From NCBI GenBank assembly GCA_963745075.1, contig CAVUWV010000031.1:160001-224000 (forward strand): a stretch of 64,000 nucleotides of DNA, read 5' to 3'. Shown here one piece after another: positions 1 to 64,000 of this stretch (position 1 is the first letter of the stretch; each line of letters begins with the position of its first letter). A model generated the notes under the pieces. The model was not told the origin of the DNA. It ran no database searches and worked only from the letters and a program-made list of their open reading frames with translations. This DNA is from Candidatus Hydrogenedentota bacterium. GTDB taxonomy: Bacteria > Hydrogenedentota > Hydrogenedentia > Hydrogenedentales > SLHB01. Made by a program: the position numbers and the translations under genes.

Positions 1-835
1 CTTTCAGATCCAGCACTTCTTTGGCAACGTTAGCGTCGCGCGTCTTGACGCCCAAGGTATTCACCTCGCGCTGAATCTCCTGGCTGAGAAAATCCAGGCG
101 CCGGCCGATGGAGTCCTTCGACGAAAGGATTTCCTCCATGTGCTCGAGGTGGGTTTTGAAGCGCACCACTTCTTCGGTCACGTCACTCTTCTCGGCCATG
201 AGCGCCACTTCGATGGCGATCCGTTCCTCGGTCAACCCGGCTTCCACGTTCAATTCATGGATGCGCGTGCGCAGACGGGTTTCGTAGGCCTCGTTCAATT
301 CCGGCAGTCGCTCCTCGATAGAGGAAAGCGTCCCGCGCATGGACGCCAGCCGGCCTCGGATATCGTCTTCGAGGGCTTTCCCTTCGGTGCTGCGCATGGC
401 GTCGAGCTTTTCCAGCGCGGCTTCGAGCACACCGACAAGCGTCGACTCGACGGCGTCGAGATCCTCTTCCGAGTCTTCCTGAAAGATTACGCCTTCCATC
501 TGGACCAGCACATTGAGCGAAAGCGTTTCAAACGTGCCCAGTATGGCACTAAGTTGTTTTGCTGCTTCCAGATACTGGTTCGCCAACGCCTGGTCGAAAC
601 GGATGGCCCGATTGGATGACTCTCCCCGGCGCCGGTTTACGGTAACGTTGATCTTTCCCCGCGCGATGTGTTTTCGAATGGTCTGTTTTATAACCGGGTC
701 CAGCGCCGACCATGCGGGGGGCATCCGCAGGTTACAGTCCAGGTACCGGCCATTTACGGAACTTAACTCGACGGTAAGCATCTGTCCGTCGAATTCTCCC
801 GTGGCCTTGCCGAAGCCGGTCATACTTCGTGACAT
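1..835 (-). CDS. yicC: YicC/YloC family endoribonuclease (3' end runs off the window)
   Basis: Manual minus-strand translation from ATG 835 gives MSRSMTGFGKA... and C-terminal GRRLDFLSQEIQREVNTLG, both YicC signatures. Absent from the ORF track because the stop lies outside the window. Confidence 0.9.
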   Translation of the reverse strand, partial: MSRSMTGFGKATGEFDGQMLTVELSSVNGRYLDCNLRMPPAWSALDPVIKQTIRKHIARGKINVTVNRRRGESSNRAIRFDQALANQYLEAAKQLSAILGTFETLSLNVLVQMEGVIFQEDSEEDLDAVESTLVGVLEAALEKLDAMRSTEGKALEDDIRGRLASMRGTLSSIEERLPELNEAYETRLRTRIHELNVEAGLTEERIAIEVALMAEKSDVTEEVVRFKTHLEHMEEILSSKDSIGRRLDFLSQEIQREVNTLGVKTRDANVAKEVLDLK

Positions 836-959
836 GAATTATCCCACTGTGATTTGGAAACTTAGAGAAAAAGCATCGAACCGGGAGTATAGCGTATTTT
901 TGCCGGTTGCCGCAACTGGCGGTAACTGACGGCATGTAATTGCGCGGGCCCGAATCGAT

Positions 960-1769
960 GTGCTATTCAATGACATCGGCCCATTTCCAAGGAGTAAAGT
1001 CCCAATGACGTGCAAAACCGCCTATACCGGACGATCTGGAATCGTGCGGGAATCCCGCGTCCCTCGGCAGCGAAGACTTTTCAGTAGCCGTATCGCATTG
1101 GCTTCACTGGCCTTGTGCAGTGTTCTCAGGTGCGGCGGCGATTCGGGGGTGCAACTTGCAGGGTCAATGCCGGTGGAGCCTGGGACGGTTGAAACCGTCT
1201 CTATCACTCCGATCGAGCCGCCCGAGCCGGGCAACCTCATCCGAAACGGGGATTTCAAGGAATGGCAAGCGGGAACCTCGGCCCCCGACTATTTCATGGC
1301 GCCAGACGCCGGCCATGCGTACTCAACGCTGGAGCGTGCAACTGGACCGGACGGCGAGGAGACGGCCGTTAAGCAGACTTGGCAGACGAGCGACGCGTTG
1401 GACTCGTACACGAACGTGTTTCGCACCTGGGTGACAGGCCTGCGCCCAAACACGCGGTACGAGATGACGATTCGGGCGAACAACCCATCGCGAAACGATC
1501 TGCTCCTACGGGCGTTCCAATACAATGCGCGAAGCCCGGCCGAGGCGGAATTGATGACGGAGAAGCCGGAGGTACTGGGTGGGATTCCAATCGGCCACAC
1601 GGAAGGATTTACGGAGTCCAAATTTGCGTTCACCACAAACGACACGCGGGAGTTTTGCCTGCTGATCGCGGTGAAAAACAATGCACCTGAAGGGACGTTC
1701 CCGGCTTCGTGTGTCTGGGACGCGTGGCGCCTGGTAGAAGCGCCTGCCGTGGGACCGGACTCGCCATGA
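960..1769 (+). CDS. Secreted/lipoprotein with carbohydrate-binding-like (CBM_4_9-type) domain
   Basis: Hydrophobic segment followed by Cys, then NLIRNGDFKEW, typical of galactose-binding-like folds. Start codon uncertain. Confidence 0.55.
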   Translation: MLFNDIGPFPRSKVPMTCKTAYTGRSGIVRESRVPRQRRLFSSRIALASLALCSVLRCGGDSGVQLAGSMPVEPGTVETVSITPIEPPEPGNLIRNGDFKEWQAGTSAPDYFMAPDAGHAYSTLERATGPDGEETAVKQTWQTSDALDSYTNVFRTWVTGLRPNTRYEMTIRANNPSRNDLLLRAFQYNARSPAEAELMTEKPEVLGGIPIGHTEGFTESKFAFTTNDTREFCLLIAVKNNAPEGTFPASCVWDAWRLVEAPAVGPDSP

Positions 1770-1794
1770 TGACGGCTGTGCCCGCTCGCGCGTC

Positions 1795-2889
1795 ATGAAA
1801 GTCGTTCTATTCAGCGATCGGCCTGAAAACTTCGCCGGAACCCGCAGCCGGGTATTGAAATTCGCGGAGATGCTCCGCGCGGAAGGACACCGGTGCACGG
1901 TATGCCTTCCCTTCGGCCACGCGCTACGTGCGCAACTGTACGACGGCCGTTCCAAGGTCTCCAAATTGCTCTATCTCGCCCTTGTTTTTCTGCTTCGCAT
2001 CGGGCAGTTGCGACACGTCCCGGGCGCCGATGTGGTGTTCTTCCGCGGGTTGGCATTTCCGTACGGGCCACCGGTTTTGGAGCGATGCGCCCGGCTGATG
2101 AACCGGCGAATCGTAGTGGATCTGGATGATGCCATATGGGAGCCCGCGGCGTATGTGGATAGTCCCTTCGCGCGCCTGGTCGACGCAGGCTGGACGCGCA
2201 AGATGTGCCGCATCTCCGCACACGTCATCGCAGGAAACGCCTATATTGCCACGTATACACGGCAATTCAACTCGAACGTGACCATTATCCCGACGTGCGT
2301 GGACATGGATACGCATAGGGCAAAACGGCTGAAGACGAACGATGCCGATCAGCCCGTCGTGCTGGGGTGGACCGGCCTGTATTCCAACCTCGGCTACCTG
2401 AACGCGATCGAGGAGCCGCTGCGCGCGTTGGCGAAGCGCCAGTCCATCACGCTGATGATTGCTTCCAACCGCGATTACACACTGGAAGGAGTGGACGTGG
2501 TCAATCACCGTTGGGTGCTGGAGAAGGAGATTGATTATCTCCAGGAACCGGATATCGGGCTTATGCCGCTGATCGATTCGGAGCGCGCGAAAGGCAAATG
2601 CGCGTACAAGGCGCTGGAGTTCATGTCGGTGGGGACCCCCTGCGTGATATCGCCGGTGGGTATGAACGCGGAAGTCATCGAAGACGGGGTCAACGGGTTC
2701 CTTGCATCGACACCGGCGGATTGGACGGAACGGCTGGAGCGCCTGATCGTCGATACGGATCTCCGCCACCGGATGGGCGAAGCGGCCCGAACCACGGTGC
2801 GGGAGCGCTATTCCCACGCGGTTCATTACCCCACGTTCAAGCGGGTCATGGAGACCGTCGCGGTCGGGCCGGGAGCCGGTCGATCGTGA
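1795..2889 (+). CDS. Glycosyltransferase family 4 (GT-B)
   Basis: DIGLMPL...KGKCAYKALEFMSVGTP...IEDGVNGFLA motif. Confidence 0.9.
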   Translation: MKVVLFSDRPENFAGTRSRVLKFAEMLRAEGHRCTVCLPFGHALRAQLYDGRSKVSKLLYLALVFLLRIGQLRHVPGADVVFFRGLAFPYGPPVLERCARLMNRRIVVDLDDAIWEPAAYVDSPFARLVDAGWTRKMCRISAHVIAGNAYIATYTRQFNSNVTIIPTCVDMDTHRAKRLKTNDADQPVVLGWTGLYSNLGYLNAIEEPLRALAKRQSITLMIASNRDYTLEGVDVVNHRWVLEKEIDYLQEPDIGLMPLIDSERAKGKCAYKALEFMSVGTPCVISPVGMNAEVIEDGVNGFLASTPADWTERLERLIVDTDLRHRMGEAARTTVRERYSHAVHYPTFKRVMETVAVGPGAGRS

Positions 2890-4115
2890 GCGGCGCGGAC
2901 TTCGCAGAGAACTGGGTCCAACTTCTGGAAGACTGGATCCGCAACCGCGGACTGGGAGGGTACGACCGCTTCGACGTGCGGGCTCATCCGCTCATTCGCG
3001 CGGCGCAACCGCGTCCCCTGGCGCGCAAGATCACCACCGGGCTGACGGACCTCTTCCCCACGCTTTCACGGCGCACGCTTGGGATTGCGCCGCAGCACAA
3101 CGCGAAGGCCTACGCGCTGGTCGCGCTGGGAAACCTGCGGCGGTATCAAACCACGGGCGAACAAGCGCACTTGGACACGGCGCGGAAGCATCTGCAATGG
3201 CTGCTGGACCATCCGAGTGAGGGCTACGCGGGAATCTGCTGGGGGTACCCTTTCGACGTGTTTGCGAAGGGGTTGGATACGCCCCGGCACACGCCGGTTG
3301 TGGTGGTGAGCGCCATCGCCGGCGAGGCGTTCACGCTGGCGTGGCAAATCACGCGGGACGAGACGTATCGCACGACGACGCGGTCGATCGCGCGTTTCAT
3401 GGAAGTCGATATCCCTCACCTGGACTGGACAGACGGCACGTACTGTTTTGCGTATACGCCCGGCGATCGGCGGCGCGTGCACAACGCCAGCCTTCACGCG
3501 GCCGGGCACCTCGTGCGGACCAGCGCCATCACGGGTGAAGCGGGCCTGCTGGAACTGGCACGGCCGGCCATCGAGTTTACCTTGAACGGCCAGCGGGACG
3601 ACGGTGCGTGGCCGTATGGGGTCCACGCGCCGGAGGACCCGTATGAGGCGAAACTGTTGTCGCTCGTGGATCATCACCATACAGGATTTGTGCTGCGTTC
3701 TCTTTTTGAGATCGATTCAATCCTCCATGATGCCCGAATTCGAGAAAGTGTTATTAAGGGATTTCAATTCTATCGCGAGCGGCTTTTCGACCGGGATGGG
3801 GCGCCCATCACCACCTATGGCCGATACCCTATCGACATCCATGCCTGTGCGGAGGGAATCCTGTGCCCGACTGTCCTGTCGGCGCGGGATGCTGAAGCGC
3901 TATCGATTGCAGAACGGACCATGCGTTGGACTCGGGCCAATCTGAGTCGACCCGATACGGGCGTTCCCTACTACCGGAAATACCCCCTGTTCACGTCGCG
4001 CCTGTATTGTCCGCGCTGGGGCCTGGCTTGGATCTACTACGCCCTCTGCGAGTATCTGTTTGTCGCGGACGCGCGACGAGCGTTGGATTCGTTCCCGAAG
4101 GTTTCACTACACTGA
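2886..4115 (+). CDS. (alpha/alpha)-barrel protein of polysaccharide loci (six-hairpin glycosidase/epimerase-like)
   Basis: GTG 2886 overlaps the GT4 stop (GTGA). Motifs WGYPFD, VHNA, QRDDGAWPYG, DHHHTGF and YPIDIH are typical of uncharacterised EPS-cluster proteins. Confidence 0.65.
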   Translation: MSGADFAENWVQLLEDWIRNRGLGGYDRFDVRAHPLIRAAQPRPLARKITTGLTDLFPTLSRRTLGIAPQHNAKAYALVALGNLRRYQTTGEQAHLDTARKHLQWLLDHPSEGYAGICWGYPFDVFAKGLDTPRHTPVVVVSAIAGEAFTLAWQITRDETYRTTTRSIARFMEVDIPHLDWTDGTYCFAYTPGDRRRVHNASLHAAGHLVRTSAITGEAGLLELARPAIEFTLNGQRDDGAWPYGVHAPEDPYEAKLLSLVDHHHTGFVLRSLFEIDSILHDARIRESVIKGFQFYRERLFDRDGAPITTYGRYPIDIHACAEGILCPTVLSARDAEALSIAERTMRWTRANLSRPDTGVPYYRKYPLFTSRLYCPRWGLAWIYYALCEYLFVADARRALDSFPKVSLH

Positions 4116-4134
4116 CCGCTCACGCGGGGGTTGA

Positions 4135-5001
4135 ATGGAATACGGCAGCAAACAATGGTTCGAGTATATGTTTTCGCGGGCGGCGCAGGGCGAGGACTTG
4201 TGGGGTCATCAGTGGCGCGCGATTCAGAAGTACCGCTACCTGCTCACGCTGTCGCTGGTGCGGGACCGGCTCGCCGAACGGGGCGGCCAGCGTATTCTCG
4301 ACGTGGGTTGCGGTCTGGGCGACTTTACCGCGTTGATGCATGGGCAGAATCCCGGGAACAACGTCTTCGGCACGGATATTGTGGAAACCGCGGTGGAGTC
4401 CGCGTCGCGGGCCCATCCCGAGATCCGGTTCTCTGTGGGTGTGTTGCCGGACATTCCGGTAGAGGGCCCGTTCGACGGAATCGCGGCGCTGGAGTGCATC
4501 AACTACCTGGACCCCGACGCACGTCAACAGACGATGCACAACGTTGCTGCGAAACTGACGGATGGCGGCTGGTTCCTGTTTTCCGGGCACTTAGGGCAAG
4601 ACTCGGGCGACCGGCGCTATTTCTCGGAAGCGGACGTGATCGCGTACCTCGAGGCTGCGGGTTTTCGCATCGAACAGAAGACGCACAACTACGCGGTGCT
4701 GTACAACAAGTTGGAATCCCCCTTTCTGCGCGTCATCAACCTTTCCGCTAAGCTCGATGCTGCGAAGAGAGGAACACCGCCCGATTCGCCCAGGATCGCG
4801 CGTATTGTGAAAGCGCTCTCCACGCCGGTAGCAGGCCCCGTGCTGCATGTTGCCGCACGGACTTCAGCCGCGCTATGCCGCGTATTCTTGAAAATTCTTC
4901 AACCTGTAGCGTTCATTCGACTCACTCAGAGAATCAGCCGCGGTTTGCTCGGGGACCGGGGTAAGTCACATGTCATCGTGCTTGGGGTCAAACGGTCATG
5001 A
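4135..5001 (+). CDS. Class I SAM-dependent methyltransferase
   Basis: ILDVGCGLG motif I, and GTDI. Confidence 0.85.
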   Translation: MEYGSKQWFEYMFSRAAQGEDLWGHQWRAIQKYRYLLTLSLVRDRLAERGGQRILDVGCGLGDFTALMHGQNPGNNVFGTDIVETAVESASRAHPEIRFSVGVLPDIPVEGPFDGIAALECINYLDPDARQQTMHNVAAKLTDGGWFLFSGHLGQDSGDRRYFSEADVIAYLEAAGFRIEQKTHNYAVLYNKLESPFLRVINLSAKLDAAKRGTPPDSPRIARIVKALSTPVAGPVLHVAARTSAALCRVFLKILQPVAFIRLTQRISRGLLGDRGKSHVIVLGVKRS

Positions 5002-5050
5002 CAATGCGCGAATGTCAAAGTCGCAAGGCGATCCATGAAGGATTGAAATC

Positions 5051-6202
5051 ATGGCGGCCAAGATAATCACGCTCCTCCACGATGACTGGGAGATCCGCGG
5101 GAACGGCCTGGGTAATGTGGCGCACCTGCAGTATGTCCCGGCCCTGGCGTTGATGCGGCTCGCGAAGGACACGGGCATTACGCTCACGTTCATGGCGGAG
5201 CTGGGGCAACAATTGGCGTTTCGCCGCTTCGCCGACCGGGACCGCAATCTGGGAATCCAGGCAACCTTATGGGAAGAATGTGTCGGCCTGATTGCGGCCG
5301 AAGGGTTTGATATCCAACCGCACATTCATCCCCATTGGTTCCGAAGCCGGTACGAAGCCGGGTTCATTCATGTTGACCGCAATTGGAACTTGGCGACGTA
5401 TGAAGACGACGAGCGGCGGACGATCCTCCACGAATCCTTTGCGTACCTGACTGAAACCGTGCAACGAGCGAATCCGGCCTATGAAATCAACACGTTCAAG
5501 GCGGGATCTCACGCACTGCAACCATCCCTGAATTTCCTCTCGGACTTGAAAGATGAGGGCATCCACGTCGTCATGGGTCCCCGGAAAGGGATGAAGACGT
5601 TAAACGCCGAGTTCGCGATCGATTATCGCACACTCGAGGAGGGCACGCTCCCCTACCACCCCGATTTCGAGGATGTCACCAAGGTTGGAGAGGATCGGGG
5701 CCTGATTGTCCTGCCGATGACATATTGGGATATGGATCTCGCGGGCAAGATGCACTTAATCATGCGCAGACTTTCGCCCCGTCTCCTTATGGCGGGAAGG
5801 CGGAACCGGTATCCCTACCACGGAGACGTACCGGATACCATTCGACGGTTGAATCCTCGCGTCGATCAAAGCGAATCGGCATTCGTGCGTAAACTTCTTA
5901 AACCGTATCGAACGGGGTTGAATCTGGCCGGACCGCAGACCTTCGGGGAGTTGAAGCACACGCTCGACGCAATGGTGGATCGCCTCCGGCGCACCGAGAC
6001 CGAATCGGCGCCGCTGGTTATCGAAAGTCACAGCAAGGATCATGAGGGCAACTGGGAAACGTTGAGGCGATTTTTTGCTTATATGGTGGAACGGTACAGT
6101 TCGATCATGGAATTCATGACGCTCACGCAGTTCAGCGCGCTCCTCGCCGCGCACCCGACGATGGCGCGTAGTGCGCCCGATTGGGGGCCTGGCCGTGATT
6201 AA
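5051..6202 (+). CDS. Polysaccharide deacetylase-like protein
   Basis: HDDWE, QPHIHPHW and FKAG motifs of NodB-like folds, within a glycan cluster. Confidence 0.65.
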   Translation: MAAKIITLLHDDWEIRGNGLGNVAHLQYVPALALMRLAKDTGITLTFMAELGQQLAFRRFADRDRNLGIQATLWEECVGLIAAEGFDIQPHIHPHWFRSRYEAGFIHVDRNWNLATYEDDERRTILHESFAYLTETVQRANPAYEINTFKAGSHALQPSLNFLSDLKDEGIHVVMGPRKGMKTLNAEFAIDYRTLEEGTLPYHPDFEDVTKVGEDRGLIVLPMTYWDMDLAGKMHLIMRRLSPRLLMAGRRNRYPYHGDVPDTIRRLNPRVDQSESAFVRKLLKPYRTGLNLAGPQTFGELKHTLDAMVDRLRRTETESAPLVIESHSKDHEGNWETLRRFFAYMVERYSSIMEFMTLTQFSALLAAHPTMARSAPDWGPGRD

Positions 6203-6299
6203 AACGAGCGGCTGCGTTCTGCAAGCGAGTCCGTGGTGTATGCCATGATTCGGTTTTGCATGGGCTGTCGTGCGATAGTGGTGAGATTGGATTCTGAAC

Positions 6300-9185
6300 G
6301 TGTTCTGTAGTCACGGGAAGTATTCCGCCCCGGCGGCGATCGTCTGCCTTCACCTATGCTGTCTATCGGGCATGGGACAGCAGCCCGCGGCCCTGCCCGA
6401 TCGCATCCCCGATTCCATCAAGGTTTTTGTGCGTGACGGCCGCATGGTCCAGGTTACCGGCAGCGAGATTGCGGAATGTATCGCCAATGCGAACGTCACG
6501 GAGGAACCCGAGGAGGTCGAAGGCGCGGAAGTATTCACGCTTGGGGGTGCCGCAGACGGACGGGGCCGGGAAACGCCGGATACCGGCGCAATCGTCGGCA
6601 CGTGGGACACAACGGTTACGGCGGTCCCGTCCAAGGCCGAAACAGGATTCGAGGCCGCCGGAAGTTACTGCCTGAAAATCGCCACTCCGCAGACGGACCG
6701 GTCGAACGATTCCGGATTCTTCCATCCCTCGGCGCGGTTTGTGCTTCGGGCCAACACGCGGTACCGGATTTCGTGCCGCGTGTTTTGCAGGGAACAGCGA
6801 AACCAGTTCGTATTGGCCGTTGTCGGCGAAGATCGATTTCTCAGTTCGCCCCACAGCGGGCAGCTCTGGGCGCTCGATGTGGACAATTCCGGCGAGTATT
6901 TTCGCAACACCCCGGGCGAATGGACGCAATTCACCGGCATCATCACGACGCCGGACGAGGGCGACCGCGAGTGCCAGTTGTACATACACCACGATGGCGT
7001 CGTCCCGTTGACGTGGTACCTGGACGACATTTCCCTCGTGCCGTTGCAAGAGACGACGCAGCAAGTCGAGTACCGGGCCAAGACTCCGGAGGAAGCCGCT
7101 TTGTCGTTGGCGACACTCAACGCAAACCGGGTGAATCTATACAACGGCGGGTCAACGGTACCCATCCAAATTGACAACGTCGCGGCGGATGGGAGCTTTC
7201 TGCCCGAGTCGATCATCACATTTTGGGGCGATCCCCCGTCGTCGCGAGACGGTGGAAAGAATCTGTTTACACGCGAGAATACGTATGTTCTCCATTTCGG
7301 GTCCTCCGACCCGTTGCGGCGGTATCATTTGCAAGGTGATACGCCACCGCAGGAGCGTACCGCGGAGGTGCGGAGTTACAAACGGACGTTGCGCCTGGAA
7401 GAGGACAACCATCTTCAGTACTACCAGCAATACAAGGGCATGCCGACCGACCGTGTGATGTGGGCAACGTTCAAGGCGCCGCCGCGGAATTCTAAAACCG
7501 TCACCCTGCCCGCGATTGCAGACCTCTCGAAAGACACCCCCCACGTCGAGGCGCGTGTGTACCTGTGGGGTGGGAGCGATCTCCCCCAAGACCCGGATCA
7601 CCGTTGGGATCTTTCGCTCAACAAAGCGGAGTTGGGAACCGCGACGTGGGACGGCTACCATCACCAAATTGTAACGGGAGAGATCGCCCCGGCCTACGTC
7701 AAGTCCAACCAGCCCAACACCTTGACGTTTATCGAGTCGAATTCGGACTCGCGCGTCGACGTAATCTCTCTGGATTATGTAGAATTTGCCTATCGAGCCC
7801 GGTTGCTGCCACAAGAGGACTTTCTCGAGTTTTCGTTGGACGCGTCCGATACGGCGCGAATCGTTCGAACCGAACCGGGGTTCAGCGGTCCGGATCTTCG
7901 CGTATTCTTCCACGGCCAGAACGAGGAAGTTCGTCCCGAAACGAAGGCCGAAGGGCGCGGATACGCAACGGCATTTACGCTGCCGCCAGATGCCGACCGC
8001 TGCCGCGTCGTCGGAGCCAAGGGTTTCACTCATGCGGCCCGGCTTTCGGTCGGCTACCGGAGTCATTTGCGCAATTGGGACCGGTCACCGCAGTACCTGA
8101 TCATCGCGGATGCCACGTTCCTCGAGGCCTTACGCCCGCTGATCGCTCATCGTGTTGAGCAGGGTTTGGATACGCGCGTTGTCGATGTCGATGAAATCTA
8201 TGACGAATACAGCGACGGCGTGTTCGATCCGGTCGCGGTTCGGCTGTTCCTCGATGATCTGCTGGGCGACCGGGAGGGGGACCGGCCGCGGTTGCAGTAC
8301 GTGTGGCTGGTCGGCGACGCAACGTATGACTACATGGGAATCCGTCCGGGATCGCGGAATTACGTGCCGACCCATCACAGCACCGAGGCGACCATACTTC
8401 CAAACTACGCGCCGACGTTCGCTCAAGATGACTATTTTGCATTTGGGACGGAGGGGGGCGCGGTGCCGCTCGCTGCCATTGGACGCCTGCCGGCGAACCG
8501 GATCGAAACCGTCACGGCTTACGTCGAGAAGGTACTCGAATACGAGCGCCATGCTGCGCCCCCGGAACCGTGGCGGAAACGGGCGGTGCTTATCAGTTCG
8601 AAGGATTTCAATTGGTTCTCCCACGACACTGCGGAGAACATTCTGAAGGGGTGGTCGACGGTCGAACTCACGGGCACGGGCGACGCCGGGGGCGATATTC
8701 AGTTGCGGCATACGATTGTCGACACCATCGACGCCGGTTGCGGCGTCGTGACGTTTACGGGGCACGGCGCGTATTACGTTTGGCGAACCGGAGAAAACAT
8801 GAACGACCAGCGCACGGACATGATGACCGACCGGGACATCGCCCGCCTGACGAATCGCGGCAAATATCCTATCGTATTCACGGCCACGTGCTTCTCGGCC
8901 CTGTACGATGCGCCGATCCACGGGATGTCGCGCGTGGACTCGGGCGTAGGTATTTACTTTGTGCAAGCGCCGGGGAAAGGGGCCATTGCGCTCATTGGCC
9001 ATGTCGGGAAGGTCGACGTGGCCGACGCCCACCGGTTTAATCGTTTCATACTCAACGAGTTAGCAAATGGATCGGGGCCGAGACTCGGCGACCTCTTTCT
9101 CGCCGCTAAAGCCGCCTTTCCTCAAGATCGCTACAGCGGCATTGCTCTGATCGGAGATCCGGCGCTGGTCGTAACGGCGAGATAA
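6300..9185 (+). CDS. C25 (gingipain) family cysteine peptidase with N-terminal CBM-like domain
   Basis: YLIIA...IYDEYSDG...YVWLVGDATYD...IGRLPA...FTGHG...ATCFS...LIGDP; the His/Cys dyad residues are present. Confidence 0.85.
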   Translation: MFCSHGKYSAPAAIVCLHLCCLSGMGQQPAALPDRIPDSIKVFVRDGRMVQVTGSEIAECIANANVTEEPEEVEGAEVFTLGGAADGRGRETPDTGAIVGTWDTTVTAVPSKAETGFEAAGSYCLKIATPQTDRSNDSGFFHPSARFVLRANTRYRISCRVFCREQRNQFVLAVVGEDRFLSSPHSGQLWALDVDNSGEYFRNTPGEWTQFTGIITTPDEGDRECQLYIHHDGVVPLTWYLDDISLVPLQETTQQVEYRAKTPEEAALSLATLNANRVNLYNGGSTVPIQIDNVAADGSFLPESIITFWGDPPSSRDGGKNLFTRENTYVLHFGSSDPLRRYHLQGDTPPQERTAEVRSYKRTLRLEEDNHLQYYQQYKGMPTDRVMWATFKAPPRNSKTVTLPAIADLSKDTPHVEARVYLWGGSDLPQDPDHRWDLSLNKAELGTATWDGYHHQIVTGEIAPAYVKSNQPNTLTFIESNSDSRVDVISLDYVEFAYRARLLPQEDFLEFSLDASDTARIVRTEPGFSGPDLRVFFHGQNEEVRPETKAEGRGYATAFTLPPDADRCRVVGAKGFTHAARLSVGYRSHLRNWDRSPQYLIIADATFLEALRPLIAHRVEQGLDTRVVDVDEIYDEYSDGVFDPVAVRLFLDDLLGDREGDRPRLQYVWLVGDATYDYMGIRPGSRNYVPTHHSTEATILPNYAPTFAQDDYFAFGTEGGAVPLAAIGRLPANRIETVTAYVEKVLEYERHAAPPEPWRKRAVLISSKDFNWFSHDTAENILKGWSTVELTGTGDAGGDIQLRHTIVDTIDAGCGVVTFTGHGAYYVWRTGENMNDQRTDMMTDRDIARLTNRGKYPIVFTATCFSALYDAPIHGMSRVDSGVGIYFVQAPGKGAIALIGHVGKVDVADAHRFNRFILNELANGSGPRLGDLFLAAKAAFPQDRYSGIALIGDPALVVTAR

Positions 9186-9253
9186 TGCGTGATTTAGTGT
9201 GAAAACTATGATATAAACAGAAAAGGTGTCGCTACCCGGTCGAAGCGAATAAG

Positions 9254-11542
9254 ATGCATTTTTTCTGTTCGTTTCGGGCGGGCGAATTTTGGGAGTGTTT
9301 TAAGGGGTCAGTGGTGAACCAGTTTAGCGGGTTAGAACGGGGCGCACATTTCGGGAAGTACACAATCCTCGGGGAATTGGGCCGGGGCAGCATGGGAATC
9401 GTGTACCTCGTGGAAGATTCCGGATTGCATCGCGAGGTGGCCCTGAAAGTCTTGAGCGATTCCCTCAGTCGCGATTTCGGATTTCGCCAACGATTCCAAC
9501 TGGAAGCGCGCTCCGTAGCGGGCCTCGCTCACCCCAATATCGTCCGCGTTCATGCATTTGAGTCGCTTAACGGATTGCTGGCGATCGAGATGGAATTGGT
9601 CGATGGCGGGAGCATGGCCGACATCATGGTGTCCAAGGGGCTCACTGTCGGTGAAGTCGCCCGGTTGTCGCACCAAATCCTGGACGCGCTGGATTGCTGT
9701 CACCAGGAGGGCTTGGTCCACCGGGACATCAAACCGACGAATATCCTAATCGACCGGTACGGTAACGCAAAGCTGACGGATTTTGGACTGGCGAAGATTC
9801 TCGAAGGGCATCTCGAGATGTCCATGCGCGGCACCGGCTCGTCGGTGTTCTTTATGGGAACCCCCCGGTACGCACCCCCCGAAGCATGGGATTCCGCGGA
9901 GGCAACGGCTTCTTGGGACCTCTATTCGTTGGGGATGGTCATGTATCAAGCGGTCGCGGGTCATACCCCGTATGAAGCGGCAACCCCGATGGCGCTTGTC
10001 AAAGAAATGGCGACCCGACGCGTGGTTCCGCTGCAAGAAATCGCGCCACAAGTCTCGCCGGAATTCGCTCAACTCGTTGGCAGCATGACCGCGCACGAGC
10101 CGGGACAACGGCCCGAGTCGGCCCGCGCGGCCCTGGAGATGCTTCGCAAAGCACCGGAAATGAGCCACCCCCTGGACACGCGTGCGCCAACCATCGTCGC
10201 GCGGCGGGAGCGACCGAATTCGTATATCGGAACGTTTGTCAAACGGGCGCGCAAGCTGCGGTTGCGGTCGTACCATGGATTCCTTGCGGGAATCCTGATT
10301 ACGCTGTTCCTCGTGGCCTGGCTGGTCCCCCACGTCGAACGCGCCAGCACGAAGGGCGCCACGCCCGGTGTCCTCTCGACCCCTTCGGCGAAACCGGTCG
10401 CGGGGGAAACTCAGATGGGCAGATTCTGGAAGACGATGCCCGATGCGGATACGCTGCCGACCTTGGCAAAGTTTGACAAGGAGTCGGCACGGATCTACGA
10501 CGTGTGGCGCCAAGATGCCGATAAAACCTATCCAGGCGCCCTTCTGACGTTGCCCGATTCGGCCGACGAGAATGTCCTGCAAGGATATGCCGCCTTCGAG
10601 GGAACGATTTGGGGGCTGCGTCTTTCGCCGCACGAGGATTCACTGAGCGTCGAAGGGGGTTGGGCGTCGTATGAGGGTCCGACCGGAAGTGCGCTCCGCA
10701 TCGGTGGGATTCACGGAAGCGCTCGATGGTTGGTGCCGCGCAGGTCACTCTTGCTGGCGCTGGAGTTCGCGGATGAGCAGACGAACGCGACGTGGAGGGA
10801 ATCCGTCTCCGCCACCGAAACCGCCCCGCCGTGTACGGATACGCGGTTTCTGCTGGATTTCGAAGCAATGCCGATGCAGCAGCCGCTGCTGTACAACGAA
10901 CTTTTACCGCGACGTTTGGACTGGGCATTGGCTCTGGAGTCGCTGTTTCCCGCGATTGAAGGGGCCCGCACGAGAGTTCCGCGCGTCGCGGCGTCGGACG
11001 CAGCGGTCACCATCGACGGTGTGCCGGACGAACCGGTATGGGATCGCAGATTTTCGGACCAACAAGGCACGATCGGCGTTTTGCGCGGCTTGCCCGGGGT
11101 TAGCAGGGCACGCATGATCCTGCGCGCCACGGAAACCGCTCTCGTAATCTGTATTCTTGTACCCCACGATGCAACCCCCAGCGACCAAGTCTCGTTGGCG
11201 TTATGCAAGGGATTCGCCATGCCCAAATCGGAAACGAGGTGGTGGCGCGCCACGTACGACCAGAACAGCGGGGTGGTGGCCGATTGTCTGGTCGCAGGAC
11301 GCGTGCAACCTTGGTCGTGCACGTGGGAACTGGCATCCGGCGCAAACGCGGGAATGTGGTGCGTCGAGATGAAGATCCCGTTTGCCAGCCTGGGAGACGG
11401 ACACCCGCCCGATGGGGGCGACGATTGGCACTTGAATTGTGTGGCGCGGCACATTGAGAATCCAGCCCACCCAGTACCGGTGGCCGTCTGGGGATATCCC
11501 GTGTTGGAACAGCTCGAGCACGGAGTCATCCTGGAATTCTGA
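9254..11542 (+). CDS. Membrane-anchored Hanks-type Ser/Thr protein kinase with C-terminal CBM9/DOMON-like sensor domain
   Basis: LGRGSMGIVY, VALK, HRDIKPTN, DFG, GTPRYAPPE; a TM helix; VTIDGVPDEPVW. True start may be GTG near 9313. Confidence 0.9.
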   Translation: MHFFCSFRAGEFWECFKGSVVNQFSGLERGAHFGKYTILGELGRGSMGIVYLVEDSGLHREVALKVLSDSLSRDFGFRQRFQLEARSVAGLAHPNIVRVHAFESLNGLLAIEMELVDGGSMADIMVSKGLTVGEVARLSHQILDALDCCHQEGLVHRDIKPTNILIDRYGNAKLTDFGLAKILEGHLEMSMRGTGSSVFFMGTPRYAPPEAWDSAEATASWDLYSLGMVMYQAVAGHTPYEAATPMALVKEMATRRVVPLQEIAPQVSPEFAQLVGSMTAHEPGQRPESARAALEMLRKAPEMSHPLDTRAPTIVARRERPNSYIGTFVKRARKLRLRSYHGFLAGILITLFLVAWLVPHVERASTKGATPGVLSTPSAKPVAGETQMGRFWKTMPDADTLPTLAKFDKESARIYDVWRQDADKTYPGALLTLPDSADENVLQGYAAFEGTIWGLRLSPHEDSLSVEGGWASYEGPTGSALRIGGIHGSARWLVPRRSLLLALEFADEQTNATWRESVSATETAPPCTDTRFLLDFEAMPMQQPLLYNELLPRRLDWALALESLFPAIEGARTRVPRVAASDAAVTIDGVPDEPVWDRRFSDQQGTIGVLRGLPGVSRARMILRATETALVICILVPHDATPSDQVSLALCKGFAMPKSETRWWRATYDQNSGVVADCLVAGRVQPWSCTWELASGANAGMWCVEMKIPFASLGDGHPPDGGDDWHLNCVARHIENPAHPVPVAVWGYPVLEQLEHGVILEF

Positions 11543-11581
11543 ACCGCGACCTACGGGAGGCAATGAGTTCTGTACCAGCTA

Positions 11582-13393
11582 GTGGCAAAATCCGGTATCA
11601 CGAAGGGCGTATCGTGGCCCCTTGCCGACAAACCGATCAGCATCGGGCGAGACCCCGGTTGCGACATCAGCATTCTGGACGGCCACGTATCGCGGCATCA
11701 CTGTCAAATCGAAGCCGTAGGGGATGGGATCTTCCTGACCGATTTGGGAAGCCGCAACACCACGATCGTCAATGGGAAGCCCGTGACACGCTGCGACCTT
11801 CGGCCGGGCGATGAAATCGCGGTCGGCAACGTGCGATTGCTGGTGGCGGAGGTTGGAACGCCCGAAGCCGACAAACTCGAGGGAAGCCAACCTGGCTCCA
11901 CCGTGTCGATTCGGCAATCCTCGGGGTTCTACGTCCGTGGCAAGCGAGCGGACTTTCTGGCGTCGGGCAGAACGCATACGATTTACGATCTTGCCGACCT
12001 CTATTCCATTTCCCGCACGATGTGGACGGCCGCGAGCCGCGAGGAATTAATTGAACGAGCGGGCGAATGGCTGGTGGATCGGTTTTCCCCCAGCATCATC
12101 TGGTTGGTCACAGGAGCGGGCGGTGCGCTCGATATCCAAGAAACGTATTGCGTGCCGAACCGGAAGAAACAGCAACCGCCTCGGGAGCATTGCGAACGTG
12201 CGATCCAGACCGGCGACGGGTTGTTGGTTCCGTTGGGAAAGATTACGTCGCACGCCGAGCCGCCGGAGACGCTTTTGGTGGTGCCGTTGGTCGTCGGTCC
12301 GGAGACGGTCGGCGCAGTCGCGATTCAGTCCGATCGGGGCCGAAGCGCGTATGATGAGGCCGATCTGGAACTGCTTTTGGCGGTAGGGTGTGTAGCCGCG
12401 CCGTGGGTTCACGCGATGGCGACCATTGAATCGCTAAAAGAGGAGACGAGCCGCTTGCGCCGGGTTCGGCCGGAATCCCCGGTGCTCATCGGGTCGGGCC
12501 GTGTCATGGAGGATGTCCGGGGCGCCATTCATAATGCGGCACAATGCGACCTGAACGTTCTGATCCTGGGGGAAACGGGTTCGGGCAAAGATATTGCCGC
12601 ACGGTTGGTTCACGACCTGGGCGCCCGTCGAAAAGCTCCATTTGTTGCAGTGAATTGTGCCGCCATTCCCAGAGAACTTTTCGAAAGCGAACTCTTCGGG
12701 TACGAGCGAGGCGCGTTTACCGGGGCGGTCCGGAGCAAGAAGGGTCTCTTGGACGAGTGCAGTGGCGGGACGCTGTTTCTGGACGAGATCGGAGATTTGA
12801 GTTCGGAGAACCAGGCCCGGTTGCTTCGCGCGATCGAAACGCACGCGTTCCGGAGATTGGGAGGGTCGGAGGAGCATCATGTCGACTTCAGGGTCGTCTC
12901 CGCGACCAATCGTTCGCTCACCCGATCCATCGCGGAGAATTCATTTCGATCGGATCTGTACTATCGGTTAAATGCTATCGAAATTGCGATGCCGCCGCTT
13001 CGCGAGCATCTCTCGGACATACCGGAACTGGTCGACCATTTTCTGCATCTGGCGCGGTTGCGTGTCAAACGTCCGCTGAAAGGCATCACGCCCGAGGCGC
13101 TTGAGGTTCTGCAGAAACGGGGCTGGCCGGGCAATATTCGCGAGTTACGGACTGCCGTCGAACGCGCGGCTGCAATCGCACAAGATGATATGGTGCGTCC
13201 GGAGGACTTTGCGGAGTCGCCCCGATTCTATGACCAGCGGTCATTCCCTACATTGAGTGAATTGGAACGGAGCCACATTCTCGAAGCAATTGACAAGGCG
13301 CAGGGAAACATGACGGAGGCTGCGCGCCTTCTTGGAATCGGACGCACGACATTGTATGACAAGCTTTCCCGCTACAACCTGCGAACGCCTTAG
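11582..13393 (+). CDS. FHA-GAF-AAA+ sigma54-dependent activator (bEBP) with Fis HTH
   Basis: FHA motifs IGR...VSRHH...DLGSRN; Walker A GETGSGK; GAFTGA; LFLDEIG; WPGNIREL; AARLLGIGRTTLY. Confidence 0.95.
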   Translation: MAKSGITKGVSWPLADKPISIGRDPGCDISILDGHVSRHHCQIEAVGDGIFLTDLGSRNTTIVNGKPVTRCDLRPGDEIAVGNVRLLVAEVGTPEADKLEGSQPGSTVSIRQSSGFYVRGKRADFLASGRTHTIYDLADLYSISRTMWTAASREELIERAGEWLVDRFSPSIIWLVTGAGGALDIQETYCVPNRKKQQPPREHCERAIQTGDGLLVPLGKITSHAEPPETLLVVPLVVGPETVGAVAIQSDRGRSAYDEADLELLLAVGCVAAPWVHAMATIESLKEETSRLRRVRPESPVLIGSGRVMEDVRGAIHNAAQCDLNVLILGETGSGKDIAARLVHDLGARRKAPFVAVNCAAIPRELFESELFGYERGAFTGAVRSKKGLLDECSGGTLFLDEIGDLSSENQARLLRAIETHAFRRLGGSEEHHVDFRVVSATNRSLTRSIAENSFRSDLYYRLNAIEIAMPPLREHLSDIPELVDHFLHLARLRVKRPLKGITPEALEVLQKRGWPGNIRELRTAVERAAAIAQDDMVRPEDFAESPRFYDQRSFPTLSELERSHILEAIDKAQGNMTEAARLLGIGRTTLYDKLSRYNLRTP

Positions 13394-15611
13394 CTCGGGC
13401 GCAAGCCTGCGGACTCGGATCGCATACGCGATATTCGTTGCGGCCTGGTTCCCGGGATCCGCCGTTGCGCAGGCGCCCCCATCCGCCACGTCGATGGGAG
13501 TCCCCCAGGTGTCCGTCAATGCAGGATCGGACCCCGACGGACTGGTGCAAGCGGGCCGCTATGTCTATTTTACGGCCGACGATGGCATCCACGGCCGTGA
13601 ATTGTGGCGAACCGACGCGACGCCCGAGGGAACGGTGCTTGTCTGCGATATCTGGGAAGGACCTAACGGCTCGGATCCGGTGAACCTGAGGGCGGTGGGC
13701 GATTCTGTATTCTTTTGTGCGAATAGCCAAAACCGTGTAAAGCCGACAACATTCTGGGTTTCGCAGGGTACGGCAGAGACCACACATTCGGTCGTGGCCG
13801 CCAACGGCCGTATCGAGATCGACCGACGGTTTTCCCATCGCGGGCTAGGATTTGCCAATTCGACCTTTTATTTCGCGGGTCCGGCACCGGCGCCGCACAA
13901 CTCCTGGCTGTGGTCGTGTGACGCGATGGGAGACGATGCGATCATGTTTCCCTTGCCAACGGAAAGCGAGGGTCCCGTGCGCATCGGCCAATTGCTGGCC
14001 AGCGAACACCGTGTTTACGTATGGGGTTCGTACAACGCCTGGCTTGAACGGGTCCGGCCCGTGGAAATGCTCTGGGCGTGGAATACATCGACGTCGAAAA
14101 TGACGGCAGCTAATCTGGGGTTCAACTTCATGAGTGAAATCATGGGCGCGGTGGGCGACAACGTCCTCATGCGGGTCCGAGATGCGAAGTCCGAATACGG
14201 GTACGAGCTTTGGATATCCGATGGCACGCAGGATGGCACCCATTTGCTTGTCGATATCGATCCCGGTCCAGAGGACGGAATAGCGGTTCCCTTCGACCGG
14301 GTTTCTACCGGGGATCGCCTCTATTTTCGTGCCGACGACGGCAAGACGGGGTCGGAACTTTGGATTTCGGATGGGACGGTGGAAGGAACCCATTTGGTCA
14401 AAGACATCAATCCCGGAACGGAGAACTCCAATCCGGGCATCTTCGCAGTCGCGAACGGGCACGTGTTCTTTCAGAGTGATGACGGGAGGTCCGGCGAGGA
14501 ACTCTGGGTAACTGACGGTACATCGGAAGGTACTCAGCTCGTGCGGGATATCGACCCGGGACTCCCCGGATCAAAACCATTTGCGCTTCAGGGAGCGGGC
14601 GGCCGAATGTATTTCACCGGTGAGGACTCTCTCCATGGAGGCGAGCTGTGGGTGAGCGACGGCACCCAGCAAGGAACCCAACTGGTGAAGGATATTGTGC
14701 CGGGACGAGACGGCTCGTGGCCCCGATATAAAGCGCCACTCGGGGATAAACTAGTCTTCACCGCCAACGATGGCATTCACGGAACAGAGATTTGGGTCAC
14801 CGACGGCACCGAGGACGGGACTTTTCAGTTGAAAGACATCAACAAGCCCCGGGGCCCGAACCCCTCTTCCGATCCGCAATTCTTGACTGCGGTGGGCGAT
14901 CGGGTGTTTTTCGTTGTCAGCGACGCCACCCATGGCGCCGAACTGTGGCGGAGCGACGGATCTCCTCAGGGAACATTCCTGGTGAAAGATATCTTTCCCG
15001 GTCCGCCGAGTTCGCGGCCGTCGGAACTAACGGCATTTGCGGGGCGTTTGTTTTTCCAGGCAGAAGACGGAACCCACGGACTGGAGTTATGGGTAAGCGA
15101 CGGAACGGCTGACGGCACGTATATGTTGGCGGATATCGACCAAGGCGCTCCATCGTCCAGCCCCCACGACTTCGTATTAGGCACCGCGGACGTGCTCGTA
15201 TTTGCCGCGAAACGGCGCGATATCGGGACCTCCCTGTTTACGCTGTCGCGCGATAACACGACGCCGGTACCGATCGGAGAAATCACAGACGATCCGCGTG
15301 GTTACGACCCAAGCAATCTGACGCCCGGTTTCATCGAAGGGGTCGGACCCTGCGTGTACTTCGTGGCAAACGATCGGATTCGTGGCAGAGAGCTTTGGTT
15401 CACCGACCTGACGAATTCCCCCGTCCTGGTTCGTGACATCCTGTCGAATCGAGAGGCTGGGTCGGATCCCGATCAGTTGACCGCCAGCGGCCATTCCTTG
15501 TTCTTCAGTGCCGAGGACGGTCTTCACGGTCGCGAACTCTTCAAGACGGACGGAAACGCCGAGTCCACGGACATGGTTCAGGATTTGCGGCCACCGCCTG
15601 GCGGGGAGTAG
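13332..15611 (+). CDS. ELWxxDGT repeat beta-propeller secreted protein
   Basis: About 10 GxELWxSDGT repeats. Start uncertain because the ORF overlaps the bEBP end. Confidence 0.9.
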   Translation: MESDARHCMTSFPATTCERLSSGASLRTRIAYAIFVAAWFPGSAVAQAPPSATSMGVPQVSVNAGSDPDGLVQAGRYVYFTADDGIHGRELWRTDATPEGTVLVCDIWEGPNGSDPVNLRAVGDSVFFCANSQNRVKPTTFWVSQGTAETTHSVVAANGRIEIDRRFSHRGLGFANSTFYFAGPAPAPHNSWLWSCDAMGDDAIMFPLPTESEGPVRIGQLLASEHRVYVWGSYNAWLERVRPVEMLWAWNTSTSKMTAANLGFNFMSEIMGAVGDNVLMRVRDAKSEYGYELWISDGTQDGTHLLVDIDPGPEDGIAVPFDRVSTGDRLYFRADDGKTGSELWISDGTVEGTHLVKDINPGTENSNPGIFAVANGHVFFQSDDGRSGEELWVTDGTSEGTQLVRDIDPGLPGSKPFALQGAGGRMYFTGEDSLHGGELWVSDGTQQGTQLVKDIVPGRDGSWPRYKAPLGDKLVFTANDGIHGTEIWVTDGTEDGTFQLKDINKPRGPNPSSDPQFLTAVGDRVFFVVSDATHGAELWRSDGSPQGTFLVKDIFPGPPSSRPSELTAFAGRLFFQAEDGTHGLELWVSDGTADGTYMLADIDQGAPSSSPHDFVLGTADVLVFAAKRRDIGTSLFTLSRDNTTPVPIGEITDDPRGYDPSNLTPGFIEGVGPCVYFVANDRIRGRELWFTDLTNSPVLVRDILSNREAGSDPDQLTASGHSLFFSAEDGLHGRELFKTDGNAESTDMVQDLRPPPGGE

Positions 15612-15665
15612 GCTCGAGATTCCCCGGCTCACGCCGGTTGGCTGGGGGGCGGATACTGTAACGCA

Positions 15666-15682
15666 TGTTCGGAATCCGTACA
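15666..15682. promoter_or_regulatory. Candidate bEBP enhancer (UAS), TGTTCGGAATCCGTACA
   Basis: Imperfect TGT-N11-ACA palindrome about 130 bp upstream of a -24/-12 promoter. Confidence 0.45.
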
Positions 15683-15809
15683 ACACTATTCCGCACTTGA
15701 ACAGAAATCCCAGCAGGACGAGGCTTCCTCCCCTCTCGGAGATACGAAAGTCCATCAAAAGCCAGTATCTTTTACCAGATACCTTCGCTTCGCAGTTTCA
15801 ACGCATAGT

Positions 15810-15825
15810 TGGCATGCAACCTGCT
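15810..15825 (+). promoter_or_regulatory. sigma54 (-24/-12) promoter, TGGCATGCAACCTGCT
   Basis: GG at 15811-12 and GC at 15823-24 have the canonical 12-nt offset; intergenic; downstream of a bEBP gene. Confidence 0.7.
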
Positions 15826-16025
15826 TTATTAGAGGGCAGGTGACGCAGGGTTAACCGACACCCAAGAACGCGCATCGTACAACGGCATCAACAGCCGACC
15901 AGCCTTGCGTCATTGATTGCCTGGAGGGCAGGGCGAGAGTGACCCCCTCTCGTCCTGCCCACTCAGGCGCCTCGATAGCGACCCGGACCAGGCTGGGCCG
16001 CGAACCAGCAGGGAGCAAGCGAACG

Positions 16026-16211
16026 ATGTTCGTGATCGTTCAGGTCGATATCCAACGTGACCAGCCGGTTCGTGTGATTCCTGTCAAGTACTCCGTTGAA
16101 TCCGAGGCGCAAGCCCACGCGGAGGTGCTTACCTCTCGTGCTGGACGGCATCGGTACGTTGTACGCACATTTTCCGAACCGTCGCCGGTTGCCGCCTCCC
16201 CTGCCCGCTGA
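16026..16211 (+). CDS. Small hypothetical protein (61 aa)
   Basis: ATG 16026 preceded by GGGAG; lies downstream of the sigma54 promoter. Confidence 0.45.
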   Translation: MFVIVQVDIQRDQPVRVIPVKYSVESEAQAHAEVLTSRAGRHRYVVRTFSEPSPVAASPAR

Positions 16212-16264
16212 TACGTTTCGCGCCCCCCCAATAGCGAAGCACACGGGCGATTAATAGCAAGCGC

Positions 16265-16296
16265 AAGTCATCCATCGCAAAAGTCATCCATCGCAA
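16265..16296. repeat. Perfect 16-bp tandem duplication (AAGTCATCCATCGCAA x2)
   Basis: Read directly from the sequence. Confidence 0.9.
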
Positions 16297-16424
16297 GTTG
16301 TGCATTCCGTTTTCGTTGGTTATGATTGGACCTTCCGTCGCCGCCGAGGTCTATTGGGGTCACTTCCACGGCCGGCGGTGCGTACCCAGGCTTCGAGCCA
16401 TTACACGTAGACGAGGGGGTCGAA

Positions 16425-18791
16425 ATGAATCCAGTACTTTATACCGGTTATCGGGGCGTGACTATGACTGCAATGGTTGCACTCTTGCTGTTGGTCAACG
16501 TCACATGGGCGGAACCTATTGCGCTGACCAATGCGACCATTGTCGTGGGAAAGGCAAAGAACTCGACTTCGCTCGCGGCAACCGTGCTCTCCGAAGAAAT
16601 CGAGAAACGCACCGGCGTTCACTGGAATGTCGCTACCGAATGGCCCGATGATGGCGCAGCCATTGCCATGACCGCGGGTGGCGCGCGCAGTCTTTACGGT
16701 CGCGCGGTTCCCGAGAACTGCCATGTGACGGCGGCTGAAGCGTTTGCCGTTCATACGGAAACCACCACACAACCGATCGTTTGGATCGCGAGTGCAGACG
16801 CACGAGGCGCGCTGTTCGGCGTGGGGTATCTGCTGCGCAAGCTGGACTGGCGTGACGGTTCGGTGGCGTTAGCCGCGCCCATTCACGTGGTGACAGCCCC
16901 CGAGTATCCTCTTCGCGGTCATCAACTCGGGTATCGCGCCACCGCGAACTCGTACGACGCCTGGAGCAAGGAACAATACGAGCAGTACATCCGCGAACTC
17001 GCCTTCTTCGGGACCAATGCCATCGAAATGATCCCGTTGCAGGACGGACGCCCCGTGGTCGGCGACGTGCCGCGGGAAGAAATGGACCGCACGGTCAGCG
17101 CGATCTGCGACAAGTACGACCTCGATTTCTGGATCTGGACCCCGGCCACGATCGACCTTTCCGACGCGAAACTCCGCGCCGAATTGCTTGCGGATCATGA
17201 CAAGCTGTTTGCAGGGTTTCCCCGCCTCGACGCGGTGTTCTTCCCCGGCGGCGACCCCGGCGACAATCCGCCGGAGTTGGTGATGCCGTTCCTGGAAGAC
17301 CTGTCCAAAGTCCTGGCCAAACATCACCCCAAGGCCAAGATTTGGATTTCGCTCCAGGGTTTCGACCCCTGGCAGGTGGACGTGTTTTATGCGTGGGTAA
17401 ACGAGCATCAGCCGGACTGGATGGGCGGCGTCGTCGCGGGCCCCTCGAGCCCGGCCATCTATGAAACCCGGCTCCGCCTCGACAAGCGATACGGGCTGCG
17501 TCATTATCCGGACATCACGCACGTCGTGCGCGCGCAGTATCCGGTATCGTGGATCGATCCGGCTTTTGCGTTCACGCTGGGACGGGAGCCGGTGAACCCG
17601 CGGCCGGTTTACTACCGTGTGATCCACAACAATCTTGCGCCGTACACGAACGGATTTCTTACCTACTCGGACGGTATCCATGACGACCTGAACAAGGTGG
17701 TGTGGAGTTCGCTCGGCTGGGACACGACCGAGGACTTGCGCGAGATCCTTATCGACTATTGTCGTGTCTTCTTCGGACCGGACGTGGCGGATACGGCGGC
17801 CGACGGCATCTTCGCGTTGGAAAAGAACTGGGACGGCGCGCTGGCCCGGAACGGCAGCGTAGACGGGACCTTGCGCCTCTGGCAGGGGTTGGAATCCAAG
17901 TCGCCGCAATTGAAGGACAACTGGCGCTGGAATCTGTATTTGCTTCGCGCCTATTACGATGACTATATCCGGCACCGGCTGATTCACGAATCGGGACTCG
18001 AAGACGCGGCGAATGCCAAGATGCTGGAGGCGCCGAAGGTCGGCGCGGATAAGGCCATGGATGCGGCGCTCGCGGAGTTGGCGCGGGTCGACACCGAGAA
18101 GGTCCATCCGGAGTGGCGGGATCGCATCTATGCGCTGTGCGAGAGTCTCTGGAACCAGATCGGCTACCAGACCAGCGTCGAGAAATACGGGGCCGCGGGC
18201 GCCGAGCGCGGGGCCGTGCTGGACTTCGTGGACTACCCGTTGAACAACCGCTGGTGGTTGGAAGACGAAATCGCCAAGGCGCGGAAAATGCCGAGCGAAG
18301 CGGACAAGGTCGCACACTTGCATATGCTGGCCACGTGGGCGCACCCGGGACCGGGCAGTTTCTACGACGACATCGGCAACGTCGCGAAGTGCGATCACGT
18401 AATTCGCAGCGAACGCTACAACACGCTGCTGGAACCGGACCGACCGACCGTCCCGGATTTCATGTTCTGGGACAACGGGAAGCGGCGCGTGCGCCAGTCC
18501 TGGATGAGCAAGATGGATTGGCCGGAAGGGCTGCGCTATATCGGGCTCGATCCGGACGCGGACTATGTGTTCAAGACGACGGGCATCAGTTCCTGCCTGC
18601 CCCGGGCCAACGGACTTCGGCTGGTACCTACCGAGGACGGCCGCGAAGTGGGCGATGTAAAGGTGTTCCCCGTACCGCGCCAGGCGTATCGGGAAGGATA
18701 CTTGACGATAACGTTCGACGTGCCGTTCGAGCCCGGCATCAATTGGCGTCAGATGTCACGCTTGTCGGAAGCGTGGTTGATCAAGAAGTAG
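16425..18791 (+). CDS. Secreted glycoside-hydrolase-like protein (GH67N/GH20-domain-2-like N-terminus)
   Basis: Signal peptide; LSEEIEKRTG, ADARGALFGVGYLLR and PEYPLRGHQLGYR precede a TIM-barrel-like region. Start uncertain. Confidence 0.6.
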   Translation: MNPVLYTGYRGVTMTAMVALLLLVNVTWAEPIALTNATIVVGKAKNSTSLAATVLSEEIEKRTGVHWNVATEWPDDGAAIAMTAGGARSLYGRAVPENCHVTAAEAFAVHTETTTQPIVWIASADARGALFGVGYLLRKLDWRDGSVALAAPIHVVTAPEYPLRGHQLGYRATANSYDAWSKEQYEQYIRELAFFGTNAIEMIPLQDGRPVVGDVPREEMDRTVSAICDKYDLDFWIWTPATIDLSDAKLRAELLADHDKLFAGFPRLDAVFFPGGDPGDNPPELVMPFLEDLSKVLAKHHPKAKIWISLQGFDPWQVDVFYAWVNEHQPDWMGGVVAGPSSPAIYETRLRLDKRYGLRHYPDITHVVRAQYPVSWIDPAFAFTLGREPVNPRPVYYRVIHNNLAPYTNGFLTYSDGIHDDLNKVVWSSLGWDTTEDLREILIDYCRVFFGPDVADTAADGIFALEKNWDGALARNGSVDGTLRLWQGLESKSPQLKDNWRWNLYLLRAYYDDYIRHRLIHESGLEDAANAKMLEAPKVGADKAMDAALAELARVDTEKVHPEWRDRIYALCESLWNQIGYQTSVEKYGAAGAERGAVLDFVDYPLNNRWWLEDEIAKARKMPSEADKVAHLHMLATWAHPGPGSFYDDIGNVAKCDHVIRSERYNTLLEPDRPTVPDFMFWDNGKRRVRQSWMSKMDWPEGLRYIGLDPDADYVFKTTGISSCLPRANGLRLVPTEDGREVGDVKVFPVPRQAYREGYLTITFDVPFEPGINWRQMSRLSEAWLIKK

Positions 18792-20976
18792 ACTTCGCAA
18801 CCTCGGTTTCGGCGCGGTTCACCAGCGCTTTGAATTCGGTCCGATCGCGCAACGATGCGAAATCGGGGTCGCTCTGCAATGCCTGCACGAGGGTCTTGTC
18901 AACGGATTCCATGGTGAGGGCGGATTCGAGCAGGCATAGTGCCGCGTCCGCATCGCCCGCGACGGCTTTCAGACAGGCCAGATCGTATGGCGGTTTCCAC
19001 GAATCGGGGCGCAGGCGTTGCGCTTCCTCGAAGTATTTTGCGGCCGTTTCAGGGTCGCCGGTGCGTTGGGCGCACAGTCCCGACTGCAACAGCGCGGCGA
19101 AATGGTTGGGGGTGGTCTTCAGAACGCGCTGGTAATAGATCAGGGCTTGGGCATAATCCCCTTCGATGAAGTAGAGATCAGCGTAGGCGAGGTGGGCGCG
19201 CGGGAAGCTTGGATCAACAGCCAAGGCCTGGTCGTACCACTGTTTCGCCTCGTCCTCGCGGTGGCGCTGCACGGCGATGAACCCGAGGTGGACCATGGCC
19301 TCGGCGAATTTTGGGGTAATGGCAAGCGCTCGGTGGTAGTACGTCTCCGCTTCGTCGTAATTGCCTTCACGCAGCTTGATATAGCCGAGCATGTAGAGCA
19401 CCCGGCTTTGGTTCGGATCGATCCGCAGCGACGCGCGGTATTCCTTTTCGGCGCCTTCCAGACTCCCCTCCCGGAGCACGGCGAGGGCGAGTACGTTTCG
19501 CGCGGAGACATGGCGCGGCGCGATGTTCAACAGTTCGCGGAGTACCCGCTCGCACTCCGCGTAGTTGCCGCGCTGGGCTTCGTTACGGGCTTCTTCCAGT
19601 TTGGTGTAGAGCCCGATGCCGTCTTTTGGATCCATGCCCTGTACGGCACTGCGGTCGTCCGGGTCGGCGAGATAGCCCAATGCCTGGAGCATTTCCAGGG
19701 TCTCGTGGTCCATGGGATTTCGCTCGGTTTCCAGGGCGACCTGCTTTGATTCGTCCAGTAATGCCGAAAGTTTCGCGTCCAATTGGGCGGCGAGTTCCGG
19801 CTTCTCGTTGTATAGGTTGTTCAATTCTTGAGGGTCGGTGCGGAGGTTGTAGAGCTCCGGCTTGGGCGCGCGTATCCACTTGTACCCGTCGAACCGCAGA
19901 CCGTAGAGCGGGGCCATGCCGAAGCCCAATTCCGACAACAATGACTCGGAATACTGCGGCAAGTCGGGCGGCGGCACATCGCCGCGAAGGGCGGACAGCA
20001 GGTCGGCTCCCTGGGTTTTGTCCGCTCCGGGAACGTCGAGTGCCCCGAGTATGGTGGGCATGAGGTCGATGCAACGGACCGGACCCCAGTAGACCGTGTC
20101 GGACGGCAGGTGACCGGGCCAGTGAAAGATAAGCGGCACGTGCACGGTGGCGTCATAGATAAAGATGGCGTGTGTCTTCTCGCCGTGTTCGCCGAGGCTC
20201 TCGCCGTGGTCTGCCGTGAGTACGGTAAACGTGTTCTGGTCGACGCCCAAGGTCTTGAACGCGTCCATGATTCGCGCCAGACCCTCATCGGCCTGTGCGA
20301 TCTCCGCGTCGTAGGCGGTCGGGATGAGGTGGCGGTTCTTGGCGTGGGACTCGTAGGGCTGATGGGGGTCGAAGAAATGAACCCACAGGAAGAAGGGCTT
20401 GCCGTCGGCCTTCTCGTGCCAGCTTTCCAACCACTGTACGGCGCGCTCGGCCGTTTTCGGTGCGGGCCGGTCGCGGATCATGAACAGCTTGGGGTCGTCT
20501 TCGGCCCAGAGATCGTCGTCGTACACGTCGAAGCCCTGATTCAGGTTGTAGCGACGGTTCAGCACCAGCGCAGACACGAAGGCCGCCGTGTCGTATCCCG
20601 CGTCGTGGAGGCGCTCCGCGAGGGTTACGGCCTTGTCGTTCAAGGCGTAGGCGCCGTTGTCGCGCACGCCGTGGGCCGGTGGCAACAGGCCGGTCATGAT
20701 GGAAGTATGGGCCGGCATGGTGATCGGTGCAGTGGTCACCGCGTCGGCGCAACGCACCCCTTCCGCCGCGACGGCGTCAATGGTGGGCGTACGCGCAATG
20801 CCGTACCCGTAACACCCGATCCGGTCGGCGCGGCAGGTGTCGATGGTGACGAGAAGGACGTTGGGGCGGGGGGAATCGGCGAGTGCGGCGGCGGTCAGTA
20901 GCATTACGGACACGGCCACAACCGTCGCCCGCAGTGCCGCGGCAAGCGTACCCTTTTGTTGCGCATCAAAACTCAT
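18781..20976 (-). CDS. Sulfatase-like hydrolase with C-terminal TPR repeats
   Basis: PNVLLVTIDTCRAD, TMPAHTSIMTG, HFFDPH, ADHGE and TPRs. The real start is MSFDAQQ at 20976; the ORF-track extension overlaps the next gene. Confidence 0.9.
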   Translation of the reverse strand: MSFDAQQKGTLAAALRATVVAVSVMLLTAAALADSPRPNVLLVTIDTCRADRIGCYGYGIARTPTIDAVAAEGVRCADAVTTAPITMPAHTSIMTGLLPPAHGVRDNGAYALNDKAVTLAERLHDAGYDTAAFVSALVLNRRYNLNQGFDVYDDDLWAEDDPKLFMIRDRPAPKTAERAVQWLESWHEKADGKPFFLWVHFFDPHQPYESHAKNRHLIPTAYDAEIAQADEGLARIMDAFKTLGVDQNTFTVLTADHGESLGEHGEKTHAIFIYDATVHVPLIFHWPGHLPSDTVYWGPVRCIDLMPTILGALDVPGADKTQGADLLSALRGDVPPPDLPQYSESLLSELGFGMAPLYGLRFDGYKWIRAPKPELYNLRTDPQELNNLYNEKPELAAQLDAKLSALLDESKQVALETERNPMDHETLEMLQALGYLADPDDRSAVQGMDPKDGIGLYTKLEEARNEAQRGNYAECERVLRELLNIAPRHVSARNVLALAVLREGSLEGAEKEYRASLRIDPNQSRVLYMLGYIKLREGNYDEAETYYHRALAITPKFAEAMVHLGFIAVQRHREDEAKQWYDQALAVDPSFPRAHLAYADLYFIEGDYAQALIYYQRVLKTTPNHFAALLQSGLCAQRTGDPETAAKYFEEAQRLRPDSWKPPYDLACLKAVAGDADAALCLLESALTMESVDKTLVQALQSDPDFASLRDRTEFKALVNRAETEVAKSTS

Positions 20977-21072
20977 CCCAATACAATGACGCCTTGCGCT
21001 GCGGAATCCAAGGTGAATTTTTGCGAAAAAGGCGAATCTCGCTTTGCAGATCGGCAACAAAGGAAATCCATC

Positions 21073-22712
21073 ATGTCTCACGGCGGTAAACTCGTTGCGC
21101 GTGCGCTGAAGAATGCGGGCGTGGAGTGCATTTTCACGCTGAGCGGCGGGCACGTCATGCCCATCTACGACGGCTGCCTGGACGAGGGCATCCGCATCAT
21201 CGACGTGCGCCACGAGCAGGCGACGACCCACGCGGCGGACGCGTGGTCGCGGTTGAATCCCGGCAAGATCGGCGTGGCGGTGGTGACGGCGGGGCCCGGG
21301 GTGACGGATTCCGTAACGGGTGTGGCAAACGCGTGGCGCGCGAACTCCCCCATTCTCTGCATCGGCGGGCAGGGTCCCTTCGTCAATCTTGGACGCGGCT
21401 CGCTCCAGGAGATGGACCACGTCAGCCTCATGAAGCCCATTACCAAGTATTCGGCGGCGTGCTACGACACCGAACGCATTCCGGAATACATCGAGCAAGC
21501 CATTCGTCACGCAGTTTCCGGGAATCCCGGGCCCGGCGTTTCTGGAACTGCCCATGGACGTGCTGATGAACTCAGCCGATGTGGACAAGGCGGTGTATCC
21601 GCCGATCAGCACAACGCCGCCGCTGCTATCGCCGCACCGGGACGATGTGCTGGCGGCGTTGCGCATCATCGAGAAAGCGGAACGCCCACTCCTTATGAGC
21701 GGCACGAGCGTGAAGTGGTCGAACGCGCAACCGCAGCTCAACGCGTTTCTGGAAAAGACGAACATTCCCGCGTACGCCAACGGCATGGGACGCGGCACGA
21801 TCCCGCGCGGATCGAGACACCTGTTCAATCGCACGCGGCGGGACGCGCTGGAACAGTGCGACGTGGTGGTTCTTGCGGGCGTCGTCCTCGATTTTCGCAT
21901 GAAATTCGGACAAACCATTCCGAAGGACGCGAAAGATCATCCAGCTCGAAATGGACAATCTGCTCATCGGCCACAACCGCGCGTCGGACGTGGCGCTGGT
22001 CGGAAACCTCGCGTGCAGTTTCGACGCGCTGATGCAGGCGATGGACGGCGAAGGTATTTCGCTGGACTTCAGCGCCCACGCGGCCGCGCTGCGCGAAAAG
22101 GAAGACGCCATCGCCAAGGCCGACGCCGAGAAACAAGCCTCGGACGCGGTGCCCATCGAATCCAGCCGGTTGTGCAAGGAGATTGCGTCGTTCGTCGAAC
22201 AGTTCGATGACCTGATTGTCATCGGCGACGGCGGCGACATCGTGGCTTCCGCGGCGAAGGTGGTGCCCATTCCCAAGAACGGGGCGTGGATGGACCCGGG
22301 TCCGTTGGGAACGCTGGGCGTCGGCATGCCGTTCGCCATCGCGGCGCAGATCGCCCATCCGAACAAGCGCGTGCTTATCATTTACGGCGACGGCAGTTTC
22401 GGCCTGAACGGCTTCGAGTACGACACGGCCGTGCGGTTCAACCTGCCCATCGTGGGCATCGTCGGCAACGACGCGGCCTGGGGACAGATGATGCGCCCCC
22501 AGAAAGCCTTCTACGAGCGGCTCGCCGCGACGCAACTGGCGTACACGCGCTACGACAAAGTCGTCGAAGCCCTCGGCGGTCACGGCGAACACGTCGAGCA
22601 GCCGGCGGACATCCGTCCCGCCATCGAACGCGCTTTCGCCTCGGGCAAGCCTGCGTGCGTGAACGTCGTGCTGAAGCAGGACCAGTCGTACAAGGGCGGC
22701 GCGTATATCTGA
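21073..22712 (+). CDS. ThDP-dependent acetolactate-synthase-like / 2-hydroxyacyl-CoA lyase family enzyme (two +1 frameshifts, near 21535 and 21932)
   Basis: VRHEQA, TAGPG, GDGGD, DPGPLGTLGVG and GDGSFG..N across three consecutive frames. Confidence 0.85.
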
Positions 22713-22864
22713 TTGCAGCGCATGGGTTCACCAAGTGGCAAGTCGCCGCTTGTGCTCAATGCCAGATCGGACGGATCCGGAACGGACCAGGATTTCCCCG
22801 CTGGCGTCTCGCCTCGATGCGCGCTATGATAGTGAGGCCTTCCGTCAACTTGGTAAAACGGCCC

Positions 22865-23726
22865 ATGGATGCACGCGACCGCAATCAGCTAAAAACCGAA
22901 GCCGCGAAGCTGCGGAAGGACTACCACTACATCCGCAAGGCGCTGAAACAGCGGCCGAACGATCGCGACCTGCGCAAGCGCGCGGAGAAACTCCAGGCCC
23001 GCTACACGGAACTACAAGAGGAGCTGAAACACCATCCGAAGGGGGAGGCCGTCGAAGTGCAGCCCCTATCCGCTCCGCCGCCTCCCGTCGATATGTCGGC
23101 ATTTGAGCCGAAGGTGTACAGCCCGCCTCCGCCGGTGTCGGTGCCGCAAGACCGCGGCTGGGGCAACCCGTTCGGCAGTGTCAACATTTCCGGACGCACG
23201 ATCTGGACGAGTTTCCTCGTGGCCATCCTGGTGATAACCTCGCCGTTCTACTATCTCCTGTTCTTCAAGGGCATGGCCTTTTACCGGGTGCCGACCAATT
23301 CGATGATTCCCACGCTGGAACCGGGCGACCGGTTTGCCGCGATCGTGCCGAAGGAATACCGGCGCGGCGACGTGGTCGTTGTCGAAGACCCGGCGGACCC
23401 GGCGGCGTTCCTGGTGAAGCGGCTCGTCGCCTTACCGGGAGACGAGGTGGCGGTTCACAACCATAAGCTGTGGGTCAATGATGAACCGATCGATGAACGT
23501 TACATCCGCGAGCCGAATCGACTATGCCATGGATCCGATCGCGATGGGCAAAGGCGAAGTGTTTCTCCTGGGCGACAACCGCAATGAAAGTGAGGACGGC
23601 CACATCTGGCGCCGGGGATTTCCCATGGACAAAATCGTCGGCCGCGTCTTCTACATCTACTACCCCAGTGAACGGCGGGGCCATTTCAAGTCGCAGGAAC
23701 AGGCGTTTGCGTTGGTGCGGGACTAA
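22865..23726 (+). CDS. lepB: Signal peptidase I with N-terminal helical/Pro-rich extension (+1 frameshift near 23517)
   Basis: NSMIPTL (catalytic Ser), VKRLVALPGD (Lys), then FLLGDNRNESEDG in the next frame. Confidence 0.85.
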
Positions 23727-23859
23727 GAGGACTTCCCTGGACCCTGCACGCATCGCCATTCTGAGTGACACGAAGGACCTCGTTTGGATAGATGTCTTGA
23801 TCGTTCAAGATTCTTCGCTTTGCTGCTAAGCAACATCGGTTGTAAGTCGCTTTGTGTCA

Positions 23860-23955
23860 ATAGCGACGGTTTGTCGCTATCGGGATCGAAATCGGGATCG
23901 GGATCGAAATGCGAAGTGCTTCCGATCCCGATAGCGGTCCCGATCCCGATTTCGA
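23860..23955. repeat. Inverted array of (ATCGGG/ATCGAA) hexamers forming a REP-like hairpin
   Basis: ATCGGGATCGAAATCGGGATCGGGATCGAAAT faces CCGATCCCGATAGCGGTCCCGATCCCGATTTCG. Confidence 0.75.
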
Positions 23956-24095
23956 GAATAGCTTGCGTTTCAGCCGCACGTAAATGTTCTTCCGCGATTC
24001 GCCGTTCTTAACGGTCGGATGCTCAGAATGACGGTAATTCTTTTTCATCTAATCTCGGAGCAGGTTTCGATCCCAGGATATATCGAGTTGATTAA

Positions 24096-24398
24096 TCAGA
24101 TGAATCGTGGCCGAGAGAGCAAGTACATACCAAAGCCAACAGCGCAGACAGCGCCAAGCGTAATTGCGCCCAATCTTCGTCCCGTCCCCGTTTCCATTCT
24201 GGCGGCGGACAGTGCAAATCCGAAGGCCAATGCGTATGTGACCACCAGGATTGCGAAGAAGCGAGCCGCACCAAGGGCTTGTACAATTCGCGGCAGCAGC
24301 GGGTGGTGCTCCTGCAGCACTACGAGAGACCACGTCGGCATCAAGAAGATTATGGAGACCGCGACGTCTCGCCGGCCCCTGCGTTCCTTGTCGGTCAT
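24096..24398 (-). CDS. Small integral membrane protein
   Basis: Three hydrophobic segments; GAGGAG upstream of the ATG. Confidence 0.5.
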   Translation of the reverse strand: MTDKERRGRRDVAVSIIFLMPTWSLVVLQEHHPLLPRIVQALGAARFFAILVVTYALAFGFALSAARMETGTGRRLGAITLGAVCAVGFGMYLLSRPRFI

Positions 24399-24491
24399 GG
24401 CTGGATCTCGTGTCTCCTCTCGACACAAGGAAAACGACCGGGCGGTGGAGACGGTTGACGGGGGCTCGGCGGAACGATTCCGCCCGAAGCG

Positions 24492-24716
24492 TCAATAGCC
24501 CAGGCGGTTGCGCTCGGGCCGGAAGATGACCCAAAGTAGCAGCCCGATCGGCCAACTGAAGAATGCGACCAGGATGGCGACCAGACATCCCGGCTTTCCC
24601 CGCGCGTTCGCGTCGCCGTAACACCAGACGACGCTCCAGATGTATAGCACGAAGATCCCCAGGTACAGGATAATGAACGGCACGGCGAGAAAAGGTGCAA
24701 GGCTGTGAGAATCCAT
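24492..24716 (-). CDS. Small membrane protein, paralog 1 (W..GDA..RGKPG...WP..LL.W..FRPER)
   Basis: Similar to the adjacent 24789-24998 ORF; AAGGGG RBS. Confidence 0.7.
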   Translation of the reverse strand: MDSHSLAPFLAVPFIILYLGIFVLYIWSVVWCYGDANARGKPGCLVAILVAFFSWPIGLLLWVIFRPERNRLGY

Positions 24717-24788
24717 TCGTATCCCCTTAGTGATTCGTGGGCTGAATGATAGCAAGACCGGCGCGCAATTGCCCGATTCCGGATTCCG

Positions 24789-24998
24789 CTAGCGCCATTG
24801 CCTGCGTTCCGGCCGAAAGACGATCCACATCAAGAGGCTCACCGGCCAACTGATCAAGCCGACAAACGCGCCCACAAGACACCCCGGTTTGCCCCGGCGC
24901 TCGGCATCCCCCATCGCCCACGTCACGCTCCATGCCCAAAGGCCGAATCCGATCAGAATGATGATGCACTGCAGCATGATGGGCAGTTCATTCTTCAC
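24789..24998 (-). CDS. Small membrane protein, paralog 2
   Basis: Shares GDAxxRGKPGCLV and WPxxLLxWxxFRPER with paralog 1; AAGGAG RBS. Confidence 0.7.
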   Translation of the reverse strand: MKNELPIMLQCIIILIGFGLWAWSVTWAMGDAERRGKPGCLVGAFVGLISWPVSLLMWIVFRPERRQWR

Positions 24999-25289
24999 GG
25001 GAAATCTCCTTCACAAAGAATCAGCCCCTCTCTAAGCATTGTGCCTCTGCCGGATTTGTTCACTCAAGGCATTTGTCTATCTAAGCTCGAGTACTGAATC
25101 GCTTCACTTACGAGGTTGTCGACGATGAATTCGACGCCGTCGATGTTGCGAGGTTTGCACGACAAAGAAAGTCTTGTCACAAAACGAAATGTGCGTTAAT
25201 ATCGAAAACTAAACCTGATTTGTTTTCGGCACGGGGGTGTGGGCCGGCTACGGATTAAGGATGGCGGGGCAATCATTGGGGGAATCATC

Positions 25290-26309
25290 ATGTCTAAACT
25301 GTCTTGCGGGTTGTTATGTAACATCACGTTTTACGGCATGGCTTGTCTTGCTGGGGGCAAAGCCCTGGCCCAGCAGGTGTTCTGGACTGACTGGGGCACC
25401 ACCAAGGTTCAGGCGGGCAACGTTGATGGCTCCGGTTCCCCAACCGACCTCTTCGATAGCTCCGATGGGCTGAACGTCCCCGACGGCATTGCCGTCGACG
25501 TGGCGGGCGGTAAGGTGTACTGGACCGACATGAGCGCGAGCAAGGTTCAAGTGGGAAACCTGGACGGCTCCGGTTCCCCAACCGACCTCTTCAATTCCTC
25601 CGATGGGCTCAGCGCCCCCAACGACATTGCCCTGGACATTGAGGGGAACAAGGTCTACTGGACTGATTTGAGCATCAACACAGTTCAGGTGGGCAACCTG
25701 GACGGCTCCGGTTCCCCTGCAGTTCTCTTCGATAGCTCCGATGGGCTTGCCAATCCCATGGGTATCGCCTTGGACGTCGCGGGCGGCAAGGTCTACTGGA
25801 CCGATTCTTACGCCAGCAAGGTTCAGGTGGGCAACCTGGATGGATCAGGTTCTCCAACGGACCTCTTCGATAGCTCTGATGGGCTTAGCGGCCCATGCTT
25901 TATCGCCTTGGACGTCGCTGGAGGCAAGGTCTACTGGACGGACGCCATCACCCGCAAAGTTCAGGCGGGAAACCTGGACGGGTCCGGTTCTCCAACGGAC
26001 CTTTACGATATCACCGATCTGCTTGACTTTCCCTGCGGCATCGCGGTGGACGTGGCGGGCGGCAAGGTGTACTGGACCGACTCCGACACCCGCATGATTC
26101 AGGTGGGTAACCTCGATGGGTCCGGTTTCCCAACCGCGCTCTTCGACATTTCCGATGGCCTTAGCGACCCCATCGGCATCGCCTTGGGTTCGGGCGCGGC
26201 CCCACCGTCCGTCCCCGCGTCAAGCCGGGGAATGCTCTCGTTGACGGTTCTGGTCTTGGCGCTCTGCGCCGTGATCGCGGTATATCGTCTACGCGCGCGC
26301 CGGGTTTAG
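25290..26309 (+). CDS. YWTD (LDL-receptor-like) six-bladed beta-propeller with C-terminal IPTL-CTERM-like anchor
   Basis: Six 46-aa V(Y/F)WTD repeats; signal peptide; C-terminal VPASS, TM helix and basic tail. Confidence 0.85.
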   Translation: MSKLSCGLLCNITFYGMACLAGGKALAQQVFWTDWGTTKVQAGNVDGSGSPTDLFDSSDGLNVPDGIAVDVAGGKVYWTDMSASKVQVGNLDGSGSPTDLFNSSDGLSAPNDIALDIEGNKVYWTDLSINTVQVGNLDGSGSPAVLFDSSDGLANPMGIALDVAGGKVYWTDSYASKVQVGNLDGSGSPTDLFDSSDGLSGPCFIALDVAGGKVYWTDAITRKVQAGNLDGSGSPTDLYDITDLLDFPCGIAVDVAGGKVYWTDSDTRMIQVGNLDGSGFPTALFDISDGLSDPIGIALGSGAAPPSVPASSRGMLSLTVLVLALCAVIAVYRLRARRV

Positions 26310-26459
26310 CGTAGGGAGCGGCTCGTCCCCTAAGCCGCCGGGGGTCCAGCCTGGAATCAAACGAGGCGCAGTACTTTGAGTACCTTGAATTCCCTGGGGA
26401 GCCCACGACAAGACGGGGGTCGCGGTGGGAATTGAGTATTGTGTCCCCTTAATTCCACA

Positions 26460-26849
26460 CTACCACGTTTCGAGCGACAGGCCTTCCACTTCCGTGAAAT
26501 GCGCATCGCGGGCCACGAGCGTCAGGTCGTTCTGAAATGCCTGGGCCGCAATCCAAATGTCGTTCTCGGGGATCGGTCGGCCCTTTTGTCGCAGTCGCTC
26601 TTTCACTTCACCATAGCGCCGGGCAGTCTCTGTGTCGCATCCCAAGACGACGTTACGCGCCGCGAAATCATCTATGCGTTCCGTGTTGTCTGCCACTCTC
26701 GTCGACTTTTTTGCTCCGTAATACAGTTCGCCAAGGACCACGCTGGAGACAAACAACTCCCCCGCTCCCCGAACTCGGTCTTTCACCGCCCCTTCGCCGG
26801 CAAACAGTGCAATAACAATGTTGGTATCCAACAGGTATCTACCATTCAT
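26460..26849 (-). CDS. vapC: VapC PIN-domain toxin
   Basis: YLLDTNIV, ELYYGA, PENDIWIAAQA, RDAHF. Confidence 0.93.
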   Translation of the reverse strand: MNGRYLLDTNIVIALFAGEGAVKDRVRGAGELFVSSVVLGELYYGAKKSTRVADNTERIDDFAARNVVLGCDTETARRYGEVKERLRQKGRPIPENDIWIAAQAFQNDLTLVARDAHFTEVEGLSLETW

Positions 26850-27066
26850 TCACGTCGACCTGTTCGCAGCCTTCCTCAATTGCCTGTTGCATCAAGTGTA
26901 GGTCCTGTCGTGAAATCGTACCGGCAAACTCTACTAACTGCTGTCCGGGTACCCCCCGGCGCTGTTCGGACCGCAGCGTCTCCACATACGCCAAGACTTG
27001 CCGTTGCAGGTCTTCCGGAAGAGCGTCGAGTTGCTCAATCACTTTACTCCGAATTGCACTGTTCAT
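26839..27066 (-). CDS. Cognate antitoxin (DUF2281-like)
   Basis: Small ORF upstream of and overlapping vapC; LPEDLQRQVLAYVE and FAGTIS...AIEEGCE. Confidence 0.8.
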   Translation of the reverse strand: MNSAIRSKVIEQLDALPEDLQRQVLAYVETLRSEQRRGVPGQQLVEFAGTISRQDLHLMQQAIEEGCEQVDVNEW

Positions 27067-27182
27067 TTTGCTGTTCCTGTTTCCCAATATCGCGCGTGCC
27101 CGGTCGATGAAATGCGCTCAAACCATCACTCGTAGTATATCATCGAATCCCGAAATCAGGGGCACAATACTCTATTATTCGG

Positions 27183-27366
27183 TCAAAACATCCGCCTATC
27201 CAAACTCCTATCTTGGATCGCTTCGCTGACGTGGTTGTCGGCGATGGATTCGGCGCCGTCGAGATCGGCGAGGGTGCGGGCGACGCGGAGGACTTTATCG
27301 TAGGCGCGGGCGCTGAAACCGAGCTGGTTGATGGCTTGTTCGAGGAGGGCGTTGGCGCTGTCGGCG
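27183..27366 (-). repeat. Duplicated 3' end of comM (direct repeat of 31460-31643)
   Basis: Ungapped 184-bp alignment at offset 4277, about 12 mismatches by hand count; encodes ...[18 protein letters not shown]... Confidence 0.95.
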
Positions 27367-27449
27367 GGGGACACAGCCCGGTGCCGGACTGCCCGTGTAT
27401 CAATCGGCCACATGCACTCCACCCCCATTCTTCCCTCGTCCTGATGCGA

Positions 27450-27821
27450 TTAGGCGTTTGCTTTCTTTCTGCGAGCGGCCGTGCTTCGCTTCTTCATTGG
27501 CGAATTGCCGGCAACCTTTCCGTGGACGGTTTTCAAGACGATCTGTGGTTCTTCGCGCGCTATCTGGAGCAGGCGGAGACTTGCGTTGCTGGGTTCGCGT
27601 CGTCCCTGTTCTCAACCCTGCACGGTTTTCGGAGAAACATTGAGTGCGGCCGCAAATACTCCTTGCGACATTCTCAATTTGGCCCGGATTTCCGTCACCT
27701 CTTTGGCGCCCATTGGGGGAGGCGGCGCGGGAACCTGCACAGTTACCAGGGACATCTTCTCGCCCCTGGAAAAGGCAATACTGTCTTCCAAACCCGCCAT
27801 GATCATTTCAAAAACACTCAT
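27450..27821 (-). pseudogene. HigA/XRE-type HTH antitoxin with in-frame TGA at the conserved Trp
   Basis: MSQGVFAAALNVSPKTVQG*EQGRREPSNASLRLL continues in frame past the TGA at 27612-27614. Confidence 0.8.
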
Positions 27822-28083
27822 CTCGGATGGTTTCGGTATGCTCAATGTTACCATGCACTCCCCTCGTTGCCAGCGCGTTCAATCGTGTACGCATCACTCC
27901 CCTGTCGGTCTATCTTCCTGTCCGACATTGTCTCGGATCTTCTTCCGAAGCGCCGCTTGTTCTTGTAGTAGCTCTTCCGTTCCGCGTTGCCAGTAGGCCA
28001 GCACTTCTTCCCTGGACATTCCGGCGGTCTCGCGCCGCACGCGCTCCGCGCCTTCGTGCATCATTCCACGCAATCAAACGTTT

Positions 28084-28293
28084 TCACCGCGCGTGATGCC
28101 TCCGGAACGCCGGAGACTTCGCCTGGATCTTGCGCACCGCCTCGGGCCCGTATATCCGCTCGCCGCAGTCAGGGCATTCGTAGTACTCCACGTTCGACAC
28201 CGAGTATTTCTGGCCGTCGAATTCGCGCGTGAGATTTCCGCGAATCTTCTTTAACCTCTTGCTGTCACAGTTTGGGCACGCTCGAAGTTTCAC
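28084..28293 (-). CDS. YgiT/MqsA-type zinc finger protein
   Basis: CPNC...V.NVEYYECPDCGE. Confidence 0.8.
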   Translation of the reverse strand: MKLRACPNCDSKRLKKIRGNLTREFDGQKYSVSNVEYYECPDCGERIYGPEAVRKIQAKSPAFRRHHAR

Positions 28294-28458
28294 TTGGCTA
28301 GGTCCCTTCTTAGGGTGATAACATACTTGACGACTCAAGGCTATTTCTTTGGGGTGGGTTGAGACTTGGGCTGGCTCTTAGCGTCCGGCAAGCTGTCTTT
28401 CGGTGTATTCAAGATTTTGCGCAATGCATCGGAGAACACTGATTGGCCTGATGATGCG

Positions 28459-29016
28459 TCACTCTTCTTTGTCTTTCTCGGCTTCGTCATGGGGTGGTAA
28501 TTCCGTTTGTTTGATTTCGCTGGATAGGCTATCGAAGAATTCTTTTGGGGTCAGAATGACAATCTGATTCGCAAGCTGTTTCTTACAAGACAGTATCTTC
28601 GTCTTTTTCCGCTTGCCTTTATTGTCACCGTCTCTAGTGATGAAAGCCTGAGCTTTCGCCTCTATTGCTGTGGCTAAATGAATAGCATCTGGAGTGTCGA
28701 GTGGAAATCGCTTGCGAAGTTTACCGGCTTCCGTAGCGGTGCGAGCATTTACCGCGTGAACCGTAACAAATTCCTGCCTAAAGAATGATTCGATTAACGC
28801 CGTGGCATCTTCGTCGCTTAATGTCGTCTTTTCTTTTTCGGACGTTTTTACCTTGATAATCTCGGCTCGTGCCAAAACCGAAAGCACTATTTTTAAATTA
28901 CCAGCCTCTGCGTCCTTAATAATAGGCTCGACGTGATTGTAGAAATCCGGATCTTTTATAAGCGAGTCCAGAACCACGCACGAATCTAGGTAGATGAGCT
29001 TAGAATCTTTCGCCAT
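28459..29016 (-). CDS. PIN-domain protein (IS passenger)
   Basis: IYLDSCV, AEI, PDAIHLATA, FITRD. Confidence 0.88.
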   Translation of the reverse strand: MAKDSKLIYLDSCVVLDSLIKDPDFYNHVEPIIKDAEAGNLKIVLSVLARAEIIKVKTSEKEKTTLSDEDATALIESFFRQEFVTVHAVNARTATEAGKLRKRFPLDTPDAIHLATAIEAKAQAFITRDGDNKGKRKKTKILSCKKQLANQIVILTPKEFFDSLSSEIKQTELPPHDEAEKDKEE

Positions 29017-29791
29017 TACGAATCTTTCTTACATAATCCACCGGGTCTATACCTCCCGTAATATCCATAGGCGGGGCTTCCGAAATCTTGAGGTACTTGG
29101 GATCTGGAATCTTGTCGAAATCGTGAATTTCGATTGCAACCGGTACGCCTTTGTCCGTAAATCGGGCTTTCCCGTAGACTTCAATTTGTTTATGTAAGAA
29201 ACCTTCGCTAAGACGGTCGATTTCAGTTTCAGGAAAGATACATTTGATCTTTTGGCCCGTTGCTTCTTCTTGGATGACAAACTCGTGATGATCATCGGAA
29301 GTTCTTATATCATATAGCTTACCATTAAAGGTCGTTATCTCGCTATGATAGGCTTGGACTCTTAACTGCTGGATGTTCGCGTTCGCGTGCATGGTAGGTG
29401 TAACTTGCCCATATTCCGATGACTTAAATGCGACCGTATTTACGTCTTTGAGAACGCCTACAATCTTTTGAACCGAATCCAGATCGGTGTCACTGAAATT
29501 TTTCGGCAACTTCTTCTTTTGCTCGATAGATCTCAGTCCGCCCATATATTCGCCAATAACCTTCCTTGGGAACGCGGGTTTGCGTTTATTTTGTCCGGTA
29601 ATCGTTAGCATAAGTGGGCTTTTCATGCTTATCTTAGTTATTGCCCATTCTACTTCTATGTCTTTGTCTATTGCCTCTGCGAGGCCACGAAGAACGCCGA
29701 TAGTGTTATTCAACACTGTGACAAAGGAATTGATCGGAACGATACCGCGCTCCGCATCAATCACGATTGTCAACTCCGCTTTCTTTCGCAT
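29000..29791 (-). CDS. Hypothetical protein, probable C-terminal OB-like fold and antitoxin-like tail (IS passenger)
   Basis: 263-aa ORF overlapping the PIN gene; ends DITGGIDPVDYVRKIRNGE. Confidence 0.75.
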   Translation of the reverse strand: MRKKAELTIVIDAERGIVPINSFVTVLNNTIGVLRGLAEAIDKDIEVEWAITKISMKSPLMLTITGQNKRKPAFPRKVIGEYMGGLRSIEQKKKLPKNFSDTDLDSVQKIVGVLKDVNTVAFKSSEYGQVTPTMHANANIQQLRVQAYHSEITTFNGKLYDIRTSDDHHEFVIQEEATGQKIKCIFPETEIDRLSEGFLHKQIEVYGKARFTDKGVPVAIEIHDFDKIPDPKYLKISEAPPMDITGGIDPVDYVRKIRNGERF

Positions 29792-29821
29792 CTTCTACCT
29801 CTTTGAGGTTTAGGTAAAAAG

Positions 29822-30754
29822 TTATGAAACGCATTCTCCGATGAGACGATCATACGTCAACCGCTTACCAGCGATGGACTTCATTGCCGCATCGAATCGT
29901 TCCCGATCTGTCGCTCTACGGTTATTATACCGGAAAGCCTGCTCATCAAGGTATCGAAAAAGATGGAACGGTTCGACAGAAACATAGGTGCCTTTGAGTC
30001 CACGCTTTAGCAAGCTCCAGAAATTCTCCAGGCCGTTCGTGTGGACATTGCCTTTAGCATACGCCTCTGCATGGTCAATCACATGATGGACGAAATCCCG
30101 GGACAATCCATTGTAGCTTGCCAGTGCATCCGTGTGGACTTTCGATCCCTTTTTCACATGCCTGTGCACAATCGGTTGCACCGTCTTTCTGCGCGGATTC
30201 GGGATTAGTTCGGTGCGTACTTCGCCGTGACGTTCCAGAATACCCATAACGATGGTTTTACCAACCATACCAGTGCCTTTAGCCTTGCGTTTCCCCTTGT
30301 GCATATTGCGGGCTTTGCCGCCGATGTAGCTTTCATCTACCTCGACTTCGCCCGAGAGCTTCCCGCCATCGTATTCATCCTGTAAAACAAGGCGCAGACG
30401 ATGCATCATAAACCACGCGGACTTCTGCGTAATTCCAAGGGCGCGGCTAATTTCGTAAGAGGAAACGCCATTCTTAGCGCTCACGATAACCCATAACGCT
30501 ACAAGCCACTTATCTAATCCAAGTGGACTATCCTCAAATACGGTATTATAACGGACGCTGAAGGACTTCCTACAATCACGGCACTGGAACTTACGGCGTG
30601 TGGGAAGATAGGTCACTTTCCCTGAATCGCAATGGACGCAATGAACACCATCAGGCCAGCGGTGCGCTATGAGTGTGTCATGACAGGTGTCGAAGTCGGA
30701 AAAGTACTTGACCGCTTCGATAAGAGTTTCTGGATACTTGACTTGGGAATTCAT
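29822..30754 (-). CDS. IS1595 family (ISXO2-like) DDE transposase
   Basis: RWPDG, CxxC...CxxC zinc ribbon, EVEVDESYIGG, HTDA, HTNGLENFWS..KR, YLDE..FRYN. Confidence 0.95.
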   Translation of the reverse strand: MNSQVKYPETLIEAVKYFSDFDTCHDTLIAHRWPDGVHCVHCDSGKVTYLPTRRKFQCRDCRKSFSVRYNTVFEDSPLGLDKWLVALWVIVSAKNGVSSYEISRALGITQKSAWFMMHRLRLVLQDEYDGGKLSGEVEVDESYIGGKARNMHKGKRKAKGTGMVGKTIVMGILERHGEVRTELIPNPRRKTVQPIVHRHVKKGSKVHTDALASYNGLSRDFVHHVIDHAEAYAKGNVHTNGLENFWSLLKRGLKGTYVSVEPFHLFRYLDEQAFRYNNRRATDRERFDAAMKSIAGKRLTYDRLIGECVS

Positions 30755-30783
30755 TGGGTTTAATCTCCCTCTAATCTAAACCC

Positions 30784-30812
30784 ATTATATCATGAAAAGT
30801 ATGAGTCGTCAA
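30784..30812 (-). promoter_or_regulatory. sigma70 promoter of the IS transposase (TTGACG-17-TATAAT), with -35 inside the TIR
   Basis: Minus strand reads TTGACG actcatacttttcatga TATAAT; TG lies upstream of the -10. Confidence 0.8.
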
Positions 30813-31092
30813 GTATGTTATTGCCCTTCTTAGGCAGTATCGCCATCTCGTCTTGCCGTCCGCGCATTTGACGATGTCTTTTGCAACGTCTTGCGAATCA
30901 AGACTTGAAATATCCAATTCAAGGTCATCACAGACGGCGCGGAAGGCCTTGTCCGCCTCTTGCGGTAGCAAAACGGCGGTTACCGGGACATATTCTCCGC
31001 CACGGGTCGTTATCTCAAGGCACCCGCCGGTTTTCCCTGGCGATTGTAATCTTCCCGTCAATTGCCGAAACCTGCAAAGTCTGGATACACAT

Positions 31093-31398
31093 TCACGCCA
31101 TGACCTCTCGTCCATATTGTTCAATTCTATCAAGAATCGTCTGGAGTGCAGCCTTGACACAATCGTCGTCGAGTCGGTTCACGATCAGGACAGATGAAGC
31201 AACGACGAACTCTTGTTCTTTGAGTATATCGGCAAGATATGCCTTCGTATAAACGGAGAACGCGTAGGTATTCAGGAAATTGTCCTGAGACGAGTTCTCA
31301 TCACCAACCTCGACGTACATTTCCGTTGTCGCGTATAGAGGATTGCATGGTGAATCATTCGGGTATTGTAGATAATAGAACGCCGTTATCTTACGCAC
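31093..31398 (-). CDS. Small protein resembling Imm8 polymorphic-toxin immunity family
   Basis: GTG start with AAGGGG RBS; pattern YVEVG...F.F.VYT..YL...LIVNRLD. Family assignment is by recall only. Confidence 0.45.
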   Translation of the reverse strand: MRKITAFYYLQYPNDSPCNPLYATTEMYVEVGDENSSQDNFLNTYAFSVYTKAYLADILKEQEFVVASSVLIVNRLDDDCVKAALQTILDRIEQYGREVMA

Positions 31399-31459
31399 TT
31401 CAATCCCCTTTCCGAGGTGGGCATACAGAAAATAGTGGACACAATACTCAATCGTTCCG

Positions 31460-32996
31460 TCAAAACATCTGCCTGTCCAGACTCCGGTACTGGATCGCTT
31501 CGCTGACGTGGTTGTCGGCAATGGATTCGGCGCCGTCGAGGTCGGCGAGGGTTCGGGCGACGCGGAGGACTTTGTCGTAGGCGCGGGCGCTGAAGCCGAG
31601 CTGGTTGATGGCTTGTTCGAGGAGGGCGTTGGCGCTGTCGGCGATGACGCAGTGGTCGCGGATAGCTTTCGAGTCGAGGTGGGCGTTGCAGGTGTACGCG
31701 CCGTCGTAGCGGGCCCGCTGCCGGTCGCGGGCGGCTTGCACCTCGGCGCGGACTTCCGCGCTGGTGGGTCCGCTGGGCCGCCGGTCAATCAATTCCTCGA
31801 AACTCAGCGGGGGCACGTCGATGTGGATGTCGATGCGGTCGAGCAAGGGCCCGGAGAGACGCGCCATGTAGCGTTGCACCTCGCCGACGCTGCACCGGCA
31901 TTGGCGTTTTGGATCGGTGCGGCAGCCGCAGGGGCAGGGGTTCATCGCGACGACGAGCATGAACCGGCTCGGGAAGGTGACGGAATACATGGCCCGGCGA
32001 ATGTGGACCAGCCCTTCTTCGAGGGGTTGGCGGAGGACTTCCAGGGCGCTACGGTTGAACTCGGGCAACTCGTCGAGGAACAGGACGCCGTGGTGGGCGA
32101 GACTGACTTCTCCGGGCGTGGGTTGTTGCCCTCCCCCGCCGCCGCTGATGGAGACGGTGGTCGCGGTGTGGTGCGGCGAACGGAAGGGCCGCCGCACGAT
32201 GAGGTCGCCTTTCTCCTGGACGCCGTTTGCGACGCTGTAGATGCGGGTCGTTTCGAGGGCCTCTTCGAAGCTCATGGTGGGCAGAATTCCCGGGAGCCGC
32301 GAGGCGAGCATGGTCTTGCCGGTTCCCGGCGGGCCGATCATGAGGAGGTTGTGCCCGCCCGCCGCGGCCACGGTCAGTGCGCGTTTGACGTGGGCCTGTC
32401 CCTTGACCTCCGTAAGGTCCGGGATGTCGTGGTGGGCCTTATCGATGACCGCCTGCATATCCGTACGGAAGGGCAGAATCTCTTGCGCGTCTGCCATGAA
32501 GCCGACGGCGTCGGTCAGGGTCGCGGCGGGGATGACTTCGATGCCGGGCACGACGCCGGCTTCCTCCGCATTCGCTTCGGGCAGGACAATCCCGCGCAGG
32601 CCCTGTTCGCGCGTGGCGATAGCCATAGACAGGGCGCCGGAAACCGGCCGTAGGGACCCGTCGAGGGCCAACTCGCCCGCGAGAACGTAGTCATTAAACC
32701 GCGGTCCGGCGATCTGTTCGGAGGCCGGCGAGCATCCCCAAGGCAATGGGCAAGTCGAGGGCGCTGCCTTCCTTGCGAATATCGGCGGGCGCGAGATTGA
32801 TGACCGTGATTCCGCGCGGATACCGGAACCCGGAGTTCTTGAGGGCCGAGCCGACGCGTTCCTTGCCTTCCTTGACGGCCGCATCGGGCAAGCCGACGAG
32901 GTAGTACTGGTTGCTGCCGGGGTGGTTGTCGACCTCGATGGCAAGGGGATATCCGTCGATTCCGATAACGGCGCATGATTGGACCCGGGCAAGCAT
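31460..32996 (-). CDS. comM: ComM/YifB Mg-chelatase-like AAA+ ATPase (+1 frameshift near 32725)
   Basis: [62 protein letters not shown]. Confidence 0.93.
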
Positions 32997-33087
32997 GGTT
33001 CGTGCGTTTCCTTGATACAGTCAACCCCTACACTCGACAGCATCTTAGTGTCTGGAGGCGGCGCGTTCAAGAAGACGACTGGGCAGA

Positions 33088-33270
33088 GGAAGAAACATCC
33101 CCCTCGACCCTTCGGGTCTGCCCCCTTCAAAGGGGGATTCCCTGGCCCGCGCTTCGCGGGGCGATTGCGATGAATAAAGGTCTTCAAGTTTGCTGTTTGT
33201 CGTTGCGTTCACCCGAAACCCGGGTCTACGAAACTCCCCCTTCGAAGGGGGATCAAGGGGGATGTTCTTC
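33088..33270. repeat. Pair of inverted REP-like palindromes (CCCCCTTCxAAGGGGGA)
   Basis: GAAACATCCCCCTCGACC...CCCCCTTCAAAGGGGGA and CCCCCTTCGAAGGGGGATCAAGGGGGATGTTC in opposite orientation. Confidence 0.7.
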
Positions 33271-33295
33271 CGTGTCTCGCGACTATGGTCGTGCT

Positions 33296-34093
33296 TCAGC
33301 CCCGGCGGCGCTGGTGGGTGGCGCAATAGTAGGTGGTGCGACCGCCGGCGGTCGTGGTCTTGAGCGGCCGGCGGCACTTGGGACACAGGCCGGTGTAGTT
33401 CCGGTGCCGGAGGAGGAAGCGATCGGACAGTTTCTCGTAGCGGGTTTCGACGGCGAGGGACGCATTGAATACGTCCATCATGGCGTTATAAAGCGCATCG
33501 ACGGTCTGGGGCTTCAGGTTGGAGGCCCGGGTCTCGGGATGCAGGCCGCATTGAAACAGCATCTCATCGGCGTACAGATTGCCGATCCCGGCGATGACCT
33601 GCTGGTTAAGCAACATGCCTTTCAGGTTTCCCGTGCGCCCCTTCAACAGGTCTTGGAATGCGTACCGGTCAAAGCCGTCCTGGGTCGGATCGGGTCCCCA
33701 CTTGCGAGCGCGTAGAAATGCGTCGACATCGCGGGTAAGGCCTGCCTCGCCGAACTTGCGGGGGTCGGTGAATACCAGCGAGCCGCCGTCGGCAAACCGG
33801 AGTTTGAGCCGGACATAGCGAGGCAACGCGTCCTCCTTTGATAGGATTCGCACGGTGCCGGTCATGCCGAAGTGGAGGACCAGCCAAGTTCCGGATTCGG
33901 ATTGGAGGAAGAGCCATTTCCCGTGACGGTGGGTCGCTACCAGCGCATGGTCCACCAAGGCCCTGCGCAATGCCGGCACTTTCATGTCGGTCAGGACGGT
34001 AACGTCCGCAACATTGACCTCGGCGATGGTGCGATGCAGGGCGTTGGCGGCGATATACCGGCGGCGGGTCTCCACTTCCGGCAGTTCGGGCAC
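33296..34093 (-). CDS. mutM: Fpg/Nei family DNA glycosylase
   Basis: N-terminal PELPEVET, HFGMTG, DPRKFG, GIGNLYADE, C-terminal zinc finger. Confidence 0.88.
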   Translation of the reverse strand: MPELPEVETRRRYIAANALHRTIAEVNVADVTVLTDMKVPALRRALVDHALVATHRHGKWLFLQSESGTWLVLHFGMTGTVRILSKEDALPRYVRLKLRFADGGSLVFTDPRKFGEAGLTRDVDAFLRARKWGPDPTQDGFDRYAFQDLLKGRTGNLKGMLLNQQVIAGIGNLYADEMLFQCGLHPETRASNLKPQTVDALYNAMMDVFNASLAVETRYEKLSDRFLLRHRNYTGLCPKCRRPLKTTTAGGRTTYYCATHQRRRG

Positions 34094-34618
34094 CGTGTAT
34101 TGGCTCCTTCCTTCGACGTTATCCGTCACTTCGTGGGCGCCATGCTACCACCACCGGAACCCCGGCGCGAATCCTGGCCGGGAGCGCGGGGCCGTCCTCT
34201 TCGCGGAGGCGGGGAGGGCCCGTCAACGTATCGGAAGAGTGCAGCCGTCACCTCTCATGAAGTCGTCGCGGGAGGTTGCCGAAAAGAATGAAGAAAACCA
34301 ATCGAATGCGTAGTCAGTACTTCCGGGAGGTGCGTGCTACCGCGCGCGGGCCTATCCAAATGCCTCGCGCGATTCGAGCATACTCGCACGCACCGCCGTG
34401 CCGGGTTGTCTCGGAATCCGGCTGCGCGGGTGTCGCGACCAAGTCGCGGTAACCTTGGGCGCGTGCGGCCACGCGCGGGTTACCGCCGTTGAGTACGCAG
34501 AGTAAGGTCGCCGAGGGCCCCATACTGATTCCAGCCGATGTATCCATGGGGATTCCCTCTCCAGGATGGGCGAATTATATGCCATGGGGACAGGGAAATG
34601 GCGCGCTTCTTGAACGAT

Positions 34619-34982
34619 GAAATACAGGGACGGACTACTGCTGCGTACGCCTGTTGAAGCGCATGGCGTAGACCGTGTGCACATCGCGCGATGCCCGCGC
34701 CAGCGACTCCTCCCGTTCCGGCACCGCGACGAGGTGAATGTGGTTGGTCATGAGACAATACGCCCAGATGTCCAGGCCATGCCGCTCCCCGTACTTCTTC
34801 AGGAACCGCAGATACGCGTGGCGGTCATCCTCCGTCTCGAAGACGTTTGCCCGCCGATTGCCCCGCTGGGTTACGTGATGCGGATACCCCGGAACAACAA
34901 TGCGTGCCACTCTACTCATCCCCCGACAATAACCGAAAAGCCGGAGAATTGCAATTTAATTCGTAGTCTGTCCCTGAATTTC
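34619..34982 (-). mobile_element. Internally deleted Y1/RAYT-like HUH transposase element (N-terminal half, 34635-34919) bounded by inverted 20-bp ends
   Basis: PHHVTQRGN and YCLMTNHIHL. Ends are GAAATACAGGGACGGACTAC (34619-38) and GTAGTCTGTCCCTGAATTTC (34963-82), 18/20 inverted match. Confidence 0.85.
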
Positions 34983-35288
34983 CCTGAATTTCCCTGGGGA
35001 AGTATCGCAGGGAAGGGGAACGGTTTCTGACTAATTCAGTGCAAGAGTGGGGCTGTAGCGCCAAAAAAGGGCCGCAGCCCCGCAGGGCCACAGTCTGGAG
35101 CAATTCTTTCGAATCAGAAATAGTGGGAAACTGTGGCACGAATCTCTTGCGATATCGGTGCTCGTGGTGCACAATGAACTCAGTAGGGTAATTGCAAGGC
35201 CCCTTTCAAAACTGGATAAGGCGCAGGGCACGTGTCTCCTCTTGAACGTCTGTTCGCGGGACGCATGTCGTGCACCAAGTGAAAAGGA

Positions 35289-36101
35289 ATGCCTAATATG
35301 AAGACGGCGTCCCACATCTATTTCGTTGGTTTGGTTACTTCATTCCCATTGGTGATCACAGGATGCCTCCCTAGTGTCGGTGTGCCGGTTCCCGGTGAGA
35401 CGCGAACATTTGACGGCATCGAGTTTCAGTGGTGTCCGGCCGGGACGTTCACGATGGGGAGTCCGTCGAGTGAAACCGGCCATACGATGGATGAAGCTCA
35501 GCACGAAGTTACGATCAGTAAAGGGTTCTGGCTCTCCAAGTATGAAGTTACGCAAGCACAGTGGCAGGATATCACTGGCGGCAACCCCTCGAATTTCGAC
35601 GATCCAGGATCCGAGAATAGACCCGTAGACCAGGTAACGTGGGAGGGCGTTCAAGATTTCCTCGAGGACTTGAACGCTGCGACATCCGGTGGACCATACC
35701 GATTGCCGACCGAATCGGAATGGGAATATGCCTGCCGGGCGGGCACGACCACTCGATTCCATTGGGGCGACGACCCGACCGAATCAATGATCGGTGATTA
35801 TGCTTGGTACGACGGCAACTCGCAGGATGAAACGCATCCCGTTGGCGGAAAGATGCCGAACCCCTGGGGACTTTACGACATGAACGGAAACGTTTGGGAA
35901 TGGTGCCAGGACTGGTATGGCGATTACCCCGCTGGACCTGTGACCGATCCACAGGGAGCGGCATCGGGAACGCTTCGGGTTTTACGCGGGGGCGGCTGTG
36001 ATTCATATGCCGACGATTGTCGCGCGGCCAACCGCTTTACTTTCAACCCCATCAGCTCATACAGGACGATAGGGTTTCGGATAGTTCGGACTCCAGGTTA
36101 G
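35289..36101 (+). CDS. Formylglycine-generating-enzyme (FGE-sulfatase/SUMF1) domain lipoprotein
   Basis: Lipobox ITGC; FTMGS, YRLPTESEWEYACRAG, GLYDMNGNVWEW, GFR. Confidence 0.9.
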   Translation: MPNMKTASHIYFVGLVTSFPLVITGCLPSVGVPVPGETRTFDGIEFQWCPAGTFTMGSPSSETGHTMDEAQHEVTISKGFWLSKYEVTQAQWQDITGGNPSNFDDPGSENRPVDQVTWEGVQDFLEDLNAATSGGPYRLPTESEWEYACRAGTTTRFHWGDDPTESMIGDYAWYDGNSQDETHPVGGKMPNPWGLYDMNGNVWEWCQDWYGDYPAGPVTDPQGAASGTLRVLRGGGCDSYADDCRAANRFTFNPISSYRTIGFRIVRTPG

Positions 36102-36702
36102 AAACCGCTGATTTCATCTTCACGCGACTGAGGGTTAGCCTGTAGCAGGCCTTAAAACGACCGCGAGACGGCGCAACATGTCCTCGGCAACCGACGGTAG
36201 TGTGTTCAGAGCGCGAAGGTGGGATCGTTATAATTGGAGAAAAGGCCGCAACGTTACGGCCTGTCCAAATCTCCACGTAGACTTTCTCTTGGGCTTCTTC
36301 GGCCACGGGATAACGCTCTCCGGGGCCGGTGGAACGTAGCCCATGCCCTTGTAAAGCCAATCCGTACCTTTTGAATTCCATATGCATGTTGGAGTAGATT
36401 CCGTGCGCAAGATCTTTTCTGGTTTTTCCGTATGTTCGATTCCGAGTGTTTGGCCTGTCGTCTGGGGCTGGTGCTTGCGGACACCGGGGCGCTGCTGCGG
36501 GTGTCCGGTTCGTACCATGCGGAGTTCTTTCCGAGCTTCAGGTTTGTCCTCGACCCCGCTCCGGCTTGAACTTCCGGTTCCCGGCGGCGGTTTCTGCGGA
36601 GCAGGCGGACGCCCCGGCTGCTGTGCGTGCGAGGGGCAGCGTTCATCCAGTGATTCAGTGGTGCACTTCCAATAATCCGGTTCGTGTATCAAGGAGCAAC
36701 CC

Positions 36703-39700
36703 ATGAGAAGCATTAGCAAGGCATGGAGCGCGTGGACGGTGTTGGCGGCGCTGGCGTGGGTGGCTGCGCCGGTAGTGGCCCACGGGCAATTCACGGAGGA
36801 CACGAGCGCCAACCTCACCGGGGTGTTTGGTTCTAGCGCGGCGTGGGGTGATTACGATAGCGACGGGGACCTGGACATCCTCCTCACCGGGGACACGGGC
36901 AGCGGCTATGTCTCAACGGTTTACCGAAACAACGGCGACGGAACTTTCACGGATATTGCCGCCAGCCTCACGGCGGTAGCGAGTTCCAGCGTGGCGTGGG
37001 GCGACTACGATAACGACGGGGACCTGGACATCCTCCTCACCGGGGACACGGGCAGCGGCTATGTCTCGGAGGTTTACCGGAACAACGGGGATGGCACCTT
37101 CACGGACATCGCCGCCAGCCTCACGGCGGTAGCGAGTTCCAGCGTGGCGTGGGGCGACTACGATAACGACGGGGACCTGGACATCCTCCTCACCGGGGAC
37201 ACGGGCAGCGGCTATGTCTCGGAGGTTTACCGGAACAACGGGGATGGCACCTTCACGGACATCGCCGCCAGCCTCACGGCGGTAGCGAGTTCCAGCGTGG
37301 CGTGGGGCGACTACGATAACGACGGGGACCTGGACATCCTCCTCACCGGGGACACGGGCAGCGGCTATGTCTCGGAGGTTTACCGGAACAACGGGGACGA
37401 AACGTTCACGGATATCGCGGCCGGACTCACCGCCGTGACCGCATCGAGCGCGGCGTGGGGTGATTACGACAACGACGGGGACCTGGACATCCTCCTCACC
37501 GGGGACACGGGCAGCGGCTATGTCTCGGAGGTTTACCGGAACAACGGGGACGAAACGTTCACGGATATCGCGGCCGGACTCACCGCCGTGACCGCATCGA
37601 GCGCGGCGTGGGGTGATTACGACAACGACGGGGACCTGGACATCCTCCTCACGGGGTACGACGCTGGCATCAACCGCGTCTCGAAGGTTTATCGGAACAA
37701 CGGGGATGGCACGTTCACGGACATCGCCGCCAGCCTCACGGCGGTAGCGAGTTCCAGCGTGGCGTGGGGCGACTACGATAACGACGGGGACTTGGACGTC
37801 GTCCTCACGGGGGCGGACGCCGGTTCCAATGGTGTGTCGAAGGTGTACCGGAACGACCTGCCCCCGGTGCTGGCCAACACCTTCACAGACGTCGCCGCCG
37901 GCCTCACCGGTGTGGACTTGGGCAGAGTGGCGTGGGGGGACTACGATAACGACGGGGACCTGGACATCCTTCTCACCGGGTTTGCGGCCGGCGCCATTGC
38001 CGTTTCTAAGGTATATCGAAACAACGGGGACGGCACCTTTACGGACATTGCCGCCGGTCTGCCCGGACTCTACATTTCCGGCGCGATGTGGGGGGACTTC
38101 GACAATGACGGAGACCTGGACATACTTCTCGTCGGAGACATGAGCGATACCCGCGTAGCTGGGATTTACCGGAACAACGGCGACAACACCTTCACGGAGA
38201 CCATGGGTACAGGACTGACCGGTGTGCTTTACGGCAACGTGGCGTGTGGGGATTACGACCACGACGGGGACCTGGACATCCTTCTTGCCGGATTTGATGC
38301 CACCGTCACGCTTGTCTCAACGGTTTACCGAAACAACGGCGACGGAACTTTCACGGATATTGCCGCCGGCCTGCCCGGAGTATCCGCCTCGAGCGTGGCG
38401 TGGGGCGACTATGATCACGACGGGGACCTGGACATCCTACTTGCCGGATTTGGCGCCGGTAGTGCGCCTGTCTCAAACGTCTACCGGAACAACGGGGACG
38501 AAACGTTCACGGATATCGCGGCCGGACTCACTGCCGTGACCGCATCGAGCGCGGCGTGGGGTGATTACGACAACGACGGGAACCTGGACATCCTCCTCGC
38601 AGGAATTGATGCCGGCGATACTCGTCTGGCAAAGGTTTACCGGAACAACGGGGATGGCAGCTTTACGGACATCACGGCTGGCCTCACCGGGGTGCAGGAT
38701 TCGAGCATGGTATGGGGCGACTACGATAACGACGGGGACCTGGACATCCTCCTCACCGGATCGGTCTCGAGTTCTGAAGCCGACGCAATCGCGAAGGTTT
38801 ACCGGAACAACGGGGATGGCACCTTCACGGACATCGCCGCCGGTCTTACCGAGGTGGCGTATTCAAATGTGGCGTGGGGGGATTACGACAACGACGGAGA
38901 CCTGGACGTCCTTCTTACTGGATTGGACGTCGGTTCCAATGGTGTGTCGAAGGTGTACCGGAACGACAACGTCCGGGCGCCTTCATTCGCGGTTAACGAC
39001 GTGACGCTTGACGAGGGAAACTCCGGCACGACGAGTTTCACATTTACGGTTACACGTGACCACAACCAGAGCGAAGCCTGGGTAGACGCCGCCACGACCA
39101 ACGTTTCCGCCATGGCGGGCAACGACTACACGGCCGTGACCGCTACGACCCTCCATTTCACGGCGGGAGGGGCGCTGTCCCAGCAGGTGACGGTGGACGT
39201 GGTGGGCGATTTGAGTGAGGAACCGGACGAGACTTTCCATCTCAACCTAGCGAACCCCGTAGACGCGGTCCTCGGGGACAGCCAGGGCCTGGGGACCATC
39301 CTCAACGATGATATCCCGCCGTCGATGACCACTCAACCTCAGAGATCAGGATGTCTGCGCGGGGACCGACGCCGTGTTCTCGGCGGCGGCTGCCGGTTCC
39401 CCGGCACCAACAGCGCAGTGGCAGGTGGACAACGGCAGCGGGTTTGCGGACATCCCCGGTGCGACCTCAACGACTCTGACGGTCTCCGCGCCAGACGCGA
39501 ACCTAAACGGGAACCACTACCGGGCCGTGTTCTCGAACGGGGTCAATAGCACCATGTCCGACCCGGCAACGCTCAGCGTAACAAGTACACCGGACGTGAG
39601 CGGTGTCGTCGTGACGGCGACGGACGGTGCGTTCCCTGACCACATCGACGTGACTTGGACAGCCGCACTGAACGCGACGGAGTACCAGGTGTGGCGTGCC

Positions 39701-40045
39701 ACGAAACAGAATCTGAACGGCGCAGCATTGGTCCGCGATTGGTCATCCGCGTTGCACTTCAGCGACAGCAACGTAGGCAGCATGCAGGCGGGTGGATTTC
39801 GATGTCCAGGCCAGGCGGCAGCGATGAAGTATTACTATTACGTGGTGGCCCGCAACCCGTGCTTCGAGAGCGTCCCGAGTTCGGCGGACAGCGGCTACGC
39901 ATCGTCGGCCAAGGGTCTTGGTACGTCTCAGGCGGGGCTCCTGGCTCCTGGAAGCGGCTTGGGTGAATTTCTGCTGTTCCTGGCGGCCTGCCTGGCCGGT
40001 GTCCGTGCGAAAAGGCGCAAACCAGCAGAAAGCGCCGCGAACTGA
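36703..40045 (+). CDS. Secreted FG-GAP/VCBS repeat protein with Calx-beta, Ig and FN3-like domains and a C-terminal anchor (+1 frameshift near 39342)
   Basis: 14 GD(Y/F)DxDGxLD repeats; Calx-beta EGNSG...EPDETF; continues as the 39374-40045 ORF. Confidence 0.88.
36961..37800 (+). repeat. Near-identical 153-bp intragenic tandem repeats
   Basis: Identical units start at 36961, 37114 and 37267; two further near-identical variant units follow. Confidence 0.9.
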
Positions 40046-40299
40046 ATCCCGTTTCCATCGCTCTGTAAAGCGGGCTGCAGGTATCGGCGTCGGGCCGGAC
40101 AAGTTGGGATGTGCGGTCGAGGGCATAGCGCGCATTGTGGGAATATTGCGGCCAGTTTGTAAACTAATGCTCTAATGTTGTGACAGCACCTGCGGTCGCC
40201 TGTACGTTCTATGGTAGGGTCGTTCGGACTATTCCGCGCATTCACAAGTTCGGAATAGCAGTCTTTGGGAAGGTAACACAACCAGTAAGAGGGTATGCC

Positions 40300-40665
40300 A
40301 TGTCTAAACGAAAGTGGTTCGTATTCTTATCCAGCGTGCTTCTTATCGTTCTTTTGCTGGGGTGCCCTATGGACATGTCGTCGTTGGCGGGCGCTTGGAA
40401 AGTGTCGCTCCACTTTGATTGTGACACCGCCACCCAGTCTATATTGGGGATTGTCCTCTATCCCGATGGAACCGCTGAGTTGTACGACGAAGGCGTTTAC
40501 GTTGGCACGTGGTCGTTGAATGGCTCAGTGGTTACGATCACGTTGGTGAGTCCGTCAGCGTATACATTCACAGGGACTGTATCCATGGATGGAGATTCAA
40601 TAATTGACGGGAACTACACCGGCACCTACAGCGGTTGTTGGACCGCCGAGAAGATCAAGTTTTGA
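40300..40665 (+). CDS. Small lipoprotein (lipocalin-like beta-barrel), paralog 1
   Basis: Lipobox LLGC; LAGAW, DCD, GTW, CWTAE. Confidence 0.75.
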   Translation: MSKRKWFVFLSSVLLIVLLLGCPMDMSSLAGAWKVSLHFDCDTATQSILGIVLYPDGTAELYDEGVYVGTWSLNGSVVTITLVSPSAYTFTGTVSMDGDSIIDGNYTGTYSGCWTAEKIKF

Positions 40666-40701
40666 GGGTGCGCAATTCAGGCAATCTCAGGAGCATGAGA
40701 A

Positions 40702-41073
40702 ATGTTTAAGCGATATGCGGTAATCGTGGCCTCCATGACGCTGTTTTCGGCGATCTTTTCCGGCTGCCCGATGCAGGGCGCCTCAATTGTAGGGGCATGG
40801 GCCATTAATCTCGATGCCGATTGCGACAGTATGGACGTCCAACACTTTATTTTAGTGATTCAAAAGGACAACACGGCCGAGCTCCTTATGGAATTCGACG
40901 CCGAGGGAACTTGGACTTTCAACGGCACGACCGTCAGCCTGTCCTTTCCTGATGTTCAGGGAGCCGAATACGAATTTACGGGTGTTTTGGGGTCACAAAC
41001 CATTACATCGGGCACGTTCACGGTTGACTCCATGGGAACCAACTGTTGGACGGCCGAGCAGCTTGTCTCGTGA
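40702..41073 (+). CDS. Small lipoprotein (lipocalin-like beta-barrel), paralog 2
   Basis: Lipobox FSGC; IVGAW, DCD, GTW, CWTAE shared with paralog 1. Confidence 0.75.
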   Translation: MFKRYAVIVASMTLFSAIFSGCPMQGASIVGAWAINLDADCDSMDVQHFILVIQKDNTAELLMEFDAEGTWTFNGTTVSLSFPDVQGAEYEFTGVLGSQTITSGTFTVDSMGTNCWTAEQLVS

Positions 41074-41191
41074 TCAGAATCAGGGATACGCCTTCCCGTT
41101 TTCTCGTTTCCTCTGGTAGCGTCGCTTGCCGTTGACGCGCACCCGGTGCGGCTGCGCGAGTCGTGAAGCGCGTCGGACAGAAAACTGAATA

Positions 41192-41427
41192 GTATCCGTC
41201 CGGCGAACCCAGTGGTTGGTGAAGAAGCGAGTACGTGATGGACCGTTGGGACGTGATCAGTTCAGAGTTTTCCAGTGGTCGGGAAAGAGCTCGTGGATGC
41301 GGCGATTAGGGTGTGTGGGGATACGCGCGAGGAGGTCTTGGATATAGGCGAAGGGGTCGAGGTTGTGGCGGCGGGCGCTAGCGATGAGACTGAAATGGAT
41401 CGCGGCGGCGTGGCCACCGCGGTCGGG
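41192..41427 (-). mobile_element. IS66 family right-end remnant (TnpC C-terminus plus terminal IR)
   Basis: GGHAAAIHFSLIASARRHNLDPFAYIQDLLARI...ELFPDHW; IS66-like end GTATCCGTCCGGCGAACC at 41192. Confidence 0.8.
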
Positions 41428-41671
41428 GAAATAAAGGGACAGACTACGAATTACCCACTTCTCCGCCGTCTTTCTCCGTCCGTTTGCGTTTCCGGCCTCG
41501 TTTGGCAGGACGCAGGAGGCGACCGAGCAGGTTCTCCAGCTGGACCACAAACTGGCTCCCGCCGCAGGGGCGGCCAGTGCTGGTCTGGCGGCGAATGCGT
41601 TCGATGGCATCGGGATCGTCCTCCACACTAAGCCATCCCGCCCAGTCCTCGATAACGCCGGGCGGGGGCAA
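41428..41671 (-). mobile_element. C-terminal fragment of a Y1/RAYT-like transposase with end motif
   Basis: DWAGWL...IRRQTSTGRPCG..FV..LE..LGR.LRPAKRGRK, followed by the motif GAAATAAAGGGACAGACTACGAATT (41428-52). Confidence 0.7.
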
Positions 41672-41794
41672 CTGCTAGTAGAGTAGCCGGTCTCGCTGTT
41701 TTGCGCAAGAGGAGATTTAATTGCGGAGTGCGGTCCCCGCCTGCGCGAGGATGACGGGCAGGTTGGCACGGGCGAGAGCTTTGGCGGTCCGGGT

Positions 41795-41848
41795 TGTGGT
41801 GCGGGCTTCCAGCCTGACCTGGTCGCAGGCTGGAAGCCTGCACCACAC
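41795..41848. repeat. REP-like palindrome GTGGTGCGGGCTTCCAGCCTG...CAGGCTGGAAGCCTGCACCAC
   Basis: Near-perfect inverted repeat of about 21 bp. Confidence 0.8.
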
Positions 41849-42077
41849 TTCTCGCCTTTGCCTCTTCCGAAGGTTTGGGTACCGTTGGGGGCGCCTGTTC
41901 CACCGATAGTGAGACCTGGCCTCTTTGCACCCAGATCGTTGCAGAATTGACACGTGCGCCGAATCATGGAAGAATGTCCGCGATCTGTGTGCGCAAGGTT
42001 TAGGGAATGGTGGCAGTCCTGTGCCCCGACGCGGGGAAACGTTTATGCGCGCAATTCGTAATGGAAGGGAGCATCAC

Positions 42078-44039
42078 GTGAGTACTGCGATCGAGCATGT
42101 CCTGGAAGAAAAGCGTCAGTTCGACCCGACCCCGGAGTTTTCTGAGAAAGCTCACATCACGTCCATGGAGGAGTACAAGAAGCTGTACGACAAATCCGTC
42201 CAGGACCCCGAGGGTTTCTGGGGCGACGTTGCAGAAGAGTTGCATTGGTTCAAGAAATGGGACCGCGTGTTGAACGCCGATAATCCTCCGTTTTTCAAAT
42301 GGTTCGAAGGCGCGAAGACCAACGTATCGTACAACTGCCTCGACCGTCACCTGGCGACATGGCGCAAGAATAAGGCCGCGATCATCTGGGAAGGGGAACC
42401 CTACGGACAGCGCAGTATCCTGACCTACCGCGAACTGCACCGGCAGGTGTCGAAGTTTTCCAACGTCCTGAAGAGCCTGGGCGTCAAATCCGGCGACCGG
42501 GTGGCGATCTACATGCCGATGATTCCCGAACTGGCCATCGCCATGCTGGCCTGCGCGCGGATTGGCGCCCCCCACTCCATCATCTTCGGCGGATTCTCGG
42601 CGGCGGCTATCGTCGATCGCGTGAACGATGCCGGAGCGTCCGTGGTGATCACGGCGGACGGCGGCTACCGGCGCGGCCAGGTTGTGGAACTGAAAGCGGC
42701 GGTCGACCAGGCCTTGCTGAATTGTCCGACGGTCCGTCACGTAGTCTGCGTGCAACGAACGCATACGCCGGTCCAGATGGTGCACGGCCGCGACGTCTAC
42801 TGGCATGAAATGATGGAAACGGCGTCGGACGTCTGTCCCGCAGAAGAGCTGGATGCGGAACACCCGCTCTACATTCTGTACACGTCCGGTTCGACCGGAA
42901 AGCCGAAGGGCATTCTTCACACGACGGGCGGGTATCTGGCCGGAACGTACGCGACGTCCAAATACGTATTCGACCTGAAAGAGGAAGACACCTATTGGTG
43001 TACCGCGGACATCGGCTGGGTGACGGGGCACAGCTACATTATCTACGGGATTTTGGCGAACGGCGCGACGACCGTGATGTATGAAGGCGCGCCGAACTAC
43101 CCGACGCCGGATCGGTTCTGGCAAATCGTGGAACGTTATCAGGTCAATGTGTTTTATACCGCGCCGACGGCGATCCGCGCGTTCTCGAAGTGGGGCGACG
43201 GTTGGCCGGCGAAAAACGATCTGAGCAGTTTGCGGCTTCTGGGTACGGTGGGAGAGCCCATCAACCCCGAGGCGTGGATGTGGTACCACAAGCATATCGG
43301 CCGGGAGAAATGCCCCATCGTCGACACGTGGTGGCAGACGGAGACCGGCGGCATCATGATCACGACATTGCCCGGCGCTATGGGCGCAAAGCCCGGGTCG
43401 GCGGGGCTGCCGTTCTTCGGAATCAAGGCCATGATCGTGGACGAAGAAGGCAACGAGGTCGACGCCAATCACAGTGGATTACTCGTCGTAACAGAACCGT
43501 GGCCGGCCATGCTGCGGACGCTCTGGGGAGACGACGAGCGGTTCCAGGAAGTCTACTGGTCGAAGTACGAGAAGCAGGGCTGGTATTTCACCGGAGACGG
43601 CGCGTATCGAGACAAGAACGGATACTTCATGATCATCGGGCGCATCGACGACGTGATTAACGTGTCGGGGCACCGCCTCGGCACCATGGAAATCGAATCG
43701 GCCCTCGTGTCCCACAAGCTGGTGTCGGAAGCGGCGGTCGTCGGGTTCCCTCACGACATCAAGGGCCAGGGCATCTGCGCGTTCGTTTCGGTACCCGTGG
43801 GCACTTCACCCCATGAAGCGGACAAGGAGAAGTTGCGCGAGCACGTGGCCAAGGAGATTGGGGCCATCGCGAAGCCCGATCAAATTCGTTTTACGGATGC
43901 GCTTCCCAAGACGCGCTCCGGAAAAATTATGCGCCGGTTACTTCGCGACATTGCGTCCGGCCGCGATACGACGGGCGACACGACGACGCTGGAGGATTTC
44001 AGCGTGCTCGCGAAGCTGCGGGAAGAACAGGAAGGGTAG
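42078..44039 (+). CDS. acs: Acetyl-CoA synthetase (AMP-forming)
   Basis: [46 protein letters not shown]. Confidence 0.97.
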
Positions 44040-44054
44040 GCGCGGGAACGTGTC

Positions 44055-44603
44055 TTACCATACGGCGGTGTATCCTTCCGGAAGGAGATTCCACTCTTCG
44101 CCGTACACGTGAACCGTGTGCGTTTCGCGGCCCTCGGGGTCAACGACTTTGCCGCCGTCGTGCACCCAGGACAAAATGCTTCCCTTCAGATTGTATGCGT
44201 CGAGGCCGTCTTCGCGGAGGGCCTCGGCGTATTCTCCGCTCCGGTATCCAATGGTGCAATACGCGACGACCTTTCGATGTGCGTAGGAGTCGCGATGGGC
44301 GTCGAATTGTTCCTTACTGATGGAGCCGGGAATCACAGACACGGCACGCTCCTCCGGAGTGCGGGCGTCAACCAGGACGACGCGATCGTCTTTCAACATG
44401 CCCTGCACTTGCGCTGGAGAAACTGTCGGCACATCCGGGAACGACTTCTGATACTGCGCGAACATGGACTCGATGGCGGCGCGTTTCTCGTTGTCCGTCC
44501 GATCGTCTCGGTCCGGCGCGCGCCACACGCAACGGCATACACTCCCGACAACGAAAAGCAGAATTCCTATACGCAGAATACGATGTATAGTAGAAATAGT
44601 CAT
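44055..44603 (-). CDS. Rhodanese-like domain protein
   Basis: LVDARTPEE..VSVIPG, YCTIGYRS, NLKGSILSW. Confidence 0.88.
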   Translation of the reverse strand: MTISTIHRILRIGILLFVVGSVCRCVWRAPDRDDRTDNEKRAAIESMFAQYQKSFPDVPTVSPAQVQGMLKDDRVVLVDARTPEERAVSVIPGSISKEQFDAHRDSYAHRKVVAYCTIGYRSGEYAEALREDGLDAYNLKGSILSWVHDGGKVVDPEGRETHTVHVYGEEWNLLPEGYTAVW

Positions 44604-44701
44604 AGTTCAGATCTTGACAGGGCCTACCTCTGTATCCGAGACTCGTCGTGATTATTGATTATTTCGGTGCAACTTTTCCCGGTCGCGCGGCATAATAAAC
44701 G

Positions 44702-45294
44702 GTAAGGCGTATGGTGCGCGCTGAGTGAAGGTGTTGGCAGCCGTTCATTGACGCGGGAACCCACTCACCAAATTGGGGGTTTCACACATCACGCAAAGGT
44801 TGCGGCTGTCGGGTTCTTGTGTTCATGCTTTGCTAACCGTTATGAGGTACGAAGAGGGGTCGTAAGCGGAAAGCGAACAAACGAATCTTCGCTGCGAGTC
44901 TCGCATAAACCATAACCAAATCTTAGCGGCCGTTCGGCGCGTGGACCCTTTCAAGGCAATTCTGCATACCAGGTCAGGTATTCAGTAATTCACGCGTCGA
45001 GCGGTCGCTGATTTCACCCCTTCCATCCTTGCGTCAGCGTTGTCCAGCGGCTATGCTCACCGTTTGTTTCACCGGCGAGAGGTAGTCATTCAAACTTGCC
45101 ACTCATGTATTCAGAAAAGGTGAAGGACTATGCCACTCGTTCGCATTCCGCTTTCTTCGAGGACCGGCGCCGTGGCGGCGACCGTCCTGGTCCGGAGTTC
45201 GAGGGCTATTGAGTGCGCCATGAATTGGTGCAGTTCGTTCTATGCGACGGGGGCACAGGCTCAGACGCCGGTTACGTTGAAGAAAGCGGACTGA
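44702..45294 (+). ncRNA. Candidate large structured RNA or regulatory leader (family unknown)
   Basis: No ORF over 60 aa across 44660-45100; several G-U-compensated stems and long-range pairings; CATAAT -10-like box at 44691. Confidence 0.5.
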
Positions 45295-45297
45295 GGG

Positions 45298-45966
45298 GTG
45301 AAATTGCGGGAACGGCTCCTCGATATCTACCGGCGCATGGAAGCCCACTACGGACCCACCCATTGGTGGCCGGGCGACACGGCATTCGAAATCGCCATCG
45401 GCGCGATTCTCACCCAGAATACGGCGTGGACCAACGTTGAGAAGGCTATCGTCAACCTGAAACGCGCCAAGCTGCTGTCGCCTAGCCGGATTCTCGAATC
45501 GAAGGACGCCCAATTGCACGAGGTTCTCCGGCCGTCGGGCTACTTTCGAATCAAGACGGAGCGGGTGCGCAGCTTCTGTCGACATCTCACCGAACGGTAT
45601 GCCGGCAGCATGGCGCGAATGGCCAAACGCCCCCTCGACGAGTTACGCCACGAGTTGCTCGGGATACCCGGAATCGGGCCGGAAACGGCAGATGACATCC
45701 TGCTCTACGCCTGCGGCAAACCGGTGTTTGTCGTGGATGCGTATACGCGCCGCATGCTGTCGCGTCACGGGTTGGTGGAGCCGGATATCGAGTACGAGAC
45801 GCTTCGGGCAGTCTTTGAACGCCGGCTTCCGGCGGATGTGCGCTTGTTTAAGGAATACCACGGGCTTATCGTCTGGACGGGGAAGGACTATTGCCGTCGA
45901 ACGCCCAAGTGCGAGGGCTGCCCCCTTGCGCCATTGCTGAAACGGGGACAGCCTCGGTTGGGATAG
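45298..45966 (+). CDS. Endonuclease III-related HhH-GPD DNA glycosylase
   Basis: GAILTQNTAW, GIGPETAD, VVDAYTRR, C..PKC..CPL iron-sulfur motif. Confidence 0.9.
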   Translation: MKLRERLLDIYRRMEAHYGPTHWWPGDTAFEIAIGAILTQNTAWTNVEKAIVNLKRAKLLSPSRILESKDAQLHEVLRPSGYFRIKTERVRSFCRHLTERYAGSMARMAKRPLDELRHELLGIPGIGPETADDILLYACGKPVFVVDAYTRRMLSRHGLVEPDIEYETLRAVFERRLPADVRLFKEYHGLIVWTGKDYCRRTPKCEGCPLAPLLKRGQPRLG

Positions 45967-46164
45967 TCACGATAAGAATTGCTTTCGGAGCGCGGGACAC
46001 CTAGGATAGAAGGATAGGCGTCCGTTGGCGCGAATTGGGAATTACGCTCGCCGCAGATAATGTTTGCTTCATAGCGGGGTTCTTCCTGGAAAGACTGTGG
46101 CCCGGTCGCCGCAAGGTGCTGATATTCAGCACGTTAACACGAAAGTTCGGAGAGGAGCGCAAGA

Positions 46165-47373
46165 ATGTCTGCAGAGTCGGGCGCAAAGGGAACCATTACC
46201 TCCCTGTACCGCGCCATTAAGCGGTCCTACACCGAACTCCCGTACCGGTTTTCGCGCAACGCCTGGGGCCCGCCGACGTGGCACTACTATTTTGAAATCA
46301 CGCGCCGCTGCAATCTGCGCTGTAAGATGTGCCAGTACATCGATTGGCTCGAAACGGTTCCCACCCGCGTGCAGGCGGACGGCGAACTGACTACGGAGGA
46401 GTGGCTCAAGGTCGTCGACCAGACGGGACGATTCAGTCTGATTACGTTCACCGGGGGCGAGGTGTTTGTCCGGAAGGATTTTATGCAGATATTCGAGCAT
46501 GCCTGCTCGAAACGACGGGTCCACTTCATTTCCAACGCCACCATGCTGACGGAAGATCGGGCCCGCCGTTGCGTCGAACTGGCGCCGAAGTGGTTTGGCG
46601 GCCGGGGATTTAACTTCGCGGGCGTCTCCATCGATGGAACGCGCGACGTGCATGACGTCATCCGGGCGCAAAAGGGCTCCTTCGATAAGAGCACGAACGG
46701 CATCAAAATGCTGTCACGTTTCCGTGCGGAGGCGGGTAAGAAGAGTCCGCTCATCCACATCAACACGGTAATCCAGGACGAAAGTCTGGATTGCTTGGCC
46801 GAGATGCCGCACATTGCGAAGGAATGCGGGGCAAACGTGTTGAATTTGTTGACCGAAACGCGGATACACGATCTGCCGGAATTGGGCCATGTTGATCCCT
46901 CGAGTTTCAGCCGGGACGATTTCCGGCAACCGCGAATCGACCGCCAACGGTTGGAACAGTCGCTCCGGAGAACGATGGCGGAGGCCGAGAAACTCGGCAT
47001 CGAAGTGCGGATGCCTCGCATGCCGTTCGAGGAAATTGTCAATCACTACGACGAGGGGTACAACCTGCGCGAGTTTGAGTGCCGGTCCATCTGGTCAACA
47101 CTGAGTATCGGTGCCAAAGGTGGCGTGTATCCGTGCTGGATTCAGAAAGTCGGCAACGTGCGCGAGCATTCGTTGAAGGAACTGCGCAACAACGAAATCA
47201 TGCGCGCCTTCCGTCAGAAACGCCGCGAGGGCGGTTTCGCGGTATGCCGGGGCTGTTGCGAAATCGAGTATCGAGGGAAAGTCAACGACGCGGAGCCGGC
47301 CCTTACGCCTTCGCCCCTACCGACGACCGAGGACTCCGAGCAACCCAATGAAGAGAGCGTAGTGGCGAAATAG
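46165..47373 (+). CDS. Radical SAM enzyme with SPASM/twitch domain
   Basis: CNLRCKMC, TGGE, SIDG, C-terminal C...GGVYPC...CRGCC. Confidence 0.92.
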   Translation: MSAESGAKGTITSLYRAIKRSYTELPYRFSRNAWGPPTWHYYFEITRRCNLRCKMCQYIDWLETVPTRVQADGELTTEEWLKVVDQTGRFSLITFTGGEVFVRKDFMQIFEHACSKRRVHFISNATMLTEDRARRCVELAPKWFGGRGFNFAGVSIDGTRDVHDVIRAQKGSFDKSTNGIKMLSRFRAEAGKKSPLIHINTVIQDESLDCLAEMPHIAKECGANVLNLLTETRIHDLPELGHVDPSSFSRDDFRQPRIDRQRLEQSLRRTMAEAEKLGIEVRMPRMPFEEIVNHYDEGYNLREFECRSIWSTLSIGAKGGVYPCWIQKVGNVREHSLKELRNNEIMRAFRQKRREGGFAVCRGCCEIEYRGKVNDAEPALTPSPLPTTEDSEQPNEESVVAK

Positions 47374-47620
47374 CCCTTTTCTTCTTGCCTGATCCCCTTC
47401 CCACATGGGATGATTCCCGAAATACTTAGAGCGTATTGACTATTCCGTGTCCTCTCAATCGTAGCACGTAGATGCAGCGCCTCGGCACAGAGGCGCAACG
47501 ACGTGTCGGATTAGCCGGACCGCATGTCTTCGGGGTCGGCGTTCCGAGTACGAGTACGTGAGGTCAGCGACGGCTACGAGAGAACTTCAACGGTTGTAGA
47601 ATTGCCGGAGGGGTTATTCC

Positions 47621-48547
47621 GTGAATACACCGCGAATACTGGTTGTGGGGAGCGCCAACATCGATTTGGTCACGCGCGTGCCCCGTTGCCCGAAGCCGGG
47701 CGAATCCATGATCGGTTCATCGTTTACGACGGTGTGCGGAGGCAAGGGCGCGAACCAGGCGGTGGCGGCAGCGCGATTGGGAGCGCAGGTTCATTTCGCG
47801 GGCTGCGTGGGAAACGATACGTTCGGAACGCTGCAACGGCAGACGTTGAGTGAAGAGGGCATCGACCTGACGTACTTGAAGACGCACCCGGCGGAGCCTA
47901 CGGGGACGGCTATCATCATGGTTGCGGCGGAGGGGCAGAATTCCATCGTCGTGAATCCGTCGGCGAACTACGGAATCATGCCTTCGCACATTAACAGCCT
48001 CGGACCGCTCTTTGATGAGCTGGATGCCGTGATGATCCAGCTCGAGATCCCGCCGGAGACCGTCGAGGCGACGTTGCGCAAGGCCCGTGAGGCGGATGTG
48101 CTATCGGTGCTGGATGCCGGGCCCGCGCAGCAAGTTCCGGAAGCAATCGTGGAACTCGCGGATATTGTGTCCCCCAACGAAACCGAAGCGGAAGCCATGA
48201 CCGGCGTACCGGTAGAGTCGGTGGACGATGCCCGGCAGGCGGCGGCGCAGCTTCTGGCCATGGGCGCGAAGCAGGTGGTGCTCAAGATGGGCGGCGGGGG
48301 CGCGTTATATATGAGCGGCAAGGAATGGTTGCACGTGCCCGCGTATCAGGTTGCAGCCGTTGACACGGTCGCGGCGGGCGATGCGTTCACGGCCGCGTTG
48401 ACCATCGCCTGGCGACGAAAATCGCCGTTGGAAGCGATTCGTTTCGCGAATGCGGCCGGCGCGTTGGCAACAACGATGCACGGTGCGCAACGGTCCATGC
48501 CGTACCGGACCGCCGTGGAAGATTTTTTGAAACAGAAAGGACAGTGA
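47621..48547 (+). CDS. rbsK: Ribokinase
   Basis: GSANIDL, GGKGANQAVAAARLG, PNETEA, DTVAAGDAF. Confidence 0.93.
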   Translation: MNTPRILVVGSANIDLVTRVPRCPKPGESMIGSSFTTVCGGKGANQAVAAARLGAQVHFAGCVGNDTFGTLQRQTLSEEGIDLTYLKTHPAEPTGTAIIMVAAEGQNSIVVNPSANYGIMPSHINSLGPLFDELDAVMIQLEIPPETVEATLRKAREADVLSVLDAGPAQQVPEAIVELADIVSPNETEAEAMTGVPVESVDDARQAAAQLLAMGAKQVVLKMGGGGALYMSGKEWLHVPAYQVAAVDTVAAGDAFTAALTIAWRRKSPLEAIRFANAAGALATTMHGAQRSMPYRTAVEDFLKQKGQ

Positions 48548-48551
48548 ACCG

Positions 48552-49238
48552 GTGGCCGAACCATTGAAGTACGCTGCGTCCGTGATGTGTGCAAATCTCG
48601 CGCGTCTGGAAGACGACCTGAAAGCCCTGGAAGCGGCGGGGTGCGACGAACTGCATTTCGACATCATGGACGGAACGTTCGTGCCCAATTTTACGCTTGG
48701 GATCGATGTTATCAAGGCTGCGAAAAGTGTCTGCAGCCTTCCCTGTCACGCCCATCTCATGATTACGAAGCCCGGGGAGTATGTTGAACGATTCGTGGAG
48801 GCGGGGTGCGACATCGTCTCGGTGCATGTGGAAACGTGCCCGCACGCCCACCGCGTGTTGGGTCAAATCCAGACGGCCGGCGCCTCTCCCGCGATCGCAA
48901 TCAATCCGGCGACCCCGTTGACCAAGTTGGATTTTCTCCTGGACTTCGCGGACCGTGTGATGATGATGACTGTGGATCCCGGCTATGCGGGCCAGAAGAT
49001 CATTCCGGGCGCGTTCGAGCGTGTGAAGATACTTCGGGAGAACGTGGACTACCGGGAGCGGCGCATCGACATCGAAGTCGACGGCAACATCGACGCGCAT
49101 AACGCCGCAGTTCTCGCGAACATGGGCGCCCGGGTTTTTGTGATGGGAACGTCGAGCATCTTCAAGAAAGGCATACCGCTGGACGAAGCGTTCCGTCAAT
49201 TCAAAGCGGATGTGGACGCAACGCGTAAGACGGTCTGA
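48552..49238 (+). CDS. rpe: Ribulose-phosphate 3-epimerase family
   Basis: HFDIMDGTFVPN, HLM, AINPATP, MTVDPGYAGQ, EVDG. Confidence 0.9.
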   Translation: MAEPLKYAASVMCANLARLEDDLKALEAAGCDELHFDIMDGTFVPNFTLGIDVIKAAKSVCSLPCHAHLMITKPGEYVERFVEAGCDIVSVHVETCPHAHRVLGQIQTAGASPAIAINPATPLTKLDFLLDFADRVMMMTVDPGYAGQKIIPGAFERVKILRENVDYRERRIDIEVDGNIDAHNAAVLANMGARVFVMGTSSIFKKGIPLDEAFRQFKADVDATRKTV

Positions 49239-49246
49239 CAATCGTC

Positions 49247-49799
49247 ATGCGCAATATCGAGCTGAAAGCATGCCTTCCCGATCGCCAGGGCGCACTCCGA
49301 ACCTGCCAACGCATCGGCGCGGAACCCCAGGGAGACATTCGGCAAACCGACACGTACTTCGACATCCCGAAGGGGACGTTTGAAACTGCGGGAATGCGCG
49401 CCGGGTGACGATTATCTCGTGTTCTACCACCGATCGGACGTTGCGAATTCGAGGGCATCGGATTACGCGATTGAACCCGCGACTCCGGCGATGGGCGCCT
49501 TGCTCAAACGAGCACTCCGATCGACGGGCGTAGTGCAAAAGGTCCGCACGCTCTGGCTGTGGGAAAACGTGCGTATTCATGTGGACTGTGTGGACGGCCT
49601 GGGCAACTACATCGAGTTCGAGGCGGTGTTGTCGGATACGCACGACGATGCCGACGGGTTTTCAAAGCTTGCCTACCTTCGGGAGGCGTTCGGCATTTGC
49701 GACGAGGACCTGGAGAAGGGTTCCTATTTGGACCTGCTGCACGGGGCCGACCGAGAGCCGGTCGAGCACGACACGCCAAGCGCCTTCGAGAGGGCTTGA
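49247..49799 (+). CDS. CYTH / class IV adenylate cyclase-like protein (+1 frameshift near 49373)
   Basis: MRNIELKA...QTDTYF, then LKLRE...RIHVDCVDGLGNYIEFE in the shifted frame. Confidence 0.85.
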
Positions 49800-49997
49800 T
49801 CCACGTAACTCCGGTGCATAGATGCATCTACGGTCGGCTTGCCCGAGGTTTCCAATCCCGCAACGCGATCGCGCCCAAGGCAATTAGAGCACTTTACATC
49901 AACCCCACCAACCCGAGGGCACGACAACAACGGAAGATCGAGGAACTCACGATACGAACGCGTAAGGGGCTGAGGGAAAGCGTCTTACAGAGGCCAA

Positions 49998-52352
49998 TCA
50001 GTAGTGGCGTGCCGCGCCATACCAGTTGCTGCTGCCGTGATCGAGGTGCAACACGGGAACGCCGCTCAGCCGCGTTTCAGGCCCGAAGGTCTCCCGCATG
50101 TCCTTCCCGAATTTCCAGTCGGCCCCTTCGAAGTGGTGCATTTCTTCGTATTGCACTTTCTCCAGGCATTGCCGCCGCACGCACTGGCAATAGCCGACGG
50201 GCACCCCGTCAGCTTCGCGCATGCGATACTCGCCCGCTGACGCGAGCAACTCTTCCCACTGGTCCCAGGGACGAACTTCGCCCAACAGGATGCGCGCCGT
50301 CGTTTCGCGGCCCAGCATCTTGCGGCCGTCGGGAATGGTGAACATGCAATCGTCCGGCAGTTCCGCCATGCGGGCGAGCATATCGGGCGCAAGCAGCACG
50401 TCCGCATCCAGAACGAGCACCCAATCGCCGCGGGCTTTGCCGAGGCATTCATTGAGGAGAAGCCCCTTGGTTCGTGCGTGCTCTTCGGCAAAGGCGGTGG
50501 GAACGATCTGAAGATTGGGGTGGGCGAGCCCGATGCTGTCGAGCACGTCTTCCGTGGCATCGAGCCCCGGAACGAAGGCGACAATGACTTCGACCTCGTG
50601 GAGGTCGATGTTCCGTTGGTGGGCGAGATTCTCCAGACAGGCCTGGAGCCGCCGCGCGTAGCGGGTACTGACCACGACCACGGAGAACCGGATGTTGGCG
50701 GATTCCGATTGCGCTACCGGTTCGCCTTCCCAAAGGTACACGGCCTGCGTGCCGATGGTGCCGTCGATATTCCAAATCGAGATGCGCGGTTCCAGCCCTT
50801 TCCCCAAGCGGGCGGGGGCGTAGTACGAGCCGACAAACTGGACGGGCGCGACGGGCTGCCCATCGCGGAGCAGGACGTAATGTCCGGCCGCGTCGACGTG
50901 CAGAACAACGCGATGACTGAACGCGGTCATCGGACAGACCAATCGGCATCCTTTGCCCAAAGCAAAGCCCACGTACTCGGCGATTCCACCGCCGAACGTT
51001 ACGGAAAGGGTGAACGGCGGGTTCAGACGTGCGAGGGGCGTGCTGATTTTTTCCGTATTGGAAAACGAAAACCAGCGCAAACAGCCCGGCAAGGCCCAGC
51101 TCCAAGTGCCTTCCACGCGATAGTCAAAGGCGCCGATTTCGCGGTCGGGAGGACGGTTCATGGTTACCGCGTTGGCCGAACCGACCAATGAATCCAATTC
51201 CGAACGTTCGCGGCGGGCGGAGTCTATCGTGTCGTAATGGCGAGGCCGCTCCGCTGCGAAATGAAACGGATCCACTACCGGTTCGCCATCTTGGGCCGTA
51301 ATTCCGATACCGGGGAGCGACCGCTTCAGTTCCGCGGTCAGACCATCGCAGATGCGGCGCAGACTGCATGCGGCGCAGATCGGCCCCTTGGCCTGACGAC
51401 GAAGTTCGGCACCGTTTTCCGCGGCCAGCGAATGTGCCGCCGGCGAGGGATCGGGGGCCGCCTCCGGGGTGCGCCGGCGACGGTGGCGCGTCAGCTTGTG
51501 CCAGGCCCATATGCGGGCACGCACCCAGGGGTGGTCCATGATCCATGGCAACAGAATCCGGTCGATGGGATTGCCCGTTGACGTGGTCAGATCCAACTGC
51601 ATCAGGACTGCCAATCGAATGCGGCTCACGGGTTTGCCGTACAACTTCCGAGCCAGTTCGTAGGAATCGCGTTGATAATGCTGATAATCGCGGAAGAATT
51701 GTGGGGTGTTGACGACCAGTTTGCGGTTCTGTTCCGTCACGACGCAGAACGGCAATCCGATCACGTTCGTCTCCATCCCCCGGTCATGGCACGCCGCGGC
51801 CAGGGAATTCATGCGTTCGATGGACGATTCCGTGTGCCGGGCGTTCCGCGCCGGCGGATTCTGCGTGAACGGGTCGTAGGCGGCTACATGCACGACGGCT
51901 ACATGCGCGTCGACAAGGCGTTGTGCGATGTCGTTCACGTCCAGATCGGTTTCGAAGGGGCCCGTAAGTTGAACCCGAACGGCGCACCCGGCCTCCTTGG
52001 CCGCCGTCAGCCACTCGCCGAAATACACGGCGTGCGGGTGAGGCGGGCCCAGGAGCAGATCCCAGGGCTCGGCATCAAGCAGTTTCTGTGCGGTCGGTGG
52101 CGGGCCGGCGCAGTCGGTGCGAAGGCTCAGTTCGACGTCGAGATGCCGGGCCGCTGGCTTCAACGCCTCGAACCGGGTCAAATCGCTGCCGTGCCACAGC
52201 ACGTCGATCTTGTCCGTCTTGAAAACGACACGGTTCAGCCGCATCCAGCGTTCCAAGTCTACGGTGGATACCGGCCGCCCTTTCACGTTCTGTGCGAGGA
52301 TCAGACCGCGCACGGGGGCTAAGGGGTCAATCCTGTCTGTAGGTGTCGCCAC
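49998..52352 (-). CDS. Degenerate radical-SAM-like domain fused to GT2 glycosyltransferase, paralog B
   Basis: LPFCVV, CAACSLRRICDG, central beta-rich domain, C-terminal GT-A with LDADVL. Confidence 0.75.
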   Translation of the reverse strand: MATPTDRIDPLAPVRGLILAQNVKGRPVSTVDLERWMRLNRVVFKTDKIDVLWHGSDLTRFEALKPAARHLDVELSLRTDCAGPPPTAQKLLDAEPWDLLLGPPHPHAVYFGEWLTAAKEAGCAVRVQLTGPFETDLDVNDIAQRLVDAHVAVVHVAAYDPFTQNPPARNARHTESSIERMNSLAAACHDRGMETNVIGLPFCVVTEQNRKLVVNTPQFFRDYQHYQRDSYELARKLYGKPVSRIRLAVLMQLDLTTSTGNPIDRILLPWIMDHPWVRARIWAWHKLTRHRRRRTPEAAPDPSPAAHSLAAENGAELRRQAKGPICAACSLRRICDGLTAELKRSLPGIGITAQDGEPVVDPFHFAAERPRHYDTIDSARRERSELDSLVGSANAVTMNRPPDREIGAFDYRVEGTWSWALPGCLRWFSFSNTEKISTPLARLNPPFTLSVTFGGGIAEYVGFALGKGCRLVCPMTAFSHRVVLHVDAAGHYVLLRDGQPVAPVQFVGSYYAPARLGKGLEPRISIWNIDGTIGTQAVYLWEGEPVAQSESANIRFSVVVVSTRYARRLQACLENLAHQRNIDLHEVEVIVAFVPGLDATEDVLDSIGLAHPNLQIVPTAFAEEHARTKGLLLNECLGKARGDWVLVLDADVLLAPDMLARMAELPDDCMFTIPDGRKMLGRETTARILLGEVRPWDQWEELLASAGEYRMREADGVPVGYCQCVRRQCLEKVQYEEMHHFEGADWKFGKDMRETFGPETRLSGVPVLHLDHGSSNWYGAARHY

Positions 52353-52379
52353 GATACCGCGTCCCTGTTTCGTATGTTA

Positions 52380-54737
52380 TCAAAAGTGTTTGGTCGTTCC
52401 GTACCATTGGCTGCCGCCGTGATCGAGGTGGAGGACCGGCAGGCCGCTGAGGCGGGTCTCCTTGCCGTACTTGTCCTGCAACGCCATGCCGAACCACATG
52501 TCCGCTCCTTCGAAGTGGTCAAGTTCGGCGTATTTGATCTTATCCATGAACTCGCGCTTGAAGCATTGGAAGAATCCGACTGGGACGCCCTTCGCCTCGC
52601 GGTAACGGTATTCGGAAGCGCCGTTGACCAGCTCCTGCCATTGCCCCCACGGTTCGACTTCCCCCATCAGGACGCGTGCCGTCGTTTCTTTGCTGAGCAT
52701 GAGCCGGCCGTCGGGTGCGATGAAGTCACTCTCGTCCGCGATGGCTTCGACGCGGGCGAAGGTGTCGGGCGCGATAACGATGTCCGCATCCATGAGGACG
52801 ATCCAGTCGCCGGACGCCATGAGCGCCGACTCGTTGATCATGAAGCCTTTCGAGTTCGCGTTCTGCGCGGGGAACGGTGACCGGAGGATCCGCAAGTCCG
52901 GGTACGTCTGTGTCATGCTGTCGATGAGGTCGTCCGTCGCGTCGAGTCCCGGGATGTAGGCCACGATAACCTCGATCTTCTTGAGATCGATGTTCTCCTG
53001 ATGGGCGATGCCGCGCAGCATGGCCTGAAGCCGCCGGGCGTACCGGGAATTCACAACGATGATGGAATATTTCACATCAGCGGGGGGCGCGTCGCTGATT
53101 TGCTCGCCACGCCATATCTTCACAAACTGAGTCACGATCTGAGCGTCGATATTCCAGATGGAAATGCGGGGGTCGAGCCGGCCCCCGAGGCGCAGCGGCA
53201 CGTAGAACATCCCCTCGAATTCGACCGGGCGAACGGGCGTGCCGTCTCGCAGCAGGACAAAGTGTCCGTCGTGGTCGACATGCAAGACCAGCGTGTGACG
53301 ATACCCTTCCATGGGGCAGAGCAACTTGCAGTGGCGGCCGAAACTGAAGCCGATGAATTCGGCGATTCCGCCTCCGAAGGTCACCGAAATGGTAAACGGC
53401 GGCTCGACGTATTCGAGCGGGGAACTGAGCTTTTCCGTATTTGTAATGGAGTGCCAGCGCACGCCGCCTTCCAGATGCTCCCATGGGGCGCCTTCGACGG
53501 TGTATTCATAAGGCATGATCTGCCGGTCGGGTGTTCGGTTTTCCACGAGTGCGGCGGCTTCTTTGGCAAGGGCGGCATGACCTTCATTTACCGCCATACG
53601 CTCGGTGTCCACGGCATCGTAGTGTTTCGGCTGGTTCAGCGCGAAGTGCATGGGCGAGACGACGAGTTCACCCTCGACCGCCTTCAAGGACAAACCGGGC
53701 AGCAGACCGCGCACCTCGGGCGATAGGTGATCGCAAATGCGCCGCAGACTGCACTCCGCACAGATCGGTCCCAAGACCTGCCGTTCATGGGCATGGAGCT
53801 TTTCCACGTTCTTCTGGTGAGCCTCGAGCGTGGGGGCAGTCGTTTTCGGCTTTCCGATACGATTGCGCAAGTGTCGCGTCAGCTTGTGCAGCGCGGCGGC
53901 TCCACCGTGCACCAGCCGGTAGTGAAGCAGAAGGCGTAGAATGACGGCATCGACAAAGGTGCGCTGGAAGGTCGATCGCGCCAACAGGATGAGTAGAATC
54001 TTGCCCACCGCCGCAGGAACGTTGCGATACAACGACACGCCGAGTTCGTAAGCGCCCTTGTTGTATTGCTGGTGATCCATAAAGAACTGTCGCGTATTCG
54101 CAAGGTGGGGCCAGAGCGACTCCTCGACCACGCAGAAAGGAACGTGGTGGACATTCACCTCGATGCCGTCGGCGGTTAATGCCGTGGCCAATGCCGCCAT
54201 TCCGGCGACGCTGGCGGTGGTTTCTTCCTTGCCTCGGGTTGCTCGAATCTTTTCGAAGGGATCGTATGCGGTGATGGTAACGGCCGCTGCATTTCGGGAC
54301 AGCAGAAGTTCCGCAAGCGGTTTGGGATCGTAGCCTTTCGCGAACGGGCCGCAGACTTGGACACGGCACGGAATCTCGGCGGTGTTGCAGGCGTCGAGCC
54401 ACGCCGTCAAGGGCTCGAGTGACATACCTGATACCGACACGAATACATCAAGCAGACCCGCCTCCCGATACGCAGACAGGTCCGGAACCGGCGCATCTCC
54501 ATCAACACGCAAACTCACGCGAAGATCCAGATCCGCACCGTGTTCTATCAACTCCGGCAAATGGCGTAGCGTGGATGCATTCGCCAAGATATCGACTTTT
54601 TCCGCGTTGTAGACGATTCGGTTCAACCGCATCCATCGTTTGAGATCGATGAGATTGAACGGCTTTCCCCACCGGTTATGGGTGGGGACAATGCCACGAA
54701 CGGGAGGGATTCGCTGTGCTTCAACGGAGGGCGGCAC
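52380..54737 (-). CDS. Degenerate radical-SAM-like domain fused to GT2 glycosyltransferase, paralog A
   Basis: VPFCVV, CAECSLRRICDH, MDADIV; collinear with paralog B over its full length. Confidence 0.75.
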   Translation of the reverse strand: MPPSVEAQRIPPVRGIVPTHNRWGKPFNLIDLKRWMRLNRIVYNAEKVDILANASTLRHLPELIEHGADLDLRVSLRVDGDAPVPDLSAYREAGLLDVFVSVSGMSLEPLTAWLDACNTAEIPCRVQVCGPFAKGYDPKPLAELLLSRNAAAVTITAYDPFEKIRATRGKEETTASVAGMAALATALTADGIEVNVHHVPFCVVEESLWPHLANTRQFFMDHQQYNKGAYELGVSLYRNVPAAVGKILLILLARSTFQRTFVDAVILRLLLHYRLVHGGAAALHKLTRHLRNRIGKPKTTAPTLEAHQKNVEKLHAHERQVLGPICAECSLRRICDHLSPEVRGLLPGLSLKAVEGELVVSPMHFALNQPKHYDAVDTERMAVNEGHAALAKEAAALVENRTPDRQIMPYEYTVEGAPWEHLEGGVRWHSITNTEKLSSPLEYVEPPFTISVTFGGGIAEFIGFSFGRHCKLLCPMEGYRHTLVLHVDHDGHFVLLRDGTPVRPVEFEGMFYVPLRLGGRLDPRISIWNIDAQIVTQFVKIWRGEQISDAPPADVKYSIIVVNSRYARRLQAMLRGIAHQENIDLKKIEVIVAYIPGLDATDDLIDSMTQTYPDLRILRSPFPAQNANSKGFMINESALMASGDWIVLMDADIVIAPDTFARVEAIADESDFIAPDGRLMLSKETTARVLMGEVEPWGQWQELVNGASEYRYREAKGVPVGFFQCFKREFMDKIKYAELDHFEGADMWFGMALQDKYGKETRLSGLPVLHLDHGGSQWYGTTKHF

Positions 54738-54852
54738 GAATCATTACCGCGCGACGGTCTCGCCGGGACGGTGCCCTGCGGCCGCGCATGGGTATGGGTT
54801 TGAATACGTTACGTGTGTCACCGGCAAAGAATACCGTTTAGGAGCGGAGCAG

Positions 54853-56076
54853 TCAAAGGGCCGGTTGTACGTCGGGCTGTTTGAGTGGAGCGGTCTGGGC
54901 GAGAATCCAATACGTGAGCAGCCGCAGGGCGCACAGCAGGAACAGGGTCATACGGATACCGACGCCGTTTTCCACAAAGTAGGAAGACAACAGCATCAGG
55001 CAGAGAACCATCAGGACGCGCCCAATGGCCAGCGGTATCTCCCAAGCACAGAGGTATTCAATGCGCTGGCTGGGGTCGAGGGCGCTGTTGGCAATGATTT
55101 CCATGCGGAGGCTGAAATGACCGATCCCAAACATGGACATCGACAGGGACCGAATCAGACCGAAGGCGATCAGCGTGAGCGCGGTAATCTTCGCAAAAAA
55201 CAGGAAGCCGCCGGCAAAGAGAATGACCGATGCCAGGAACATATAGCGCCCGCGGGTTTGCGGACGCATTACGCGCCCCAGGAACGTCGAAACGCCGATC
55301 GCCACAAGGGCCTGGTACGAAGCGAATCCCCCGACACTGACTTCGTTGTTGGTCTCGAAGTACATGAGAAGGCCCAACAAAATGCTGAAGATGTGGAACG
55401 ATCCCGCCAACGAGACGGACGCAAGCATGACGTGCTGCCAGTCGCGTTGATCGCGGCCGGGAAAGAGCGCGCGGCGAATTCGGAAGGGCCGTCGTTCTTT
55501 GTCCTCCGGCAAGCGGTAACTGAGAAAGAAGGCAACGATGTAGAGGACCAGCACCAAGGTGAAAAGCCGTTGGTATCCCCGCAAGGGATCGGCCGACATA
55601 CGGATAATCAGTCCGCCAATGGGCGGTGCGGCAAGCCGGGCCAGGTTCGTGACCGCGCCCAGCAGTCCGTAAAAGAGTTCCCGGCGTCCGTGTGTAGTCA
55701 CGTCGTAATTGATGGTGTTGGCGCCGCCCCAGTAGGCGCCCCAGGTCACCCCGAGCAAGGCGCCCAGCGCAACGGCGTGATCGGGGGCCTGCTCCTGGAG
55801 GGTCAGCAACGCTCCGTAGTACACGGCGTGGAGAATCAGCCCCAAACGGTACACGTGAAGGCGGTCACGGACCTGCGAATACCAGCCCGCAAGAACGAAG
55901 AAGAACGGCGTAACCACAAACAGGGCTATGTAATAGCGGCAGATAAGGTCGAGGTCGTGACTATTGATCCACAGGTAGACCGTGACGAAAATGGAACACA
56001 GGGCCTCAGCGGCGCTATAAAGTCCTGTCAGCACGAAGGCTACGGTTGCTTTGGGGTGTAGTTTTGAGTCCGTCAT
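54853..56076 (-). CDS. MFS-type transporter
   Basis: About 12 hydrophobic segments in 407 aa. Confidence 0.75.
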   Translation of the reverse strand: MTDSKLHPKATVAFVLTGLYSAAEALCSIFVTVYLWINSHDLDLICRYYIALFVVTPFFFVLAGWYSQVRDRLHVYRLGLILHAVYYGALLTLQEQAPDHAVALGALLGVTWGAYWGGANTINYDVTTHGRRELFYGLLGAVTNLARLAAPPIGGLIIRMSADPLRGYQRLFTLVLVLYIVAFFLSYRLPEDKERRPFRIRRALFPGRDQRDWQHVMLASVSLAGSFHIFSILLGLLMYFETNNEVSVGGFASYQALVAIGVSTFLGRVMRPQTRGRYMFLASVILFAGGFLFFAKITALTLIAFGLIRSLSMSMFGIGHFSLRMEIIANSALDPSQRIEYLCAWEIPLAIGRVLMVLCLMLLSSYFVENGVGIRMTLFLLCALRLLTYWILAQTAPLKQPDVQPAL

Positions 56077-56242
56077 AAACCCGCGTAGCTTATCGAAGAT
56101 CGTGGCGCCGATTAAACTCGCGGCCCTAACCGCGTGCTGGGGACCACTTGAACCGCTTTCGCGATTCGCCTATCCTACGCGAATAACTGCGGTTACACGA
56201 TTGAGCCGCAACTGGACCGATTGGGGGGAACGAAGGGATTCT

Positions 56243-57301
56243 ATGCCGAAACCGATGAATTTTGCTGTATTGGGCCTGGGCATGGGGTTGCACCACTGCG
56301 GCGCCATCGTTGGGGCCAAAGACGCCAATCTCGTGGCGGTCTGCGATCACGACGCGAAGCGACTGGCGGCGGGCGTGAAACAGTACGGCGTCAAAGGTTA
56401 CCGCAAGTGGACGGATGTCCTGAAAGATGACGAAGTCGACGCCGTCTGTATCACGACGGAAAGCGGAACGCATGTGAAGTTCGGCGTCCAGGCCGCTCGC
56501 GCGGGCAAGCACATCATCATGGAAAAGCCCGTCGACGTGACATTGTCGCGCATCGGGAAGTTGGAGGACGAAGTCGCCAAGTCCGGCGTCAAGTGCGGGT
56601 GCGTGTATCAATACCGCATGGACAACTGCAACATTCTGATTCGAAAGGCCATTCAAGCCGGAAAGATGGGCCGGGTCATCGGGGCGCACGTCCAGTTACC
56701 CTGGTTACGACTGAACAGCTATTTTCAGGGCCCCCACGGGCGCTGGAAGGGGACGTGGAAACTGGACGGGGGCGGCAGTCTTTCGAATCAGGGAATTCAC
56801 TCGGTCGATCTCATTCAGTGGCTCGTAGGGCCGGTGCACAGCGTGTGTGGCTTTTACGGGATATTCAATCATAGGATCGAAGCCGAAGATCAGGCGGTCG
56901 CCATCTTGAAGTTCGAAAATGGTGCATTGGGTACCCTGGTCACCACTACCTGCGCCATTCCAAACCAGCCTTTGCACGTCTACCTGTATGGAACCAAGGG
57001 ATCCTATTCCCGCAAGGCCGACGACCTCGAGTTCTACGAAATGGGTACCAAAAAAGAGCGCGAGCGGATGATGCGCCTGTTCGGGGGAGCGAAGAAGAGC
57101 GAGAAAATGGGCGTCGATCCCTTGTCCCTCTCGGAGGACGGTCACAAACTGCTCGTGGAAGACTTGGTGAAGGCCGTGCGAAACGACCAGGAGCCCGCGA
57201 TCACGATTCGCAGTGCGACCCACAGCGTGGAGATCGTCAAAGCCATTTACCAGTCGGCGCGAACGGGGCGCGAAGTCAAGATCAGCCAGGTGCGGCAATG
57301 A
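56243..57301 (+). CDS. Gfo/Idh/MocA family oxidoreductase
   Basis: VLGLGMG, MEKP, GGGSLSNQGIHSVD. Confidence 0.9.
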   Translation: MPKPMNFAVLGLGMGLHHCGAIVGAKDANLVAVCDHDAKRLAAGVKQYGVKGYRKWTDVLKDDEVDAVCITTESGTHVKFGVQAARAGKHIIMEKPVDVTLSRIGKLEDEVAKSGVKCGCVYQYRMDNCNILIRKAIQAGKMGRVIGAHVQLPWLRLNSYFQGPHGRWKGTWKLDGGGSLSNQGIHSVDLIQWLVGPVHSVCGFYGIFNHRIEAEDQAVAILKFENGALGTLVTTTCAIPNQPLHVYLYGTKGSYSRKADDLEFYEMGTKKERERMMRLFGGAKKSEKMGVDPLSLSEDGHKLLVEDLVKAVRNDQEPAITIRSATHSVEIVKAIYQSARTGREVKISQVRQ

Positions 57302-57490
57302 CGCACGACGACTCGTCCCTACCGGCTAAGGCATTTTTCGTCAATCCCTTAAAGCGGGCCCCGGGCTCGCGTGAATTGAAACCGGTCCGTCCGCTTGGCG
57401 GTCCAACTTCCGGGCTGAGGAAGTCCCGAGGGGTGGAACTCGCCAGGCGTTGTCGGCAGCCTGTAGGCAACCGCAGAGTATGTAGCACCG

Positions 57491-58459
57491 ATGTTTCGTA
57501 ACTTCACCATTTCGTACGCCCGCAAGAATATTCGCATGCGGAACGTCCGCAAGCTCTCGTTTCAGCGACAGAGCGTCGCCTACTTGTTGTCGATTTCGGC
57601 GCGTAAGATACCCCACGCCGCGGGCAACGTGGAATTCGACGTGACGCCGCTTCACGAATACGGCCAACGGGTCATTCAAGAGATGAAAGCGACGGGGGGC
57701 AAACATACCCCGGACGAACTGACGTGGATGGCCGTCCACAAGAATTTCTCGGCGTTTTACCTCAAGACCATCGCCCACGTGCTCTATCATATTCCGGTGA
57801 TGAATTCGCTGATGGATTGGACGCCGTTGCGAAACGGCGGACACCTGTACGAATGTGAAGATATTTGCCCCTCGTTTACGGTCCATACGAAGCAGGGCGT
57901 CATGGCGCCGATCATCCGGAATCCGCACCAGAAGACGCTCGTAGAGGTGGCCAACGAGATGCGGGTCCTGACCCGGAAGTCGCGGCGCACCGACATGAAT
58001 GAGTTGTATCGGCGGTGCGCGCGCCGGTACTTGACCTATGCGCTGCGCGAACTGGACTTTTCCGGATTCACCGCGGGCTGGCTCTGGGTCAAGTCATGTC
58101 TCTGGCCGGAACCCATGTCAGACGAGGTGAAAAACGTGCCCGAAGACGAGAAGCTGCTCGCCAAGGACGTGGTTGGCTCGACCTGCACGGTGGCCAATAT
58201 CGGCATGTCGGTGGACGGATGGCAGACGGTGACGGTGATCCCGCCGCCGAGCACGTTTATGTGGGGGATCGGACTTACCCGGCAGCTCCCGCGGGTCATC
58301 GATGGCCAAATCGTTCCGCGCCATATCGTGACGGTGGCGGTGACCTTCGACCATCGGGCAATGGACGGCGGGGACATTTTTGACTTCGTGGACGTCATGA
58401 ACGGTTACATCAAAAATCCCGAGCGGATATTCGAGTGGAAGCCCGGCGATCCGGTTTAA
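57491..58459 (+). CDS. Stand-alone 2-oxoacid dehydrogenase E2-type acyltransferase catalytic domain
   Basis: APIIRNPHQK, STCTVANIG, FDHRAMDG; no lipoyl domain. Confidence 0.8.
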   Translation: MFRNFTISYARKNIRMRNVRKLSFQRQSVAYLLSISARKIPHAAGNVEFDVTPLHEYGQRVIQEMKATGGKHTPDELTWMAVHKNFSAFYLKTIAHVLYHIPVMNSLMDWTPLRNGGHLYECEDICPSFTVHTKQGVMAPIIRNPHQKTLVEVANEMRVLTRKSRRTDMNELYRRCARRYLTYALRELDFSGFTAGWLWVKSCLWPEPMSDEVKNVPEDEKLLAKDVVGSTCTVANIGMSVDGWQTVTVIPPPSTFMWGIGLTRQLPRVIDGQIVPRHIVTVAVTFDHRAMDGGDIFDFVDVMNGYIKNPERIFEWKPGDPV

Positions 58460-59388
58460 CGGTCGCGGTCTTTCGCTTCGCGTTCGCTCCATTCCGCGGC
58501 CAGACGCGGCCGTTCTTTCCACCGCCGATGCAGCCATAGCCATTGTTCCGGACTCTTGCGAATCTCAGCTTCGATGTGGTCCTGGCAGCGCTGGGTGATG
58601 CCGACCAGATCGTGTCGCAGATTTCCGGTGCGGGTCAACTCCATCGGCGGGGAAAACGTGAGGGCGTAGTTTCCGGAAACGTGGCGGCGCATGGTCACCA
58701 CGTAAATGGGCACCTTGGCACGGACCGCCACCATCGCGGGCGCGACGGTCGCCCAGCAGGGCGTATCGAAAAACGTCACCGGCACCGCCGCCTCCCGGGG
58801 ACTTTGGTCGACCAGGACGCCGACGAGCCACCCATCCTTCAGCAGACGCATGATGTCCGCGCCGGAACCTTCCTTTTCGATGGTCCGGACACCTTGAGCC
58901 GTGCGGGTGCCGTCTACGAACCGATTCAGCCTCGGGTCATCCAGGGGCCGGACGACCTCGGCGACCTGAAAACCGATGGCGGTGAGGGCCGGGGCCATCC
59001 ACTCCCAGTTTCCCATGTGTGCGCTGATAAGAAATGCGCCCTCCCCCTTCTTGACATCCTCCAGACCCGAGAACGACACAAACGACGCGATCGACGCAGC
59101 GCTCAGCCTTGGAATCCGCGAGAATTCCGCCGCGACGATCCCGACGTTTTCGGCCGCGCCGCGCGCGATGCGGCGTTTTTCCCGGGCGGTGAGGACGTGT
59201 CCGTAGGCGGCTTCCAGGTTTTGCAGCGTCACCTTACGCACCCTTGGCACCAGGAGATATGCGAGGCGACCCGCGATTCGCCCAAGGGAACGGGCGAGCG
59301 GCAATGGAATACGTGCGGTGAGATGACCAAATAGCAGGGACAGTGAAGTCGCAGTCCATACGACGACAGGATTACGGCGCCGCGGCAT
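58456..59388 (-). CDS. Lipid A / lysophospholipid acyltransferase (LpxL/HtrB family)
   Basis: SAHMGNWE, LVDQ, PEQWLWLHRRWK. Confidence 0.92.
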   Translation of the reverse strand: MPRRRNPVVVWTATSLSLLFGHLTARIPLPLARSLGRIAGRLAYLLVPRVRKVTLQNLEAAYGHVLTAREKRRIARGAAENVGIVAAEFSRIPRLSAASIASFVSFSGLEDVKKGEGAFLISAHMGNWEWMAPALTAIGFQVAEVVRPLDDPRLNRFVDGTRTAQGVRTIEKEGSGADIMRLLKDGWLVGVLVDQSPREAAVPVTFFDTPCWATVAPAMVAVRAKVPIYVVTMRRHVSGNYALTFSPPMELTRTGNLRHDLVGITQRCQDHIEAEIRKSPEQWLWLHRRWKERPRLAAEWSEREAKDRDR

Positions 59389-59390
59389 GC

Positions 59391-60797
59391 TTACCCTTCC
59401 AATTCGATGGTTTCACCGATTTGCGGGATAAACTTTCGAAAGCGGGCGTCGGTATTCTCCGCCATCCATGCCGTAGCTTCGGCATCGCCGTGAACGAATA
59501 CAACATTCTTCGCACCGATATGGTCAATGAGTTTGCACAAGTCCTCGCGGGGGGCATGGGCGCTGAAGTTGAAACTTTGGCGGTTCTCGAGCTTGATGGT
59601 CGTGGGTGGCCCGTTGAGTTCGAAGACAACGTCATCCCCGGTTTTGGCGTGGAGCAGTTTATACCCGAGGGTGTCGGGGTCCAGGTAGCCGACGAAGAAG
59701 ATCCCATGTTTCTTGTACTTCACCAGTTCCGAGGCAATCATGGAAGACGGCGTGTTTTCCACCATCATGCCCGAAGTGGCGACGATGATGGCGGGCTTCT
59801 TCAGCAAATCGTGGCGGACTTCCGGATTCCACACGTCACCGATCCGATTGAATTCGAAAAGCGGCCGGAGCGTAGAATCCGGCCGCAGGTAGTCCGTGTA
59901 TTTGTCATAGATTTCGTATACCGCACGGCCCAGACCCGAAGCATAGACGGGCACGGATGGGATGTAGCCGGATTCCTGCAACCGCGCGATGACGTTCAGA
60001 AGTTCCTGAGTACGCCCCAGCGCAAAGGAGGGAACCAATACGACGCCGCCCCCTTCCAGAACGCGGGAAACCTCTTGCGCGAACCGCTCGGTTTCGCCTT
60101 CGAAGGTTATGGCATGCCCGTTTTCATGGGTTCCGCGCGTACTTTCAATCACGAGCGTGGTGACTTCTTCCGACGGATCCAAGAGCGTCAGCCCGGCCAT
60201 GAGTTCCTGGTGGGTCAGGCAAACGTCCCCCGAGTAGAAGATCGTGTGACCCGGCGCGCGCAACAGGACGCTTGCGCTGCCGAGCACGTGACCGGAGGGG
60301 TGAAAACTGGCCCGAAACGGGCTGTCCCACGTCAGGGCGAATTCCTGATCGAAGGCAAGGCCATAGCTGCGGCGGATGACGTACTCCACGTCGCCGTGGC
60401 TGTACAAGGGATACTCGCGAATCCCCCTCTCGACCGCCAGGGTGCCCATGACGGACACACTGTTGTGGAGCATACGGTCCATAATGCGCACCGTCGGCTG
60501 CGTTGCGTAGCATTCGGTCGAGGGGTGCTCGCGCAACAGATACGGTACACCGCCGCAATGGTCGATGTGCGCATGCGACACGATCACCGCTTCCGGCGAA
60601 CGTTTTAGCAATTCGAATTGCGGCAGGGCTTCGCAGCCCTCCTTTTTCGGATGAATGCCGCAGTCCAATAAAACGTCGTGGTCTTCCGCGGTAACGAGGT
60701 ATGAATTGGCGCCAATCTCGGCGCCCCCACCAATTGGCGTAAAGAGTACCTTGCTCAATGCGTTCTCCAGTTCGAAGCATTCTATGGAAGTACCCAA
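59391..60797 (-). CDS. MBL-fold beta-CASP ribonuclease-like protein
   Basis: GGGAEIGANS, SHAHIDHCG, GHVLG, YSGD, FALGRTQE, FSAHA, VHG. Confidence 0.9.
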   Translation of the reverse strand: MGTSIECFELENALSKVLFTPIGGGAEIGANSYLVTAEDHDVLLDCGIHPKKEGCEALPQFELLKRSPEAVIVSHAHIDHCGGVPYLLREHPSTECYATQPTVRIMDRMLHNSVSVMGTLAVERGIREYPLYSHGDVEYVIRRSYGLAFDQEFALTWDSPFRASFHPSGHVLGSASVLLRAPGHTIFYSGDVCLTHQELMAGLTLLDPSEEVTTLVIESTRGTHENGHAITFEGETERFAQEVSRVLEGGGVVLVPSFALGRTQELLNVIARLQESGYIPSVPVYASGLGRAVYEIYDKYTDYLRPDSTLRPLFEFNRIGDVWNPEVRHDLLKKPAIIVATSGMMVENTPSSMIASELVKYKKHGIFFVGYLDPDTLGYKLLHAKTGDDVVFELNGPPTTIKLENRQSFNFSAHAPREDLCKLIDHIGAKNVVFVHGDAEATAWMAENTDARFRKFIPQIGETIELEG

Positions 60798-60929
60798 AAG
60801 TTGTCAAAAAGACGATCGCATTCCGGGCGCGAGGGGCCGAAAGAGATCCTTGCCATTTCCGAACCGGTCACTTACCATCACGAAGGATTCCACGTCGGGA
60901 GGTAACGGGTTGAGAGGATTGGCACGACC

Positions 60930-61916
60930 ATGGCAACGCTGACATTGGCAATTTGTGCCCGAAATGCCGACTCCATCATCGGCGATTGCCTGGCCAGCAT
61001 CGAAACCCAAACGGTTGCGCCGGACGATATCCTGGTGGCCGTGGACGATTGGTCCGACCCCACGGCGGAGGTGGCCCGCAGCCATGGCGCGCGCGTCATT
61101 GCGAGTAACGCGACGGGATTGTACGAAGCGAGAAACAGCGTGCTCGATGCGTGCACCACCGACTATCTGGCCTTTACAGATGCAGACTGTGCGCTGGTCC
61201 CGGAATGGGTCGAATCGGTGAAGGCGGTGCTCGATACGCGGCCGGACGTTGCCGCGGGGACGGGACGGCATCCTCCTGCTGAAGCCCGCAACTTCGCCGC
61301 GTGGCTGCATCACATGTGGTTCATTGTTGAGACCGAGTCCACCGGTGAGACCACGGGGATTATTGGCGGCAACAGCTATTTTCGCACGCAAGCGCTCCGC
61401 GACGTGGGCGGTTGGCTCAAGCTCCCGCGCCACAGTGCGGCGGAGGACGTCTACATCGCTACCGCGCTACGTAAAGCGGGGCACACAATTTGGTTCGAGG
61501 AACGGGCGGCCGTCCGGCATCGCTACGAGACGCGGCTCCGGGGGCTCATGCGAAAGGCGGTGATGATGGGCAAGGACATCGTCGTCATGATGCGAGCCGC
61601 GGGATGGCGCGAAAGCCTTTGGTATTACACGCTGAGCATTCCCATCCTGGCGGGCTTGGTTCCGTTGGGGCTGATCGTCGCGATAGTCGCGCCGTGGCCG
61701 GGCCTGTCCGTCGCCGCGGCGCCGCTCATCCTGACGCTCGGGTATTTGACCGCAAAGTTTGGCAGCCTCGCGATGGCGTTTCCGCGTTGGCTGGCGCGGT
61801 GGTGCGTCATCTGGCCGTACTCCTGGGGGATCCTAAGGGGGTTGGTCACGCCGATTCCCGCATCGGCCCGCATTCGACTGGACGGAGGCGCCGGGCGGAC
61901 GGCGTCGGCACCGTAA
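60930..61916 (+). CDS. Glycosyltransferase family 2 with C-terminal TM helices
   Basis: FTDADC, AAED. Confidence 0.85.
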   Translation: MATLTLAICARNADSIIGDCLASIETQTVAPDDILVAVDDWSDPTAEVARSHGARVIASNATGLYEARNSVLDACTTDYLAFTDADCALVPEWVESVKAVLDTRPDVAAGTGRHPPAEARNFAAWLHHMWFIVETESTGETTGIIGGNSYFRTQALRDVGGWLKLPRHSAAEDVYIATALRKAGHTIWFEERAAVRHRYETRLRGLMRKAVMMGKDIVVMMRAAGWRESLWYYTLSIPILAGLVPLGLIVAIVAPWPGLSVAAAPLILTLGYLTAKFGSLAMAFPRWLARWCVIWPYSWGILRGLVTPIPASARIRLDGGAGRTASAP

Positions 61917-61925
61917 CAGCACTCC

Positions 61926-62429
61926 ATGGACCACGAACGACCAGCAGAACCTGCACCCATTAAAATCTGTCTGACGTGTTCGCACGGAGGCCATCTCACG
62001 GAGATGCTCCAACTGGAAGATGCGTTCGCCGATCATGAAACCTTTTACTTCTGCTACGACGCCGATACCACGCGGCGCCTGCCGAACGCCTATCGCGTTC
62101 CCAACATGGCGCGCAATCCCATCGAATTCGTGAAAAACCTCTGGCGAGTGGTTGGCATATTCCGTAAAGAAAGGCCGGATCTCGTCGTGTCCACCGGTGC
62201 GGAGATTGCTATTCCCGTGGTGCTCGTCGCAAAGGTGTTTCGCGTGCCCGCGTTGTATGTCGAATGCGGCGCGCAAGTCACGACGCCTTCCGTGACGGGC
62301 CGGGTCATGTACTGGCTGGCGGAGCGCTTCTACGTGCAATGGCCGGAGTTATTGGAGGCGTACGGGCCGCGCGCGCGGTTCGACGGCAGTCTGATCGACG
62401 AGGATCGTCCGGTGGAGTCATCGCGATGA
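61926..62429 (+). CDS. Alg14/PssD/CpsF-like glycosyltransferase enhancer subunit
   Basis: SHGGHL, ERPDLVVSTGA, FYVQWP. Confidence 0.9.
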   Translation: MDHERPAEPAPIKICLTCSHGGHLTEMLQLEDAFADHETFYFCYDADTTRRLPNAYRVPNMARNPIEFVKNLWRVVGIFRKERPDLVVSTGAEIAIPVVLVAKVFRVPALYVECGAQVTTPSVTGRVMYWLAERFYVQWPELLEAYGPRARFDGSLIDEDRPVESSR

Positions 62430-62926
62430 TCTATGCAACGGTTGGCACCATGTTCCTGGACTTTCCGCGACTGATCCTGGCGATGGACGCGATTGCACGG
62501 GATACGGGAGAGCGGGTTGTCGTTCAACGAGGGATGGGACAAACGATTCCCTCGCACTGCGATCACTTCGAATTCAAGCCGCGCGACGAGGTGCTTGCGC
62601 TGCAACACGAGGCCCGTGTGGTGGTGTGCCACGCGGGTATCGGGTGCGTATCCGATGCCTTGACGATCAAGCGGCCGCTCATCGTGGTGCCCCGATTGAA
62701 GCGCTACAAGGAACACATGAACGACCACCAGCTCGATCTGGCACGAGCGGTCGAGCGGCGCGGGTGGGGACGAATGGTTTTGGATACCCAGGACCTGCCC
62801 GGCGCGTGCGCGGCGCCGCCGGACGCGTACACGACCTATGCGCCGGCGCGCGAACGGTTGATCAATGCGGTACGATGGATGGTGGACGAGGTCGCCCGGC
62901 GCAAAGCGGAGCGCGCAGGCCGATGA
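62426..62926 (+). CDS. Alg13/PssE/CpsG-like glycosyltransferase (GT28 C-terminal)
   Basis: MIYATVGT, HAGIG, VPR...EHMNDHQ. Confidence 0.9.
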   Translation: MIYATVGTMFLDFPRLILAMDAIARDTGERVVVQRGMGQTIPSHCDHFEFKPRDEVLALQHEARVVVCHAGIGCVSDALTIKRPLIVVPRLKRYKEHMNDHQLDLARAVERRGWGRMVLDTQDLPGACAAPPDAYTTYAPARERLINAVRWMVDEVARRKAERAGR

Positions 62927-63942
62927 GTTATGGCCAACGGCTCAAGCCGCCATCAAAAACCGGGCTCGCGTCGATCGTTGTACCCGCGCATAATGCCGAG
63001 GCGACGTTGGAACGGTGCCTGACGGCCTGCCTTCATCAGACGTATGGGACGATCGAAGTTATCGTCGTAGATGACGGTTCGACGGACGATACGGCTCGTA
63101 TCGCGCAATCCTTTCCCGTAGAATGCCTTTCACAAACACAACGAGGGCCAGCGGCGGCGCGCAACGCGGGCGCCCGGCACGCTCGCGGCGATGTCCTCGT
63201 CTTCACGGATTCCGATTGTGTTCCGCATGCGGATTGGGTGGAGCAGCTCCTTTCGGGATTTGAGGATGGTGCAGCGGCCGTGGGTGGAACCTACAGTACC
63301 GCAAACCCCGAATCGCTGTTGGCACGACTGATTCACGAGGAGATCATGGTTCGACACGATCGGTATGACGCGGAGGTCGATTTCCTGGGATCGTTCAATG
63401 TGGCGTATCGCCGCTGCGCATTCGAAAAGGCGGGCGGATTCGACGAAGACTTCCGCATGGCGTCTGGTGAAGACAACGACTTGGCATATCGCCTGGCCGA
63501 CGCGGGCGAGCGCCTTCGATTCGTGCGGGAGGCCGTCGTGAAGCATCATCATCCCGATCGACTGATTCCGTACTTGCGAAGTCAGATGCGGCATGGCTTC
63601 TGGCGCATGAAGCTGTATGCGAAACATCCCCGCCGGTCGGGCGGTGACCGGTATGCCGGGCTCTCCGACCTGCTGGCGCCGGCACTTCTTTGCCTGCTGG
63701 CGGTCACAGTGGCGCTGGGCTTGCTGGTTGGCTTTCAGACGCGGGTTGCGCCCGCGCTTCTATTCCTTTTCAGCGTGCTTCTCCTTTCGCGATTTCCGGT
63801 TCCGTTGCGCATGATGCGCCGGGCGCGCGATCCGCGTATGCTGACCTTCGTGCCAATCATGCTCTTGCGCGACGGCGCACGCGCAGCCGGCATGATCCAC
63901 GGCATTTGGACGTTCCTGATTCTCAGAAGGAAAACCGCTTGA
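62923..63942 (+). CDS. Glycosyltransferase family 2
   Basis: VVPAHNA, VDDGSTD, ARNAG, FTDSD, GEDNDL. Confidence 0.9.
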   Translation: MSYGQRLKPPSKTGLASIVVPAHNAEATLERCLTACLHQTYGTIEVIVVDDGSTDDTARIAQSFPVECLSQTQRGPAAARNAGARHARGDVLVFTDSDCVPHADWVEQLLSGFEDGAAAVGGTYSTANPESLLARLIHEEIMVRHDRYDAEVDFLGSFNVAYRRCAFEKAGGFDEDFRMASGEDNDLAYRLADAGERLRFVREAVVKHHHPDRLIPYLRSQMRHGFWRMKLYAKHPRRSGGDRYAGLSDLLAPALLCLLAVTVALGLLVGFQTRVAPALLFLFSVLLLSRFPVPLRMMRRARDPRMLTFVPIMLLRDGARAAGMIHGIWTFLILRRKTA

Positions 63943-64000
63943 TGCCGCGCGTACTCGTCATTATCCCGGCATACAACGAAGAGGAAACGATCGGGGACGT
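63942..64000 (+). CDS. Glycosyltransferase family 2 (partial)
   Basis: MPRVLVIIPAYNEEETIGD; truncated by the window end. Confidence 0.8.
   Translation, partial: MPRVLVIIPAYNEEETIGD

Follow-up and report, generated by a model that had tools for sequence, protein, structure and literature searches.

The conserved unit of the region analysed is a hairpin of about 95 nt (44923-45011), in which a long covarying stem carries a near-invariant apex, and which very likely belongs to an undescribed structured RNA on the + strand, behind a conserved promoter-like site. With a probability of about 0.45, and thus tentatively, we read it as a small non-coding RNA gene with a promoter of its own, which moves together with an operon for an exported SAM hydrolase and an endonuclease III-like protein. 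The region lies in a stretch of 64,000 nt (the window) and had originally been predicted to form one highly structured RNA of about 600 nt. It consists of three separate things, namely the hairpin, a 5′ extension and a gene remnant, arranged as follows:

44055..44603, − strand: rhodanese-domain gene, divergent, the upstream neighbour in the genome's own genus only
44667..44696, + strand: upstream promoter-like site (GTGCAA, 18 nt, CATAAT), a pattern match
44703..44922, + strand: genus-specific 5′ extension of 220 nt (z −0.48)
44923..44945, + strand: 5′ strand of the long stem P1, a 23-pair run with two-sided changes
44962..44974, + strand: near-invariant apex YUGCRURCCAGGY, with its 7-nt loop at 44966-44972
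44989..45011, + strand: 3′ strand of P1, with the putative RNA 3′ end just beyond
45012..45025, + strand: pyrimidine-rich tail, read from the aligned member sequences
45029..45057, + strand: second promoter-like site, located between the hairpin and the operon (TTGCGT, 17 nt, TATGCT)
45130..45294, + strand: remnant of a SAM hydroxide adenosyltransferase (DUF62) gene, a 54-codon ORF aligned by its C-terminus
45298..45966, + strand: endonuclease III-like HhH-GPD gene, second gene of the operon, by domain match

Folding of all 607 nt gave z-scores of −4.6 on the + strand and −2.2 on the − strand, and the stability was local, not spread over 600 nt: 44920-45017 reached z −8.1, the 5′ part (44703-44920, z −0.5) was not structured beyond chance, the spacer (45018-45129) gave z +0.9 and the segment of the 54-codon ORF z −2.8. 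The 5′ extension varies in length among homologues from about 10 to about 230 nt, and the consensus fold of four sequences had an unfavourable covariation term. The 19-bp stem of the original prediction (44925-43 with 44991-45009; 16 Watson-Crick and three G-U pairs) was recovered and extends to 23 consecutive pairs. In the longest-run control, dinucleotide shuffles averaged 12.6 pairs and none of 100 reached 19, and the pair probability of P1 in the 64-kb stretch was 1.0. All five short stems that had been named were likewise present. The proposed covariation check among homologues, run on a plain MAFFT alignment, showed two-sided changes in 11 of 14 stem pairs (shuffles: mean 5.0, 0/500 as high; slid registers: 3-5), and a model-fitted alignment of 15 sequences again gave 11/14, both counts being uncorrected for the kinship of the member sequences, which are related to one another. 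Of the large undescribed RNA first proposed, the undescribed structure with covarying homologues thus stood, at a size of about 95 nt and not 600.

Across the members, the architecture comprises a GC-rich P1 of 15-23 bp, an asymmetric purine-rich loop, a short inner stem that differs between genera (read by eye) and the apex, whose 7-nt loop can be closed by C-G and G-C/G-U pairs; both closing pairs are kept in 15/15 rows, without any two-sided change. Core z-scores of 15 members ranged from −1.8 to −8.3. The further hairpin said to be enclosed by the stem does exist in this genome, but it differs from the fold predicted for the relatives. Here P1 has stayed complete, whereas the apex is predicted to pair with a local insertion, a picture compatible with early decay as well as with a changed fold. 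In the flanks of the members, we found no conserved segment with which the apex could form an alternative pairing or a pseudoknot.

A covariance model built from 10 sequences (E<0.001) detected the hairpin in 16 of 135 genomes of the phylum, all from one family and five genera, and returned the same 16 among the 54 genomes of the family as among the 135; each genome carries a single copy. All four genomes of genus g29 were found although they had been outside the training set, and in each the hairpin lies directly before the hydrolase orthologue. In the covariance searches, 31-150 of 600-2400 first-look candidates were scored in each genome, and remote copies may therefore have escaped them. 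A second model (15 sequences) added nothing but palindromic repeats of genome G032, where a REP-like palindrome, variable in its loop, recurs about 120 times (e.g. L079, L080, L288, L290, L291, L296-L310), the loop of one subfamily resembling the hairpin apex. A DNA search of 61 genomes gave matches in three of five congeners, limited to stem and apex; in all three, the acetyl-CoA synthetase and rhodanese genes come first, followed by the intergenic region, the 302-aa hydrolase gene and the endonuclease III-like gene.

All 16 hairpins lie upstream of, and co-oriented with, the SAM hydroxide adenosyltransferase/endonuclease III-like operon or its remnant: 14 directly before the intact gene, one before a remnant (this genome) and one separated from it by an island (G062). 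The upstream neighbours fall into eight groups among 15 loci, and the downstream link is constant. The hydrolase orthologue was found in 34 of the 54 family genomes and is accompanied by the endonuclease III-like gene in 30 of these 34 loci; the apex motif was seen upstream of it in 11 of 29 loci with upstream DNA (30 loci returned). The carriers are scattered over distant branches of the hydrolase protein tree, with five changes. Covariance and motif searches revealed no unlinked copy in the 38 other family genomes, 18 of which have the hydrolase gene without a hairpin before it; in G002 the hydrolase gene starts at the contig edge, which leaves the presence of a hairpin undecided. A link to the endonuclease gene alone was rejected, as the motif was absent before that gene in 4/4 loci of genomes without the hydrolase. 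Beyond the phylum, the motif was found in none of 73 loci with hydrolase homologues (L212-L284), in none of five genomes carrying such homologues and in none of 151 genomes that were drawn from the phylum of G135 and searched with 28 scored candidates each and no positive control, and phage and plasmid collections yielded nothing meaningful. A metagenome pattern scan returned at least 120 loci and at least four viral ones, which are chance matches (best 28.6 bits among the matches listed); the top matches are a eukaryotic-looking tRNA-derived repeat, a hydrolase gene stands beside none of the matches listed, and these have no bearing on the absence of the motif.

The hydrolase of the congeners has 302 aa, both SAM hydroxide adenosyltransferase domains (PF01887 and PF20257, in P0001) and, judged by eye, a signal peptide; no agreed physiological role is known for DUF62 SAM hydrolases. 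The 54-codon ORF with its GAAGGA RBS (45130-45294), originally proposed to encode a small peptide, is present and starts and stops at the same positions as this gene. Over its last 36 residues it agrees with the C-terminus of P0001 at 20/36 positions (56%); no Pfam match was obtained, and both hydrolase domains are not intact, the aligning part being these C-terminal 36 residues only. Its codons show 16 amino-acid-changing versus 10 silent differences, as against 21 versus 64 in the next gene, and it has changed a glutamine kept in 34/34 orthologues and a glycine kept in 33/34. Judged from these comparisons, the ORF is what an internal, in-frame deletion has left of the SAM hydroxide adenosyltransferase gene, and it is decaying; its frame may have been kept open for coupling to the endonuclease start. 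A second homologue of the enzyme, with 37% identity to P0001 in the catalytic part, is encoded elsewhere in the same genome (G000:C18:299059-299775). The homologues P0032, P0070, P0089, P0107, P0110 and P0119 are 408-420 aa long, and in some of them a further Pfam domain (PF22599, PF20242) is present.

The conformational switch and the 5′-3′ closing stem that had been postulated lie in this remnant, and neither is conserved. The 9-bp closing stem (44711-19 with 45213-21) can be drawn, with two G-U pairs, but a pair tested from it had an ensemble probability of 0.0, and the region holds 19 runs of this length (9 or 10 pairs). Segment 45139-58 can form both pairing A (14/15) and pairing B (12/12; a 12-bp all-Watson-Crick run arose in 1/100 shuffles), but their probabilities were 0.0 and 0.99, so no balanced switch is predicted, and the congeners give 6-7 pairs for either arm.

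The promoters and RNA ends described here are putative, being pattern matches. The −10-like CATAAT reported at 44691 was confirmed, and in the upstream site TGCAACTTTT and GGCATAAT are invariant in 4/4 aligned members of the genus, including the three congeners; transcription would start near 44703. A promoter scanner found none, the upstream site being too far from consensus, and a terminator scanner made no call on the tail at 45012..45025, which is U-rich in most homologues, weak in this genome and absent in G003-G005 and G064. A −10-like box, from a list chosen after inspection of the sequences, precedes all 16 members at 15-230 nt. In G065 and the four g29 genomes it lies about 15-22 nt before the stem, leaving no room for an upstream antiterminator. 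Between hairpin and gene, a TTG-17-TAnnnT site occurs in 7/16 members from three genera (shuffle rates of 2-16% each), an eighth flag (G069) falling inside the coding region, and three further members have a TG-extended TATGAT in the gap. At loci without the hairpin, TTG-17-TAnnnT was found in 3/18 and some TAnnnT in 15/18. Genus g29 has no second promoter, and its start codon follows the stem by about 55-60 nt.

In G062, an element of 12,729 bp is inserted at the hairpin apex (L062, G062:C50:2500-19500). It carries genes for a tyrosine integrase, a Prim-Pol/D5 primase and a serine resolvase, and 41 nt, beginning with the first base of the 7-nt loop and ending with P1, are duplicated at both of its ends without mismatch. 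The insertion restored the 3′ half of the hairpin, and the apex is the integrase crossover site; relatives of the integrase were absent from the viral contigs searched. In PMC4383910, a duplication that restores the target is described as a signature of islands in tRNA and tmRNA genes, and such islands share with G062 the tyrosine-integrase element, the restored target, the displaced 3′ fragment and a crossover in a 7-nt loop. They differ in that the target in G062 is neither a tRNA nor a tmRNA gene, and G062 is a single case.

The original prediction had recognised no known RNA family, and the Rfam check agreed: no family matched the region at gathering or E-value thresholds, the only matches being at chance level, and there was no ARAGORN tRNA/tmRNA, SRP, 6S or RNase P match, the genome's own 6S, RNase P, SRP and tmRNA genes being on other contigs. 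The closest likeness is to the SAH riboswitch (RF01057), whose Rfam consensus reads GAGGAGCG cUGCAA [P2] cCCAGG CUCGG ... AACGGCGCUC. The apex CUGCA-UA-CCAGGCU equals the two inner halves of this consensus (cUGCA, CCAGGCU) joined by 2 nt, the UGC and CCAGG core letters being common to both, and both RNAs stand before a gene of SAM/SAH metabolism. In contrast to RF01057, the hairpin has 2 nt in place of P2, inside a stem of 15-23 bp. The contact table of a review names G15, A29, G30, G31 and G47 as contacting SAH (PMC5049679). No member has the CCGAG/CUCGG P1, the GAGCG/CGCUC pseudoknot or the AACGG tail; GAGCG occurs upstream in 1/15 members, as part of the long stem, and both pseudoknot halves occur in none. 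In the numbering of the crystallised construct, G15, A29, G30 and G31 would presumably fall in letters shared with the apex and G47 in the missing tail. RF01057 matched neither the region nor any of 12 member loci at E≤10, and gave no match over the cut-off in the 135 genomes; with P1 and pseudoknot absent as well, the hairpin is not an SAH riboswitch, and the likeness of the apex to the SAH core is a tentative lead towards possible ligands. A near-threshold SAH riboswitch match was observed in G035 (L292:1027-1102, − strand; 35.3 bits, cut-off 37), with a complementary pseudoknot partner and no long ORF found directly behind it.

The SAM/SAH riboswitch, as presented in PMC6411933, likewise has a stem whose loop, about 13-14 nt long, is highly conserved; this loop pairs with the ribosome-binding site in a pseudoknot, whereas the hairpin has no conserved partner and no Rfam match. 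Small SRP RNA (RF00169) and 6S RNA (RF00013) are similarly rod-like, with a conserved apex and an asymmetric purine-rich loop (SRP also in its length of about 100 nt), but their models match nothing in the hairpin, which is patchy and confined to one family. Antisense pairing with start codons was rejected, since only one of 46 sites complementary to the apex in this genome lay at a plausible start, and so was a T-box-like pairing, since no tRNA matched the apex at its anticodon. Literature searches found no description of the motif and no paper linking DUF62 SAM hydrolases to an RNA motif; the main text of PMC11109978 and one supplement of PMC8632094 contained none of the gene names, and a related motif may be listed in the supplements of PMC11109978 and PMC5737381. 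The hairpin is real as an RNA motif, narrow in range and apparently undescribed.

As a separately promoted small RNA gene, the hairpin would be transcribed from the upstream promoter as an RNA of about 315 nt in this genome and about 100-200 nt elsewhere. The very stable stem would close and protect the RNA and, together with the pyrimidine tail, end most transcripts; the operon would be served mostly by its own promoter behind the hairpin, plus read-through, which in genus g29 would be the only evident source of its transcription. The stem would be a scaffold presenting the apex to a partner. Our best guess, a speculative one, is that this partner belongs to the adenosyl compounds (SAH, SAM or adenosine) or to the proteins of SAM turnover, since the linked enzyme converts SAM to adenosine and methionine and the apex has the letters of the SAH riboswitch's inner core. 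A separate gene is favoured by the −10-like box before every member and the second promoter-like site in seven, by the lack of room for an antiterminator in G065 and g29 and the firmly predicted pairing of P1, by the absence of a conserved alternative pairing, by the island that restores the hairpin as islands restore tRNA and tmRNA genes, and by the intact stem in this genome despite the decay of the hydrolase gene. Against it, no unlinked copy was found, though a moving operon should sometimes leave a free-standing gene behind; the upstream neighbours vary and the downstream link is constant; g29 combines a close start codon with a missing second promoter; the apex is predicted to be sequestered here, as if decaying after gene loss; and the island is one case, also explicable by restoration of a terminating hairpin ahead of the integrase.

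A real possibility is that the hairpin is an orphan riboswitch or attenuator of the hydrolase operon, whose apex would bind SAH, SAM or adenosine and so lead to faster closure of the terminator stem or altered translation; in one variant it is possibly an SAH-aptamer core on a new scaffold. Its invariable place before the same operon, down to the four g29 genomes outside the training set, would be expected of such a regulator, as would its carriers on distant branches of the hydrolase tree, its absence before the endonuclease gene where the hydrolase is missing, the U-rich tails of most members and the SAH-like apex with its four presumed contact letters. The second promoter-like site behind the hairpin, the want of a partner for the apex, the missing SAH P1 and pseudoknot, the GC-rich stem, which leaves little to switch, and the restoration in G062 all speak against it. 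Combining both views, an adenosyl-sensing aptamer of new architecture, with the SAH core freed of P1, P2 and pseudoknot and set on a long stem, might sense SAM, SAH or adenosine for the exported hydrolase and be set free as a small RNA in most genera, treated by the integrase like a tRNA gene; we think this unlikely.

It is distinctly unlikely that the element acts as DNA, as a protein-binding site or single-stranded-DNA hairpin: the apex does contain a short inverted repeat and serves as attachment site in G062, but 60 of 423 predicted pairs are G-U on the + strand, this strand folds better than the − strand in 14/16 members, and the orientation is fixed behind the promoter-like box. A domesticated or idle palindromic repeat, related to the REP-like family of G032, is very improbable; the weakest model matches (26-31 bits) are such repeats and one of their subfamilies has a similar loop, but the hairpin is single-copy, lacks all terminal motifs of the repeat and combines an imperfect stem showing compensatory changes with an invariant apex, and the repeat pattern is absent from G000, G012, G064 and G069. 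Least credible of all is a 600-nt RNA, or a switch, by which a 54-aa peptide or the endonuclease gene would be controlled: the two pairings, long for chance as they are, shrink in the congeners, are not balanced and overlie a decaying gene, so that a conserved mechanism of this kind is largely refuted, though they might serve a recent function confined to the lineage of this genome.

With 16 genomes, covariation and 13 near-invariant letters, the hairpin is a compact candidate for an RNA family from a little-studied phylum. A ligand, if found, would point to the role of the exported form of the DUF62 hydrolase and could add a riboswitch class or reveal how aptamer cores pass between scaffolds, and the integrase restoring a hairpin that is neither tRNA nor tmRNA suggests that islands may be mined for RNA genes not yet known. 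Elsewhere in the window, a long FG-GAP-like repeat protein is spread over two overlapping frames (36703-40045; 948 aa and 223 aa), which suggests a frameshift. A short frame on the − strand (41257-41700), upstream of the acetyl-CoA synthetase gene, has a transposase-like C-terminus that we take to resemble IS66 TnpC and is probably a fragment of a mobile element.
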